Positions 1 to 64,000 of a stretch of 64,000 nucleotides of DNA are shown in pieces. The notes beneath the pieces were generated by a model. That model had not been told where the DNA came from. It made no database searches and was given only the letters and a program-made list of their open reading frames with translations. A program made the translations under genes and the position numbers. Source of the DNA: Dimorphilus gyrociliatus (lineage: Eukaryota; Animalia; Annelida); contig CAJFCJ010000005.1 in the NCBI GenBank assembly GCA_904063045.1, positions 3,342,165 through 3,406,164 of the forward strand, read 5' to 3'. How positions within the stretch are numbered: position 1 is the first letter of the stretch; the number at the start of each line of letters is the position of its first letter.

Positions 1-177
1 TTTTTTCTATATTTGAATATAAAATGAAAAAGTTGATAATAAGAGAATATTCTTTTCATTTATAAAATTTCGGTCACTAACCGGTTATCCTATTAGCAGA
101 CGACGCTTTGTGAGTTTTGCTCACTTTCGCTAGCATTATGAATTATATAAGTTTAAAAACTGTTTATTAGGATAAAT

Positions 178-1251
178 ATGGCAGTTATTAAAAAATTGAA
201 AAGTGGATGGTTAGTTGATCATAAAGATTTCATAAACAATTCCTACACCAACGAGACATTTGTTGATAAAAGAAGCAGAGAGTATAAAATCGTATTTAAC
301 GAGGATCTTTTTCGAATTGATGGTGAATTTCTTATGGATAGTGAATTTACTGCTAGAAATAATCAAAAATTAAGTACAATAAGAAAAAGGAAGAGAAAAG
401 CTATTGCTGATGTAAATAATTTTAAAGAGTTAGTAATAATAGATTCATTCTTAAAGGAATTAGAAGAATCGAAAGATTGTCAAACTTATTTTGAAAATTT
501 ACCAAAATCAATATTAAAAGATAATAATAAATTGGCGAGAAATTTATCGACTGATTTAACCAAGCGTCTTTCTGAGCTATCGCTACCTAATAAGCTTATT
601 CAAGATAGGCCCAACGATAATAACGAATTAATTCTTGAAGAACAAACATTTTTTATACCAAGAGGAAGTAAATATGTTCTTGGAGATGTTTTAGATGGAT
701 TTGATATTAAAGAAAAATATAATCTAATTGTTATGGATCCACCTTGGTCAAATAAGTCTGCTAAACGTTTGAAATGTTACAATCAGCTAACGTCTGATGC
801 TATTCTAAACATAGATATAGAATCTATGTCAGAAGATAATTGCTTTCTAATTGTTTGGACAACAGAGAGATGGCATAGTTGGGTTATTGATGAGCTATTG
901 CCAAAAAATGGTTTCAAGCATTCAGCTTCCTGGTTATGGTTGAAAGTTACCAATGCAGGAAAACCTGTTCGACCACTAAATGATATTCAAAATAAAGCTT
1001 ATGAATGGCTAGTTATTGGTAGAAGAGGCTTTGAAGAGATAAAAATTGACGACTGTAATGTAATATGCAGCGTCCCTTGTGCGTTACATTCGTCTAAGCC
1101 TCCCATTTATCAATTGTTTACAGATTATATAGAAACAGAACTCAATACATTAGAAGTATTTGCAAGAAATTTAAATATGAATTGTACAAGCTGGGGAAAC
1201 CAAGTTCTCAATTTTCAACATGAGCTGCTTTATAAAAAGAATTTTTTATAG
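178..1251 (+). CDS. METTL4: MT-A70 family N6-adenine methyltransferase, METTL4-like (single exon, 357 aa)
   Basis: Catalytic VMDPPW motif followed by NKSAKR; C-terminal WxWLKVTxxG, K-x-YE-x-L, HSSKPP and LEVFARNL-x4-TSWGNQVL are typical of METTL4. Confidence 0.9.
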   Translation: MAVIKKLKSGWLVDHKDFINNSYTNETFVDKRSREYKIVFNEDLFRIDGEFLMDSEFTARNNQKLSTIRKRKRKAIADVNNFKELVIIDSFLKELEESKDCQTYFENLPKSILKDNNKLARNLSTDLTKRLSELSLPNKLIQDRPNDNNELILEEQTFFIPRGSKYVLGDVLDGFDIKEKYNLIVMDPPWSNKSAKRLKCYNQLTSDAILNIDIESMSEDNCFLIVWTTERWHSWVIDELLPKNGFKHSASWLWLKVTNAGKPVRPLNDIQNKAYEWLVIGRRGFEEIKIDDCNVICSVPCALHSSKPPIYQLFTDYIETELNTLEVFARNLNMNCTSWGNQVLNFQHELLYKKNFL

Positions 1252-1300
1252 CAAAACTTTTCTTAAACACAATTAAACGACAGAGAAATGGCGTTGTTTT

Positions 1301-2813
<1,513 letters not shown>

Positions 2814-3305
2814 TCAAGGGTATATCATTTCATTTAAACTTCTCAACCATAACTTACTCCTGTAAAAGCTATAATGAAAGTAGGAACTAGTAAAAATAAA
2901 AAGAGGAACTAATATTTTCAACCATTCAATATCCTAAACCAATTTAGAACTGATATTATTAAGGCCATAATCTATGATATCCATATTGAATTATATATTG
3001 CATATAGAAAAATTAATTCAATAGAACAAAATATCTTTTTAAAACGATTGTATTAAATGCGTAGTTTTAGAAAAAAAGCTTTCTAGAAAGGTGCATAGAG
3101 AATATTTGAGACTGATTCATATTTTAATCAAGTGAATACTGATAGAAAAGACAAAAAAAATGTAAATTTTTGATTTACAATCCAATTAGAGTTTTTTGAT
3201 CGATTAGTCGTAGATTGAAGAGGAAATACCTTTATCTCTCTTTTTCCTTTTATTTTTGAAAATATGAAACGATTTTTATAGTTATCAAGAGTATTAATTT
3301 AAAAC

Positions 3306-5807
<2,502 letters not shown>

Positions 5808-6514
5808 ATTTTAAGAATATGATATAGTTTAAATACTTTTGATTTTTTTTTGTTTGCTGCTGTAGAGACAGTGCAGGCTTGAAGAGAAATGCGTTTGGAA
5901 TGCAGATTTGCAGTGGGGATCAGGTAACCATGCTCATGGCAAAACTTTTTACAGTCTAATTGTCATTAAATTTCAAATAAATTTATCTAATAAACTGTTC
6001 TTTTAAAGATATATATTTAAAAAATAAAGAATTTATGAATATTTGATAACATATCAATATTTTCTTTCTAATAAATTACATTAAAAAATCACTTCAACTT
6101 TAAAAATACACATTTCTCTTTTAATGAAATTTGAAATATTTATTAAAGATAACTAAAACTTAAATTATTAAATATTCATTACATATTTAATTTTAATATT
6201 ACTCATATTAATAGAATTCGAATGATTATTTCCCAATCAAGTGAATAGATTAACAAATCAATGTAAAATAAAAATTAGGAAGCTTTAAATATAGTTTTAT
6301 CAATAGTTCTTTTCTTCATCTTATCATGTAGATGCATTTAGTTATTCCATTCAGATTACTTTCTCTTATTCTATTTATTATATAGACTAATTTCATTACG
6401 AAGGAAATGCATTATTCTAAATTTAAGACATTTTGTTTTCAGATTAATTAGATTTACTTTGAGCTTCTCCTAAAGAGAATCTTTCTTTGAAAGTATTAAT
6501 AGCCCTATTCGTTA

Positions 6515-7837
6515 TTAAGGACTATTGTCAATAGGATGTGTATTAATAACAGGTTTGTTCTCTATGCACTTAACTCTAGATGATAATAGTAGAGTTGATA
6601 TAGTTTTATCATAATACGTAGAATTTATGTTTATATTAGATATCCAAACAGTTTTACAATTACCACCTAAAACGTCTTTTAACAATCTCGTATCCTTACC
6701 ACTCCTATAAGGAACATGGCTACTATTGTCTGCAAGAGCTGCCACTACCATAGCCAATGGAGTTAATGATTTACTAATGTATTTAGCTTCCGTAGAATGT
6801 TGATTACAACATTTATATGTATTTTCACAATCCCAGGCCTATCAATAAAGAATATTTGAAAATTAATTATGGAAATTAATATTTTCATAATTAATTTAGC
6901 AATAATTAACCTTCATATCAATAAAATACAACCTTCCAGTCCTAGTTGAATTTTTAATAGAACTATCATCACTTTTAGTAGTTTTAATACTATCAATTGT
7001 TACAGTAAAGAAGGATGTAAATTCTCTTGTAAATTCTACAAAGGAAAGTTAGTTAGGAGCAATTTCTATTTAAATGAACCAATTTAAAGTAACAAATTAC
7101 TATTTTTGCCTTTTATGAAGTATTCATACATTTCATTTGAATTTTTAGTTGGTACCGTTGATAAATTTTGAATGTATGTACCTAATTCTTTAGATTCTTT
7201 AATTTTTACTATTTGATTTGGGTCATCGTTTAATAAGTCTTCTATCTCGTCAAAAGCAGTATTATGCCTATAGTATGATACCTTTACTGAATACTTTTCA
7301 CTATTATTTCTTTCTTTGATTAAATCAAATATATATGTAATTGATCTTGGTATAATACCAAAATCTCCTATATTATCTCCATCACCATTCATAGTATAAC
7401 TTCTACCAGATCCGCTTACGCCATAACTGATAATTGCTCCGTTATATCCATTTATTACATTCTCTATTACAGATTGTGCACATGTATTAAAAATTTCTTC
7501 TTGCGAAGTTAAATGATCAAAAACATTATCAAAGTTGAATATTTTCACTTCTTTTTTATCGTCTTTCGGGTTTTTTACTAGTATTGAATTAGTAGAAGTG
7601 TTTAGCTTTGTAAATAAAAACAAGAACGATAAAAGGGATAAAAAAGAAAAATTACGCCAAAAGTACCTTAGAAGTAATTGTATCAACATTTTCATTATTT
7701 TTACTATGTATATGCGCTATCCTAACAGATACTTTAATCTTATCTTTGTAAATACAACTCTAAAGGGAAGTAAAATGACTATAAGAATTTTTATTTAGAC
7801 ATTGAAATCTTCAAAATAAATTACTAGTTACCGCCAT
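6515..7837 (-). CDS. Degenerate motor-domain-only KIF3A paralog (pseudokinesin), 5 exons, 350 aa
   Basis: Exons 7837-7832, 7759-7667, 7605-7101, 7035-6911 and 6838-6515 join into 1053 nt without internal stops. Kinesin features FNFDNVF, GYNG, VSYY, HVPYR and LGGNCKT are present; P-loop reads GVSGSGRS; switch I and II are lost; stop comes just after the neck. Confidence 0.8.
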
Positions 7838-8130
7838 AATTAATTTTTTATTGGTTAAAGAATCACATATTTTTAATTGTAAATTTTCTAAAGTTGAATT
7901 CCCAAAGCTTCTCAATACTACATAATATTCACAAGTTTGTATTTCCAGAGTAACGAACAGGTAACCTAACTTTTGCAATCTCTACTTGAGTCTAAAAATT
8001 TGATTGGCAGTTCAATATTTATCTTATATGATATTGAGTTTCCGTCTTCCGGTGATTCCATTCACCGAAACAACTTAGATATCCTCAATTAGAAGTTTGA
8101 AAAAAAGAAGTTGTTCTGTATCGAAGTGGG

Positions 8131-9357
8131 ATGGAAGTTCGAGGAGGTTGTATATATAAACCCAATTGTGTAGAATATCTTTACAATCCAAAGAATCTAA
8201 TGATTGATTATTCAATTTTTACGCAGAAGCAACGAAGAGATCATATGCTATATCAAGTGGCAATAATTCAGATTGTGTGGTTGTCAAGAAAAAGAGGAAA
8301 AATAAGAAGAGCTCATCGAACAATGATTTGGATAAAAACGCTGTCCAACAACTCCACGAGTTAGACCCTACCATAAAGGTTAAATCACATATATATGACA
8401 ATTTCACAATACACATGCAATCAGCAATTCATTTTACGAAATATATAAAGAAATTTATTTATGTATTACGGTTTATCGTTAAAAATAATGAGCTTATTTT
8501 TGTAGTATGCGCTTTCTCAGGCTGAAGGGCCAAGTCACGCTCCTACTTTCGTCATCCAGCTCGAATTCAGAGGACATTTATACAAGGGTCTTGGTAAGAG
8601 TAAAAAGGATGCAAAACACCAAGTATTTAATCATTTGTATTCTTTTTTATATCATTTGATCGTTTATAATTTATGACATTAGGCAGCTGAAATGGCACTT
8701 CGTAGCATTAAAATGTCAAACAACCTTAAACAACTATCTGTCCAGAAAAACTCTCCAACTGCTGAAACTGGTCCAACTGAGACCAAACAGCAACCAGCCA
8801 AAAAGAAAAGCCATACTTATGAGGTGTTAAACATTCAATAAAACATCAATAGTGTAAATAACTCTCTAATTGTACTTAATCAGGGAAAGAACCCTATTCA
8901 GATATTAAATGAAATTCGCAGTGATGTTCAGTATACCTGGACAAATGAGAAACAAGGTGCACAGAATACATTTATCGTTAATGCACAAGTTGATGATGTA
9001 ACATTTACGGTAAATGTTAAAATAATTATGATAAAACTTTATTCTATTCTTATTATTAAAATTGATTTGATTAAATTTATAGGGTGAAGCTCATAATAAA
9101 AAATTAGCAAAGTCAAGAGCCGCTCAGTCTATACTAACAACCATGTACGGCTTGGAATTCGAACTTGCTGCCTGTACGTATTTAAAATTCAATGTTTCTG
9201 GTTTAACGAATGTATTTTACGCACATAAAAGGTTACAATATAACCTTTTACAATAAAGAGATCTTGATTAATAGTTCAAGATAGCGCATAAGTTGATTCT
9301 TTATTGTAAAAGTAGTATTTACATTGTATATACATTATATATAAATATATATAATAT

Positions 9358-9392
<35 letters not shown>

Positions 9393-11890
9393 CAAATATA
9401 TATAATATATATATATATATATAAATATATATACAGTATATACATGCTGTATATTTGCAGTAGGGAGGAAAAATTGCAGACACACTAAAGTTTTATGTAA
9501 AACTTTTGTTCTGTTATTAGCTATACAAGACAAGCTTATAGTTCTTTTATAGTTCAGATGAAACTATCTCCTTATAAGAAACAATTATAGTCTTGACGAC
9601 TGTTTTTATAAGGAAATAGTTGATAATATCATCTTTCAGCAGAAACAAAAATAATACATATTTCTTTTCTACTGTTCGTCTATAATATATAGTATATACC
9701 TTGGTTATACTATTATTTGTACTTTATACTGAACTTCTATCTTAACTTATTAACCCTAATGACGTTTTCCTTCTTTTTCCTTATACACTCATAGCATTTG
9801 TCAACGAATTCGACTTAAAGTAATTGATAATCGCTTACGGCTAACTTCGTAACCGGATGTGAATTACTTTAGGTCAACATCGTCGAACGAATGTGTCTCC
9901 TTATATCTTTAATACCAACCCCTTAGTACCTTAATGAATTTGTTTTTTAAAAAAAAAGCTACGGTAAGTAAAATAAAAAAGAAAAGAAAAGCGTAAGCAA
10001 AAAAATCAAAATGATGTTTGAAAATAGGTGTTCAATTTTTGTTTGTTTAAGTAGATGATTGTATATTTTATTAAAGCCGTATTTATTAATATTTATATAA
10101 TATAAAATGAATATTATTTGGCTTTTTTTCTATATTTTATTTCATATTTAGATTCTATAGACAGAATGATGCTATTTCACTTATTTTAAGCTTTTTTTCC
10201 CTTTTTCCTATTAAAATAATCAGTAAGCAAACAAAAGTTGTATACTATTTTTTAAAATATTGTTTTAAACAGTTTATAGAACTTTTATAGAAATATAATT
10301 TGCCTTTGGTTTATTTAAGACTCGGCTATTTTTTTCTTTTAAAAGAAAGAAAAAATAATAAAATGCATTTATCAAGAGAAATTACGCCCTAAACCTTCAA
10401 AAATAGTTTTCTCCTTCAGTTAAGAGATTAGAAATCTTTAACCCTAATTTTATAACTGTGTTTACCTTTAGATTAAAAGCATAGTGTAAAGGTATTTGTG
10501 TGTTAGTATGTTTTATGTGTAATAAGTTACTTTTGATTAGCTGGAACGGAACACGCCATCTGCAAATCAAAGTCTATAATATCGGCAGCGAAACATGCCA
10601 ATGGGGCTGTTAGTAACTTAGCGGATAAAATTTCCTATATGATCAATTCTAAATTTGCGGATTTAACGGATAAAGAGGGAAAGAGAAAAGTTTTAGCTGG
10701 AGTGATAATGAGTAGGAAGTTGGAGAATGAAGAACAGATATTTGATGTTGTCTCTGTGACAACTGGAAATAAATGCTTAGGCGGCCTTCATCTTTCGAAG
10801 ACTGGAAAAGCGTTACACGATTGCCATGCCGAAATTCTTGCTATAAGAACGTTGAGGGGATTTTTCTGGAAGCGTTTAACGCTACTGAAAAATGGTAGTT
10901 CGGATAAATACGACGTATTAGAGCCAGATGGCGATTCAGGAATGTTTAGATTGAAAGAAAATGTTGAATTTCACCTTTATATATCGACATCTCCGTGCGG
11001 AGATGCAAGAATATTTGCTCCATATGAATCTGAAGGGGAGGAAGATCGCCATCCAAATAGACAAAGCCGCAAATTGCTTCGAAGTAAAATTGAAAATGGG
11101 GAAGGTAGGCTTATTATATTTTTAGAGTGACTCGGAAGTTGTTGAAAAGTCAATTATTGCCATAAATTTTTAATATCACAAAAAAGCTGCTTTCTTTAAT
11201 TCTCACGAGACTTTTCAATAACTTTTATGTCATGCATTTGTTATTTTATTACCATCTTTATTATTTTTAGGAACAATCCCGGTAAAAGTCGGCACAATAC
11301 AAACATGGGATGGTGTTATGGTTGGAAGCAGGCTTTTGACTATGAGCTGTTCGGATAAACTAATGAAGGCTATTGTCTTGGGCATACAAGGCGCTTTATT
11401 GACTTACTTTATTAGGCCGGTATATCTTCAATCTATAACAATTGGGTCAATGTTTCATGCAGAACATATGGCAAGAGCTATGTACGGTCGTTTGCCACCT
11501 TTAGGAAATTTACCAAAACCGTTTAGAATAGTCAAACCAATTGTATCAGGAGTTACTTCACCCGAAGTTCGAAAAACAACCGAGTCGCCACAAAAAGCAA
11601 TGGTTTGGTGTGACGATGAATTACCAATGGAAACTATAACATGTTTATCTGGCAAATTTCCAGACGGTACCCAATCAAAACTATGCAAAAGAGCCATGTT
11701 TTCCTATTGCCAATCAATTTGGGGATTAGGAAACACAGCTAATCTAATTCTTCCAGAATTATATGTAGATGCAAAGAAACATGCAAAAGAATTTCAATTA
11801 GCAAAGAAAATATTAATGGATGAATTAAAGAATAATAACGTTGGTGTCTGGGCGGAAAAACCCGTTGAAACTCAACAGTTTCAATTATGA
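8131..11890 (+). CDS. ADAR2: Adenosine deaminase acting on RNA, ADAR2-like (2 dsRBDs plus deaminase domain)
   Basis: dsRBD1 KNAVQQLHEL...GPSHAPTF...GKSKKDAKH; dsRBD2 GKNPIQILNE...GEAHNKKLAKSRAAQ; deaminase DCHAEIL, SPCGDAR and TMSCSDK. Start codon at 8131 is tentative; long intron 9174-10540. Confidence 0.9.
9335..9432. repeat. Imperfect (AT)n microsatellite in the ADAR intron
   Basis: Long alternating TA run; explains the spurious YI-repeat ORF 9276-9533. Confidence 0.9.
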
Positions 11891-12803
11891 TTATCAACGA
11901 TATCAGTGATTTCTTTAGTTTTGTAGAGAATAATTCTGTTATTAACTTGTCCTTCAAAGTTATTCTTTTGAAAATAATAATTCTCTTGTGTATAAAATAT
12001 AAAGATATTCAGATACAATTGTATAGAATATTCTTATATCTTTTTACCACAGTAAACAAAATTTCTTTTATTAAGACGTTTTTTCATGATTAAACTGGTT
12101 TAAGAGTGATTTTAAATATATATACATTTATTTATATTTTGAACTTAAATTGTTATTTATTATTAAAGGAAAGAAGACCCCTGAGTTCTTTTTCTATTAC
12201 TTTGTTTAACAAATAAATAGAACTGGCTATTGTATACTTATTAGCTTCATTTTTGGCTTCGCTTTCCCATTCCCTACTACCCTCTTTACTATCTATAGGA
12301 TACAGGAGATGTTGTTTCACAGGGGAAAAAAATTCGATATTTCTTATATTAGCGCCATCTAACGGTCCTAGAAGGAGCTACTAACATCTCTAGGATTGCC
12401 CTACACATACAATCTTCAGGGCTTTGCCGTTTAACAAACGAGTTTTTGAGATATTTTATTAATTATACTAGATCCGAGGGAATAGCGAGTAATCCGATTG
12501 ATCATCATTAACAATCAACCCAAATCTTCGAGGTAATTTAAGACGTCACTATTATATAATCCTACTTTAAATTCCTAGAATCCTTTCTCTATAAACAAAC
12601 TGCAAAAACTGTAATACCAGCAAAAAATCGATTAAAAAGAAGAGATGAATTTATAGAAATGTTTGATACCATTATAAATAAGCTGCTATATAGGCCTTTT
12701 TTTAATTGAAATATATCAATATATAAATTTATTAAGAAATATAATATAAGATATTATTATTTAACCCTCTTCACTGAAATTCGTTTAGATTGCTCATTTC
12801 GTC

Positions 12804-13462
12804 ATGCATCTGCTGTATGTTCTTGTACTGTGTTTGTTCTACTTCTTGGAGCGAAGCGACGCCAAGTTCTATCAATATGCTAACAGTTTAAAACAAAACC
12901 TATCGAGAAGCTGCATGTACGGATTTGGTGTCAGTAATATAACAAGTTACTACAATTTTGATGGTTCCGATAGGTTATGGTTAATAAATTGCCATAAAAT
13001 ACCAATAGATGATAATTGTACCAAATTACCATTTTGTAAATGGAACGGTAAGGCTAAGTCTCTTATTTTAAATTGACTTGTTTGTCAATCGATAAAAGTA
13101 AACTTTATTTTTTATATTCTTTAGCTTTTCTACAAAATTCAATTGGAGAAACGATAAATTTCAATTGCAGTCAATTGCTAAATAAAAATTCTTATTTAGC
13201 TGGTTTGTACAGCGAATATCATTACGATAAAGAACTTGGTATAACTGATAGACTGTGGAGATTCGAATGTTGTGAAAGCCACGGAATGAATTTGGGTTCA
13301 ACGTTGATATTAAAAAGCTACAAGAGCACTTTACAAAAGACTCAAATAACAAGGATTGCTCCAAATACTACTTTTTATGGTATACGAAGTGAATATGATG
13401 TAAGATCAAACGATAGAGTTTGGTCTTATTTATTAAAACCTTATGCACCATACAAATGCTAA
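12804..13462 (+). CDS. Secreted dermatopontin / amebocyte aggregation factor-like protein, 2 exons (12804-13047, 13125-13462), 193 aa
   Basis: Signal peptide MHLLYVLVLCLFYFLERSDA; three S-x-Y...DR-x-W repeats (SDRLWLINC, TDRLWRFECC, NDRVWSY). The two overlapping track ORFs are joined by a GT-AG intron at 13048-13124. Confidence 0.75.
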
Positions 13463-13606
13463 AAATCGTAAAATTTGTTTATTAAAATGTTTTAATTGAT
13501 AATAATGACCGTAGCTCAACAATATACTAAAATATAGTATATATATACAGTATATATACAGTATATCGAAACAAAAAAAAAGACATTTGTGTTGATATGA
13601 ACTCAA

Positions 13607-16600
13607 CTATACAAATTTATAACATTTCTCTTTATCATGCGGAATACGTGTTTTGAATAGAACCGAATCGACACGGTATTGAGTCCTTAATAAAGGCATG
13701 TAGCCGTAAATTTGGGTTAAAAAGTTCATACATAGATGTCTCTCCTGAAAGTGCGTTTCATCCTCCGATAGTGCGCTGGGGCAGCCTGGGCAACGGAAAG
13801 TCCATCGAGAAGTGACCTTTATCGGTGGTTTTCGAGTTATATGGCTGACTAGAAAATTCATAGCCAGATCTTCACAGTTCATATACTCGTCCACTTTATC
13901 TCTAATAGCCTGTGGCATGATTCTACTGTATAAGTAGGCGTAATACTAAAGGGAAGAGGAGAAAAGAAAAAAAACAAATGATTAGATAAGAGATTAGAGT
14001 ATATTTCATAAAAATAATTAAAATATATTTGTTTTCTTACCTTATGAAAAAACGCAGCACCGGTTAGCACCATAGAAAGCTCGCAAGAATAATTTGAATT
14101 GTACATCCATGAATTGTGCTTTGCATCCCACGAATGAAATCGCCCGGGAAATCCAACAATTCTATCACGGGATTGACGCCATACTCTAAAAGGGTTCATG
14201 TTATTTGTAGAGGCTTATTATAGTAATAAGATAGGAAAGGGTTGAAAAAAAATACCTAAAGGCAAAGTTAATTTCGTCGGGTCTTAAGTGGGCGTCGTCG
14301 TCAATTGACAATATGGCTTCGGTTTCTATTACATCGTACGGCAAGAAACGATTGTTTAAACTATTTTTAGCAGTTTTTACAACATGTACGGGAACCCCAA
14401 TATCGGGCCAGCGTAACTGAATATGCGGTGGTTTGAGTGAATTCCAGACAACTACAACTTTATTCAAATGGGCTACGTTTTTTAGACGCCTAATGGCATC
14501 CATTAAAACACTGTCGCGTTCGAACGTTAAGAGAACGGCTGCAAAAATTAATAGAATTATTAGAATAGCTAGAGACGATAATTAAGTTATTTTATAGGAA
14601 CCTGTAAATTGTTCCCTCGCGAAATCACCACCTAGAGCCTGAGCAAATTCTTTACCAGCTCCGCCGAGACCACCGTTAATTGGTCGAAAGCCAAGAGAAG
14701 AGCCTGTTTAATAGAATAGATGAAAATTTTTCAAAACCAAACAAGAAAATATAAAAAAAAGAAGGAAAAGTAGTGTTTGAAGTCTCTTAACATCTGCATC
14801 AAATATATTATCAAACAAATCCGAATTTGTTTAACACATCAGCTTACTCTTGCAAACTTTTCATCAACTTAGCGAAATAAAAAGAAAAGAGATAAACCAT
14901 AAAATCAGATACTAACCTAAAAAAGTCGCTTCTGCTGGTAACGTTAATCTCCTAGGAGTAAATGGATAAAGATGGAATGGATCCAAATCAACCTCTTGTG
15001 TTGATAAATAGGTGATTTGTGTAAAGTTCCTTGTAAATTTATCAGATGCAAAAGGTAACTCGATAGGATCAACAACTTCTTCATCTTCAATACTTTCTTC
15101 AGTTAATTTTTTGAACGTCTCGTTAAAAAAAGACTTCGATTTTTCGTCGATCACAGGATTGGAAGGTATATTTAATCTCCTCCTTAAAAGGAGAAATAAA
15201 CTATCAAGAATTGATTGTACACTGGATAAGTAGATTTGCCAAACGTGTCGTCCAAAACGTCGTTTTTCCAATAATTCCTCATCGGTCATCGATCTAATAA
15301 TATAATGCAGCTCGCTTGCTCTCTCTTTTGGCAGTACAACTACGCATCTTCTCCAATCGATCACTTCCTCGAGCGGAAATCGAAAATTACCACCTAGTAT
15401 AATAGGTACGGCACCTGCCCTTACAGATTCCAATAGTCTAGTTTGAAAAATAGAAGTCGAGACTAATGAATCGTTTAAAGATGTTAATATAAGTGAAAAT
15501 GTGGAATTTTCTAATATGTTGAAGCGCTCATTATCAGTATTGCAGAGATTCCATTCTAATCCATCTTTACTGACCAATGATTTTGAGCAAGAAAACTTAA
15601 ATAGGAATTTTTGTTCTGGATATTGAATTTCCAGATTTTTCAATTCTTTAATAACTTTATACTCAAAGTCAATGTTGAAGCCTTTGGCATCCATATTCCC
15701 TTCGAAGGTCATCAAATACTTCCGCCTGGCCGGTGAGATATATGGTAATATCTCCCATGAGTTGGATAAAATTTTATTAGATGTAGGCGGAAGGATAACG
15801 TCAAAGTTTTCTCGAAAGTCTTCATAATAGCTTGCCTGAGCTAAAATAGCTCTACCGGTGTTTATATTATTAAAAATATTAGGTGAGTTATGATGCCTGG
15901 CAAGGTACAACAGAACATGGTTGGCCCCGTTCTTGTTCCAATACTTAAGTTTTTTTAACCTGTTGTTCAACGTTGAACCATCCATGTCTGGTATAAGAAC
16001 AAAGTAAATACAGGCCGTATCTCCGTTGTTTGTAATATAACTGTTATCTTTAATCACTTGCTTGAAGGATTTTTCGATAAACGGATGTAAATCCCCTATA
16101 TCCTTTGTCGGATAAAAATAAACTGGAAATTTTGAGAAAATAGAACATTTGGAATAATCGAAACAATTGTACATTTTACATTTCCTAATAAATTTCATTT
16201 TTAAATCTTCCATGTCATTGTTTACAGTATTGGAAAAACTATTCAAAATCGATTCTAGTGGGGGTTTAATCTCTGGTAAATTTCTTCTTACAATTTCCTC
16301 CCTTTCCGCCCTTGTATTGTCAATTCTTTGCCGTAATACATCCAATTTTTGCATTTTCTCTCTATAATCATCTTTTAGCTTGTCTATATGGCTATTAAAG
16401 CCTGATATATCCGAATGAAGTCTGTGACGCTTCTGTTCTAATTCCTTAAGTTCATTGCTTACGGACGCTTTTATCTTTTTCAGTTCCTTTATTCTTTCTT
16501 TTAGTTCGTTTGCTTCTGCCAAATTTTCTTCGTTCTCATTATTTAGTTTCAGTTTAACATCACCATCCAGCAATGACGAACTCTTAGATCGACTAACATC

Positions 16601-16762
16601 GTAATCTCCTAACTTCCCCACATAATAATGTGTTATAACCGGAAGCGATAGTAGGAAGATTACAAGGAAGATACCTATTCTTTTCAATTTAGCACTTCCA
16701 ATATACTGGACGAGCCATTGCAAGAACGTTAGGTCCTTTGAAGGCGGCATATTTTCATCCAT
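13607..16762 (-). CDS. EXTL3: Exostosin-like 3 heparan sulfate GlcNAc transferase
   Basis: Type II TM helix, coiled coil, exostosin GT47 domain (CFDYSKC, WNxxGxNH), [10 protein letters not shown] linker, GT64 domain ([34 protein letters not shown]). Confidence 0.95.
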
Positions 16763-18115
16763 AGTCTAATACTTTCTTCGAACGCCACATACTTTTGAAA
16801 AGAAAGAGAAAAGGTGTTAAACAAAAATAATTACATTAACAAAACGTGGATAAACTATTTACAAACTAACGTTCCGTAAAGTTTAAAGGCCAACGGTATC
16901 CTAAGAACTCGTAGCTCATTTGTTACAAACAATAAAAAATTGCTTTTTTAAACAATACATTCAGCACGTAGACAAACATAGATGCTCCCATTTGCTCTGC
17001 ACGCCCAAATACTTATTCTATTAACTTTCGCTCTAGGCGGTAAACAGTAATTATTATCGGGCGGTGGTTTTTCTCCTACGTTTCTACGCACACCGACAAT
17101 CCAACAAGGCAAAAAGAAGATTGATTACAAGACATTCCCTCTTCTTTCTCATCTTCTTACTAAAAGATGCAATAAAATAAAAAAAAGTTAACAACTGCAA
17201 CTGCAGACGTTCCCCATCAGTCAATTTAATCTTGTGAATATTTGATGTTTAACGATCAATACCAAAAATTTTGCACTTAAAAACTAATAATTAAGTACGT
17301 TTATGTTGCTATTTACAGTCTATTACATAATCGCAATAAGAAATTTAACTTTGATGCAACCTCTTAGCGGTAATTTAGGTTAATTGGATATTGGAGGTTT
17401 GCACAGCCGAGCGTATACGATAAAAAAAACGAGGGTATCGGAAAACTAACTAGTACACTTATCTTGATGAATTTTTCATATAACTAACATCATCAATAAT
17501 TTTACTGTTAGAAAATAAAATATTATTCGAATTCATATCAAAGCATATCAAATCAACCGATTAAGTTCTTTGATTAGTGAAAGAGCGGAAGCAATTACGA
17601 ATCTTTGTAGACGCATTTGAAACTAGATTTAAAAATAACAAATGAATGACTTGTTAACTTGAACAAGTCTGTATTCAATCAATTTCCTTCCTTGTTTATC
17701 TTATATCAAAAATCTTGCAAAATTCTTTAAGACTCCCTTTTATTAATCAATGAACGACATTTAACTATTAATCAAAGACAAAACACTCACTCTTTAAAAT
17801 ATATATCAATCGAAAGGTTTATTTTAATAGTTTCAATCAGTCTTAGTTAATGAGTATAACAGAACCTACCTTTATGTAGAAATTTGAGTGTGTTGAGTAG
17901 TGCAGTCAGTGTAAAACTGCAAATTTCTATTTGCTTTCCTAAAAATCACGATGGAACTTTGGCGCCACCTTGTTGTCGTCCGTTTGTCGAAATTGTAGTC
18001 GAATATGTGTACGCAGTCCCTTATTGGCATAGAGCTAAACATTAGATGTACCAACTTCAATAGATACGAGGAACTTTAAACCAGTCGAATTTTATGAAAA
18101 AATCACATGATATAC

Positions 18116-18123
18116 ACTTCCGG
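18116..18123. promoter_or_regulatory. ETS-type motif ACTTCCGG in the RagC/EXTL3 divergent promoter
   Basis: Exact CCGGAAGT core (reverse strand) 27 nt upstream of the RagC ATG. Similar cores occur at 26120-26127 (eIF3c), 53384-53391 and 60767-60774. Confidence 0.5.
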
Positions 18124-18149
18124 TTTTCTGTCAGGGCAAAAACATATAA

Positions 18150-19723
18150 ATGGTAATGTTGTAGCGAAATCAGTAAATCACGATTAGAAATAAGGTCATT
18201 ACTTTATACTTTTAATTTTTAGGCATTCCCGAATGACGATGAAAATTACCCAGCAGTTGGTAGTTTTCCGAGGGAATTTGGTTACTCGTCTGGAGGCGAA
18301 TATGACGTAAATGGCGCTGGAACTTTAGTTAGCGAGGAAAAACCTCGAATATTGTTAATGGGATTACAAGGGTAATTAGCAATTTTCAATTTCTCGCTAT
18401 TTGATATGGGCATATTTATCTTTTTCTTTTTAACCGAATCATAATTCGAACAGGAGTGGGAAATCTTCAATACAAAAAGTAGTTTTTCATAAGATGTCAC
18501 CGAATGAAACATTGTTTCTAGAGAATACAACAAAAATCGTAAAAGATGGTAAAAAAACATCAGTTAAAATTTGATCTAAGTTTAACGAATTCAATCCGAT
18601 CAAACAGATGTTTCGAATAGTTCTTTTGTGCAATTTCAAATATGGGATTTCCCTGGCCAAATTGATTTTCTAGATCCGAGTTTTGATTCAGAAACAATAT
18701 TTGGTGGTTGTGGCGCTTTAATATTCGTTATCGATGCTCAAGATGAATATTCTGTTGCACTAGACAAACTACTTGTAACTCTATCAAAAGCATATGCGGT
18801 TAATTCAAATATTCGATTTGAAGTGTTCATTCATAAAGTTGACGGTTTGTCAGAAGATAATAAAATAGAAACCCAAGGGGAAATTCATCAAAAGACCAAT
18901 CAAGATTTGATGCATAGCAAACTTGATAACATAAATGTATGTTTCTACTTGACAAGTATATACGACCATTCAATTTTTGAAGCTTTTAGTAAAGTAGTTC
19001 AAAAGCTTATACCCCAATTACCAACACTGGAGAACTTGTTAAATATCTTTATATCTGTAAGTAACTCGTATTGATATATAGACATCATAATAAAATATAA
19101 TACTATGTTTTACTATTTCTAGAATTCTGGAATTGATAAAGCTTTCTTATTTGATGTAGTATCAAAGATATATATAGCTACGGACAGCAGCGCTGTCGAT
19201 ATGCAATCTTACGAACTATGCTGCGATATGATTGATGTTGTAATTGATGTATCCTGCATTTATGGGTACGGGTTCGATTAATTAAAATTATCGAATATCA
19301 TTTTCTACCATAATTAACTTGCAGCTGTAAAGACGAAACAGAAAATGGAGCCTTTGATGAACAGTCGTCTTCAATTATAAAACTCAACAATAACACTGTG
19401 TTATACTTACGTGAAGTTAACAAATTTTTAGCTTTAGTTTGTATTATGAGAGAAGATAGTTTTGAAAAACAAGGTAATTACCTACTGGTTATTTATTTAT
19501 TATAAAAAATACCCAATATATTTAAATATATTAACTTTTTATTGTCATCACCTTAGGTATTATCGATTACAATTTTCACGTGTTTAGACAAGCCATACAA
19601 GAAGTATTTAACATTCATCGGAAAACTCTTGAATCGAGCGAAGAAGAAAAATCACCTGGGGGAATAAATATGAGAAGTTCTTTAACAAATGACGCTATTA
19701 GAAAAAGTTCAAATATTGTTTAA
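18150..19723 (+). CDS. RRAGC: Rag GTPase RagC/D (Gtr2-like), multi-exon
   Basis: [60 protein letters not shown] and [17 protein letters not shown]. The first exon contributes only ATG (18150-18152). Confidence 0.93.
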
Positions 19724-19950
19724 AAACACTTTTAAAAAAACAAAAACTGCACATTGGACATTTGGAATAGAACGATTTTTTTATAAGAAAAGAAATACTA
19801 AGACTATTTAAAAATGACATCTAATAAGCCAAGACTGCTTTATGAAAATGAATGTTAGCTAGTATATATTTACGTTACATATTTTATATATATGTATACT
19901 TACATTGTGTTGAAATTCTTAAAAATTATCTTTAATTTCAATCTTTCAAT

Positions 19951-21532
19951 TTAGATCGATAGATGTCTACTAATTTTTTTGCCATATACTTAATTGAGCT
20001 TGGATAGGTTATAGTTCGAATGTGCTCGTATATTTCCTGTCTCTGCTTAAATTCAACGTTTCTCTCGTTCTCCTCTGGATATTCTGTTTTTTCAAAGTTT
20101 CTAGCAAGATCTCGCGTCTTAATCTTCTCTAATAATTGACAATTGAAAAGTTCATCAACTTTAATCTCATGACTACAGTGTTTTCGATCAGTATTCTCAG
20201 TATAATCAACAAAGGCTTGAGTATCATTCAGGATAGTGTCTAAATCATTATCGTCAATATAATCCAGTTTTTGTCTTTTAACCCCAAGGCATTTATTCGA
20301 AGCATTTAATGACTGATTGATTAAGAGTAGACAATCACTTACAGTGTAAGCATTCTAGAATAGAAATAGTGAATAAAGTAGTATAGACGAAATTTGTAAG
20401 AAAAAAATCCATACTTCATTAGGATTTAGCCATTCGTGACTATGAGAAAGAAAGTTACCATTTCCTAAATTCTTCATAATAATATACTTAACAATTGCTT
20501 CTTCTATTCTTGAAAAATCATCTGTTTTCTATTTTGGAACATCAACAATTTAAGTTAGAGTAATTGGTATTAATTGTATAAAAAGGTTTAATTGAGTACA
20601 CTAACTATGGGAATCCAGGTGTTTATACTTGCGCTAATTCGACTATTCTCGTTATAAACAAAATGCCACCATACCGGAGGTACGTAGAGTATATCTCCCT
20701 CCTTTAATTCGACCTTATAAGCTTCTACATCCTATTTGGAGTAATAGGCTTTAATTATTTTCTGTACTTATTTTAATTAAAATTGTATGTTTTGCCTCAA
20801 AAAGAGGAAATTTCTTTAGATTAGGTGCCAGGGGATTAACATTGCTATATACACTGGATTCTTCGTATGGAATTCTCGTTGGATATATAGCTTTTTCTTC
20901 AGTTGGAGGGAATAATATCCACGTTTTACTATATCATACATACTTTATATATATATATATATATATGTACAAGAATATTACAGATTTATATAATTACTAA
21001 TATATATATCATGTATTTAATTTCCCTACCTTCCCTCTAATTGGGCAACTAAATTACAACCATAACTATCAGAGTGTAGAGGCGTATAGCAAAATTGACT
21101 ACCTAACCAAAAGGTACTATCTATACCATTTAGATCATTAAAGCCCATATCAGACCATTTGATACCATCTTCGAAGAGTCTTTTATCACTTTTCTCATCC
21201 AACATTTCTCCAATATGCACGTAACTTAAATAGGTCCATGTATCATTTCTATTTATTCCTTTCAAGGTTTCCTTATCGCTAAGCAACCATTTTTTATAAT
21301 CGCTTAACGAAACACTTATATAATTTCTTTCTGTCTCAAACTTAGCATCTTTATTGTATAACCAACTTTTTTTGCCGACATGAATTTTTTGTTGCTTCGA
21401 AGTTAATTTATCTAAATTCTCTAGCACTCTACCAGTCAATGGCCATTCTTTAGCTGCATGACGAAAGACCATCGGCTCTTTGCACCCGCAAGTTATTAGC
21501 GATCGTAAATCATCTTTTAAACTATTAGAATT
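19951..21532 (-). CDS. HSPBAP1: JmjC-domain protein HSPBAP1/PASS1
   Basis: STFWLGS, TPLHSDSYGCNLVAQLEGRKTWILFPP, PTRIPYEESSVYS and LYVPPVWWHFV. Start codon is approximate. Confidence 0.85.
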
Positions 21533-22109
21533 CATTCTATATATATAAACATGCAGATTTTGTGTCAAAAAATGTAAGGAATGAACGTAATTCCATTTAA
21601 TTACAGTGTCCATAAAAAGCGCCATCAATAGTTAACAAGTTTTATTGTCTTTTATATCGAAATCTTATATTTTAAGTAAGGTATTAAATCTATATTTATT
21701 ATTCTGATGCATATACATTTATGTAAAAAAAATTGAAAGATTGTTCATTATACTTCAGCTAAAGCCTCAATATGCTTCCTAATCTCAGCTTCATTTGTTA
21801 TGCAAATTCCTTTTAAATACCAAAACATTCTCTTTCTATCCAAAATTTTAATGTGCTTGCAAATCTACGACAAAATGATTTAATAAATAGAAGACGAAAA
21901 ATAATAAGTCTAGATACTTACGCCTTGACGACCATTTTTCTGACAAGGAGTACTAATATCTGTTAAAAGGGATTGAAATATTTGATAATGACGTCCATAA
22001 ACTTCAACTCTTTGAAGTAAAAAATATGCCAATCTGTAAAACAAATATAAAAAGGAGAAGTTCAATCCACTTTGACCAAAAAACAATTAGTCAGAGGTTG
22101 TTTAATTGA

Positions 22110-22221
22110 TTACTTTGATTTGTTCTTAGTTGTCCATGTTCCAGTTGTTCTCTTACTATTAAAAGTGACTTTTTTAGCATTACTTTTGGAGAAACAGTGA
22201 AGAATACCGCAAAAACTGAAG

Positions 22222-22254
<33 letters not shown>

Positions 22255-25200
22255 ATAACATATAATAAGAGTAAAAGAGAAAATAAAATATTACAACCTT
22301 TCACCACTATCGTTAGAATTTGAATATTCATAGCTAACTATTTTTGTATTATTCACTAACAAGATATAACCTCCTTGATTGTAAAGTCCCAATCCTTGCA
22401 TGTTCAATTCTGTTGAATTTAAATCGGGAACAGCTAATTCCTCAAATCTTTCTTGGCAGTTTTTTCTTAAGCTTTTACAAACTCCATTAATGCACTTTCC
22501 GAAATCATTATCGCAACTTTGAAAAGTCTCTTTCTTTATGCACTAGATGACAATAAAAATGGTAATCTTTTAATGACATAATGAATATTCAATTACTTTC
22601 GAATCGAATCCGTTACAATATTGACAGTCGTCTCTATTAGGGCACGATCCTTTTAACAGCTATGTTGTTGATTATTATTGATAAAAGCGTTAAAGAAGTA
22701 TATAATCAATTTACTTTACAAGTTCTTGAATTACAACAATCGCAAGCCTAAAAATAGGAAGATAATATAGATTTAAAAAGATGGAATTTAAAAATTGTTC
22801 TCTTACTTGATATATTCCGCAATCACATTCTTCTTTTTCATCTACTATTCCGTCACCGCAAAATCCTATCTGAATAGGGGAGGTTTTAAAAATACTGAAC
22901 AGCCTAACGTTTTCAATGCTACTAACCCTCTTATTTGTTTCAGTTGTACTATTTTCTAAGTAATTTTTAAATGTCTTCTGATCTATGCAATTTCTCTCAA
23001 GACATACTCCTGATTCACCACAGGGTGAACCATCTGCTACCATTACGTCGACATTTTGGCCATTTTCTTGAATAATCCAATCGCCGTAAGTTGTCTTCCT
23101 TTAAAAAGTGTGTTTATTAGAAACAAGTAAAATAGTACTCTTTTTTTTTGCTACAAACAAGCAAGCAAGATCCTGTTTCCCTAAAGCTGGCATAATAGGA
23201 TTTTTCGATGCTGACTGTGTAGAGTCTCTGTCTAGAACCCATTCATTAGCATTTGTTAAATTATCTTTAACGCATTGAAGAAGACCACAATTAAAGTTGT
23301 TTTTTCTGAAAGATAAAGAAGTATTTCATTTCTTAACAAGCATAAAAAGTAGACTATAAGAATTCATATATATATTTATATATATGTATATATATATACT
23401 TTGAATTACTACATTTCACATATGACGCTTTTCCGTTGGCATCTTTTACAATTCCACAATGGGCGTAACGATCAAAGTATCTTATTGCTACCTCATAGCA
23501 ATAATTATCAGCCTTTCTATAGTCTGCAAAAGTCAATTAGTAGATAAGATGATAGTAACTGCAGACCAATATGTATTATTAACCTGAATTCCAAACCAGT
23601 TTGCATTGGTTGGTCAATGTCAAACAGTGACCTTTGATGCAAGAAGCTTCCTAATTAAAAAGATATATTTTAGCGTAAAACGGTAATCTTTTTAAAGTTG
23701 ATAAATATATAAAGTAAATAGCAACAAACATTTCCATCAGAATCAACGCATTTAGTGAGATTATCTTTCCGTAAATCTTCTGGGCACTATAAGATAAAAA
23801 TAGAATTTAACCTTTTGAACTAATGAAAGAATATTTTCTTTGTTACATCACTATTTGTTCCTGTACAAGTTTCTTTTACATCGCAATCGTTATCTTTATT
23901 ATATCTACATAATTTACCGGCATCGTGAAACTAGATAAAAAGATAATAGAGCAATTAAATAGGAAAATTTGTCCAGAAATAATAACAAAAACCTTGCATA
24001 ATTTGACATTGCAACATTCCCCTTGACCGCACAATGCACCATCTTTAAGTTTACAATCTTCTTTACAACAATTTCGACATCCATTGTCGAGTGCCTTTAG
24101 GTGAAATAATAAAAGAGTTTTAATGGATTATCGAATGAGTTCATTAAAAAAATATCCTACTCCTCCACAATCACATTCTTCGTCCTCATTAATTATACCA
24201 TTACCACATTGATTGGAAAAGGAATGAGCTTTATAAGCTCTTGTAGGTTTGTTATTCAAACATTGGGAGCCTTGAGATTTTAAGAAATTTCGATAATCTT
24301 TTAGCGAACAAGAACTAATGTATCCTGTGTCTCTATTAAAAGCATTTCTACAGTGAAAGAACAGATAGTTAATATCGTCCTAGAATTAGCATATTCAGCT
24401 TTCTATATCTACATCGTTGGATTCATTAGGCATCTAGACTCTCCGTACTTGCAGCAACCACTAACATCATGATTCATACCAATGGCATGACCTAATTCGT
24501 GTGTCAAAAAGTGAATGGCTACATCAGCTGTATAGTAGGTTAAAAGTTATTATCAAATTAAAAGAGTGTTGATTAAAGGCTATTATTTATACTGTATAAC
24601 TAACTGCTAGATTGAAAGATTACAACGCCAGCACCCTGAAATAAGGAACAAGCTCCACCTATTGGAAACAAACCATTTACATTTGATGTTGGCAAACTCC
24701 TATATAAATAGAGAAGAAATTAGTAAATATTTCGTTCATTATGTCATTGTAAAAAGCCTACGTAATTAGTACAGTAATATCACTCCAAATGCCTCTATCC
24801 TCTATCTGCTTGACCCTATAAGGGCTAAAATTTCTCAAATAAGCGTTAAAGTTGTTATTAGCCTGTACAAGATTTTTTTCCCGCCAAATATCAATTCCAG
24901 TTAGGAAAACTCTTACATCTATTCGAGACAATCTCTGTATAGAAACGTGATAAATGATTAAAATAGCTAAAAGATCTCTACAAAAACGATGCAAATATCA
25001 ACTGCTTTTATGTATCGTTCACCTTATCGGCACCGAGGATGAGATCAGTTACAAATTTCTCAGGATCTTTTTTCTCACCTTTGAGTTTTTCTGACTAATA
25101 AAAGAGAAAATTTAGATAAAGATCCATTGTACTATATCCGATATTGAAGAAAAAAAGAACAAAACAAATAGAAGAACCCTTACACATGAATAATCGCAGA

Positions 25201-25294
25201 CAACAAATATTTCTAGATACTTTTCAATAGAGATAATTGAAGGAACTATCCATAATAATAAAATAATAGTCTTGGCAGTGAATATCTTATTCAT
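22110..25294 (-). CDS. ADAM-type metalloprotease-disintegrin (reprolysin, disintegrin, Cys-rich, second partial disintegrin-like module, probable TM), about 17 exons
   Basis: Signal peptide then KYLEIFVVCD; RVFLTGIDIW; intact zinc motif HELGHAIGMNHD with Met-turn CLMNP; CGNGIINEDEECDCG; disintegrin loop NDCD; second CGDGIVDEKEECDCG. The 3' exon boundaries are uncertain. Confidence 0.85.
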
Positions 25295-26387
25295 TTTTAC
25301 AGTTTTTCTTTGAGAAAGTTATAAAAAATATCCGGTCTTGTTCAAGTTGTCCGAACGGATATAGATATAAAGTTGTGTTTTTTACAAGTATACCATATAT
25401 ATATATCTATACACGCTTATTAAAAAGAAATATAAAATATCGCCTTTCGAAACTTCTGCATACAGTTATATTACTGACTGGTTCTGTATTGAAAAAAAAG
25501 AAATTGTCCTAGGCCAAGGTAATATAACTTTTTTTCTCTCTCTCTCTCTCTCTCCTACTAGTTGAATAGAATAAACGTAATTTCTTTCTATTTTATTACT
25601 AAACTGTTGAAATATTTTCCTTTGAAAAAAATAAATTAATAAAAAAGTACTTTAAATAAAACTTGTTCAAAATTAATTAAAAATTCCTCTTTCATTCTAT
25701 CATATGGATCTGTCTATTTCTTTTTAATTGTATTTTTACTTCTATATTCGACAAATTTTACAATTTTATATAAAAAGCAATTTTTCCTTTTATATTGTCT
25801 CTTTTTTAAAGTGTGTGCCTAAATATTATTGCAGTTGTTTTATAATATTTTGATCTGCATTTTCAATGATCAAGGTTTAGTGGAAAGATTAATAATGTTT
25901 TGTTGGGTGATTCAAAATATTGAAAAGTGAATTTTGTTCACAATTTGTAAAATAATGCTAACAATATTAATTTTTTATTCATTGTTTTTTTTTATATAAT
26001 AAAAATGTTTTATTGTTTACTTTGTTTATTTTTTTTTTGATGAAATATTTAATCAATGAACACTGATTTTAGTTATACCGACAACGACGTTCGTAAACGA
26101 GAATCTGCGGGATTTCGCCCAGGAAGTAACGATAAAAGAAGAACGAGACTCAATTTTTAAAAAAAAGTAATATTTAAATATTTTTATTGAAAATTCTATC
26201 AGTCTATAGTTTTATATAAAATTCATTTAGTTATATTTTGATAAATTATGAAAAACTTTCCTTTTAATGTTGTGAATGAAGTACCACGTGTTATAGGTAC
26301 ACACCGTATGTCAATGCTATGCTCTACCATATACTCATTTCATAACATTTCACAGATTATTTGTAGTCTAAACGGAAATTAGCCAAG

Positions 26388-29300
26388 ATGTCAAAATTTT
26401 TTGCTGCATCTGAATCAGATAGTGAAACATCGGGAGATGAAATAAGTGCCGATCCACGTTCTCGAATTCAACCGTATGTACTGTTGACTTAGAAAATATA
26501 ATTAGAAATATAAATATAAATTATACATACATATTTCTATCTATATGTACATTTGTATATTTTATAGAGTTCAATATCAATGGAGTGAGTCTGATGATGA
26601 GGAAAAGAGAGTTGTTAGAAGTGCGAAAGATAAAAGGTAAGATTTAGCGCTTAAATTACTTATATAGATTGCTATAAACTGCCAAATAAATAAGAAATCA
26701 ATAAGCATTGTGTTTTGGTCATTCGATTGTTCGACTACAAATCGAATATAATTTCAATGCGATAAAATACCTCCAGATTATCTTATTACTTTTCTATTTT
26801 ATAATTTTCAGTAATAACGATAATTACATTTTCTTAGATATGAAGAATTGAGAGATGTCATTAAGCAAATTAGCAATCATAAAAAGATTAAGGATATGAC
26901 AAAAGTTCTCTCAACTTTTGAAGATCTTTCCCGAGTCTTTGAAAAATCTAAAAAAGTTATCGAACGAGAAGGTCTACCAATTCCAAGATTCTTTTTAAAG
27001 TGTTTAACTGAAACTGAAGATTTTATTAATAAAGTATGGGAAGATAAGGATGGCAGAAAAGCTCTGAGCAAAAATAATACTAAAAGTCTCACAGCTCTAA
27101 GACAAAAATTTAGAAAATATATTAAATCAAATTTTGAAGAAGAAATTACAAAATATCGGGAAAATCCTGATGGTGAAGATGCAGTAGAGGAAGAAGTTGA
27201 AGCTGTAGTTGAAGAAGCTCCAGAAGTGGTTAAAGAGATTGTGCCAGAAGTGCTGAAAGGTATAATAAGTAAAAAATAGTAAAATATTTTCAACGGTAAG
27301 ACTTTTCAATTTTATTGTAGATGATGAAGATTCAGAGTCTGATTGGTCGATGAGCAGCACGGATGAAAGCAGCGAGAGCAATGACGAAGGATTCTCTCTG
27401 GATTATTTCAGGAAAAAAGATGACGATGCTAAAACGAAAAAGACAGAAAAAAGAAAAAGTAAACCCAAAGATATCAGAATATCTAGACATAGTGGCGAAG
27501 AAGACTGGACTGAAGTTACATCAATAGAACGCCCAAAATTATTTGCAAAGGATGCTGAGATTAATGTTGAGGCTATCCAAAAGAAAATGGTTGAGCATAT
27601 TGCATCAAGAGGTAAAAAGGGAACTGATAGATATTTCATGATAGAAGTTCTTGGTGAATTGAAAACAATTGCTTTTGCACACGATCTTGGTGATCCTATT
27701 CAAATCAAACTACTATTTGCCATTTTACCCGCCATTTTCGATTATAACCCAAATATGGCAACGTGTATGAAAACGGAAATTTGGGAGATGTGCTTAAGTT
27801 GTATGATAGAGCTTATGGAATTATTGGAGAAAAACCCTGCTATTACTATTGGTGAAAACATTCAAGAAGACTCTGAAGTATTAGAGGGAGAAGATATTCA
27901 TGTTCGCGGATCTATATTATCCTTGGTTGAAAGAGTTGACGAAGAATTTATAAAAATGCTTCAATCGGTCGATGCTCATAGTACCGACTACATCGAAAGA
28001 CTAAGGTAAAATGATCTCACATCTCCAAAAATTATTATATTATCTCTAATGTAATGTAATTAACATTTATAGAGACGAAAGAAAAATTTATGATCTTATT
28101 GTTCGAACTGAGAAGTACTTGGCTGAAAGAAACACATCAGACGAAGAAAATTGTAGAATATTCTTAAAAAGAATCGAGCATGTCCACTATAAATTTGATG
28201 CTAGAGTTATCGACGATCCTGAAAACCTAGATGATGAAGAAAACTCAATTAAAATTATGGATAGACTATGTAAATTCATCTACACAAAAGATGTTACTGA
28301 TAGAATTAGAACTAGAGCTATTCTTTGTCAAATTTATCATTATGCAATTCACGATCAGTGGTTCGAAGCTCGTGATTTGATGCTGATGTCCCATCTACAA
28401 GATACAATTGCACATTCTGATGTTCCAACGCAAATATTATATAATAGAGCTATGGTTCAGTTAGGATTATGTGCTTTCCGTCAAGGTCATATAAAGGACG
28501 CTCATAATTGTCTGGTAGATATGCAAAGCGGTGGTAGATCAAAGGAGCTATTAGCCCAAGGATTATTGATGCAAAGAGCTCATGAAAGAACGGCAGAGCA
28601 AGAAAAAGTTGAAAAACGCAGACAGGTATATAAAACAGTTCATTTTTGTTATCTGAAACAAAGAAATATAATTTTTTTCTTTGTAGATCCCTTATCATAG
28701 GCATATAAATTTGGAATTGTTGGAATGCGTCTACCTAATTTCGGCTATGTTACTGGAAGTTCCTTACCTGGCTGCTCATGAGTTGGATGCCAGAAGGAGA
28801 ATGATTTCCAAAAACTTTCACCACGTCCTTAGATTATCGGAAAAGCAGGCCGTCGTGGGACCACCCGAAACAATGAGGGAACACATTGTAGCAGCATCAA
28901 AAGCAATGAAAATTGGAGATTGGGTTGCTTGTAAAAGTTTTTTGATTAATGATAAAATGCAACAGAAAGTATGGTCATTAATGCACAACTCTTCTTCTGT
29001 AAAATCTATGCTGGAGAGAAAGATTCAAGAAGAGAGTCTCAGAACTTATTTATTCTCCTACGCTCAAGTTTACAATTCGTTATCTTTGGAATTTGTTTGC
29101 GAGGAATTTGAATTGCCGTCGTCAGTTGTTCATTCAATTATATCAAAAATGATTATAAATGAAGAGCTAATGGCTTCTCTTGACGAACCGACGAAAACTC
29201 TCGTGATGCATAGGACAGAACCAACGCATGTACAATCACTTTGTCTGCAATTGGCGGAGAAGGTATCAACTCTAATCGAAAATAATGAGAAAATGGCAGA

Positions 29301-29436
29301 TATGAAGAACGGAAACTTCTTTTCTAAACAACTTCCTAATATGGCTGGTAACCAACAGCAGATGAGGCAAACAGAAGATTATCAAAGAAGAGTCCAAACC
29401 CAACCGAGGGATAGGCAAAGAAATCTAAGATTTTAG
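26388..29436 (+). CDS. EIF3C: Eukaryotic translation initiation factor 3 subunit C
   Basis: MSKFF..SESDSE start, [48 protein letters not shown] and C-terminal PCI domain. Confidence 0.97.
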
Positions 29437-30010
29437 TAGCTATTCAGTTAAAAAAGAAATTAATTTTTTTTTCGTATTTTATTCAATAATAAACATGTCT
29501 GTGCCGTGGAAATGTTATTTAGTTTGTTCTTTTTTTCTTATCAATATTATCCGAAAAAGTCAAGCTAATAAAATTATATCTAATGACAACGTAGTTAATT
29601 AATTTAAGGTAAAAATAAATAAAACAAAGGGCTAAACTTGTTATTTGTATTTTCAAAACATTTCAAAAACATAATTTCTACCTTCCTTAAAAGAATAACA
29701 TAACATAACGTCTTTTAATATAAGGTTGTGCTGATAGTATTCTAATCTTTTATTATCATTAATCTTTAATAGTAATAATAATACTAATATTTAAAAAAGT
29801 CTAAATGTATTGCTAAATGTATAGGAATAATACTAATCTGCCATATTTGTATTGTTTAACCTTTTCTATAGATTAAATTAACATTTAAAAAATGAAAAGA
29901 TCGAGTCCAAGATACGAATTAGTAAGCTTTCTTTTAGTAATTTAAGATAAGAATAATGAGAGAGGAAAACAAAATAATTCTCAATAATTCTTTAGAGAAG
30001 TAGGAAATCG

Positions 30011-32408
30011 ATGGCTGTTCCTATATGCTTATCCCCTCCGAATCCATCACCTAAGAGTCGAGTAAGTTTGCTTTGCCATTAAAGACGAGTAATTCCCTCT
30101 TGTAGTTCTTTTATAGTTTTTAATTATTGTTATCTTCTGTTTAAAGAGACATACAATAGCAGCTAAAAGTCGTCGAAGAAGTGACGATACTGATCCGCCT
30201 GCAAAGGTTATATTTATACACATATCTATATATTTATACTATAAATACATAAAGTTATATAATACGTTTAGAAGAAAAGGGTTGTTCCAAATAGATTTGT
30301 ATGTATAAAATAGAGAAGAAATAAGGAAAGAAAGCAATATATATGATATATTTATTTGTTTATATTTTTACATTCATATACTTTTGATTAAAGATTTATA
30401 TCTTCAATTAGAAAAGCAAAATTAAACCTATTGAAGAAACTCCAATGGTTGCTTCACCTATTATTGAGGATGCTTCTCCCACTAGAAGAAGTTCATTAAA
30501 GCAAGAACAAGTTGTATAAATTCGCTTACCTTTTCTTATATTTAGAAATGATAAATAGCTTTATTTGTTATTCTCTCTCTCTCTCTCGTATTATCTTTTC
30601 ATCCCTAAATATAGAATACTTCTGAAAAGAAGAGAGTTAGCGTATGTTATTAACAATAACTAGAACAATTCTGAAGAAAAAATGTCTATAATTCACTCTT
30701 TCTCTTCTCTCTTTCCGCTGATAGCTATCTTTATCGGGAGGAAGAAAAGTCTATCCAACTGATAGGGTTGAATCGAATTATTCAACAAATTCTGTAAATA
30801 TATCATTAACTCTTAGATTTAGCTACTGAATAAATGGAATACTAACTAAACTTCTCATTAAAAAAAGGAAGGTAGTCGAAAAGGTACAATAGAAAAGGTT
30901 AAGAAATTATACGGCTCTGGGAAGAAGAAGGTAATACTATTTATAAACACTAAGCAAATTTCAAATAATGCTAGAATTCTACGAAATTAATAAGATTAAA
31001 AGAGCTTTATTTGGGGAAGAAGAACAGTCACCTAATACTATGATTATTAATGAAAATGAGGTGATAAATATGATCAAATTTTCTCATTAAAATAAATCAT
31101 TATTTAATTATTGTTGAAGGATTTAAGATGGAAGATAAGTAAGCTTCGTGTTAGAATGTATAGCATATATAAAATGCCGGTATTATTATATCTATAAAAC
31201 ACAATCTTATAGTTTCTTATCTATATAATTGACTTTAGTGTCCAAACTGCTCGGAAGAGGATTTAGAAGTAAGAAATATATATATTTGATACATAAAATC
31301 AATGATTTTTATCTAATTCATGAACTAAATTTTACTGTAGACTTTACAATCTGATATTGCTGTAAGTTAAAAATGATGCTATATTGGTTTAATTAAATAA
31401 TTTCTATTAATCAATATATTAATGAATATCTCTTTCTAAAATTGAGGCATTACGTAAAAGAAGACTTGTAAGTGTTCTTCCTACTTTATATATTTAATTT
31501 AGTTGTCTATTTTTTTTTATAAAGAATCTTACTTTAGAAAGAAAAGAATTGGAGGTAAATTCTTATTTATTATACGAATGTTTTTATATCAAACCTATTA
31601 ATTAATACTAGAATTAAAACCTATACAGACTATGAGAAAGGTTGGAGAAAGTCTATTTTTACTCTTTTCTTCTTTAGATATGTATTATGTTGTTTGATAT
31701 TAATTTCTCTTCTTTTCTTTCTCTTCCTTTCAGTCTCAAGTATCGGATTTACAGGTAAGACTATCAATATTTGTTAACAAAAGAAACCTACACTATTATA
31801 TTTCTTATTCATTTTCTGTTTTATAGATGTTGGAAAGCGAAAGTAGCATCGAGTGCCAAGTAGATTATTTTAAATTGATGTCAAGTTATCTTTTTTTCTT
31901 TGAATTTTAAAAATAGAAACTTGAAAGGAGAAAGAAAAATCTTAAGGAAAATATTAAAGCTAAGGAAAAAGTACAAATTAATAAAAATTAATTAAGATAC
32001 TATTTTAAAATAAAAAGAAATTGATTGCGCTTGATTTTTTCAAAGGAAGTTGGTGAATTAAATACGAAGATACTGTTGAATGAAGAAAGAGTTTCTCGAC
32101 TAAAACAGATTAAAGAAGAACTAGACGAAGTAGGATATTTTTTTTTAAAAAGAAAAACTAATTTACTATAAATCAAAAATCAAAAATAATACAGAGATTG
32201 GAAATTATAGAGCAAGATAGGAGAAAAGTGAATAAATCGTTAATAAATGTAGGGAATATACCTGTATTATATATTTCAATTAAATATTGTTAAAACTTTT
32301 ATACTTTCATATTAAAATAAGGAGAAGAATCGTTTAAAAATCGAACTAAGAAATGATATTCTCATGGCTCAATCTGCTTTAGAGAGAATGTTTCGTTCAT
32401 CTGACTAA
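30011..32408 (+). CDS. Micro-exon gene: 20 phase-0 exons encoding a 296-aa basic / coiled-coil protein of unknown family
   Basis: AG-exon-GT blocks at 30011-30061, 30147-30206, 30272-30298, 30412-30510, 30615-30641, 30725-30766, 30868-30930, 30995-31060, 31120-31149, 31239-31268, 31341-31361, 31447-31467, 31525-31554, 31629-31640, 31734-31754, 31827-31859, 31917-31970, 32046-32129, 32195-32227 and 32322-32408. Every block is a multiple of 3 nt and together they give 891 nt without internal stops. A few splice sites are weak. Confidence 0.7.
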
Positions 32409-32733
32409 AAATACAGTATTAACAATAAGAAGAACTTAATCTATAAATGGAGAATGTACAAAAATAGAAAATTATATACTCTACTTTTGAATTATCTAAG
32501 CTTTATTATTAACATTCAATAAGGCGTCACTCAATAAAGTAAATTGAAGAGGCGTCTCTTTTATGTCTTTTTTTTCCTTTTTTTTAGTTTTTCTGACTTT
32601 TTGGTTGTTTTTTTTTTATTGAAAAAAATAATATGAAGAATAATTGAAATAAAAAACAAGAAAACTCTTTATATTGTTCTTTTTATAATGATTTTTTTAT
32701 GTTCTCTACTCTTTTTTTTTATCTTCACTCTTC

Positions 32734-35700
32734 TCATTCTTTTTGATGGTTTTCTATTTCTTCCTCTTTTTCACCCTCCTTTTCGTCTTTTGAATTTTGA
32801 TTTTCTTTTTCCATTTCCATTTCTTTGTCTTCTTGTCTCGTATCAGATTCAACAACTTCTGGAGTTTTCTTTTCTTCTATTACTTTCTCATCGTCCTCTT
32901 CCTCTTGTTTTTGTTCAGTTTCATTAGCGGATGGAGTGTTGTTTCTCTTCTCCAACATTTGTCTTTTCAATTCTGATTCATCCTCGATTAATTTGATCAT
33001 ATCGTTATCGCCAAATTTTTTTGCCAGTTCAATTAAGGAAATATTATCGATAACTTCTTCTCCTTCTTCATTTCTTTCAACAACAGAAACACTTTCCGTT
33101 GGATCGCACAAACAATCCTTAAAAAAGTGTCTGGCCACTTCAATTCTACTATTTTCAATACATAGTTTTAATAGTTCACCATCTAATCCATCATGATTAA
33201 ACCCATATCTCAAATTTGCAGTTATAGAACGAATTTCGGATATTGAATGAGCCGGTACCATTGGTTTGATTGTGGCAGCAATTGAATGAGCGGATGCTCT
33301 TGCTCCGTGCTGCTTTTCTCTTTCGTTAACAATCATATCTTCACCTGGTCTAAAATCCCTCCATCTTCTTCCTCTAGGACGATCTTTCGTAGGGACAGGC
33401 TTCTCTTGATCTCTTACGTATTCGTAAACTGACATGTTATTCTATTAAAAGCGAAAAGAGAAGAATTAATGAAATAAAAATTGAGAAATATAAATTCTTT
33501 TCACTACTTACAGCATCTATAGCATTTGGATCAGCACCTGCGTCTTGCAGTAATGGCCAAATCTTATGACGGTCTTTCAAGCAAACGCAATAATGAAGCG
33601 GTGTTCTCTTAATACTATCTTGGGTATTTATTAGTGATGGAAATTGTTCCAACAAGAATTCGACTATTTCCGGTTGTTCGAATAATACAGCATTATGCAA
33701 TAAAGTTCTTCCAGCCTTATCCCTACCAAATGCACATCTCTTCTCCCCTGCTAACTTTGATATCATTTGTAAATCTCCAGTTTTGACACATTCGTGTAAT
33801 AAATCAATTTCGGCTCGATATTTTGGTAGATCTTTTAGTAATATGACTAGTTCTTTAAAGTTACGTAATTCGGCTAATTCTAAAGCCGTATGAATTCTTT
33901 TCTTTCCACCTTTTGCTTGTAAAATTCTATCGTAATCGTCTAATAAAAGCTGTTCGATTGCATGGAATTCATCATTATTAACCAATTCCATAATACGAGC
34001 ATCCATTAAGCCGTTTAACTTTGAACCATCTTCTACTTTATAGATATCAATATAGTCTCTTGCGGTGCTTCCTTCAACATCGCGGGCTGCCATGTCGATA
34101 CCTCTATCGAGTAGTACTTCAACAATATCTAATAAGGTATTATCTCGTCTTTTCTTGCTGATTGCCCTATAAATAGAGAGAAATTATACGATATTGTTAA
34201 TCTCAGTTTTGTCTTTTTATTTGTTATTTCACCTGTGCAATAAGGTTGCTCCTAGTTCATCTCTTAGTTGCAGGTTGGCATTCTGGGCGATAACCATGGT
34301 GTTTTCATTGTCGACATTATCTCTAAAGGCCCAGAAAGCAACAGGTCCGCAGGGTGAACATTCGGCATAATCTTTGCTTAAGTCTGCGCCAAACTTAACC
34401 AATTCAGCAAGTACCTCAGCATTGCATAATTCTAATGCAGCAACTACTATTGGCCTAGGTAAAAATTCTGCATGACCATCCCAAGTAAGACCTACGTGAA
34501 AATAATCGTCCATAGTATTGACCTTGAAGGAACCTTTACCCAAAGCGAGTAGTTCTTTCATAGCTTTTACTTCGCAAGCAAATGTTGCACATACAAATTC
34601 GTTAACGTGTTCAAATTTTTCTAAAAGTTTATGAATTTCCTCGTGACCGGATGTTTCGCAAACTTGAATGAGAAACCTATCGCCTTTCTTAACCTTGACC
34701 CGACACCAAGACGATAGCCATCGTTTAGCTTTGTTCACATCACCTTGGCTCACAGCAGCCCATAAGCCAGGTAGATCTTGTATTCGATATTTCCTACCGA
34801 AAACTAAGGCCCCTCTATCTTCGTAAGTCTGCTCACTAACAGTGCTACCGTCCAAAGCTGTTATTGCAGGGTCTATTCCAACTCTTATACAATGGGTCAT
34901 TAATTCTTCATCAGATTTTTTACCGGCTAATATTAACGCCGTATCACCAGCGGCATTTCTAGCGTTAACATCTATACCAATTCTAGCTAATGCATAGATC
35001 ATACGAATATATATACGTCTTTTCTCCATATCTTTCTCGCTAGAACAAAGCTTAATGATAACGTGCAAAAACGTATAACCTCTAGTTTCATCTCGTTTGC
35101 CAATTTGGTTCAAATTGATTGAGTTCGATTTTATAAGATTTAATGCTTGCTGCAGGCTTTCAGAAGTTGCAGTTTCTAATTTATTATAAAAATCAGTTTC
35201 CTCTATGCCACAAGCGATTTTAGATAATTCTATATGATACCAAGAGGGTATACTGACGCCATATTGCTGTAATACTTTGATAGTTTTATCCGATCTTTGT
35301 CCAAGAGACGACAAACCGACTAGAAGAGGAGTAGGTGGTACTTTAGATTCATCGGCCTGATCTAGTTTAACCAGTCTTGTTTTAAGCATTTCGGCAACTT
35401 TTTCATGATCTAGTGCATAGGCTGAACATATAACCTCATTCATGTACTCGTATTCATTCAATAGTTGATCAATTTTCATATTACAAGTTTCATCGCAAAT
35501 ATCTCGAAGTGTTTTATTCTTTCTTATACGAATTCTACACCATGATTTTAATAGTTTTGAAGTTAGCTCGACATCTTCTTTCTCAACAGCTTTCCATAAA
35601 CCACATTTGGCACTTGTTTGACCTTTTACCAGAACGCATTGATGATTACGGTAAGTATGAATTACTCTACATCCTTTCTGATTAACAATCATGGGATCAA

Positions 35701-36817
35701 CACCAATTCTTATTAAATGTTCGCAAAGTCGTTCACCTTCCTGTCTAATACAGGCCAAGTGCAATGCTGTATTACCATGAAAATTTTGAGCATTAACAAT
35801 TACACCCCTTAAGGCAAGGGCATATAAAATTGGTATAAGAGCAGCAGCATCACCAGTTCTCCTAACCACATGCGGTACAACATCAACCGCAACATGCAAC
35901 AGTGATCCAGAGTCTTTTTTCGAACGTTGTCTAATCTATATATATATTATCTTTGAATAAATAATAAACTAATGAAGTAGTACAAACAAAAATAAAAGAG
36001 AGATTAAAATTATAATAACAGAATTATGATTAGAGAAGGAAGGATAGTAAAGAAAAGATCATTTGAGCATGATGTATTAAACAGCATCCTATACCTTATT
36101 AAGCGGTAACTTAACATAAATAATGCTTTTTTAATTACCTAAGCCTATAGGTAAAAATATGTAAGCATACATATATACAGTATGTATATATACAATTTTT
36201 TATAAAAAAACAAGTGTGGACAAAGAGCTTTGTTCGAAGTAATACAACCAACACAAAACGGTAGTGTTGTTTACACTAAAAACAATATAATTTGTATTTC
36301 GATCGATGAGTTTGTTTTTTAATACAATTCACGTAAAATTTGAATCAAATGACAAAAAAGGTTATTTATTTTTTTATTTATACGAATAAAAGAAGATCGA
36401 TTAATTAGCACATTTCGTTGACAGATTACTGCCTTTTTATTGTTGCTATATTACTTTAATTTATTACATTTTGTGTATGTAAGGTTATCTATTCTTAAAA
36501 AAATATTTTCGTACTTTCTCTTTAGATAAGAAGCAATTATAAAAAGATTTGTGATTATACTTCAACTTGTTACAGAGAGAAAGAAATTAAAGGCAGCTAG
36601 CTGGCTAGCTAGCTAGATAAATAAATATAGACAGAATAGTAGTAGAGGAGGAAGGAGAAGGGAAAGAGTATAATGATTTTTTTTTTACCTCGCTAGAAGA
36701 GAGTTGATATCTTATTAAATGTAGAGCGTTTGCCAAGGAAGTTTCCGTTGCTCGTTGAATAAGATGGTAAACTTCCCTTTCTTCGAGTTCTTTTTCCGGT
36801 TCTGTTCCCGGTCTCAT
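32734..36817 (-). CDS. Large multi-ankyrin-repeat protein with acidic C-terminal tail
   Basis: Ankyrin motifs GNTALHLA, GYTFLHV, GDTALILA, GATLLHRA, GRTLLHNA and RTPLHY across ORFs 36817-36640, 35935-34232, 34168-33508 and 33441-32734 (approximate exon limits), joined by GT-AG introns. Confidence 0.8.
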
Positions 36818-38113
36818 ACTGTTTTATTTTCATTCAAACAAAATAATATTACAGAGAGAGAAATAGCAAAAGAGAGAGAGAGAAAGAGAATAAATTGATA
36901 AAAGGAGGAATTTAGTTATTTTAATTAAAGCCGCGATACAACCATTGATTTCCTGTTTGTCGACTACTAAATAATTAAAATAAAACGCTATCAGAGGAAT
37001 TAAAGGCCTATTTAACCCTTATCTCTAAGCAAACAAAACAATTAAAGTAGGTGCTAAGAGTAAACTTTTTAAAGAGCGATATCAAAAAAATTTAAACTAT
37101 CTAATCCGGAATTAATTAATGTATTTTAATAAAATCAAAAGAGTTTCTTTTTCTAAATAATTACCTGTTTTTTTTAAAAAAGAATTCAAAAATTCAACAA
37201 CTCAGTAGTCGGTAAACTCTCTTTATTTTCTTATCGATTCTCGCCTGTTCAGCGCTTAGTAACGTTGGATTTTATTGAACGACGGGATATCACTGTCGAC
37301 AAGCCTAAACAGCGATCGAATTTGTATTCTGTTAAGCCTTAGTCAATTTATCATATTATATACAGTATATATATATATATATGTATATATATAAAGAGAG
37401 AGAGACACCGCCAACTCTATCATTTTAAACTTTATTCGCAGTAGTATGTATAGTAAATATATGTAAAACTTTTATATGTTTCACGTAATCTTTCTCCTCT
37501 TTCCTCTCTTTCCATTTATATATATTTTATCTCTTCTAATTTCAGGCCTAAAGTAGTTATATTACCTATAAACAAATAAAATACTATTCAGTTATAGAAG
37601 TAGAAAAAAAGCCTAATTACATATGAAAATCTATTCAACAGTTTCTCTTCTTGGCTAATTAAATCTGCTAATCTGCTAGATTATCTTCTTATTTAAAAAT
37701 GATCATTTTATTTGGTAAGTATACCAATAGAAAGGAAGAGGTTTACCTATTTAATTGGGCTAGTTTTTTTTTATCAATGAAACGTAATTAGATATAATTT
37801 TTATTGGTATTACTATTGATTCTTAGTTCATTTCGAATAGAAAAAATATATACAGTAAAAGAGTAAGAGAGAAAGAAAGAAGGATGGAGGAAGTGAGAGA
37901 GTTAGAAGGCCTTATTTCTTTTTGTGATAAATGTTTTTATACGTTAATTTTTCAAAAAATAAAAAGATAAGATAAACCTTTTTTTGCTAATTTGGTATGT
38001 TTTTTGTTTTTAGAATTCTTATTATATAAACGAATAATATAGATATTTAATATTTTATTGACAAGGATGACCTCTTATTTCTTTTTAATATTTAATTATT
38101 TTTATTATCGTAC

Positions 38114-39345
38114 TCAATCAATTTCGTTTGAAAATCTTCCATCAAAAATATTAAATAGGCCACCAGTATGGAAATATAACACTCGTTGTCCCTTAAATCT
38201 TTGGGGATTTTTTGACATTTCTCCTAAAAGACCTGTAAGACCTTTGTTCGTATAAACTGGGTCGAGTATAACTCCGGAACTACTACATATTTCTTTTATT
38301 CTTCTATGATCTTCTTCTTGCGATGTTCCGTAACCTGCTCCTTTATAACCGTCAATGAAATCGGCGATATCTTCGGCTTTGACGTCAGCCAAACCCAGTT
38401 GATCTAGAGTTTGTTGAATATGTTGATAGAAATATGCAGGACCGTCACAAGCGCAAACACCGTGAATTCTGTAAATTATTAATAATTATTATGAAACTTT
38501 TCAATAAATCAGTCAAAATTCATTTCATTTATTCTTGTTTTATTGATACTTACTTGAATTTCGAACCTGTCAATAAATTAGCTATTGACAAACCTTCAAC
38601 AGAACCACCACTTCCACAAGTTATTACAATATCATCGACCATTTCATCTACACCTTGGTCCAATAATTCTTGAAATGCGCTTATATAGCCATAACTTCCA
38701 AGGGCATTAGATGCTCCTATTGGTATAATATAGGCTTTTTCGTTCCGTTCTTTTTCTAGTTTTTCAGCTATCTCTTTCATTTTTGGATCGATAATTGAAT
38801 CGGACGAAGCTTTTGTTGGAACATAGTAAACTTCTGAGCCAGCTAATATATCCAAAAGAAAATTTCCGGAATATTGAACCCCAGCCGCCGGTGTTCTTAA
38901 TACCGCGTGACACTTTAGCCCAGCTTGAGCAGCAGTAATTGCAGTTGCCCTCACGTGATTTGATTGAAAAGACCCAGCCGTAATTACGTGTTTATAATTG
39001 TTCTTTACGGCATCGGCTATTAAAAATTCCAGTTTTCTTACCTTATTTCCAGACAAAGTACTGCCAGTTAGATCGTCTCTTTTAATAAAAAGACGAAAAG
39101 GCTTTGGAACGTCTGGAATATTCCATTCATGAACAGGCGTTGGTAAACTTGAAAACTATTAAAAATAGGTTTGTTTTGGAAACGAAATAAAAGTATTACA
39201 CGCAATTACGCACATTATACTTTTCCTTCGGTTGAACTTTCAAGGTTTTAGCCCATGATGGCGATTCATAGGGAATAATTTGATTATAAGTAGCCCATGA
39301 CATGGTTCTTCGTATAGGAATGGCAACTCGTTGAAGGTGTGACAT
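38114..39345 (-). CDS. PLP-dependent D-cysteine desulfhydrase (ACC deaminase/DCD family), 4 exons
   Basis: LPTPV, FIKRDDLTG, SGNKVRKLEF (PLP lysine), QSNHVRA, TCGSGGS, LDPVYTNKG and YFHTGG. Confidence 0.88.
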
Positions 39346-39951
39346 TAAAATATTCTAAGATATAGATTGAACTTTACAATTATATTGTTAACACTTGATC
39401 AGATAAATATAAGTTCATTTTTTGTTTTTTTTTTAGATTACCATGGAAATACGATTACACATTAAACTGTATAATAAATACTCTTATTTTGATTTTTAAC
39501 CGATTTAAATGCAAAATTAAAGCAAATTATAGCACCAGAAAACAAAAGATGTCTAAATAGAAGTAGATATTTTATTAATTTAATATAGAGAAAAAGACTT
39601 TACTCTTGCTCCTTACTATTCTCTTAAACAATATAAATCTAACAAAAGAGGAAGAAGAAAAAAAAAGGTAAACTTGTTAAAAACTTTCCTGGAAGTAATA
39701 AAATAATTATCAACGCCATCTTACGGTAGCTAGCCTAAGTTACGTATAAAAAGTATTAAAGAAAACTTTGCTTTTTATCACCGCGTGTTTATGTGTTTGT
39801 TAGTAAAAAACAAGAAGAAAATTATAGGCTTAACCTTTAAAAAAGGAAAACTAATATTAATTTAAAAAATTTCTTGGAAATCTAGATTTTCATTATGATT
39901 AACTTGAATAACTTATGGTTCTAAAGATAGTTAATATACAATATCTATATA

Positions 39952-39954
<3 letters not shown>

Positions 39955-40007
<53 letters not shown>
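39955..40007. repeat. (AT)n microsatellite
   Basis: Perfect TA dinucleotide run of about 26 units. Confidence 0.95.
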
Positions 40008-40019
<12 letters not shown>

Positions 40020-41891
40020 ATGGTTTATATTTATATCTCTTATAAATGATTAAGCTTTTTAATATGTTTAATATAATTGGGAGAATATACTTACTATATA
40101 TATAGTTGCGTTTATAATACGCATTAATTGTTAATTTATCAACTTACACTAACGTCTACAATGATGTGAATTTACAGGTTTTCCCTATTTTGCTTGATAG
40201 CAAATTTTTTCGATTTGTTCATTTATACTGTATAAATTTATGTATATACAATATATACTGTATATAGTATAGGTTTGGTAAAAAAGAGAAGGAAGATGCC
40301 AACCTTGTTGTTTCTTTATATTCTTCTCATCCATTTACTGTTGGGGTTGTTATATTTGAAATTGAGTTTATGACCTACAGTTTGTCTTTATTGTATCTTT
40401 TGTTTGTTGAAAGGAAACTTCTACTTCCTTTAATTATTGTTTTACTTTATTATATCGTATAGATAAATTTTGTACAGTACTGTATACAGTATATACTGTA
40501 TACTGCATAATATCAACGATATGTAGATATGCTGTAAGTCCCAATTTATTCTATTACAATTCAATTTATCTACGTAGAAAGTAAAGATTTGCATTACAAC
40601 TTATAAAATGTTCTACATATTGATATGTAAAGAAATTCGTATACATTATTAAAATTTAAAATAGCTGCCTAACATTTTTGCTCTATCTACGATAATATCA
40701 TCTAAATATTGCTGTAATTGGGATAAGTATATAATAAATTAGATACGTAGAAACTGCACCCAAAGGCCAAAAAAATGGAAATATTGACATATATTTCTTT
40801 ATCACTTCAACAAATAAACTTGGAAAGTGAGAAATGTATTAATAATTAATATAATCTATATCCGAGACGAAAGCTTTTCTGTAAGTTATAAATTCTAATA
40901 ATCTAACGATTTTGAAGTTGTGTGAATTTATTTAAAATTTAGTATTTTATCAGATACTCTTACCATATTTGATAGGGAATAACGGCTGGTGTAGAATTTA
41001 CCCTCTTCAATGATATATATTAAATGAAATATCTGGAAGATGAGTACAACCTACCAAACAATTTAACATGACTTTGTAGTTTTCCTAATATACAGTATTG
41101 TATGCTTTATATATACAAGTATATATTTATGTATATCTGTTTCCACCGTATGTATGGTTGAAAGAGGAGAGAAGTTGTAGATAGATAAATACTAGTTATC
41201 AATTGCTTTAATACTACAATATAGTGTATTATTGATTAAAAATACTGTAATTAATTGTAATAGTTTCTTATTGCTATACCTTTTGCTAACAGCATTAGTT
41301 ATTATATCTCTATATACCTAAATAGTAATTTTATTTTGAGATAAATATATCACTTGTAAAGAAAACAATGAGTATTTTTTCCTGATATATATATATATAT
41401 ATATATACAATTAGAATAAGAGAACATCAGTCTTTTTTATGCTGCCACATAATCATCGATATAAATATGCATAAGTTTATATTGAATAAAATAAAACTAA
41501 TTGATTAAGTTAACTGACTACATAGAAGGGAACAAAAACTGCAGATTTTCACAACCCTTCTTTTTCTCATTAGAAAAAATAGGGGGCCCACTTTAAAGTA
41601 TTAGTGAAAATAAAACTATATTACTATAGAAGAAGGTGGTAAAGATAATAATGAAATTGAGATAGACAATAGAAAAAGAGTCAAAAAGGGATTTAAAGGC
41701 GGAGATTACACACATCTAAGTATATTTTGCGATTGAAGAGAAGTAGAATTGAGTAAAGGGCTGATTATTGGTGATAAATAAATAATTAAGACAAATAATT
41801 ATGTTCAAACCGAATTCATTTCCGTTAGAAACTTCTCCCTTTTTAGTTTCGTTACTGTTTGATTGAATTTTCTCCCTTGCAAAAGAAGGTT

Positions 41892-42977
41892 TTAAATCTT
41901 TTCCTTTGGTGGGAGTTCGCCAGCCTCGACATATACGATATTATTCGTATGATTTTGTAGGTGCTCCGGTGGCTGGTTTACAGCATCATCGTAGCTCGGG
42001 GGACAGTAAATTTGTGCTGGATTTTGTTGTGGTGGGACTGCTGGTGGTGGATTTGTATACGATCCAGCTTGTTCAGGTGTTACAATCTTTGTTGTAGTCG
42101 TGGTTGTCGTCGTTTGAATTATTACTGGATCCTGTTGCACTCTATTACCGAGAATCAGTTCTTTATTTAATGAATTAACCAAACATGATAATCGGAACCA
42201 ATCAGTAATCCAACCAATACCTAATAGACCAAATGTCAATAGATAAAGAACTCCCCAACCATATCTTTTCAAATAAAACTGATGTAAACCAAGGAAACCG
42301 AGGGGGAAACACAGGATGTAGGCATCATCTATATAAAATTTATTATCTTCTTCATTTTTCAATTTACGATTTTCCCTTTCAACAACAAACTTTAGGCGGC
42401 AGATATCCAAAAGCCATCCAACTCCAAGTAAACCAATTGTAAAAGTGTACAGAGCACCCCACCAGTGTCTTCCTAGATAATGGTGATGGAATCCAAGAAG
42501 GCCAGTTATTGGGAAAAGGCAAATAACATAAGCTGAAGCTGCGCTTTTCTTTGCTGGTCCGTTTGTTTCTATTCTCTTATTACGTTCCCTCAAAAGTTTT
42601 GGAATAATAAAAAGATCAATAAGCCATCCAATGGTCAAAAAGCCAAGTGTAAACGTATACGCAACACCCCAACCAGTTCTTCCCATATAGTAATGGTGAA
42701 AACCTAACATACCTCCTAAAGGTAGCCAAGCGACGTAAACATCATGTAACTTTTTGATATGCATCCGCTCAGGGTTGGCCAATCTTTCGTTTGCATCTCG
42801 GACAAGAAAGGGGAGACGGAACCAATCAACAACCCAACCAAGTCCAAACAAGCCAAAAGTAAAAATGTAAATAACTCCCCATCCAGGTCTGTTAAGATAA
42901 AAATGGTGCGCTCCAAGAAATCCTAATGGAAAAGCTAGGACATACGCATCCAAAATGCGCTTATGTCCCGTTGGAAC
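41892..42977 (-). CDS. Polytopic membrane protein with four tandem TM2 domains and Pro/Gln-rich tail
   Basis: Four copies of AY-x4-PLG-x-LG-x-H-x-FYL-x3-WG-x2-Y-x2-T-x-G-x3-GW-x2-D; C-terminal CPPSY. First ATG is at 42977; an upstream coding exon cannot be excluded. Confidence 0.85.
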   Translation of the reverse strand, partial: VPTGHKRILDAYVLAFPLGFLGAHHFYLNRPGWGVIYIFTFGLFGLGWVVDWFRLPFLVRDANERLANPERMHIKKLHDVYVAWLPLGGMLGFHHYYMGRTGWGVAYTFTLGFLTIGWLIDLFIIPKLLRERNKRIETNGPAKKSAASAYVICLFPITGLLGFHHHYLGRHWWGALYTFTIGLLGVGWLLDICRLKFVVERENRKLKNEEDNKFYIDDAYILCFPLGFLGLHQFYLKRYGWGVLYLLTFGLLGIGWITDWFRLSCLVNSLNKELILGNRVQQDPVIIQTTTTTTTTKIVTPEQAGSYTNPPPAVPPQQNPAQIYCPPSYDDAVNQPPEHLQNHTNNIVYVEAGELPPKEKI

Positions 42978-43051
42978 TTTCTCCATCTCTCTCAAACCAA
43001 AAAATGTTCAGTTCTGAAGTATTTGAATGCTTTTATATGCACAGTCTTGAA

Positions 43052-44265
43052 TGACTCATAAGCGATAAGTGATAGATGACTCACCCATTCTTAGGCTTAT
43101 ATACACATACTATTAATGACTTCAAAAGATTCAAAAATAACGTTCTAGATGGAAAAATGTTAAGATTCTACTGATAAACGTAGAATAATAATTATTTTCG
43201 TATAAAGGGTCAACGGACAATATATAGCATGTATGTATATACATACTAAAATATATATACAATTCACCTCAATTACATTGCACCAGATGCAAAAAGAGGA
43301 GAGAACGTCTCGATTTTGTTCTCACCTGGAATAACTGGAATTTGCGCATAATTATAATCTTTTCGAAAATATAATAAAAGCGAAAGTATGACTCATGCAG
43401 TTAACTTTATATATTGACGTTTTATACAAGATCGAAGATAGTATCGAGATTTTTAAGTTAACAACATTCATTTGCATATTATATTTTTAATATTAACAAT
43501 AAGATATTTATCCCATAAGCATTACTCATTTAATCTTTTTCAGTGTCTTTCCTTGTATCTTGGAGAATATATATATCAATACATCATAATATTTCTTATC
43601 ACTAGATCTTAAACTTATTCTTTTGTTCTATCATCACCATTTCAAGAATAATGTACAAGTAATATACTATTTGCATGTCTTTCTCTGCTGTTAGATTGTT
43701 ACGTTAAGCAATATTTTAGATTTCTGGCTGATTATAAGCTGGAGAAATTTTTACTAACTAATAGAAACTGTAGATTACTAAAGGGAGCATCTCTGTACAA
43801 TTACAGGTAGAAACGTTTTATATTACAGGAACTAATTTTTTTTTATCCTTTTCAAAGATTTCTCTATCATTTAACTCTGGAGAAAGAAAAAGATATTTAT
43901 TTATATATAAATAAATATGTATGTAAAGCTTCCTTATTACTGATTCCATTTCTTTAATGATTAATATATCTTTTTAATCATACAATTCTAAATTAGAAGC
44001 TACTGGATCTATCAATCTAGAAACTTTGTTTATAAGAACAATATGTCTATTCAATTTTTTTAAAATCGCACATTAAATAACTCAATAAAACTGTTAAGTA
44101 CGTTCTTCAAAAAAATTGATAATCAAAGTTTTGATAGAATTTAGGATTATTAGCCCTACTATATTCAGATAAAGCTATTACTCATTCTGCATAAATGTCG
44201 CTGCTTAAGAATATTAAAAATAAATGTAGGGTACCAGGTAAACCCTGGCGAAAAGTTATGAGTCA
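43052..44265. promoter_or_regulatory. Cluster of four AP-1 sites (TGA[C/G]TCA) upstream of the 4xTM2 gene
   Basis: Exact sites at 43052-43058, 43077-43083, 43389-43395 and 44259-44265, each preceded by A. Confidence 0.5.
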
Positions 44266-44302
44266 TAGTATAACAATGCCTGATGAGTAATTTTATATAT
44301 AC

Positions 44303-44336
<34 letters not shown>

Positions 44337-46206
44337 TTTATATATATATATAACGAAGGTTAAGATTGCCGTTTTTTTGGAAATTTAAGCAAAAGAGTCT
44401 AATATTGTCTTTCAAATGAGATATGGAAAATATCTCCTCCTCTTTCTATTCTTTTCGTAAACATGATTAAAGGAAAAAAGGAGAAAAGTAATTATAACAA
44501 TTCTTAATATGCCATTTTTAAAAGGAAATATTTTGAAAAAAGCGTCTACTAAGAAAACAGCATCGAAAAGACGCTATTCTAGTTTCCTTTTGTTTATTTA
44601 AATGTTTTTTTGATTGAATAGTATGCTTCTTTTGCAAAGTGTTTTTGGAGGTTGTCTTTAAACGATGGTAAATTGAAAGACTTTTACTAGGCTAAAATTA
44701 TTATAAAAATATATTTGTGATAAGATAAGAGACTATGAATCAATGTTGCAGACACGATTTGAAGGATAATATATTTAAAAATCCAAAGTATACTTTGAAC
44801 ACAAAAGGGGAGTGTTTTTCTGAAAATTATACAACATACATAAACATAAGTAAATATTTAGCAAAAGCTTAAGGTATGACTGATTGTCAGAAGTTTATGA
44901 GAATTATTTAGGAAAGCAAAGTATAACTGGAAATTTTAATAGAAACTGTATAATAATAAAATTGAAAGAGTAGAAAGACAGTATTCTAAATGAAAAGGAT
45001 AAAAATTCAATTCGAAAGTAGATAGACTCTTTATTTTCTATTATTATTAATTTTATATAGCTTAAAATTTCATCTTCCGCCCTCTCTTTATCATTTAATA
45101 TGAAACAAATGTTCTCGTAAGACTATCAAAACAATCTTCAACTGTACGGAAGTTAAATGCTTTCTCCTGGAATAGACTACTTATTGATATCGTATAAAGT
45201 GCTAAAGAGTCAAATGGAAAGGAGAAGGAGTGGGAGGAGGAGGCGCAGGCGGTGTTGGTTCTAAATGGAAAAATAATGGAAGACTATGCAAATAATATTA
45301 GAATCAAATTAAAGGAAAACTACAAGCAAATATGACAAGAAAAGTCTTCAAATAATAAATAATAATAATAATAAGAAAAGACAAAAGAGAACTGAACAAG
45401 GAAGAGAAATGAATAGGAAATCAGAAAGTATGAAAATTTAGATTCCTTTTCCTTTTTTTATTTTATATAAATTCTCTTGAAAGGAATAAGGAAGAGCGTA
45501 ATAAGAAATAGAAGAAACATGTAAAATTAAATTCAAATATCACGTTTCTGCTTGTAGCTTTTCTTTTGTTAAATTTGTCTCTTGTCATATACACTATATA
45601 TATATATATATATACTGTATATATAGAATTGCTTTTGCTGTATATAAAATCTCCTGCTCTATGTATCCTCTCGCTCTCCCCTTCTTTCCTGTAATTTATC
45701 GTCTTTATCCCTCTCCTCTATATATTATTCTCTCCCGATTCTTTATCTATAGCTCAATGTTTTTTATCTGAAAAATTTCTATTGAAAAAGCGATAGGCTA
45801 ATGAATAGTGCAAAGCTTGCAAAAATGATTTGAGATTAGCATAAGTCTTAAATATATCAATATAGATGGATAAACTAATTTTTAACACATTTCTCTCAAT
45901 CTATCTATAAATCCATTGGTACTGTAATAGTGGAAAAAACTTGCCAGCCATAATTCACAGCTAATGTCTGTTATTGTGATTATTTTAAGTATGCAAAAAG
46001 TAGAAGAAAAGAAATTTTTTAATATGAATGAAGTAAAAATAGTAGTCTGTTTTACTAAATTTCAGTATTGATTATTAATTTATGCAAATATTAATGTGGT
46101 TTTGCACAATCCTATCTGTTGTATCCAGTTGGTTTTCAGGGAACCATTCTCTTAAATATCATATTTCTTTTTCAAAACGAATTCTGGATTAGTCAGTACA
46201 ACACAT

Positions 46207-46221
46207 TCTCTCACTCTCTCT

Positions 46222-46262
<41 letters not shown>

Positions 46263-46272
46263 TCTCTCTCTC
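46207..46272. repeat. (CT)n microsatellite
   Basis: TC dinucleotide run with few interruptions. Confidence 0.9.
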
Positions 46273-46506
46273 GCTAAGATAAATTTATAAATATTTATAT
46301 ATACAAAATATACATCTAGTATATATACTCTATCTTCCTATACATCTCCTGAACGTCTGTGTCACCTTTTGTCTCGTACATTCATTTACTCTCTCTCTCT
46401 CTCTCTCTCTCCTCTCTACCTCTCTGTCTTTATTTATCTATCTCTCTTTCTGTCACTACGCCTCACTCGTGAACGACCTGAGGATATAGAGTTTTTTCGG
46501 CAAGAT

Positions 46507-46884
46507 ATGAAGCGTGGTTTAATTATTCTTCTCTGTTTTCAATTATTATTTTTCTCATTAGCTGATAGTTACAGGATTTTCTCTGAAGAGCAAAAGATAA
46601 GGTAATATTTTATCTATTTTACAGAAAATTATGTCTTTGCTTTTTCTTTTCAATTCTCTTTTAAAGAAGAAACTTTTCTTTTTTTTCTGATTAAAAAAGA
46701 AAAATTAAATTAAAGTTTCAGACAGAAGAGGAAACTAGAAGAGGAAGCTTTAATGGCTATCAAATTCTTATGTAGTTTGAGAAAATGTAATGAACTTGTA
46801 AGAAATTTGGCAATGGATCCACTTTTACCAAAAAATCCAGGAGATATTTGTCAAACGCAATTATGTTCAAAATATGGAAGTTAA
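46507..46884 (+). CDS. Orphan secreted peptide precursor, 2 exons (46507-46601, 46722-46884), 85 aa, 4 Cys
   Basis: Spliced product MKRGLIILLCFQLLFFSLADSYRIFSEEQKIRQKRKLEEEALMAIKFLCSLRKCNELVRNLAMDPLLPKNPGDICQTQLCSKYGS; signal peptide, KRK site, two CxxxxC motifs; AG|gtaata donor and tttcag| acceptor are phase-compatible. Confidence 0.65.
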
Positions 46885-47937
46885 AAAGTAACATATTAGT
46901 TTGAAATAAGTGTTTTAATAGTATTATCTTTCTCTTGCTTTGTTGAAATATCAACTTTGAAGAATAAATAAATGAATAAAATTTAGCAGAAGCATACAGA
47001 AAAAAAAAAGAAATAATATTTTTTTTAAAAAGAAAGAGTTTAACTAATGTAATGTTAGAAATGATTGGGAATTTGGTTGCTTTATTTCCTTATTATTATT
47101 ATTATTATTATTATTATACAAGGAAGTTAATAAAACTAATTAATCTATTATATATGTATATACAGTATATATCGATAGATTTATTAATAAATGTTTATTA
47201 ATATAAAATTAAGGAGAAAAGGAACGTAGATGAATTCCTCTCCCAGTAATAGTTTTCTCTTTATAATCGCTGTAATATCTATATTTTTCAATATGTACTT
47301 AACGTATTGTATAAATATGTACATGTTTATATTAAGTACATTATATTACGTCCTCGTTTAAGCAATTTAAGATTTATCCGATGGCCATTTATTTATTATT
47401 AGAACAGCTTTTTCCAACTTTTCCTCTTTTGTTAAGTTAATTTATAAAGTAAATTCCTTATTCAATAAATCTCTCTTTATATTATCTTTTTTTCCTCTTT
47501 CTCTCGTCTCTGTAAAAGAAAATATCAATTAAATTGTCAATTACATTATCATAGTTTTCAGCAGTAATTTTTTCTCTTTTATTCTTTTTTAATTAACATT
47601 AAGTTCTTCATTATTCTTAGATAAAGTAATAAATTCTTTCTAATTTCTTCCCTTTGCTTATTCCATCAAGTTTATACTCGTAAATGACGTGAATAAATGA
47701 AGAAAAGTTTGCCTAATTTGATTGTTCTTTTGCCATAAAACACTTGGGATATTAAACACTTATAAGTAAGCATGAGAAGTAACTTTTCGTGACGATAATA
47801 AACCCTTATAAAAGAAAGATAAATATCATCATTAGTTGAAAATGCCTAAAATTCTTTCTTTTCTTATAAGAAGAGATTTCCTTATCTAAAAAGCATAAGT
47901 TCCATAAATCTAAAACAATATAGATAGAAATAATAAT

Positions 47938-47943
47938 AAAAAA
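47938..47943 (-). terminator. RNA polymerase III oligo-T terminator of the tRNA-Val gene
   Basis: T6 run 8 nt downstream of the discriminator base on the minus strand. Confidence 0.7.
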
Positions 47944-47950
47944 CAATTCT

Positions 47951-48023
47951 TGGTTCCACTGAGGATCGAACTCAGGACCTCTCGCGTGTTAAGCGAGCGT
48001 GATAACCACTACACTATGGGACC
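47951..48023 (-). tRNA. tRNA-Val (anticodon AAC)
   Basis: Reverse complement GGTCCCATAGTGTAGTGGTTATCACGCTCGCTTAACACGCGAGAGGTCCTGAGTTCGATCCTCAGTGGAACCA, 73 nt. Cloverleaf with anticodon stem CTCGC/GCGAG, loop TTAACAC, and A and B boxes. Confidence 0.95.
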
Positions 48024-48464
48024 AGCTGATAGAAGTTATCGATAGAATGATTCATAGAGAAGGAAACAAAAGATGGGAGGAGGAGTTTTGGAAAGGGAAG
48101 AAAAATTGGCGCGAAAATGAAATGATTTCGATAAAAAGTATTTGTATTTTTCTCTTTTGATTTATTAACGAAAAAGGAAGGAGACTTATCGATGTTAATA
48201 AAAAAGAATACAAAACAAACAATAATCTAAAATAAATAGAAAAACAAATAAAACAAATAAGTCAATTTTAATATCAGTTTTGTTAGAAGAGAACGCCAAG
48301 GATAATGGTGATGATGATATAATTGAAGAAAAGGGAAAAAGAACGAAAAGATCGTCCTTTTTTATCCATTTCCTTCAAACTTTATATTTCTAATATTATT
48401 TGAATTAGGTATAGATATCTATTGAAGAATTAATCGAAGTAGATTTCTTCCTTTAAACAGGTGT

Positions 48465-51295
48465 CTATTGTTCGCTATGCTTTTCCAATCTTTGTTGACA
48501 TTTTGCTTTTGCAATATGAATGCACTGGAAAACAGCAATACACATAGAAATTATATTTATTTTCAATATTTTTGCTACAGTTTTAACTTTTTTAAGTACC
48601 TGCAACCATTTTTCTGCATGAGATGGATCTTCCGCCTTTAGTAGAAATGAATCGTGAGAGGTAAATATCTCAAAGGCCTTAGGAATATTTCTAGTGCCGC
48701 GGCGTCTAGCTGATTGAACGCTCTGAATTTGGCTTACGGGAACAGTTTCTTTCGACTGTTTATGAATTAATTATATAAGAAAAGATCAATATCATAGATT
48801 AAAATGAGATATTGATATACCGAGTTCCTCTTCGAAGAGAATATAATACTTCCTCCCGATAAAGTGAAATATCTTGTTTTCCACCTCTTTAGTACCTTCC
48901 ACTTGCCCCGTTTCTCTTTTAAGTTCCCTAAAGTAGATAATATAAAGGGATACGTAATTACTTTTAATGGTTTATTGGATATTTAATAAAAAATACCTTC
49001 CATTGCCGGATCGCCGTCTCTGAGTAATTTTTCAAATTTATTCGGTACAGTACACATAAAACAACCCCAATGTCTTCTGGCCGCATCGAATTCAAACATG
49101 TCTAAAACTCTACAGTCTCTTAACTCTTCTACCAACCAATCTTGATCTCTTCTATTCGGAAAAGACGACGTAGCCACCCGAACAAAACTTGTTCCACTGT
49201 CTAATACATCCCAGCATTTTTTCAACGAGGCAACAGCATCATCGTGCTGAGCAAGGGCATGTTCCGAACTTGCCTAGTAATTTACGGATTATTTATAGAA
49301 TAATGATAGACTTTCTTATTTTAAAATACCTGAACAGCTAATAGCATTATATGAATCCATAATTTTGGATGTCTCGTTGAAAAAGTAAGAAAAGAGTCTC
49401 TGTATAGACAATCATCCGTTTTTGCCGAACAGGAAATATGTAATCTAACCACTCTTTTCCCTCCTAACTTCTCTTCGACATTGGCCTTACATGGAATAGG
49501 CATTCTCGCTAAAATATGCTCTATAAATTGCCTAATTTTATCTTTATGCTTTTCGCAAAAATGCTGAACGGCGTCTCGATAGGGTATAGCATTCTCTAAC
49601 GATGGTGGAACGTAGTCCCTTCGGACTTGAATTGTTGAATAGCTTGGTTCAGGTTGATGCATCTTAGATACGGTTACTAGTGTACTAGTTCCTGGTGATG
49701 TCATTTGAACTTTAGAGACGCTAATTGATGCTTTTTCGTATTCCTCCTCCAAGTTAGGAGTAGACGTTGCTACATTTTTGGCTTGGGATATACCGCTTGA
49801 AGAAGCTGTCAACGGTGGTTTACAATCGCAATTAGAGCTATCATCGACACTTATAACGGTAACTGCATCAGTTTGAATGCAGGCCGATCGTCTTCTAGAA
49901 CATATTTCTTTTAACTGATCTAATGCTGTATGTGATATGGCATTATGCAAGCAAGTGGAGTTTACAGTATCTAAGTGATCGTGTACAACAGTTGGATATT
50001 TTTCAGCAATTTCTTTGAGATTCCTTACAAGAACAAGAGTCTGAGTAGACCTAAAAAATTAAGTAAGGAAAAAAGAGACACATATTATTAGGCGCCATAT
50101 GATAAAAGACAAAAATTTTCGTTCCCACCTACAACTTTCAAGAGCGTCAACTAAGCATTTTGTACAAACTTCCGCTGCATCTCTCCCACTAGATAGAGCC
50201 ACTACAGTTAATAGTTCAGCGACTTGTAGAATTTGAGCTTCATCGTCAGTGTCAACAGTCTGATAGATGGCTCTGATATAAGGCACTAAATATCTTGCGT
50301 CTCTCTCAGCGACAGTTTTTAAAACAGGTCCAATTTCAGCAATTGATATTATATTAAGATTTGAGCATAACGTTTCGACTAACTCTGATATCCTTGAAGT
50401 ACCTTGAACAGATAGAGAAGCCAAAGATAACAAATCTGAACGCTGCTGGGGGTCAAGAACTGAGATTAGGTTAAGAATATCAGCTAAATAATCGTCAAAA
50501 GGTTCACTATTTTTCACATAGATTTGAGGTAACAAACGAATAAGAAGTTTATTGCCTGTAGTAAATAAAAAAAGAATAAAATATGATTATATTCAAAAGA
50601 AGTAATTATCAATGTAGACTAAAATCATACCGTTGAGTATACTTTTAATGATTAATGGTGCAGATTCAACAATTATACCATTGTAATCAATAGCTGCCAA
50701 TGCTAAATAACTGCTTAAATTTCTAATTATTTCATTATTTTTCTTATCTAGGAATTTAATGGAAATTGGTACAGCTTTCTTCATGATAGTTTCATTTAAG
50801 TTATTCTATAAAAATTAACATAAAAATTAGCGATTTATATATACTGTATGTAATTTATAGCTTTAACTATACCATGAATATGCATGAGAGTATATCGGAT
50901 GCTATTTTTGAATGAGGGGGATCATTATTTCCAGTTGTCTGCAAGTTAAACTTTAAACAAGTTTCTAACAATTCAATTAAAGATTCATAATTTCTATCCA
51001 AACTTTTCGTTTCTCTAAAATACAGCAAAAAAACAATAATGTACCAACAATCTATACAGTTCATTTATCAATTAATTTATGGATACCTTATTGCTGATGT
51101 TATTCTTGTTAGAACAATTTCTACAACGCTCTGCTCGCTGTGTTGGTATAAATATTGTTCGCGATTTACAATGTTTGTTAGGCATTGGATAATCGATGAC
51201 AAATCTTGTTCTATTTCTTCATTTTTAACATTAAAAACTTCTCCCGCTAATGACAAATCTTTCTTAAAGAGAACTTGTTCGAAAAGAGGATGCAT
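48465..51295 (-). CDS. VEPH1: VEPH1 / melted, PH-domain protein
   Basis: N-terminus [49 protein letters not shown]; C-terminal PH domain [23 protein letters not shown]...IPKAFEIF. Confidence 0.93.
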
Positions 51296-52949
51296 TTTGG
51301 GCGATACTACAGGTGATCAAAGACGTATTAAAAAAGTAATAATGGTTGGATCTGTTTTAATAATCATGAATTCCATATATTCCGCATATCTTTTATAATC
51401 CTCGAGTTATTTTCAGCTTAACAAGAGCAAATCCAACGTCAAAAAGCAAAAAACGATTGAACTAAAGAAATTGTAAACAAAAGTCACCTGTATGTTTTTC
51501 ATGCAAACATACCAGTTTTCTGTAGATATATCTTTTTTCTATTGTATTAATTTCCGTGCAAAATTCAAAAAACTAATAACATAACAAATGTAAATGTCTC
51601 CATTAAAGGTCAAAAAAGATTACATCCAGAGAATATTTTCATTTTATATAAAAATAAGGCAGTTAGAAATAAACAAAAAAAAGAACTGAAAGAAATTCAT
51701 CCAACTCTTTTATATTTATCAATTGAACGTTTTTATTATTAATAAAAACACTTATTTCTATTTCCAATCAATTTGAAGATTTTTTCATTATATTAACTCA
51801 TCAGCAAATATAAAAAGGCTTAAACTTCCTCCGATTGATTGTCAGCCGTGTCACATAGAATTTTATATCAGCTACAGGACAATTTACCACAAAACTTGTT
51901 TTTTGAATTGATCTAAAGAAAAGAAAACAACTTTTTTTTGACGCTTAATTGAGAGATTACATGTGGGCTTAATATATAATATTTGTATATAAATACAATA
52001 GTACATAAGAGAATGTTCGTAATTTAAATAGACTACCTTCCCACACGCTTTTCCTCCTTTATAATTTCAATTAAGTTTGAACGCTATTCATAAAAATAAT
52101 TTGATAATTAATTCAATTAACGTTAGATGGCGTTTAAGAGATTAAGATGAAATGAAATAAAAGTATATTAATTAATTAATAGAGTAAATAATAAGGCAGA
52201 TAACTGTAAAGTATAACAAACGAAGAACATTTGAAATAACGACATAATAAGGAAAAAAAACAATTAAGAACATACAATTAATATATAGTACATATAGGTT
52301 TTTACATTTATATAAAAGATTTCCATATAGAATATTTGGGTTGAAAGTTCGTTTTATATACATTGAAAAAGAAAAGAAAGAGAAAAAGAAGACTAGCGCA
52401 TTATCCTTACTATTACGAAAGATTATTCATATAATTTATAGTTTTCTGCAAGAAGATGCTTGACTATTTAAAATAATAGGCCTAGCACTTCAAAGACAAG
52501 GGATTTCGAAAGTTGTTTGCGGTTTGCATTTTTCATCTACTATATTCCTCTATGACATTTGTTTTTCGTCAAAAATTATCGATTAATCATTCGTTTTGGC
52601 GAAATACAGAACAGGTTTAATATATATATATATGTATATATATATATTATAACTAAATGCTAAGTCATGTATGATAAATATATATGAACGTATAGTGAAT
52701 ATACGTTATTTAAGTATTATCGTTCAATTTGCAAATCGTTATAGTACATAATAAACACTTGTTTTTTATTTAAAAAAAAGGCAATCAAACGCCTTGAAAA
52801 AAGGAAAAAATAGATTTGCAGTTGACTGAAAAAATATTGTTCAGAATCCGTAATTTTGTGTTATCTCTATATTTTTCTTTTGAATATAAAACAACAAGGT
52901 TTAACATTAAAGCTTTTTTATCTGTTTAAACTCTCTTTCTATCTTTACT

Positions 52950-52953
<4 letters not shown>

Positions 52954-52988
<35 letters not shown>
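52954..52988. repeat. (CT)n microsatellite
   Basis: Perfect CT run. Confidence 0.9.
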
Positions 52989-52992
<4 letters not shown>

Positions 52993-53796
52993 AACTCATA
53001 TTGCCCCTTCCCCTTTTCTTTATTTAACATGATCCTATTCCTGCACAACGTATTCATTTTCCAAGAAAATTTAACTTCAATCAATTCTTTTCACCCTCTT
53101 TGCTTCTTTACTCTCCTGAGATATGAAATATTAGAATAGAACTTAAACTGGGGTTATGTAATCTCAACAACGTTTTCTTTCCGGCTAACATGTTATGAGT
53201 AACTTATTGAGTAATTGTAAAGAGGGTTGAAGAGGAAAAGACGGAAGTTGAGGAGAAAGGAGGAGAGAAAATTGGAAGGGAGTCGAGAAAAAAGTGGATG
53301 AGTAAAGAAGAGACTAAGGGAGGTAGTGAGAGAGAGAGAGATTAGATGGGAAGAGTAGAATACTATAAAGCCATTAAATGCCCACTTCCGGGACATGATC
53401 TACTGACGCAACGGATCGTTATAAAATACGTTGGAAATGAGAAAATTATCATACAGTAATCCTTGTAAAACGATATCAGTCTCCGTTACGGATTATTAAA
53501 ACATAAAAAAAGGATTTTTAGTGTTTAAATGTAATATAAATGCAATATACAGAATATGTACTTATGTATTTGCTTATATTTATTTATAATTCATTTTCGT
53601 TATGAGCCGGGCCACACATTCCGTAAAATAAACCAAAAACTACAAATAATACCTTTCAATTAACAAATTGGCAGGCCTATTCGGACTAATCGAGTTCGTA
53701 CACAATACTCTCCTACTTCAAACGAACATAGTCACGTGACTGTTAGGGTGATGTCGCCAGAGAAGCTTCCTGAGCGTATACGAATATATCAGAACG

Positions 53797-56700
53797 ATGC
53801 AAGACCGGCTTGGCCTCGTAGTATCGGTTTGTTTTGCTGTCACCATAGGCGAGTAGATCTATTTTTCTTTAGCATCTTTATTAGTTGTAAATAACTCATT
53901 AACTCGTATTAATATCATTTTCTTTCAGAATTTCCATTTTCGTACTTTTCCTACAGCTTTTAGCCTAAACAATTCTCTTAAGCTACTTTTTGTCTTTTTC
54001 TTTCCCTCTTTCTCTTTCCCTCTTTCTCTTTCCACACTTTCTTTACCCTTTCTCATTTACTACCTCTTCTGATTTTTCCTGTATACGATATTTTATATAT
54101 TTCAGTTGGATAAAACCTTGTTTTTTTGTCCAATTTATATAATCTATGAATAAGATAGAAGAAAGAACGTACGGAAAAAAGTTGTTCTTCCCAAGATAGT
54201 TGGCCGTCAATTTTCCAATCGTTTTGCCTATGGCAAACTACAGTAGAGAGGAGCCAATCTAACCTTTTAACACTGCAAATTACTCAAATCCTCTTGCAGG
54301 ACGCTTTCGAGTGCTTATCCGAAGGAGTGTTCTATTAGCAGACCGACCGACTCAAATTAATTCGCTCTAATTTCTTCAACCTTCTATCAAAGTCAAACTG
54401 AGTCAAATTTTTATATATCTATATACTTCTCTTTTTTTTCTACAATGGAATAGGCTTATCAATCGCGTCGATACATTGTGTTATTGTTCGTGTAGACTAG
54501 ACAGTACATAGCATATTTTCCCCTTTTCACTTTAACTTTACCTTTCTTTCCTTCTTTCTCTCATACTAGAACCCCCTCCAGTCTTTACTTTACATTAAAC
54601 CTTTATTCATAGACTCATCTGAGTCCATGTATTCTTCATCTTTGAATTAATGCTTTTTATCTTCCCTCTCCACTCTCTTTACATCAGTTTTTGATAAACT
54701 TTTACCCGTTATTGCAACTAGACTTGTACTAATTTAAGCTTGTTTACAATTGATAACAAGCTACGTTATATATATATATAAACATATACAATATGTTAAT
54801 ATATTAATATACTTAAAAATTGATACACTACAGCCAGAGAAATTTGCAGCCATCAAGAATTTAAGGAATCTTGCCCAAACGGTGAAGTAATACTTGTAAA
54901 ACGAGCAATATATGGTCGTATGAAAGGTCTGGGGTTAGTATACCGACTTATTAATAATCAGAATACATATAGGCCTACTCAATTCGCCATTATATCCCAT
55001 TTCCCAGAGGCTTCTGTGTAAAGACGACCGATGAATATAAAAATTGGTCAAAGTACATACTCGCAATATTCCCGGGTCGGTCTATAATAATTATGTATAA
55101 ATAAAGCCGCTTTAGATTAATATATTATTTACAAAGCTAAAATAAAAAAAATCATCTCTCTCCTCCATATTTTCTCTTTTTTATGGCTTCTTTTCTTTTA
55201 CTTAATTTTTTTGTTTTCTGTTTCTCCCCTCCTCTCTCTCTCCCTCTCTCTCTCTCTTTCTCTCTTTTTCTCTTATCTTTATTTGTGTAATTACAGATGT
55301 ATTGATGAGGATAACGACTTCTATCGAGACTGTAATGGATCAGTTTTGCCTTATTTAGATTTAATATGTTCTGGACATAGGAATTGCAGTTTTAAAGCAA
55401 ACGATAGAAAACTGGAAAAAATGACTAATTGTTTAGGGGAACTTAAGCAACATTTAAATATAGACTACGAATGCGTAAGAGGTATTTATTTATCAAATTT
55501 TACTAATTTTGCCTTTTCCATCCATCAGGATAGTTAATTCAAAAAGTAACCACATTGTTTTTTTAATTGGTTGAATAAAAACGGAGAGAAAAGGCAATAA
55601 TTTTCAATACAAAAAGAGAGTTATTGTTCTCATATTATTTATAAATATATACGTTTTTGCTTTGTTTGCATGTACAATTTATATTTATATATGAACAGCA
55701 TTGCAGCCGACCAACTGCAAAAACTGTCAAAGTCAAGCGTACGGTCTGCAACCGCCTTTACGAAGTTTTATATTTAGCACTTTATTTAAAGAATGCAATG
55801 GCGATTGCTTTTGGTCTATTTGGGCACCAAAAGATTATCGTATAGAGATTCAATTAATAATATTTGATGATTTGAGAATTTCCTCTGGTTTTCCTTGGAT
55901 TACTGTTAAGGAAGCGAACGTGGACAATTTCTCTATATATCCGTCGTTCAAAGCTAGGGAGAAGAGAGTCTACACGTCCTATACGAATGGTCTGAAGATC
56001 CTCCTGAGGGCTCCGGTGAAGGGTCGATTCGCCATCGAATGTCGAGGTATAGAAAAACGCTTTTAGACGCTAGATATTGCAAATGTCAACAACGCCCGGC
56101 AGCTATCAAGCAGTGCCCGCCGCCAGTTCTACGGAGAGACGCCTTTATAAAGCCGTCTAATTCCCGTCTTAAAGTTAACGTCTATTGCAAAAGTCGCCCG
56201 AAGCTATCGTATACGTTGTCGTGCAAGGACAACAAATGGAGAGGTGTTCCTATTGAATGTTCCGGCTCAGGTGCAGGTGTGTTTATTCTTCTAGTTAACC
56301 ATCTTTATAGCGCACGCGAGTCAAATAACTGCACGCCCTATTAGCAACAATAGGCAAGTAGATCAAATTTTTTTAATCAAATCAAGTGCATCTATTTGAA
56401 TTGCGCATATTAAGCCATATTCATTTATTTTTCCTATTAATTTATCTAATTTTGTCATTCTTTCAACAGAAAACAAGGAAACTGGTACCGGAAAGGCGTG
56501 GTTAGAAAACGGTATAAAAGAATTTTGCCTAATCAAAGTCTTATCATTAAAACTCGCTTTACCCAACTTTTTCCTTCTACAATATAGCCGCTCTACCGGT
56601 CGCTATTGGTGCTGGTATTTTTATAGCCTTTGTACTACCAGCAATTTTACTCTTCTACTTTAAAAGGTAGGACACTTAATTCCAGAAGAACGCCATCTAA

Positions 56701-57526
56701 CGAGCGGACGTAACTCTTATTACTAAGAATTAGGGGTTTTTTAGGGCACGAGTAATTAAATACATCAACATAGCACAGAACTCTAAGGAAAAAGTATAAA
56801 AGTAGTGAAGAAAGAAAGAGAGGGAGAAAAAAGAAAGAAAAAATAAAAAGAGGGAAAGAGGGAAAAAGCGACATCCAGATAGATAGAAAAAAAAGGGGCG
56901 AGTAAGCGAAAGAGACGCATTTATTTAAGAGAGACGCCACTGAGTCTAGATAGCCATTTATTTCGCAGATGGTAAATTATGATGTTGTTTATCCATCTTA
57001 TTTATTTATCATTGATTTGTATCCAACATTATAGCAATTATTGCACTTATTACAGCTTTCCACCATCAATTAGGTATATACGAAATTAATTAATACAAGC
57101 TTTGATAAAACAGTGCTTCTCAACAGCCTTTTAAACAGAAATATTACCACTAATTGATTAGATAAATTATAAACTAATTCAAGAGGAGAATGTAAGAGAA
57201 GAGACGAAAGGAGGGGGATATATCACATACGTTTTATAATATAACATAATATATACTCGATGTTCTTTTCCTTCTCTTTCTATCAATGTTGATATTATTT
57301 CTCTTTTTCTTCCTAAATTGTAAATAATTACAGGAGAATGGAAAATTCTCAGGCAAGTAAAAGGGAAGAAGTACGAAATTACGAATGGACGGCTACTGCC
57401 GTTAATCAACCGAATACGGATATAGTCTTAAATGAATTATCTCACAATCAAGCGTATCGAACGATGCATTTTTATGATAAACCTTCCAACACTAATTATC
57501 CAGGATCCTGCCTCTTAGTTTGTTAA
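53797..57526 (+). CDS. Type I membrane receptor-like protein: SUEL/Gal-lectin-like, CUB-like, Sushi/CCP, TM, Tyr-containing tail
   Basis: Exons at about 54835-54927 (CPNGEVILVKRAIYGRMK), 55297-55481 (SVLPYLDLICSGHRNCSF...HLNIDYECV), 55698-56046 (CFWSIWAPKDYRIEIQL), 56100-56275 (CPPP...LSCKDNKWRGVPIEC), TM AALPVAIGAGIFIAFVLPAILLFYF at about 56590-56666, and tail to 57526. The 5' exon (signal-like MQDRLGLVVSVCFAVTI, 53797-53848) is tentative. Confidence 0.7.
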
Positions 57527-57765
57527 GAAATAACTAACAAAGAAAAAAAAGTATAAATTAATATATTTATAAAACAATATATGTACACTTATTTTGTTCT
57601 CTTTTTGTTAATATCAATGTACAGGGAATGGAATTCCATTATTCTTCTCATTCTTTTAATTTTTTCAGCCTGTTTCTATATACATTTTATGTATATAATA
57701 TATATATATGTACAATATATATGATATATTTCTTTCTTTCTGTCTCTTCTCTCACTCAATCTCCC

Positions 57766-57803
<38 letters not shown>

Positions 57804-58171
57804 ACTTTCTTCCTTTCTTTTTTGGTCTGCTCTTCTAAATTGTCTATGGGTTTCATCAAATTTACAACTATTCTTTTATCATCGCTATTTAGATTATCTA
57901 TTTTGTTATGCTTTACTTTACTATTCCACAAAAAAGAGCCTAAACCAGAAAGAAGAAAATAACAAGTATATTTTTGTTACTTTTGGACAAACAACAAATA
58001 TAAAAAACGTGTTTTTTTTACAAAATTATATACTATAAAATAAATATGCTGTAAATCTATTAATTTATATTTCTGATTGATTAATTATGAACAAAACAAG
58101 GCAGAAGAATGTAGCAGAGTAGGGATTAAACGAGTATAAGAAGATATTAAGTGTAGCTTAATCTAAAGTAT

Positions 58172-58177
<6 letters not shown>

Positions 58178-58223
<46 letters not shown>

Positions 58224-58250
58224 GGGAGGGAGGGAGGGAAGAGGGAGAGA
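58178..58250. repeat. (GA)n / (GGGA)n microsatellite
   Basis: GA run grading into GGGA units. Confidence 0.9.
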
Positions 58251-58618
58251 CAGAAGAAAACAGAGTAGAAGACAAAATAAAAACAGAAGCCTAAAGTAAA
58301 ATAAAAATTACATTGCGTAAAATTGCTTAAAAGTTTAAACTGCAATTTTATATATTGCAGTAGCTTTTTCTACTGTAAAAACAGATGTAGTTGTTTACTA
58401 ATATAGACAGATAGACAGCAAGAGGGGCGCAAAGGATTTTATATATTTTTCCCCAGGGGTACTATATCGCTGAGGATACATATTTGATTAAAGCCGAATA
58501 AGCTGCACTAAATTGTTAAAACGCTACATATAGGTTTGTTAATTACATCGATGCCAACGCCATCTCTCTCACTAAACAAATAACCAGTTAAACATATACG
58601 ATCGAGCCTAATCAATGC

Positions 58619-58632
58619 ATCTCCATAGCGAT
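58619..58632. promoter_or_regulatory. RFX X-box-like element upstream of the DYDC-like gene
   Basis: ATCTCCATAGCGAT (reverse complement ATCGCTATGGAGAT) resembles the X-box GTTGCYATGGMRAC, about 30 nt upstream of the ATG of a predicted ciliary gene. Confidence 0.4.
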
Positions 58633-58661
58633 ATCTACCTGTTTATCTAGTTTGCCAAAGC

Positions 58662-59621
58662 ATGGAGTCCGTAAGTCCAAAACAGGGTATCCTTAAGGAG
58701 GAATTGGCCACTTTGAGAGCTAAATGGAACTTTAAGATGAAAGAACTCGATTATAAGATGAGAAATGGCACAGAAATTAGTGATTCAGACAGATTATCTG
58801 CTGATAATGCTTATCTAGTACGGCATTTAGGCGATGCTTTAAGTTTAGCAATAAGTGATGTCGTTGAAAAAAGACCAGCGGATCCAATCAGTTTTTTATC
58901 CTGCTGTCTCCGTAAATATGCGGAAGATAAAAGGAAAACCTTCGAAGAAGACGTTCGAAAGTTGGAAATGGAATTAATTCTAGAGGAACAAAATTTAGTA
59001 CGGGAAGAACGCAAGGTTCAAAGAATTGAAGAGGCCGCCTATGAAAAGGAAAACGAGCGGAGAAAGGTGAGAATTTAATTGAAAATTCTAGCATTTAAAC
59101 TATTATCAATGATATTTTATATTTTCTTTCAGATGTTGTATGTTCAAAGGGAACAAGAAATGGAAGCGAGTTTATCGGCTTCTCCAAGGCTATCTGAAGG
59201 ACAATTGGATCACGAAGATGGAGAAAACAACCAGACGCCAATGATAGACGAACCATACCCGTCACCCACTACTAGACGGCGTTCAAACGCCTCAGATTTA
59301 TACACGATTAAGGAAGATGAGAAAAACAATAAAAATTCCAACCAAACAAGCGCAGCAGAAGAAGGGAAGGTTGATAGAGAATTAACAGCAGACGACGCGG
59401 AAGCTATTGAGAAGTCGAAATTGCAGATCGAAGAAGTTAAAGAAGTAACTGACGACCTTATCGCCAATATGTCTTCCGAAAATAGGCAAATTAGCATAGC
59501 GGGGGTCGAGCAAGCGGAACTGGAAGCAATTGCTGAGGTTGAAACTATGGACGAAAACAACAAAGGGGTGGGAGAAGAGAAAGATGAAGGTGAAGAAGCC
59601 GAGGTTGAAGAGAGAAAATAA
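58662..59621 (+). CDS. Dpy-30 motif protein, DYDC1/2-like (radial spoke RSP2-like), 2 exons
   Basis: YLVRHLGDALSLAISDVVEKRPADPISFLSCCLRKY is a Dpy-30/RIIa-type dimerisation motif, followed by a coiled coil and acidic tail; intron at about 59066-59131. Confidence 0.75.
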
Positions 59622-61134
59622 ATCATTAGCGCCAATAGACTAGCATTTTAACAAAGCTTAATAAAAGTAAAAAAATAAACATTAAAAGAGAAAAGTCTTG
59701 TTTTCTAATTAAAAAGATTAATTAGGTCAACTTTAAAAGCAGAAAAAAAAGCAGATTAAATTAAAGTAAAGAGAACTGTAGCGTCTCTCTTTACATGCTC
59801 TCGCATTTTAACAAAAAAAAGGCGATATAGAGACGAGTACGATACGATAAATTTTTTTTAAACGCCATCTATCGAACTAGAGAGTTGAATAAATATGTTT
59901 TGTATTTGATAACTGGAACGAATCTATTTAAACTTTGCACCAAACTCCTAAAAATAAAATGGACAAGACTAGTAAGAAACTAAATTTAGAATAGGCCGTT
60001 AGAAAAGTAATAAAGTAAACAGCATTCATAATACATGATAAGTGTATACAGGGGTAGAGAACAAGTTATAACAAAGGCATTCGACAACTTTGATGGGATT
60101 ATGTGGATTCTCTTAAAACGTATACATAGAATTAAGTATTCTACTTAATGAAGAACTCTTTTGTTATCATTTCTAATACCTTACGAAGCTAATTAATCTC
60201 TTATTATTTTGCTATTAATTTATTTTAAACAAGCTATATTTGTCCTAAAAATTGTACACACAAGCCGTAAAAAGAAAAAAGAGACGGAGGAGGAGGAAGA
60301 TAGGGGAATTTAATACTTCTATGCCTATATAAAATTCTATTTATAATTACGCATTGTCTCAATCTGTTTAATGTCATGAAAAATTATTCAAACTGTTTTC
60401 TATTAAATAGTTAAGTTTTGGATTTAAAAGACAATTGAAGATTTGAAATCCGATGGTTAAGATTTTCACTATATCATCTTCTATTCGCAGTTACTTTTTT
60501 TGTTATATATATTGCTTATACAGTATTAACCAAGTAGGTACTTTATTATTACTATTATTATTATTACTGTATATTCTTTAACCAATTCCCTCATTTAAAT
60601 AGTGAGGGAGAGTCTTATTATTGCTCATTGTAATCACTGTTAGATAATATAAAAAGACAAGACAGTGTTTAATTCTTTTTTACGTCGCATATATTATGCA
60701 GTAAGCTTAGACATATACTCCCCAATATGATTTATATAAGATGTATAAAGCATAGGAATGTCACTACCGGAAGTTCAGTAACAATATGCTAATTAACTTT
60801 TCTCTTGCCAAACGTTTCTTTTAGTTTGCGGCGTCGGAACCGACTTGGTTGGTTTTTTCCTGAAAATTTAATTCTAACTTTAAAGAGAAGGTAAAATAAT
60901 TTGTTAATAGTTTTTTATTTAAATAGTTTTTTTTATTAAAAAAAAGAAAGAAAAACAGAAATTTCTATCATCTTTTTTTCATTTTATAACAATAAAATAG
61001 TAAGAGAAATAGATATAGTAATGGAATATCATGTTTTTTCATCTCTTTTAGTTAATTGTTTAATACGTTGAAAACTATTTGTGTAGTTTTTTTTTAAATA
61101 ACAACAGTAAATAAGTAATAAAAAGTGAAGGATT

Positions 61135-61171
<37 letters not shown>

Positions 61172-61444
61172 CAAACGGAGAAAGCGGAGGAAAGAGATAC
61201 TTTTCAGTTTTCTTTTTTTCCTTCCGTCCAGGAGCGAAACTAAAACATTGTAGTATAATTAGAACATTTTTATTTAACTACTTTAGCAGATAATTTTATT
61301 ATAACTTCCTATCTTGTTTCATTTTCCTTCTTCCCTCTCTACATCTCGCCTAAACCATATTTTTCCTCTTTATGACAATATATATAAATGAAATAGCCTA
61401 CGGAAAATGTCAAACATAATCTATAAAAGTGTTATTTTCTAGTT

Positions 61445-61975
61445 ATGTTTCGTCTCGGGAGTCTCCTAATTCTTGTTCTCATCATGGCGTCCGTGACCAG
61501 TGATGGAGTACCCTTCAGAAGTAAGGAACGTCGGGGCAAAACCCTACTACACAACTTCAACGATGCTAAACCCCCAGTAAGACCAGCCGAATTCAAGTCA
61601 GTGGCCGACTTTAATGATTTTTTTATGAAGTTGAGGGAATATTATTCAATCATTGGCCGACCGCGGTAAGATCTTTTTATCCTCAATTTTCTTCCTTTTT
61701 CTACTTTTTCGATATGAAAGTTATTTATAACTCAATGATGAATATAAGCTTTAATATAAGAAAAGAATTTATACGTCTAATCATGAAAAACATACCAAAG
61801 AATATTGAAAAAGTAGTATTTTGAAAGAATTCTGTTTCCATGCTCATGTAAAATGAGTAAATGTATCAGTATAAATTTATATATATATATATATATATAT
61901 ATACTAGTTTCATTTAACATTTTATAAATAAAATGTATATAAATATTCAGGTTTGGGAGGAGCGTAAAAACTTAA
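61445..61975 (+). CDS. NPF: Neuropeptide F/Y precursor, 2 coding exons (61445-61665, 61951-61975)
   Basis: Signal peptide; PPVRPAEF...LREYYSIIGRPR|FGRSVKT gives GRPRF-amide. The phase-2 intron falls in the Arg codon before Phe, the conserved NPY/NPF intron position. Confidence 0.92.
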
Positions 61976-63367
61976 CAAAATAATCTCATCCACTCATTCG
62001 CTCACTCACTCAATCTCTCTCTCTCTCCTTCTCTCTTTCTCTCTCTCTTCTTTCTCCCTTTCTCTCTCTTTTCTTTTTCACAATATCCTTCTTCAATTCT
62101 CTTTCCTTTGTCATTTTTTTCGTAGCTTTTAGCTTTGTAGCACGCGCACAAGCATTTACACACAAGCACGAGCAATCGCTATGATTCTTTCCAACTTTCC
62201 TTTCTCTCCTTTTCTCTCTCTCTCTCTCGCTCTCAATATCTATTAAGAAGTTTATCAAAACAAAGCAAAGAAATGAGAACTTTTCCTGATAAACTTTACT
62301 GCAAAGAAGGAATAAAAATGTGAAAACAAAATAAATTTTCGTTTGTTTTGAAAGAAATTAAAAGAAATAAACTATCAAGATCAATTGGAAAATAAGAAAA
62401 TACGAGTTAAAATCGTTGTTTTATCTAAAATATAAATATAAAATAATATAGATATAACATATTTATTGATATAACTTTTTGATTTGAAGCAAAGCCTAAT
62501 AAATAACTTCAATAAACCTTCATCAATAATACACGATCATTTTTAGTAGCTTAATTATGGCGCTGGTTAAGTAACCTTCGCTTGTCCAAGTTCATTACAG
62601 TTTCTTTTACCTACTTAAGAATACTTTGACCTTTATAGAAAAAGGAAAAGAAAGAGAAATTTGCGTATTCTTTAAAAATCGTTGTTTCCTTTTTATTGAT
62701 AATTATCTATTTAGTAGGAGAATTTATTTTCATTTTCATAAAAATAAACACATTTATTTGTTGCATTTCTTTTATTCAATATGATATGAAATGTATAATA
62801 AGTATTCAGTTGTAGGCTGATTCTTTTCATGATCAAATTTAGGATCTTTATTTAGTGAATCACACTGAATAGGAGGTTTAAATTTCGGTAAAAAATCAAG
62901 TGTGTTATGTAATAATTCGCCAGAGTAAAACTTCAGTCAAAGGTCAGAAATAGTAATAATCAAGCAAATTTCATAAGAAAATCTCTCATTCTCTATCACA
63001 TGTTATTCTATCTATCAGATAAAATATTTTTCTCATTCATTTAAAATACAGTTTTACAATCATTCTAACTTATTCTCAATCATTCTGCAGTTTTTTTTAT
63101 TGTTCCTGTAACATCTAATTCCGATAAAAACGTTGTCAAATGTGAGAAGAAATGTCACCTTATTTAGCTCATACTGCCAACGTTTACGTATACAGCTTCA
63201 GCTTCGCTTTCATTCGTTACATTTCCATATATAGGTTCCTCTTTGCTAATTTCTCCTTTACCCTCCATTTCTTTGTTAAGGTTTAGTTCTGTCATATCGT
63301 TATTCTTTAATTCTTTGTTTATTTCGTTCAATACCTTTTTTTAATGAAAAGTAATATTATATTTTTT

Positions 63368-64000
63368 TTATGTAGCAGGCATAGTATTGTTACTATTTAT
63401 CTTTATATTTACATCTTTGTAATTTGGTGGTAAATCGGTTATTTTAAATGCATTATTTACGTATAAACTCTCTACATTTGCATCATTTTCCTCTTCTTTT
63501 CCTTTTTTATCTATTGTACTTATTCCTTCAACGTAAACGTTATCACTAGATAAAGGTAAGAGTGAGAAAATTTTCAATTGTGTTAAAGATTACACGTATT
63601 TAATTACTCCTTACATGCGTGGTCCTTGAAGTTTCTTAGGACTATCGGCAGTAACACCTATACCTGCCATACAACAGTTACACCATCCTTTCTTATAGAA
63701 AAAGATTATCAAGAGAATCAGCAAGATAGTTCCAACTGTTGAGAAGGTTAAAAAGCATGGTTAAACCCTCAATAGTTAAGGTTTTTACTAATTTATTTAC
63801 TTACCTATACAAGATACTATTATACCAGCAAGAACGCCATCTGTATTCTTTTTACTCTTGTCAAGTTTTGCACCAAGCAATGGTTGAAATGATGAAGATT
63901 CGATTGTTTTTTCCGTTGACTGTGTCAAAGAATAGCAAGTATGATTATCGGCACCTAATTTCATATTCAGCGGACAAGAGCAAGAGTAGGAACCATAATC
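63368..64000 (-). CDS. 3' part of an EGF-domain single-pass membrane protein (continues beyond the window)
   Basis: DYGSYSCSCPLNMKLGADNHTC (end of an EGF/cEGF-like module), TM GVLAGIIVSC|VGTILLILLIIFFY, juxtamembrane WCNCC, and tail with LPPNY; stop at 63368-63370. Confidence 0.75.

Follow-up and report, generated by a model that had tools for sequence, protein, structure and literature searches.

An expressed, free-standing pseudo-kinesin head next to KIF3A in the annelid Dimorphilus gyrociliatus

Catalytically dead copies, or pseudoenzymes, are familiar regulators in the kinase and protease families. To our knowledge, dead motors of the cytoskeleton are few and always tethered, the known cases being Vik1/Cik1, KIF26, KIF7, and CCDC78. 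Vik1 and Cik1 are noncatalytic motor homology domains that pair with the yeast kinesin-14 Kar3 (PMC3384419, PMC4338441), and a fungal orphan group has been named "pseudoKinesin-21" in one phylogeny (PMC5076506). Rigor kinesins have also been made in the laboratory, where KIF5 T92N, G234A, and E236A as well as KIF17 G243A bind microtubules tightly and do not move (PMC2172855, PMC12005725). In kinesin-1 and KIF17, the G234A and E236A changes yield rigor motors that neither move nor release (PMC2172855), hydrolysis being almost abolished in E236A (PMC12005725), and detachment from microtubules is reported for kinesin with the switch I mutations S205A/H206A (PMC2172855).

The locus that we compare here with these systems lies in a window of 64,000 nucleotides, the whole stretch of D. 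gyrociliatus DNA that was analyzed. Dimorphilus gyrociliatus is a miniature marine annelid. The DNA of the window is eukaryotic and AT-rich, and its introns are about 60–70 nt long. When we rebuilt the gene base by base, we obtained five exons on the minus strand (7837–6515), with a coding sequence (CDS) of 1,053 nt that consists of 350 codons and a TAA stop (Table 1). Its introns 1–4 are all GT..AG and measure 72, 61, 65, and 72 nt, respectively. The rebuilt model agrees with what the initial annotation had read at this locus, i.e., intact splice sites, an open frame of 350 codons, a retained HVPYR loop, and a protein that ends right after the neck, since the stop codon lies five codons past the neck-linker motif. 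[quoted passage not shown] The encoded protein consists solely of a kinesin motor domain and a neck linker. The neck coiled coil, the stalk, and the KAP-binding tail of kinesin-2 are absent, and we found no stalk-like coding remnant downstream of the gene.

Table 1. Features of the head-only gene and its neighbors, in positions of the window
Feature	Position	Strand	Remarks
KIF3A ortholog, 8 exons, 684 aa	3306..5807	-	every catalytic motif intact
Head-only gene, 3' UTR	6196..6514	-	transcript contig stops at 6196, with no splice to KIF3A
Head-only gene, exon 5, coding part	6515..6838	-	stop at 6517-6515; Pfam E 3.3e-21
Content of exon 5		-	divergent L11; conserved alpha4-L12-alpha5, HVPYR..LGGN (6718-6659); alpha6; neck linker (6565-6533)
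Head-only gene, exon 4, 125 nt	6911..7035	-	10-residue deletion at exon start; TREFT for SSRSH; ends in DMK
Head-only gene, exon 3, 505 nt	7101..7605	-	degenerate P-loop GVSGSGRS (7422-7399); Pfam kinesin E 5e-35
Head-only gene, exon 2, 93 nt	7667..7759	-	RIAH (7723-7712) replaces adenine-binding RxRP
Head-only gene, exon 1, coding part (ATG GCG)	7832..7837	-	splice 7832/7759 seen in transcript contig
Head-only gene, 5' UTR	extends upstream of 7837	-	
Divergent gene, 5' exons	7838..8300 (up to 7957; 8008-8146; 8227 onward)	+	overlap the 5' end of the head-only gene

The D. gyrociliatus genome paper makes no mention of kinesins (PMC7854359). The public annotation of the locus consists of two partial unnamed proteins, DgyrCDS3881 and DgyrCDS3882, neither of which is the 350-aa product. 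DgyrCDS3881 (260 aa) covers exons 1–4 but, by way of a donor that lies 20 nt too far upstream, ends exon 4 at 6931 and has a frameshifted tail, and DgyrCDS3882 (246 aa) starts at Met105. Because the reference annotation gives two incorrect fragments in place of one gene, database users cannot see the full product.

One public run, from 2017, covers the locus, with a single transcript-derived contig of 2,264 nt aligned on 5600–8300. RNA-seq junction support had been named at the outset as a way of checking the gene, and in this contig the four predicted junctions are all exact: it removes precisely the four introns (CT..AC on the plus strand), and it uses the in-frame donor at 6911. It ends at 6196, after about 320 nt of 3' UTR, and has no joint into KIF3A. 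In the other direction, the same contig runs on through two plus-strand GT..AG introns, at about 7958–8007 and 8147–8226. Because it carries joints of both strands, the assembler must have merged two head-to-head transcripts with overlapping 5' ends, one from the head-only gene and the other from the divergent gene. Correctly spliced RNA of the head-only gene exists, as seen in one assembled contig that speaks of presence only and not of level, stage, sex, or minor isoforms. A promoter shared with the divergent gene might account for its transcription.

The neighbor on the same strand is KIF3A, which the initial annotation had placed directly downstream and which we found 707 bp away, with the head-only gene on its upstream side. 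We assign this neighbor to KIF3A because its C-terminal exon scores 225 bits against human KIF3A (9w9h_A) versus 70 bits against KIF3B; for its motor, the nearest solved structures are KIF3B and KIF3C. The two genes had been said to share their first four intron positions and phases, and this holds with a one-codon offset at the first. Introns 2 and 3 coincide, after CDS nucleotide 99 (phase 0) and after CDS nucleotide 604 (phase 1), exon 3 being 505 nt in both genes, and intron 4 falls at the same aligned codon inside switch II (after DMK in the head-only gene and after DLA in KIF3A, phase 0). Intron 1 lies after codon 2 in the head-only gene and after codon 3 in KIF3A, with phase 0 in both. 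Since introns 3 and 4 are also present in the KIF3A gene of thrips, they are ancient. That gene is without introns 1 and 2, which, among the genes examined, occur only in the two worm genes.

Comparison of the sequences gave a less direct picture of the same origin. The head-only protein is 35% identical to its neighbor over 354 residues (E = 2e-61), and at columns diagnostic for KIF3A versus KIF3B it agrees with KIF3A at 3/4 and with KIF3B at 0/4. Among solved structures its top matches are kinesin-2 heads, both by sequence and by fold, and in an exhaustive profile search kinesin-2 dominates the best 150 of 32,567 matches. No significant nucleotide similarity was detected outside the exons. 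In trees, the terminal branch of the head-only gene is extreme, with a length of 1.75 (LG) or 4.6 (mixture model) substitutions per site, compared to 0.16 for KIF3A. This long branch attaches near the base, beside one Paramecium and one choanoflagellate sequence, with 25% support. Its length and unusual composition prevent a placement, and we take the basal attachment to be long-branch attraction; in an AU test, a position as sister of KIF3A was not rejected (p = 0.256). Adjacency, strand, intron coordinates, kinesin-2 best matches, and the diagnostic columns thus all speak for the local origin from KIF3A that had first been proposed. Position and gene structure therefore lend good support to a tandem duplication of the exons that encode the KIF3A head, for which the sequence gives only weak support.

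It is extremely unlikely that either the gene model or this origin is wrong, in the sense that the exons would be alternative 5' exons of KIF3A, or a copy of another kinesin-2 paralog. While the long branch attaches in the trees without support and the ancient introns 3 and 4 might occur in KIF3B too, introns 1 and 2 are missing in thrips KIF3A, the coordinate of intron 2 is common to the head-only gene and its neighbor, and none of the diagnostic columns favors KIF3B. As for alternative exons, the contig has an in-frame stop and then continues unspliced for 320 nt to its end, with no joint to KIF3A.

All four nucleotide motifs had been described as altered in the initial annotation, and we found each of them changed as described. 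1) RxRP, which is RCRP in KIF3A, has become RIAH. 2) The P-loop, GVSGSGRS, keeps its glycines and the final hydroxyl, with Gln-to-Val and Lys-to-Arg changes. 3) In switch I, TREFT stands in place of SSRSH, and 10 residues, corresponding to the end of α3 and L9, are deleted precisely at the start of exon 4. 4) In switch II, DLAGSE has become DMKAWD, with an alanine at the G234 position and an aspartate at the E236 position. An intact set of the catalytic motifs N1–N4 (GxxxxGK[ST], SSRSH, DxxGxE, and RxRP) is therefore absent, with 18/24 invariant pocket residues changed. L11 is wholly rewritten and contains three cysteines and one tryptophan. Largely kept are α4, L12 (HVPYR), α5 (TRLL..LGGN), α6, and the neck linker (I-x-N-K-P-x-I-N).

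Because the Walker lysine is replaced by an arginine, switch I is deleted or replaced, and the switch II glycine and glutamate have become alanine and aspartate, we infer that the protein probably lacks ATP hydrolysis. That it is still an enzyme, able to bind nucleotide or to hydrolyze it slowly, is very unlikely. Such an activity might be suggested by the P-loop shape (GxxGxGRS) and by the switch II aspartate and neck-linker residues, all of which are kept, but changes affect the Walker lysine, the whole of SSRSH, both the glycine and the glutamate of switch II, and the proline of RxRP, and 18/24 invariant pocket residues are lost. At these sites, one substitution is enough to abolish turnover (PMC2172855, PMC12005725).

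The loss of the pocket motifs appears to have left the architecture of the head in place. An AlphaFold2 model, which was computed for residues 105–350 only, from a public partial protein and a 71-sequence alignment, has a pLDDT of 83 and a pTM of 0.81, with low confidence only in L11, and it matches the heads of OSM-3, Giardia kinesin-2, and KIF3B with TM scores of 0.80–0.84. In this model, α3 passes almost directly into β6. The predicted structure thus has the kinesin α/β fold over residues 105–350.

We found no ortholog of the head-only gene among 1.84 billion representative proteins in the exhaustive profile search, a collection in which other dinophilids are barely sampled. With the two public partial proteins, aligned to each other, as query, scores fell from self (595 and 558 bits) to ordinary kinesin-2 motors with at most 198 bits and 31–36% identity, and the top matches other than self all keep switch I and switch II. 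Word-index protein searches with exon 3 (in a 203-aa ORF), a public partial protein, and exon 5, covering lengths of 59–430 aa, returned self only. The gene is a lineage-specific singleton, and with no sampled ortholog its age and conservation can be judged only to a limited extent.

The substitution pattern relative to KIF3A bears on age and constraint. Four-fold degenerate sites are saturated, since their identity between the two genes (37%) is about that expected from composition (35.5%). The "heavy divergence" of the initial annotation falls short of the age that saturated synonymous sites indicate. Identity to KIF3A is 53% at codon position 1 and 61% at codon position 2, whereas shuffling gives 30% and 27% (z = 9.8 and 14.4, respectively). 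Because the branch of KIF3A itself is short, this means that nonsynonymous change was held back while silent sites were randomized. Neutral evolution of the KIF3A motor CDS, simulated toward the composition of local introns and halted at 35% identity, produced 18 in-frame stops on average and left the frame open in 0/300 runs. For the present gene, if substitutions that create stops or destroy splice sites are counted and indels ignored, the probability that frame and splice sites are still intact is down to 5% at 0.036 neutral substitutions per site. Since its frame, start, stop, and eight splice dinucleotides are intact, any neutral phase must have been shorter than about 0.04 substitutions per site.

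Which residues were retained is equally telling. In an alignment with 142 kinesin-2-like motors, 83 columns were at least 90% invariant, and KIF3A keeps the residue at 83/83 of them. With the pocket defined as the four nucleotide motifs and the microtubule interface as L8 and L11-α4-L12-α5, windows that follow textbook definitions but were picked after the finding had been read, the head-only gene keeps 6/24 invariant residues in the pocket, 20/26 in the interface, and 25/33 elsewhere (pocket versus the remaining 45/59, Fisher p = 3.5e-5). Retention in the pocket (25%) is indistinguishable from the overall identity of 35% (p = 0.39), while outside the pocket it is far above it (76%, p = 7e-11). 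Amino acid usage has drifted to AT-rich codons, with FYMINK at 39% versus 29% and GARP at 13% versus 25%, and GC3 is 19%; this AT-driven drift points to a weak constraint at most sites. Taken together, these patterns show that purifying selection preserved the frame and the structural core, and that the nucleotide pocket in particular was released from constraint. Saturated silent sites, the lack of open neutral runs, and the pocket-targeted loss accordingly uphold the original view that selection, and not decay, shaped the gene.

A recently dead relic, i.e., a gene that was functional for most of its history and is now a pseudogene with a frame open by chance, transcribed via the shared promoter region, is an unlikely explanation. 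The extreme branch length and the AT-driven drift would suit it, as would the frameshifting splice form in the public annotation, the fusion of the contig to a neighboring transcript, and the failure of protein searches to return relatives. Yet with the frame, start, stop, and 8/8 splice dinucleotides intact, little room is left for a neutral phase, and the residues retained while synonymous sites became saturated are strongly nonrandom. Judged by the usual signs of a pseudogene, the locus has no frame disruption and no lost splice site, its substitution pattern is nonneutral, and a correctly spliced contig is present. We conclude that the gene is a real, selected, lineage-specific pseudo-kinesin.

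The explanation that we favor, and consider probable, is that an old tandem duplicate of the KIF3A motor exons is expressed as a free-standing, nucleotide-dead head of 350 aa, which serves as a monomeric, nonmotile binder of microtubules or tubulin. The motor-encoding exons of KIF3A would have been duplicated in tandem long ago, and the copy would then have lost its stalk, or would never have had one, leaving no coiled coil, tail, or cargo part. Selection has held the fold and the surface but not catalysis, and the retained α4-L12-α5 face would bind the microtubule or tubulin as a nonmotile monomer. Such a head might sit on the lattice as a static occupant or roadblock, or it might compete with kinesin-2. 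Its net microtubule affinity is unpredictable from sequence, because switch I mutations can release kinesin.

That last point also bears on the idea of a selected pseudo-motor that acts off microtubules, either as a decoy or partner for a protein that binds kinesin-2 heads, or as a binder of free tubulin. Here the evidence for selection is identical, L11 is replaced and switch I deleted, and switch I mutants release from microtubules (PMC2172855); Vik1-style pairing is impossible without a coiled coil, and the autoinhibitory KIF3 tail, kinesin-binding protein, or a kinase are putative partners. We nevertheless regard this idea as improbable, for no partner is known or predicted and the best-kept surface of the head is the tubulin-binding α4-L12-α5, with 20/26 invariant residues.

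Beyond the microtubule or tubulin binder that we prefer, it is possible, if doubtful, that the gene provides a natural rigor kinesin, which would occupy the microtubule sites of KIF3A/KIF3B or titrate a head-binding regulator, and would in this way tune intraflagellar or cytoplasmic kinesin-2 traffic. The axonemal doublets of the worm's ciliary bands are an example of a site where this might take place. Were it true, it would represent a new form of motor regulation, through a decoy copy of the motor's own head. A role in cilia or sperm, as raised in the initial annotation, is unsupported. A scan for X-box (RFX) motifs gave no site close to either promoter, and the total for the window was below chance expectation. 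If the head does bind microtubules, it would offer a minimal model of a motor head without chemistry, and it might act in the worm as a natural modulator of kinesin-2, the cilia motor. The gene can be seen as nature's rigor-mutant experiment on an isolated kinesin-2 head, the outcome of which was kept by selection.

Compared with described systems, the head-only gene is closest to KIF3A itself (orthologs KLP-20, FLA10, and KRP85), with which it has in common the motor fold, the gene structure, the α4-L12-α5 face, and the neck linker. In contrast to it, KIF3A has a coiled coil, a stalk, a KAP-binding tail, and intact nucleotide motifs, and its branch is shorter by a factor of about 10 to 30. 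Vik1 and Cik1 offer a parallel in principle only, as kinesin-like folds that cannot use nucleotide and have a microtubule-related role (PMC3384419, PMC4338441), a role that the head-only protein would probably share. However, they belong to another lineage, are joined to a catalytic partner by a coiled coil and have lost recognizable kinesin sequence, whereas the D. gyrociliatus protein is free-standing, is recognized by Pfam, and derives from animal kinesin-2. The initial annotation had drawn the same line, noting that Vik1/Cik1 keep a coiled coil while this protein has none, and its relatives are indeed kinesin-2 motors of animals. With the laboratory rigor kinesins it shares the alanine at G234 and an altered residue at E236. 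Unlike them it is a natural gene, and it adds the loss of switch I and the Lys-to-Arg change in the P-loop. Finally, KIF26/VAB-8 (kinesin-11), KIF7/Costal-2, and the dead head of CCDC78 are likewise heads repurposed for nonmotile microtubule binding or scaffolding (PMC12646758, PMC12919046). While these are ancient, widely conserved proteins with long nonmotor regions, the pseudo-kinesin of D. gyrociliatus is a head-only orphan of a single lineage.

In public annotation, the pseudo-kinesin, a kinesin motor head with neck linker (window 6515-7837, minus strand), is divided into two partial proteins, DgyrCDS3881, in which an alternative donor ends exon 4 at 6931 and produces a frameshifted tail, and DgyrCDS3882, which begins at Met105. 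The 350-aa product backed by the transcript contig (a single 2264-nt assembled contig) was not found in the protein databases searched.

The 3' UTR of the pseudo-kinesin contains a good donor-like site at a distance of 381 nt from where exon 5 begins, and the intron 5 donor of the neighboring KIF3A lies 376 nt into its own exon 5. This site may be a vestige of an ancestral exon end. No splicing at this site was seen in the transcript contig, and no stalk-like coding sequence was found 3' of it.

Other features of the window (neighboring ORFs, repeats, and a divergent gene) are listed in the table.

Features in the window surrounding the pseudo-kinesin
Feature	Window position	Strand	Evidence or remark
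357-aa single-exon ORF, MT-A70 methyltransferase domain	178-1251	+	Pfam E 4e-28
372-aa cysteine-rich ORF	1301-2419	-	immediately downstream of KIF3A
Donor-like site, AAA|GTAAAT	6456-6460	-	pseudo-kinesin 3' UTR
5' exons of divergent gene	up to 7957; 8008-8146; 8227 onward	+	transcript contig
TA-rich simple repeat run (TATATA / ATATAC units)	9276-9533		
Adenosine-deaminase (editase) domain ORFs	10639-11887	+	Pfam A_deamin, E 3e-34 and 9e-46

The MT-A70 ORF is possibly a METTL4-like adenine methyltransferase. For the cysteine-rich ORF, no Pfam domain matched at or below an E-value of 0.001. Spurious minus-strand ORFs arise from the TA-rich repeats.

Head-to-head with the pseudo-kinesin is the start of a plus-strand gene (window 7832-8300), with an ATG at 8131 in the second listed exon. 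Its 5' exons overlap the pseudo-kinesin 5' end, both transcripts being fused in one assembled contig, and this antisense overlap could generate double-stranded RNA. Because an A_deamin domain is encoded by plus-strand ORFs further downstream, these ORFs and the divergent 5' exons may together form a candidate ADAR-like gene.

Finally, two of the intron positions compared between the pseudo-kinesin and KIF3A are common to KIF3A of the thrips Frankliniella occidentalis: intron 3 (phase 1, inside GNKN|R) and intron 4 (phase 0, inside switch II DLA|GSE). Both introns are therefore older than the insect/annelid split.

Follow-up and report, generated by a model that had tools for sequence, protein, structure and literature searches.

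A gene of about 21 short exons, the introns of which are all in phase 0, lies on the forward strand of a 64-kb stretch of the genome of the annelid Dimorphilus gyrociliatus (assembly GCA_904063045.1, contig CAJFCJ010000005.1). This whole stretch of 64,000 nucleotides is called the window here, and all coordinates refer to it. The analysis confirms that the gene is real; it is taken to be single-copy. It is predicted to encode a protein of about 320-340 amino acids, and within the C-terminal coiled coil of this protein the exon boundaries keep a near-universal register with the hydrophobic core. What stands out is the architecture of the gene, which is unusual and statistically striking; a new kind of system is not implied.

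Exon chain and intron phase

The preliminary description had joined 20 blocks, each a multiple of three in length, into a gene that it regarded as hidden. The block lengths do chain from 30011 to 32408 to give 296 amino acids plus a stop codon, with introns of 57-113 nt, and the chain is unique except for one poor alternative for its exon 3. In this 20-exon model the GC content is 0.35 in exons versus 0.21 in introns, 18 of the 19 introns contain an in-frame stop codon, and the best coding score falls into frame 0 in 16 of the 20 exons. Because multiples of three can be imposed unawares when a sequence is read by eye, a phase-blind gene finder with equal phase priors was built. The remaining genes of the window served for training, and its splice-site matrices were derived from no more than about 120 introns, themselves predicted. 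It found all of the internal acceptors again, arrived at 21 exons and placed 20 of 20 introns in phase 0, and this outcome was unchanged at a phase-0 prior of 0.1. As a positive control, introns were displaced by 0-2 nt, and the phases imposed in this way were read back correctly. The phase-0 share had a mean of 0.38 and a maximum of 0.71 in local shuffles, and no further tile of the window went beyond 0.67. Given a background of 0.38-0.47, the probability of finding 20 out of 20 introns in phase 0 is 4e-9 to 3e-7. The claim of an all-symmetric phase-0 layout is thus borne out.

It is hardly credible that the gene is a prediction artefact, in which AT-rich DNA was joined up while block lengths were tacitly confined to multiples of three. 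Exons 4, 13 and 15 (exons are numbered according to the 21-exon model unless stated otherwise) are admittedly weak one by one, and the raw score of the finder fails to separate genes from antisense, tiles of which reach 100-200 elsewhere in the window. For this latter reason the phase share and not the raw score was taken as the statistic. The raw score amounts to 183 for the gene. On its reverse strand only 39 is reached, which speaks against an artefact; the comparison with shuffles (60-65) overstates significance. An artefact is further contradicted by the phase-blind recovery with its positive and negative controls, by the GC contrast between exons and introns, by the coherent helix described below and by the agreement of an independent annotation.

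This annotation was retrieved with the last exon as sole query, an unrelated antisense open reading frame of the window having only fixed the length range of the search. It is DgyrCDS3888 (CAD5114852.1, A0A7I8VFT8), a model for a protein of 230 amino acids, the gene end of which lies exactly at 32408. Gene models of D. gyrociliatus were derived from AUGUSTUS predictions and PASA transcripts merged by EvidenceModeler (10.1101/2020.05.07.078311). DgyrCDS3888 comprises 14 of the 20 originally proposed exons, has the same stop codon and 13 acceptors in common with them, and all of its 13 introns are in phase 0; the phase-0 pattern is common to three independently made models. The gene was hidden only in part, as it is already partly annotated and 6 of the 20 exons are absent from the annotation. 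DgyrCDS3888 begins at an internal methionine (30445), is devoid of four 5' exons, uses the donors 30513, 31179 and 32248 and omits three internal exons (starting at 30615, 30725 and 31629, exons 6, 7 and 15), each of which is favoured by the phase-blind model by 8-16 nats. Were the deposited model to rest on transcripts, these omissions would represent either a genuine isoform or an argument against the three exons. The public annotation of the locus is probably 5'-truncated and lacks micro-exons. The deposited protein has no assigned function and forms a sequence cluster of one, and in the searchable literature no papers were found that name it.

The start codon and four donors of the exon model are uncertain, although none of the preferred alternatives disrupts the reading frame. 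The ATG at 30011, originally taken as the start, is probably internal: a model that begins further upstream, with an exon at 29892-29921, and uses 29996 as acceptor scores better by 7.7 nats and adds 15 basic residues. For the donors 30510, 30766, 31149 and 32227 there are in-frame alternatives within 2.2 nats at 30513, 30793, 31179 and 32248 or 32263, respectively. Doubts about the donors at 30767 and 31150 had already been voiced and were apt. The proposed exon 1 (29892-29921, 30 nt, + strand as for all following exons) is predicted by the phase-blind model to encode MKRSSPRYEL and was missed both in the preliminary description and in the annotation; its start context is rich in A, its donor reads GTAAGC, and an intron of 74 nt follows. 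Exon 2 (29996-30061, 66 nt, 20 nats), inside which the first exon had been thought to begin, exon 3 (30147-30206, 60 nt, 19 nats) and exon 4 (30272-30298, 27 nt), the weakest of all with only 3.3 nats, are absent from the deposited model, the start methionine of which is located inside exon 5 (30412-30513, 102 nt, or 99 nt with the donor at 30510). Exon 6 (30615-30641, 27 nt, 8.8 nats), which has strong splice sites, and exon 7 (30725-30793, 69 nt, or 42 nt with the donor at 30766; 16 nats) are skipped in the deposited model, which contains exon 8 (30868-30930, 63 nt) and exon 9 (30995-31060, 66 nt). Exon 10 (31120-31179) measures 60 nt with the donor at 31179, as in the deposited and phase-blind models, or 30 nt with the originally chosen donor at 31149.

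The gene is flanked by eIF3c (end at 29436) and by a convergent ankyrin-repeat gene (end at 32734). A candidate polyadenylation signal, AATAAA, lies at 32533-32538 on the + strand, 125 nt past the stop codon, and is recognized by its pattern only. The ankyrin-repeat gene (32734-35935, - strand) is long, with large open frames of 556, 218 and 233 amino acids, and is not among the called genes of either locus that covers it. Elsewhere in the window, a deposited product of 1075 amino acids (positions 1-4850 of locus L002, window about 20445-25294, - strand) combines ADAM (reprolysin, disintegrin) with JmjC/Cupin_8 families and looks like two adjacent genes fused by the gene caller. An intronless open reading frame of 357 amino acids on the + strand (178-1251) is MT-A70/METTL4-like and carries a DPPW motif; an exact record was not found in the protein collection, and its annotated start or structure therefore differs. 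About 5 kb in the region 43000-48400, which extends from a TM2-domain gene to a PH-domain gene, are without a long open reading frame or a convincing gene model.

Exon boundaries and the coiled coil

The proposal of a C-terminal coiled coil is upheld. A helix of about 145 amino acids with coiled-coil periodicity, corresponding to about 21 nm, is predicted, and AlphaFold models residues 92-228 of the deposited protein as a single helix (pLDDT > 90) that follows a break at the sequence CPNC, while the N-terminal part is of low confidence. Heptad, motif and scoring computations used the predicted splice products of 296 and 343 amino acids built from window coordinates. The long helix begins in exon 11 (31239-31268, 30 nt; present in the deposited model), which carries the single CPNC motif and the helix break. 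Two exons of one heptad each follow, exon 12 (31341-31361, 21 nt) and exon 13 (31447-31467, 21 nt, 5.3 nats). The latter has a weak GAG acceptor; this site (31446), on which doubt had been cast, is used in the deposited model. Exon 14 (31525-31554, 30 nt) encodes 7+3 amino acids and exon 15 (31629-31640, 12 nt, 8.4 nats), which is skipped in the deposited model, encodes four. Exon 16 (31734-31754, 21 nt) is again one heptad, and exons 17 (31827-31859, 33 nt), 18 (31917-31970, 54 nt) and 19 (32046-32129, 84 nt) encode 7+4 amino acids, 14+4 amino acids and four heptads, respectively; exons 12, 14 and 16-19 are present in the phase-blind as well as in the deposited model. Exon 20 (32195-32248) comprises 33, 54 or 69 nt with the donor at 32227 (preliminary description), 32248 (deposited model) or 32263, and the last coding exon (32322-32408) comprises 87 nt including the stop codon.

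Three exons (12, 13 and 16) indeed measure exactly one heptad, as had been stated. The stronger fact, which is new here, is the near-universal register of the boundaries. The internal coil exons encode 7, 7, 10, 4, 7, 11, 18, 28 and 11 (or 18) amino acids, all of which are 0, 3 or 4 modulo 7. With core positions assigned from the protein alone, 9 of the 10 coil junctions precede an a/d position of the core by exactly one residue (P 9e-5; 4e-4 when corrected for four offsets). The coil exons of the deposited model are likewise all 0, 3 or 4 modulo 7 (P about 0.001). Furthermore, the second residue is hydrophobic in 9 of 12 exons of the C-terminal half (permutation P 0.0025), a test that depends on the acceptors alone. 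Among the exons of the N-terminal half there is no length pattern modulo the heptad. The earlier statement that heptad periodicity runs smoothly over the junctions needs correction: the register shifts several times through stutters and is not perfectly smooth.

Phase bias could also arise as a by-product of recent intron insertion, either introner-like or driven by proto-splice sites, into K/E-rich coding sequence. The intron density of the gene, 19-21 per kb of coding sequence, would be in line with such a gain, as it occurs despite the net intron loss reported for this genome of 73.8 Mb with its median intron of 66 bp (10.1101/2020.05.07.078311). The introns, however, have no sequence in common, and only 7 of 20 junctions end in AG. 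Proto-splice weighting of the K/E-rich sequence leads to an expected phase-0 share of 0.36 and to a probability of about 2e-9 for 20 out of 20, and the heptad register would be left unexplained. Recent intron gain is thereby largely refuted and must be considered very improbable.

The preliminary description had suggested that the length of the rod is tuned combinatorially. Stated more generally, selection for exon skipping, be it regulated or combinatorial, and for in-frame donor choice would have preserved the symmetry of the exons, and rod length and tail motifs would be tuned in the manner of troponin T. This we consider rather unlikely. It agrees with the symmetry of every exon and with the fact that the deposited model uses other in-frame donors than originally proposed and omits exons 6, 7 and 15, an omission that may reflect a true shorter isoform. 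Acceptors are weaker than those of neighbouring genes (median 5.3 versus 7.3 bits, P 0.0009, the reference set being one that also trained the matrix), and the exon 20 donors 32227 and 32248 are 21 nt, exactly one heptad, apart, which makes this pair the best single spot to seek length tuning. On the other hand, skipping of a single coil exon would shift the register for 5 of the 9 internal coil exons. Of 512 possible skip sets no more than 80 leave the register undisturbed, close to the chance value of one in seven. Moreover, the protein collection yielded only one isoform of this gene, and the motifs RYEL/RSRK, KSR/RHTI, PPAK/KKR and KKRVS/L (the slash marks the junction) are present only across junctions and need neighbouring exons, which favours co-inclusion of adjacent exons. 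The idea of combinatorial length tuning appears weakened on these grounds.

The basic tail and the search for relatives

The N-terminal 170 amino acids have a pI of 10.4. The SP/TP sites noticed earlier in this half number seven, and there are four RRxS/T-hydrophobic motifs (shuffle P 2.5e-4, a generous value since the motifs were chosen after seeing the sequence) as well as two K/R-x-L-F/Y-G motifs (KKLYG and RALFG), chosen in the same manner. We take these three types to match the consensus sequences for CDK, for Aurora/PKA and for cyclin docking. RRHTI spans the 5' junction of exon 3; exon 5 contains S/TP sites and RRSSL, exon 8 RKGTI and KKLYG, and exon 9 the cyclin-docking-like KRALFG. 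The NLS-like PPAK/KKR forms only across an exon junction, just as had been described, namely at the 3' junction of exon 3. With a best 19-residue hydropathy mean of 0.15 and a basic N-terminus a signal peptide is absent, and the predicted protein contains no hydrophobic stretch fit for a signal peptide or a membrane anchor. Together with the basic character and the NLS-like motifs this agrees with the proposed intracellular location.

Two further elements were observed. The proposed first junction (29910-29921/29996-30010) would form the sequence RYELRSRK, which is reminiscent of motifs that bind importin or the nucleosome acidic patch, for instance the chromatin-binding motif of foamy-virus Gag; the latter possesses an arginine anchor. 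The single CPNC motif (31239-31250) is placed at the helix break directly before the coil and, as we assume, could bind zinc in a dimer in the style of a Rad50-type hook.

As judged by sequence searches, the gene is shown to be an orphan without detectable homologue. For the deposited 230-aa protein a collection of 5.8 billion proteins contained no homologue even with E allowed up to 10, in a search that needs shared 5-mers, sees only proteins of 126-402 amino acids, started from a 5'-truncated query and is weak for diverged coils. The same protein gave only generic coil matches with PDB sequences, Foldseek and Atlas, no locus in metagenome contigs, and no Pfam match above the cut-off. Exon 5, when compared with 1.84 billion representatives, retrieved only a low-complexity repeat protein. 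No match was obtained in Pfam with ten single exons, in Atlas with the last exon, or in Rfam, and PDB searches with two single exons yielded nothing beyond the GCN4 zipper at E 0.8.

The gene could nevertheless belong to a conserved coil family (CENP-Q/U, Mis12 complex, an augmin subunit, SYCP3/SYCE type or CCDC) as a strongly diverged orthologue with an inherited intron pattern, a reading that is fairly unlikely and does not exclude the others. A disordered basic tail, a coil and cell-cycle-type motifs fit these families. A long coiled coil with a disordered basic tail bearing phospho-motifs is present here as in kinetochore, augmin and synaptonemal families, though it is not specific to them. 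In meiotic coiled-coil proteins sequence similarity can be eroded to the point where relatives are no longer recognized (PMC8598163), and the sub-threshold Pfam scores of the deposited protein include the CENP-F zipper (E 0.03) and HAUS3 (E 0.39). These scores are, however, far below the cut-offs and typical of any coil, and the empty search among 5.8 billion proteins and the lack of anything meaningful in PDB, Foldseek and Atlas speak against orthology. With the 230-aa model and with single exons, neither Pfam families nor solved members of CENP-Q/U, HAUS, SYCP3/Cor1 and SYCE were matched, in searches of low sensitivity for diverged coils. A presumed likeness to the ends of SYCP3 and SKAP found no support in Pfam or PDB and was dropped.

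The layout had been likened to that of the schistosome micro-exon genes (MEGs). According to criteria taken from reviews, exons of at most 36 nt make up as much as 75% of MEG coding sequence, the products are secreted or membrane-bound, and many skip isoforms occur. Many short symmetric exons that can be dropped without a frameshift and the lack of homologues outside the lineage are common to both. In contrast, exons of at most 36 nt account for 23-32% of the coding sequence here in all three models, and the product is a coiled-coil protein of a free-living annelid that has neither signal peptide nor membrane anchor. Sequence kinship with a MEG family was not detected (no homologue at E up to 10). 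The gene is not a schistosome micro-exon gene; it has the symmetry and lacks the micro-exon share and the secretion.

Other systems resemble the gene in single respects. The SCPP genes of vertebrates, which encode caseins and the phosphoproteins of enamel and bone, have small exons, are derived from SPARCL1 and specify secreted products. All of their introns are in phase 0 (PMC7807025). They share this feature and a disordered, fast-evolving product with the gene studied here and are an architectural analogue only, as the annelid protein is intracellular, basic and coiled-coil-forming, lacks a signal peptide and shows no homology. In the gene of fast skeletal troponin T (TNNT3), the product is intracellular and contains a heptad region, the small 5' exons are of the same phase, and skipping of exons 4-8 has been demonstrated, which concerns the tail only (PMC2447309). 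Here, symmetry spans the whole gene including the coil, any skipping is hypothetical, and homology is lacking. In the K-domain of MIKC-C MADS proteins, finally, several exons encode a coiled coil that presumably became longer when an exon was duplicated (bioRxiv 10.1101/2023.03.15.532791); there, four exons encode part of a conserved transcription factor domain, whereas at least ten in-register exons belong to an orphan without MADS domain in the present case.

Proposed growth by exon units and possible function

The explanation that we favour, and hold to be somewhat probable, is that splicing is mostly constitutive and that the gene grew by in-frame exon units while encoding a fast-evolving nuclear or chromosome-associated coiled-coil protein. 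To a gene made of 0-0 exons only further 0-0 exons and donor shifts by 3n nucleotides could be added without a frameshift. Within the coil the hydrophobic stripe would be kept only by units with a common starting point in relation to the core (7, 4, 10, 11, 18 or 28 amino acids). Growth by 0-0 exons would explain phases and register alike, because only in-frame, core-matched units survive. The layout would then be a record of growth in which exons were duplicated long ago or newly recruited, and few exons would be missing from the main mRNA. Series of symmetric exons in human genes are associated with disorder and internal duplication (PMC3632108). Evidence against growth by duplication is that little sequence trace is left: DNA repeats in register with the exons were not found, and the start-anchored similarity of the coil exons is weak (P 0.03 over four and 0.14 over seven residues).

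As to function, the sequence motifs tentatively point to a dimerising rod on chromosomes or the spindle, of the kinetochore, centrosome or meiotic axis type, a suggestion that is possible without being the probable one. The basic tail would bind chromatin or microtubules and would be released upon phosphorylation of the CDK and Aurora/PKA type.

It is also conceivable, albeit decidedly improbable, that D. gyrociliatus possesses a whole class of lineage-specific intracellular genes with all-phase-0 introns and coil-register exons, and that skipping and heptad-spaced donors give rise to regulated rod lengths in the present one. If true, this would be a non-secreted counterpart of MEG-type variation and a molecular ruler for a chromosome or spindle protein; dwarf males and females, or eggs of the two sizes, might for instance have rods of different length. 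Genes with small exons and introns exclusively in phase 0 are known mainly for secreted disordered proteins, and here the layout spans an intracellular protein, with about 20 introns per kb kept in a genome known for intron loss. The junctions in coil register would be the footprint of an orphan rod protein built exon by exon.
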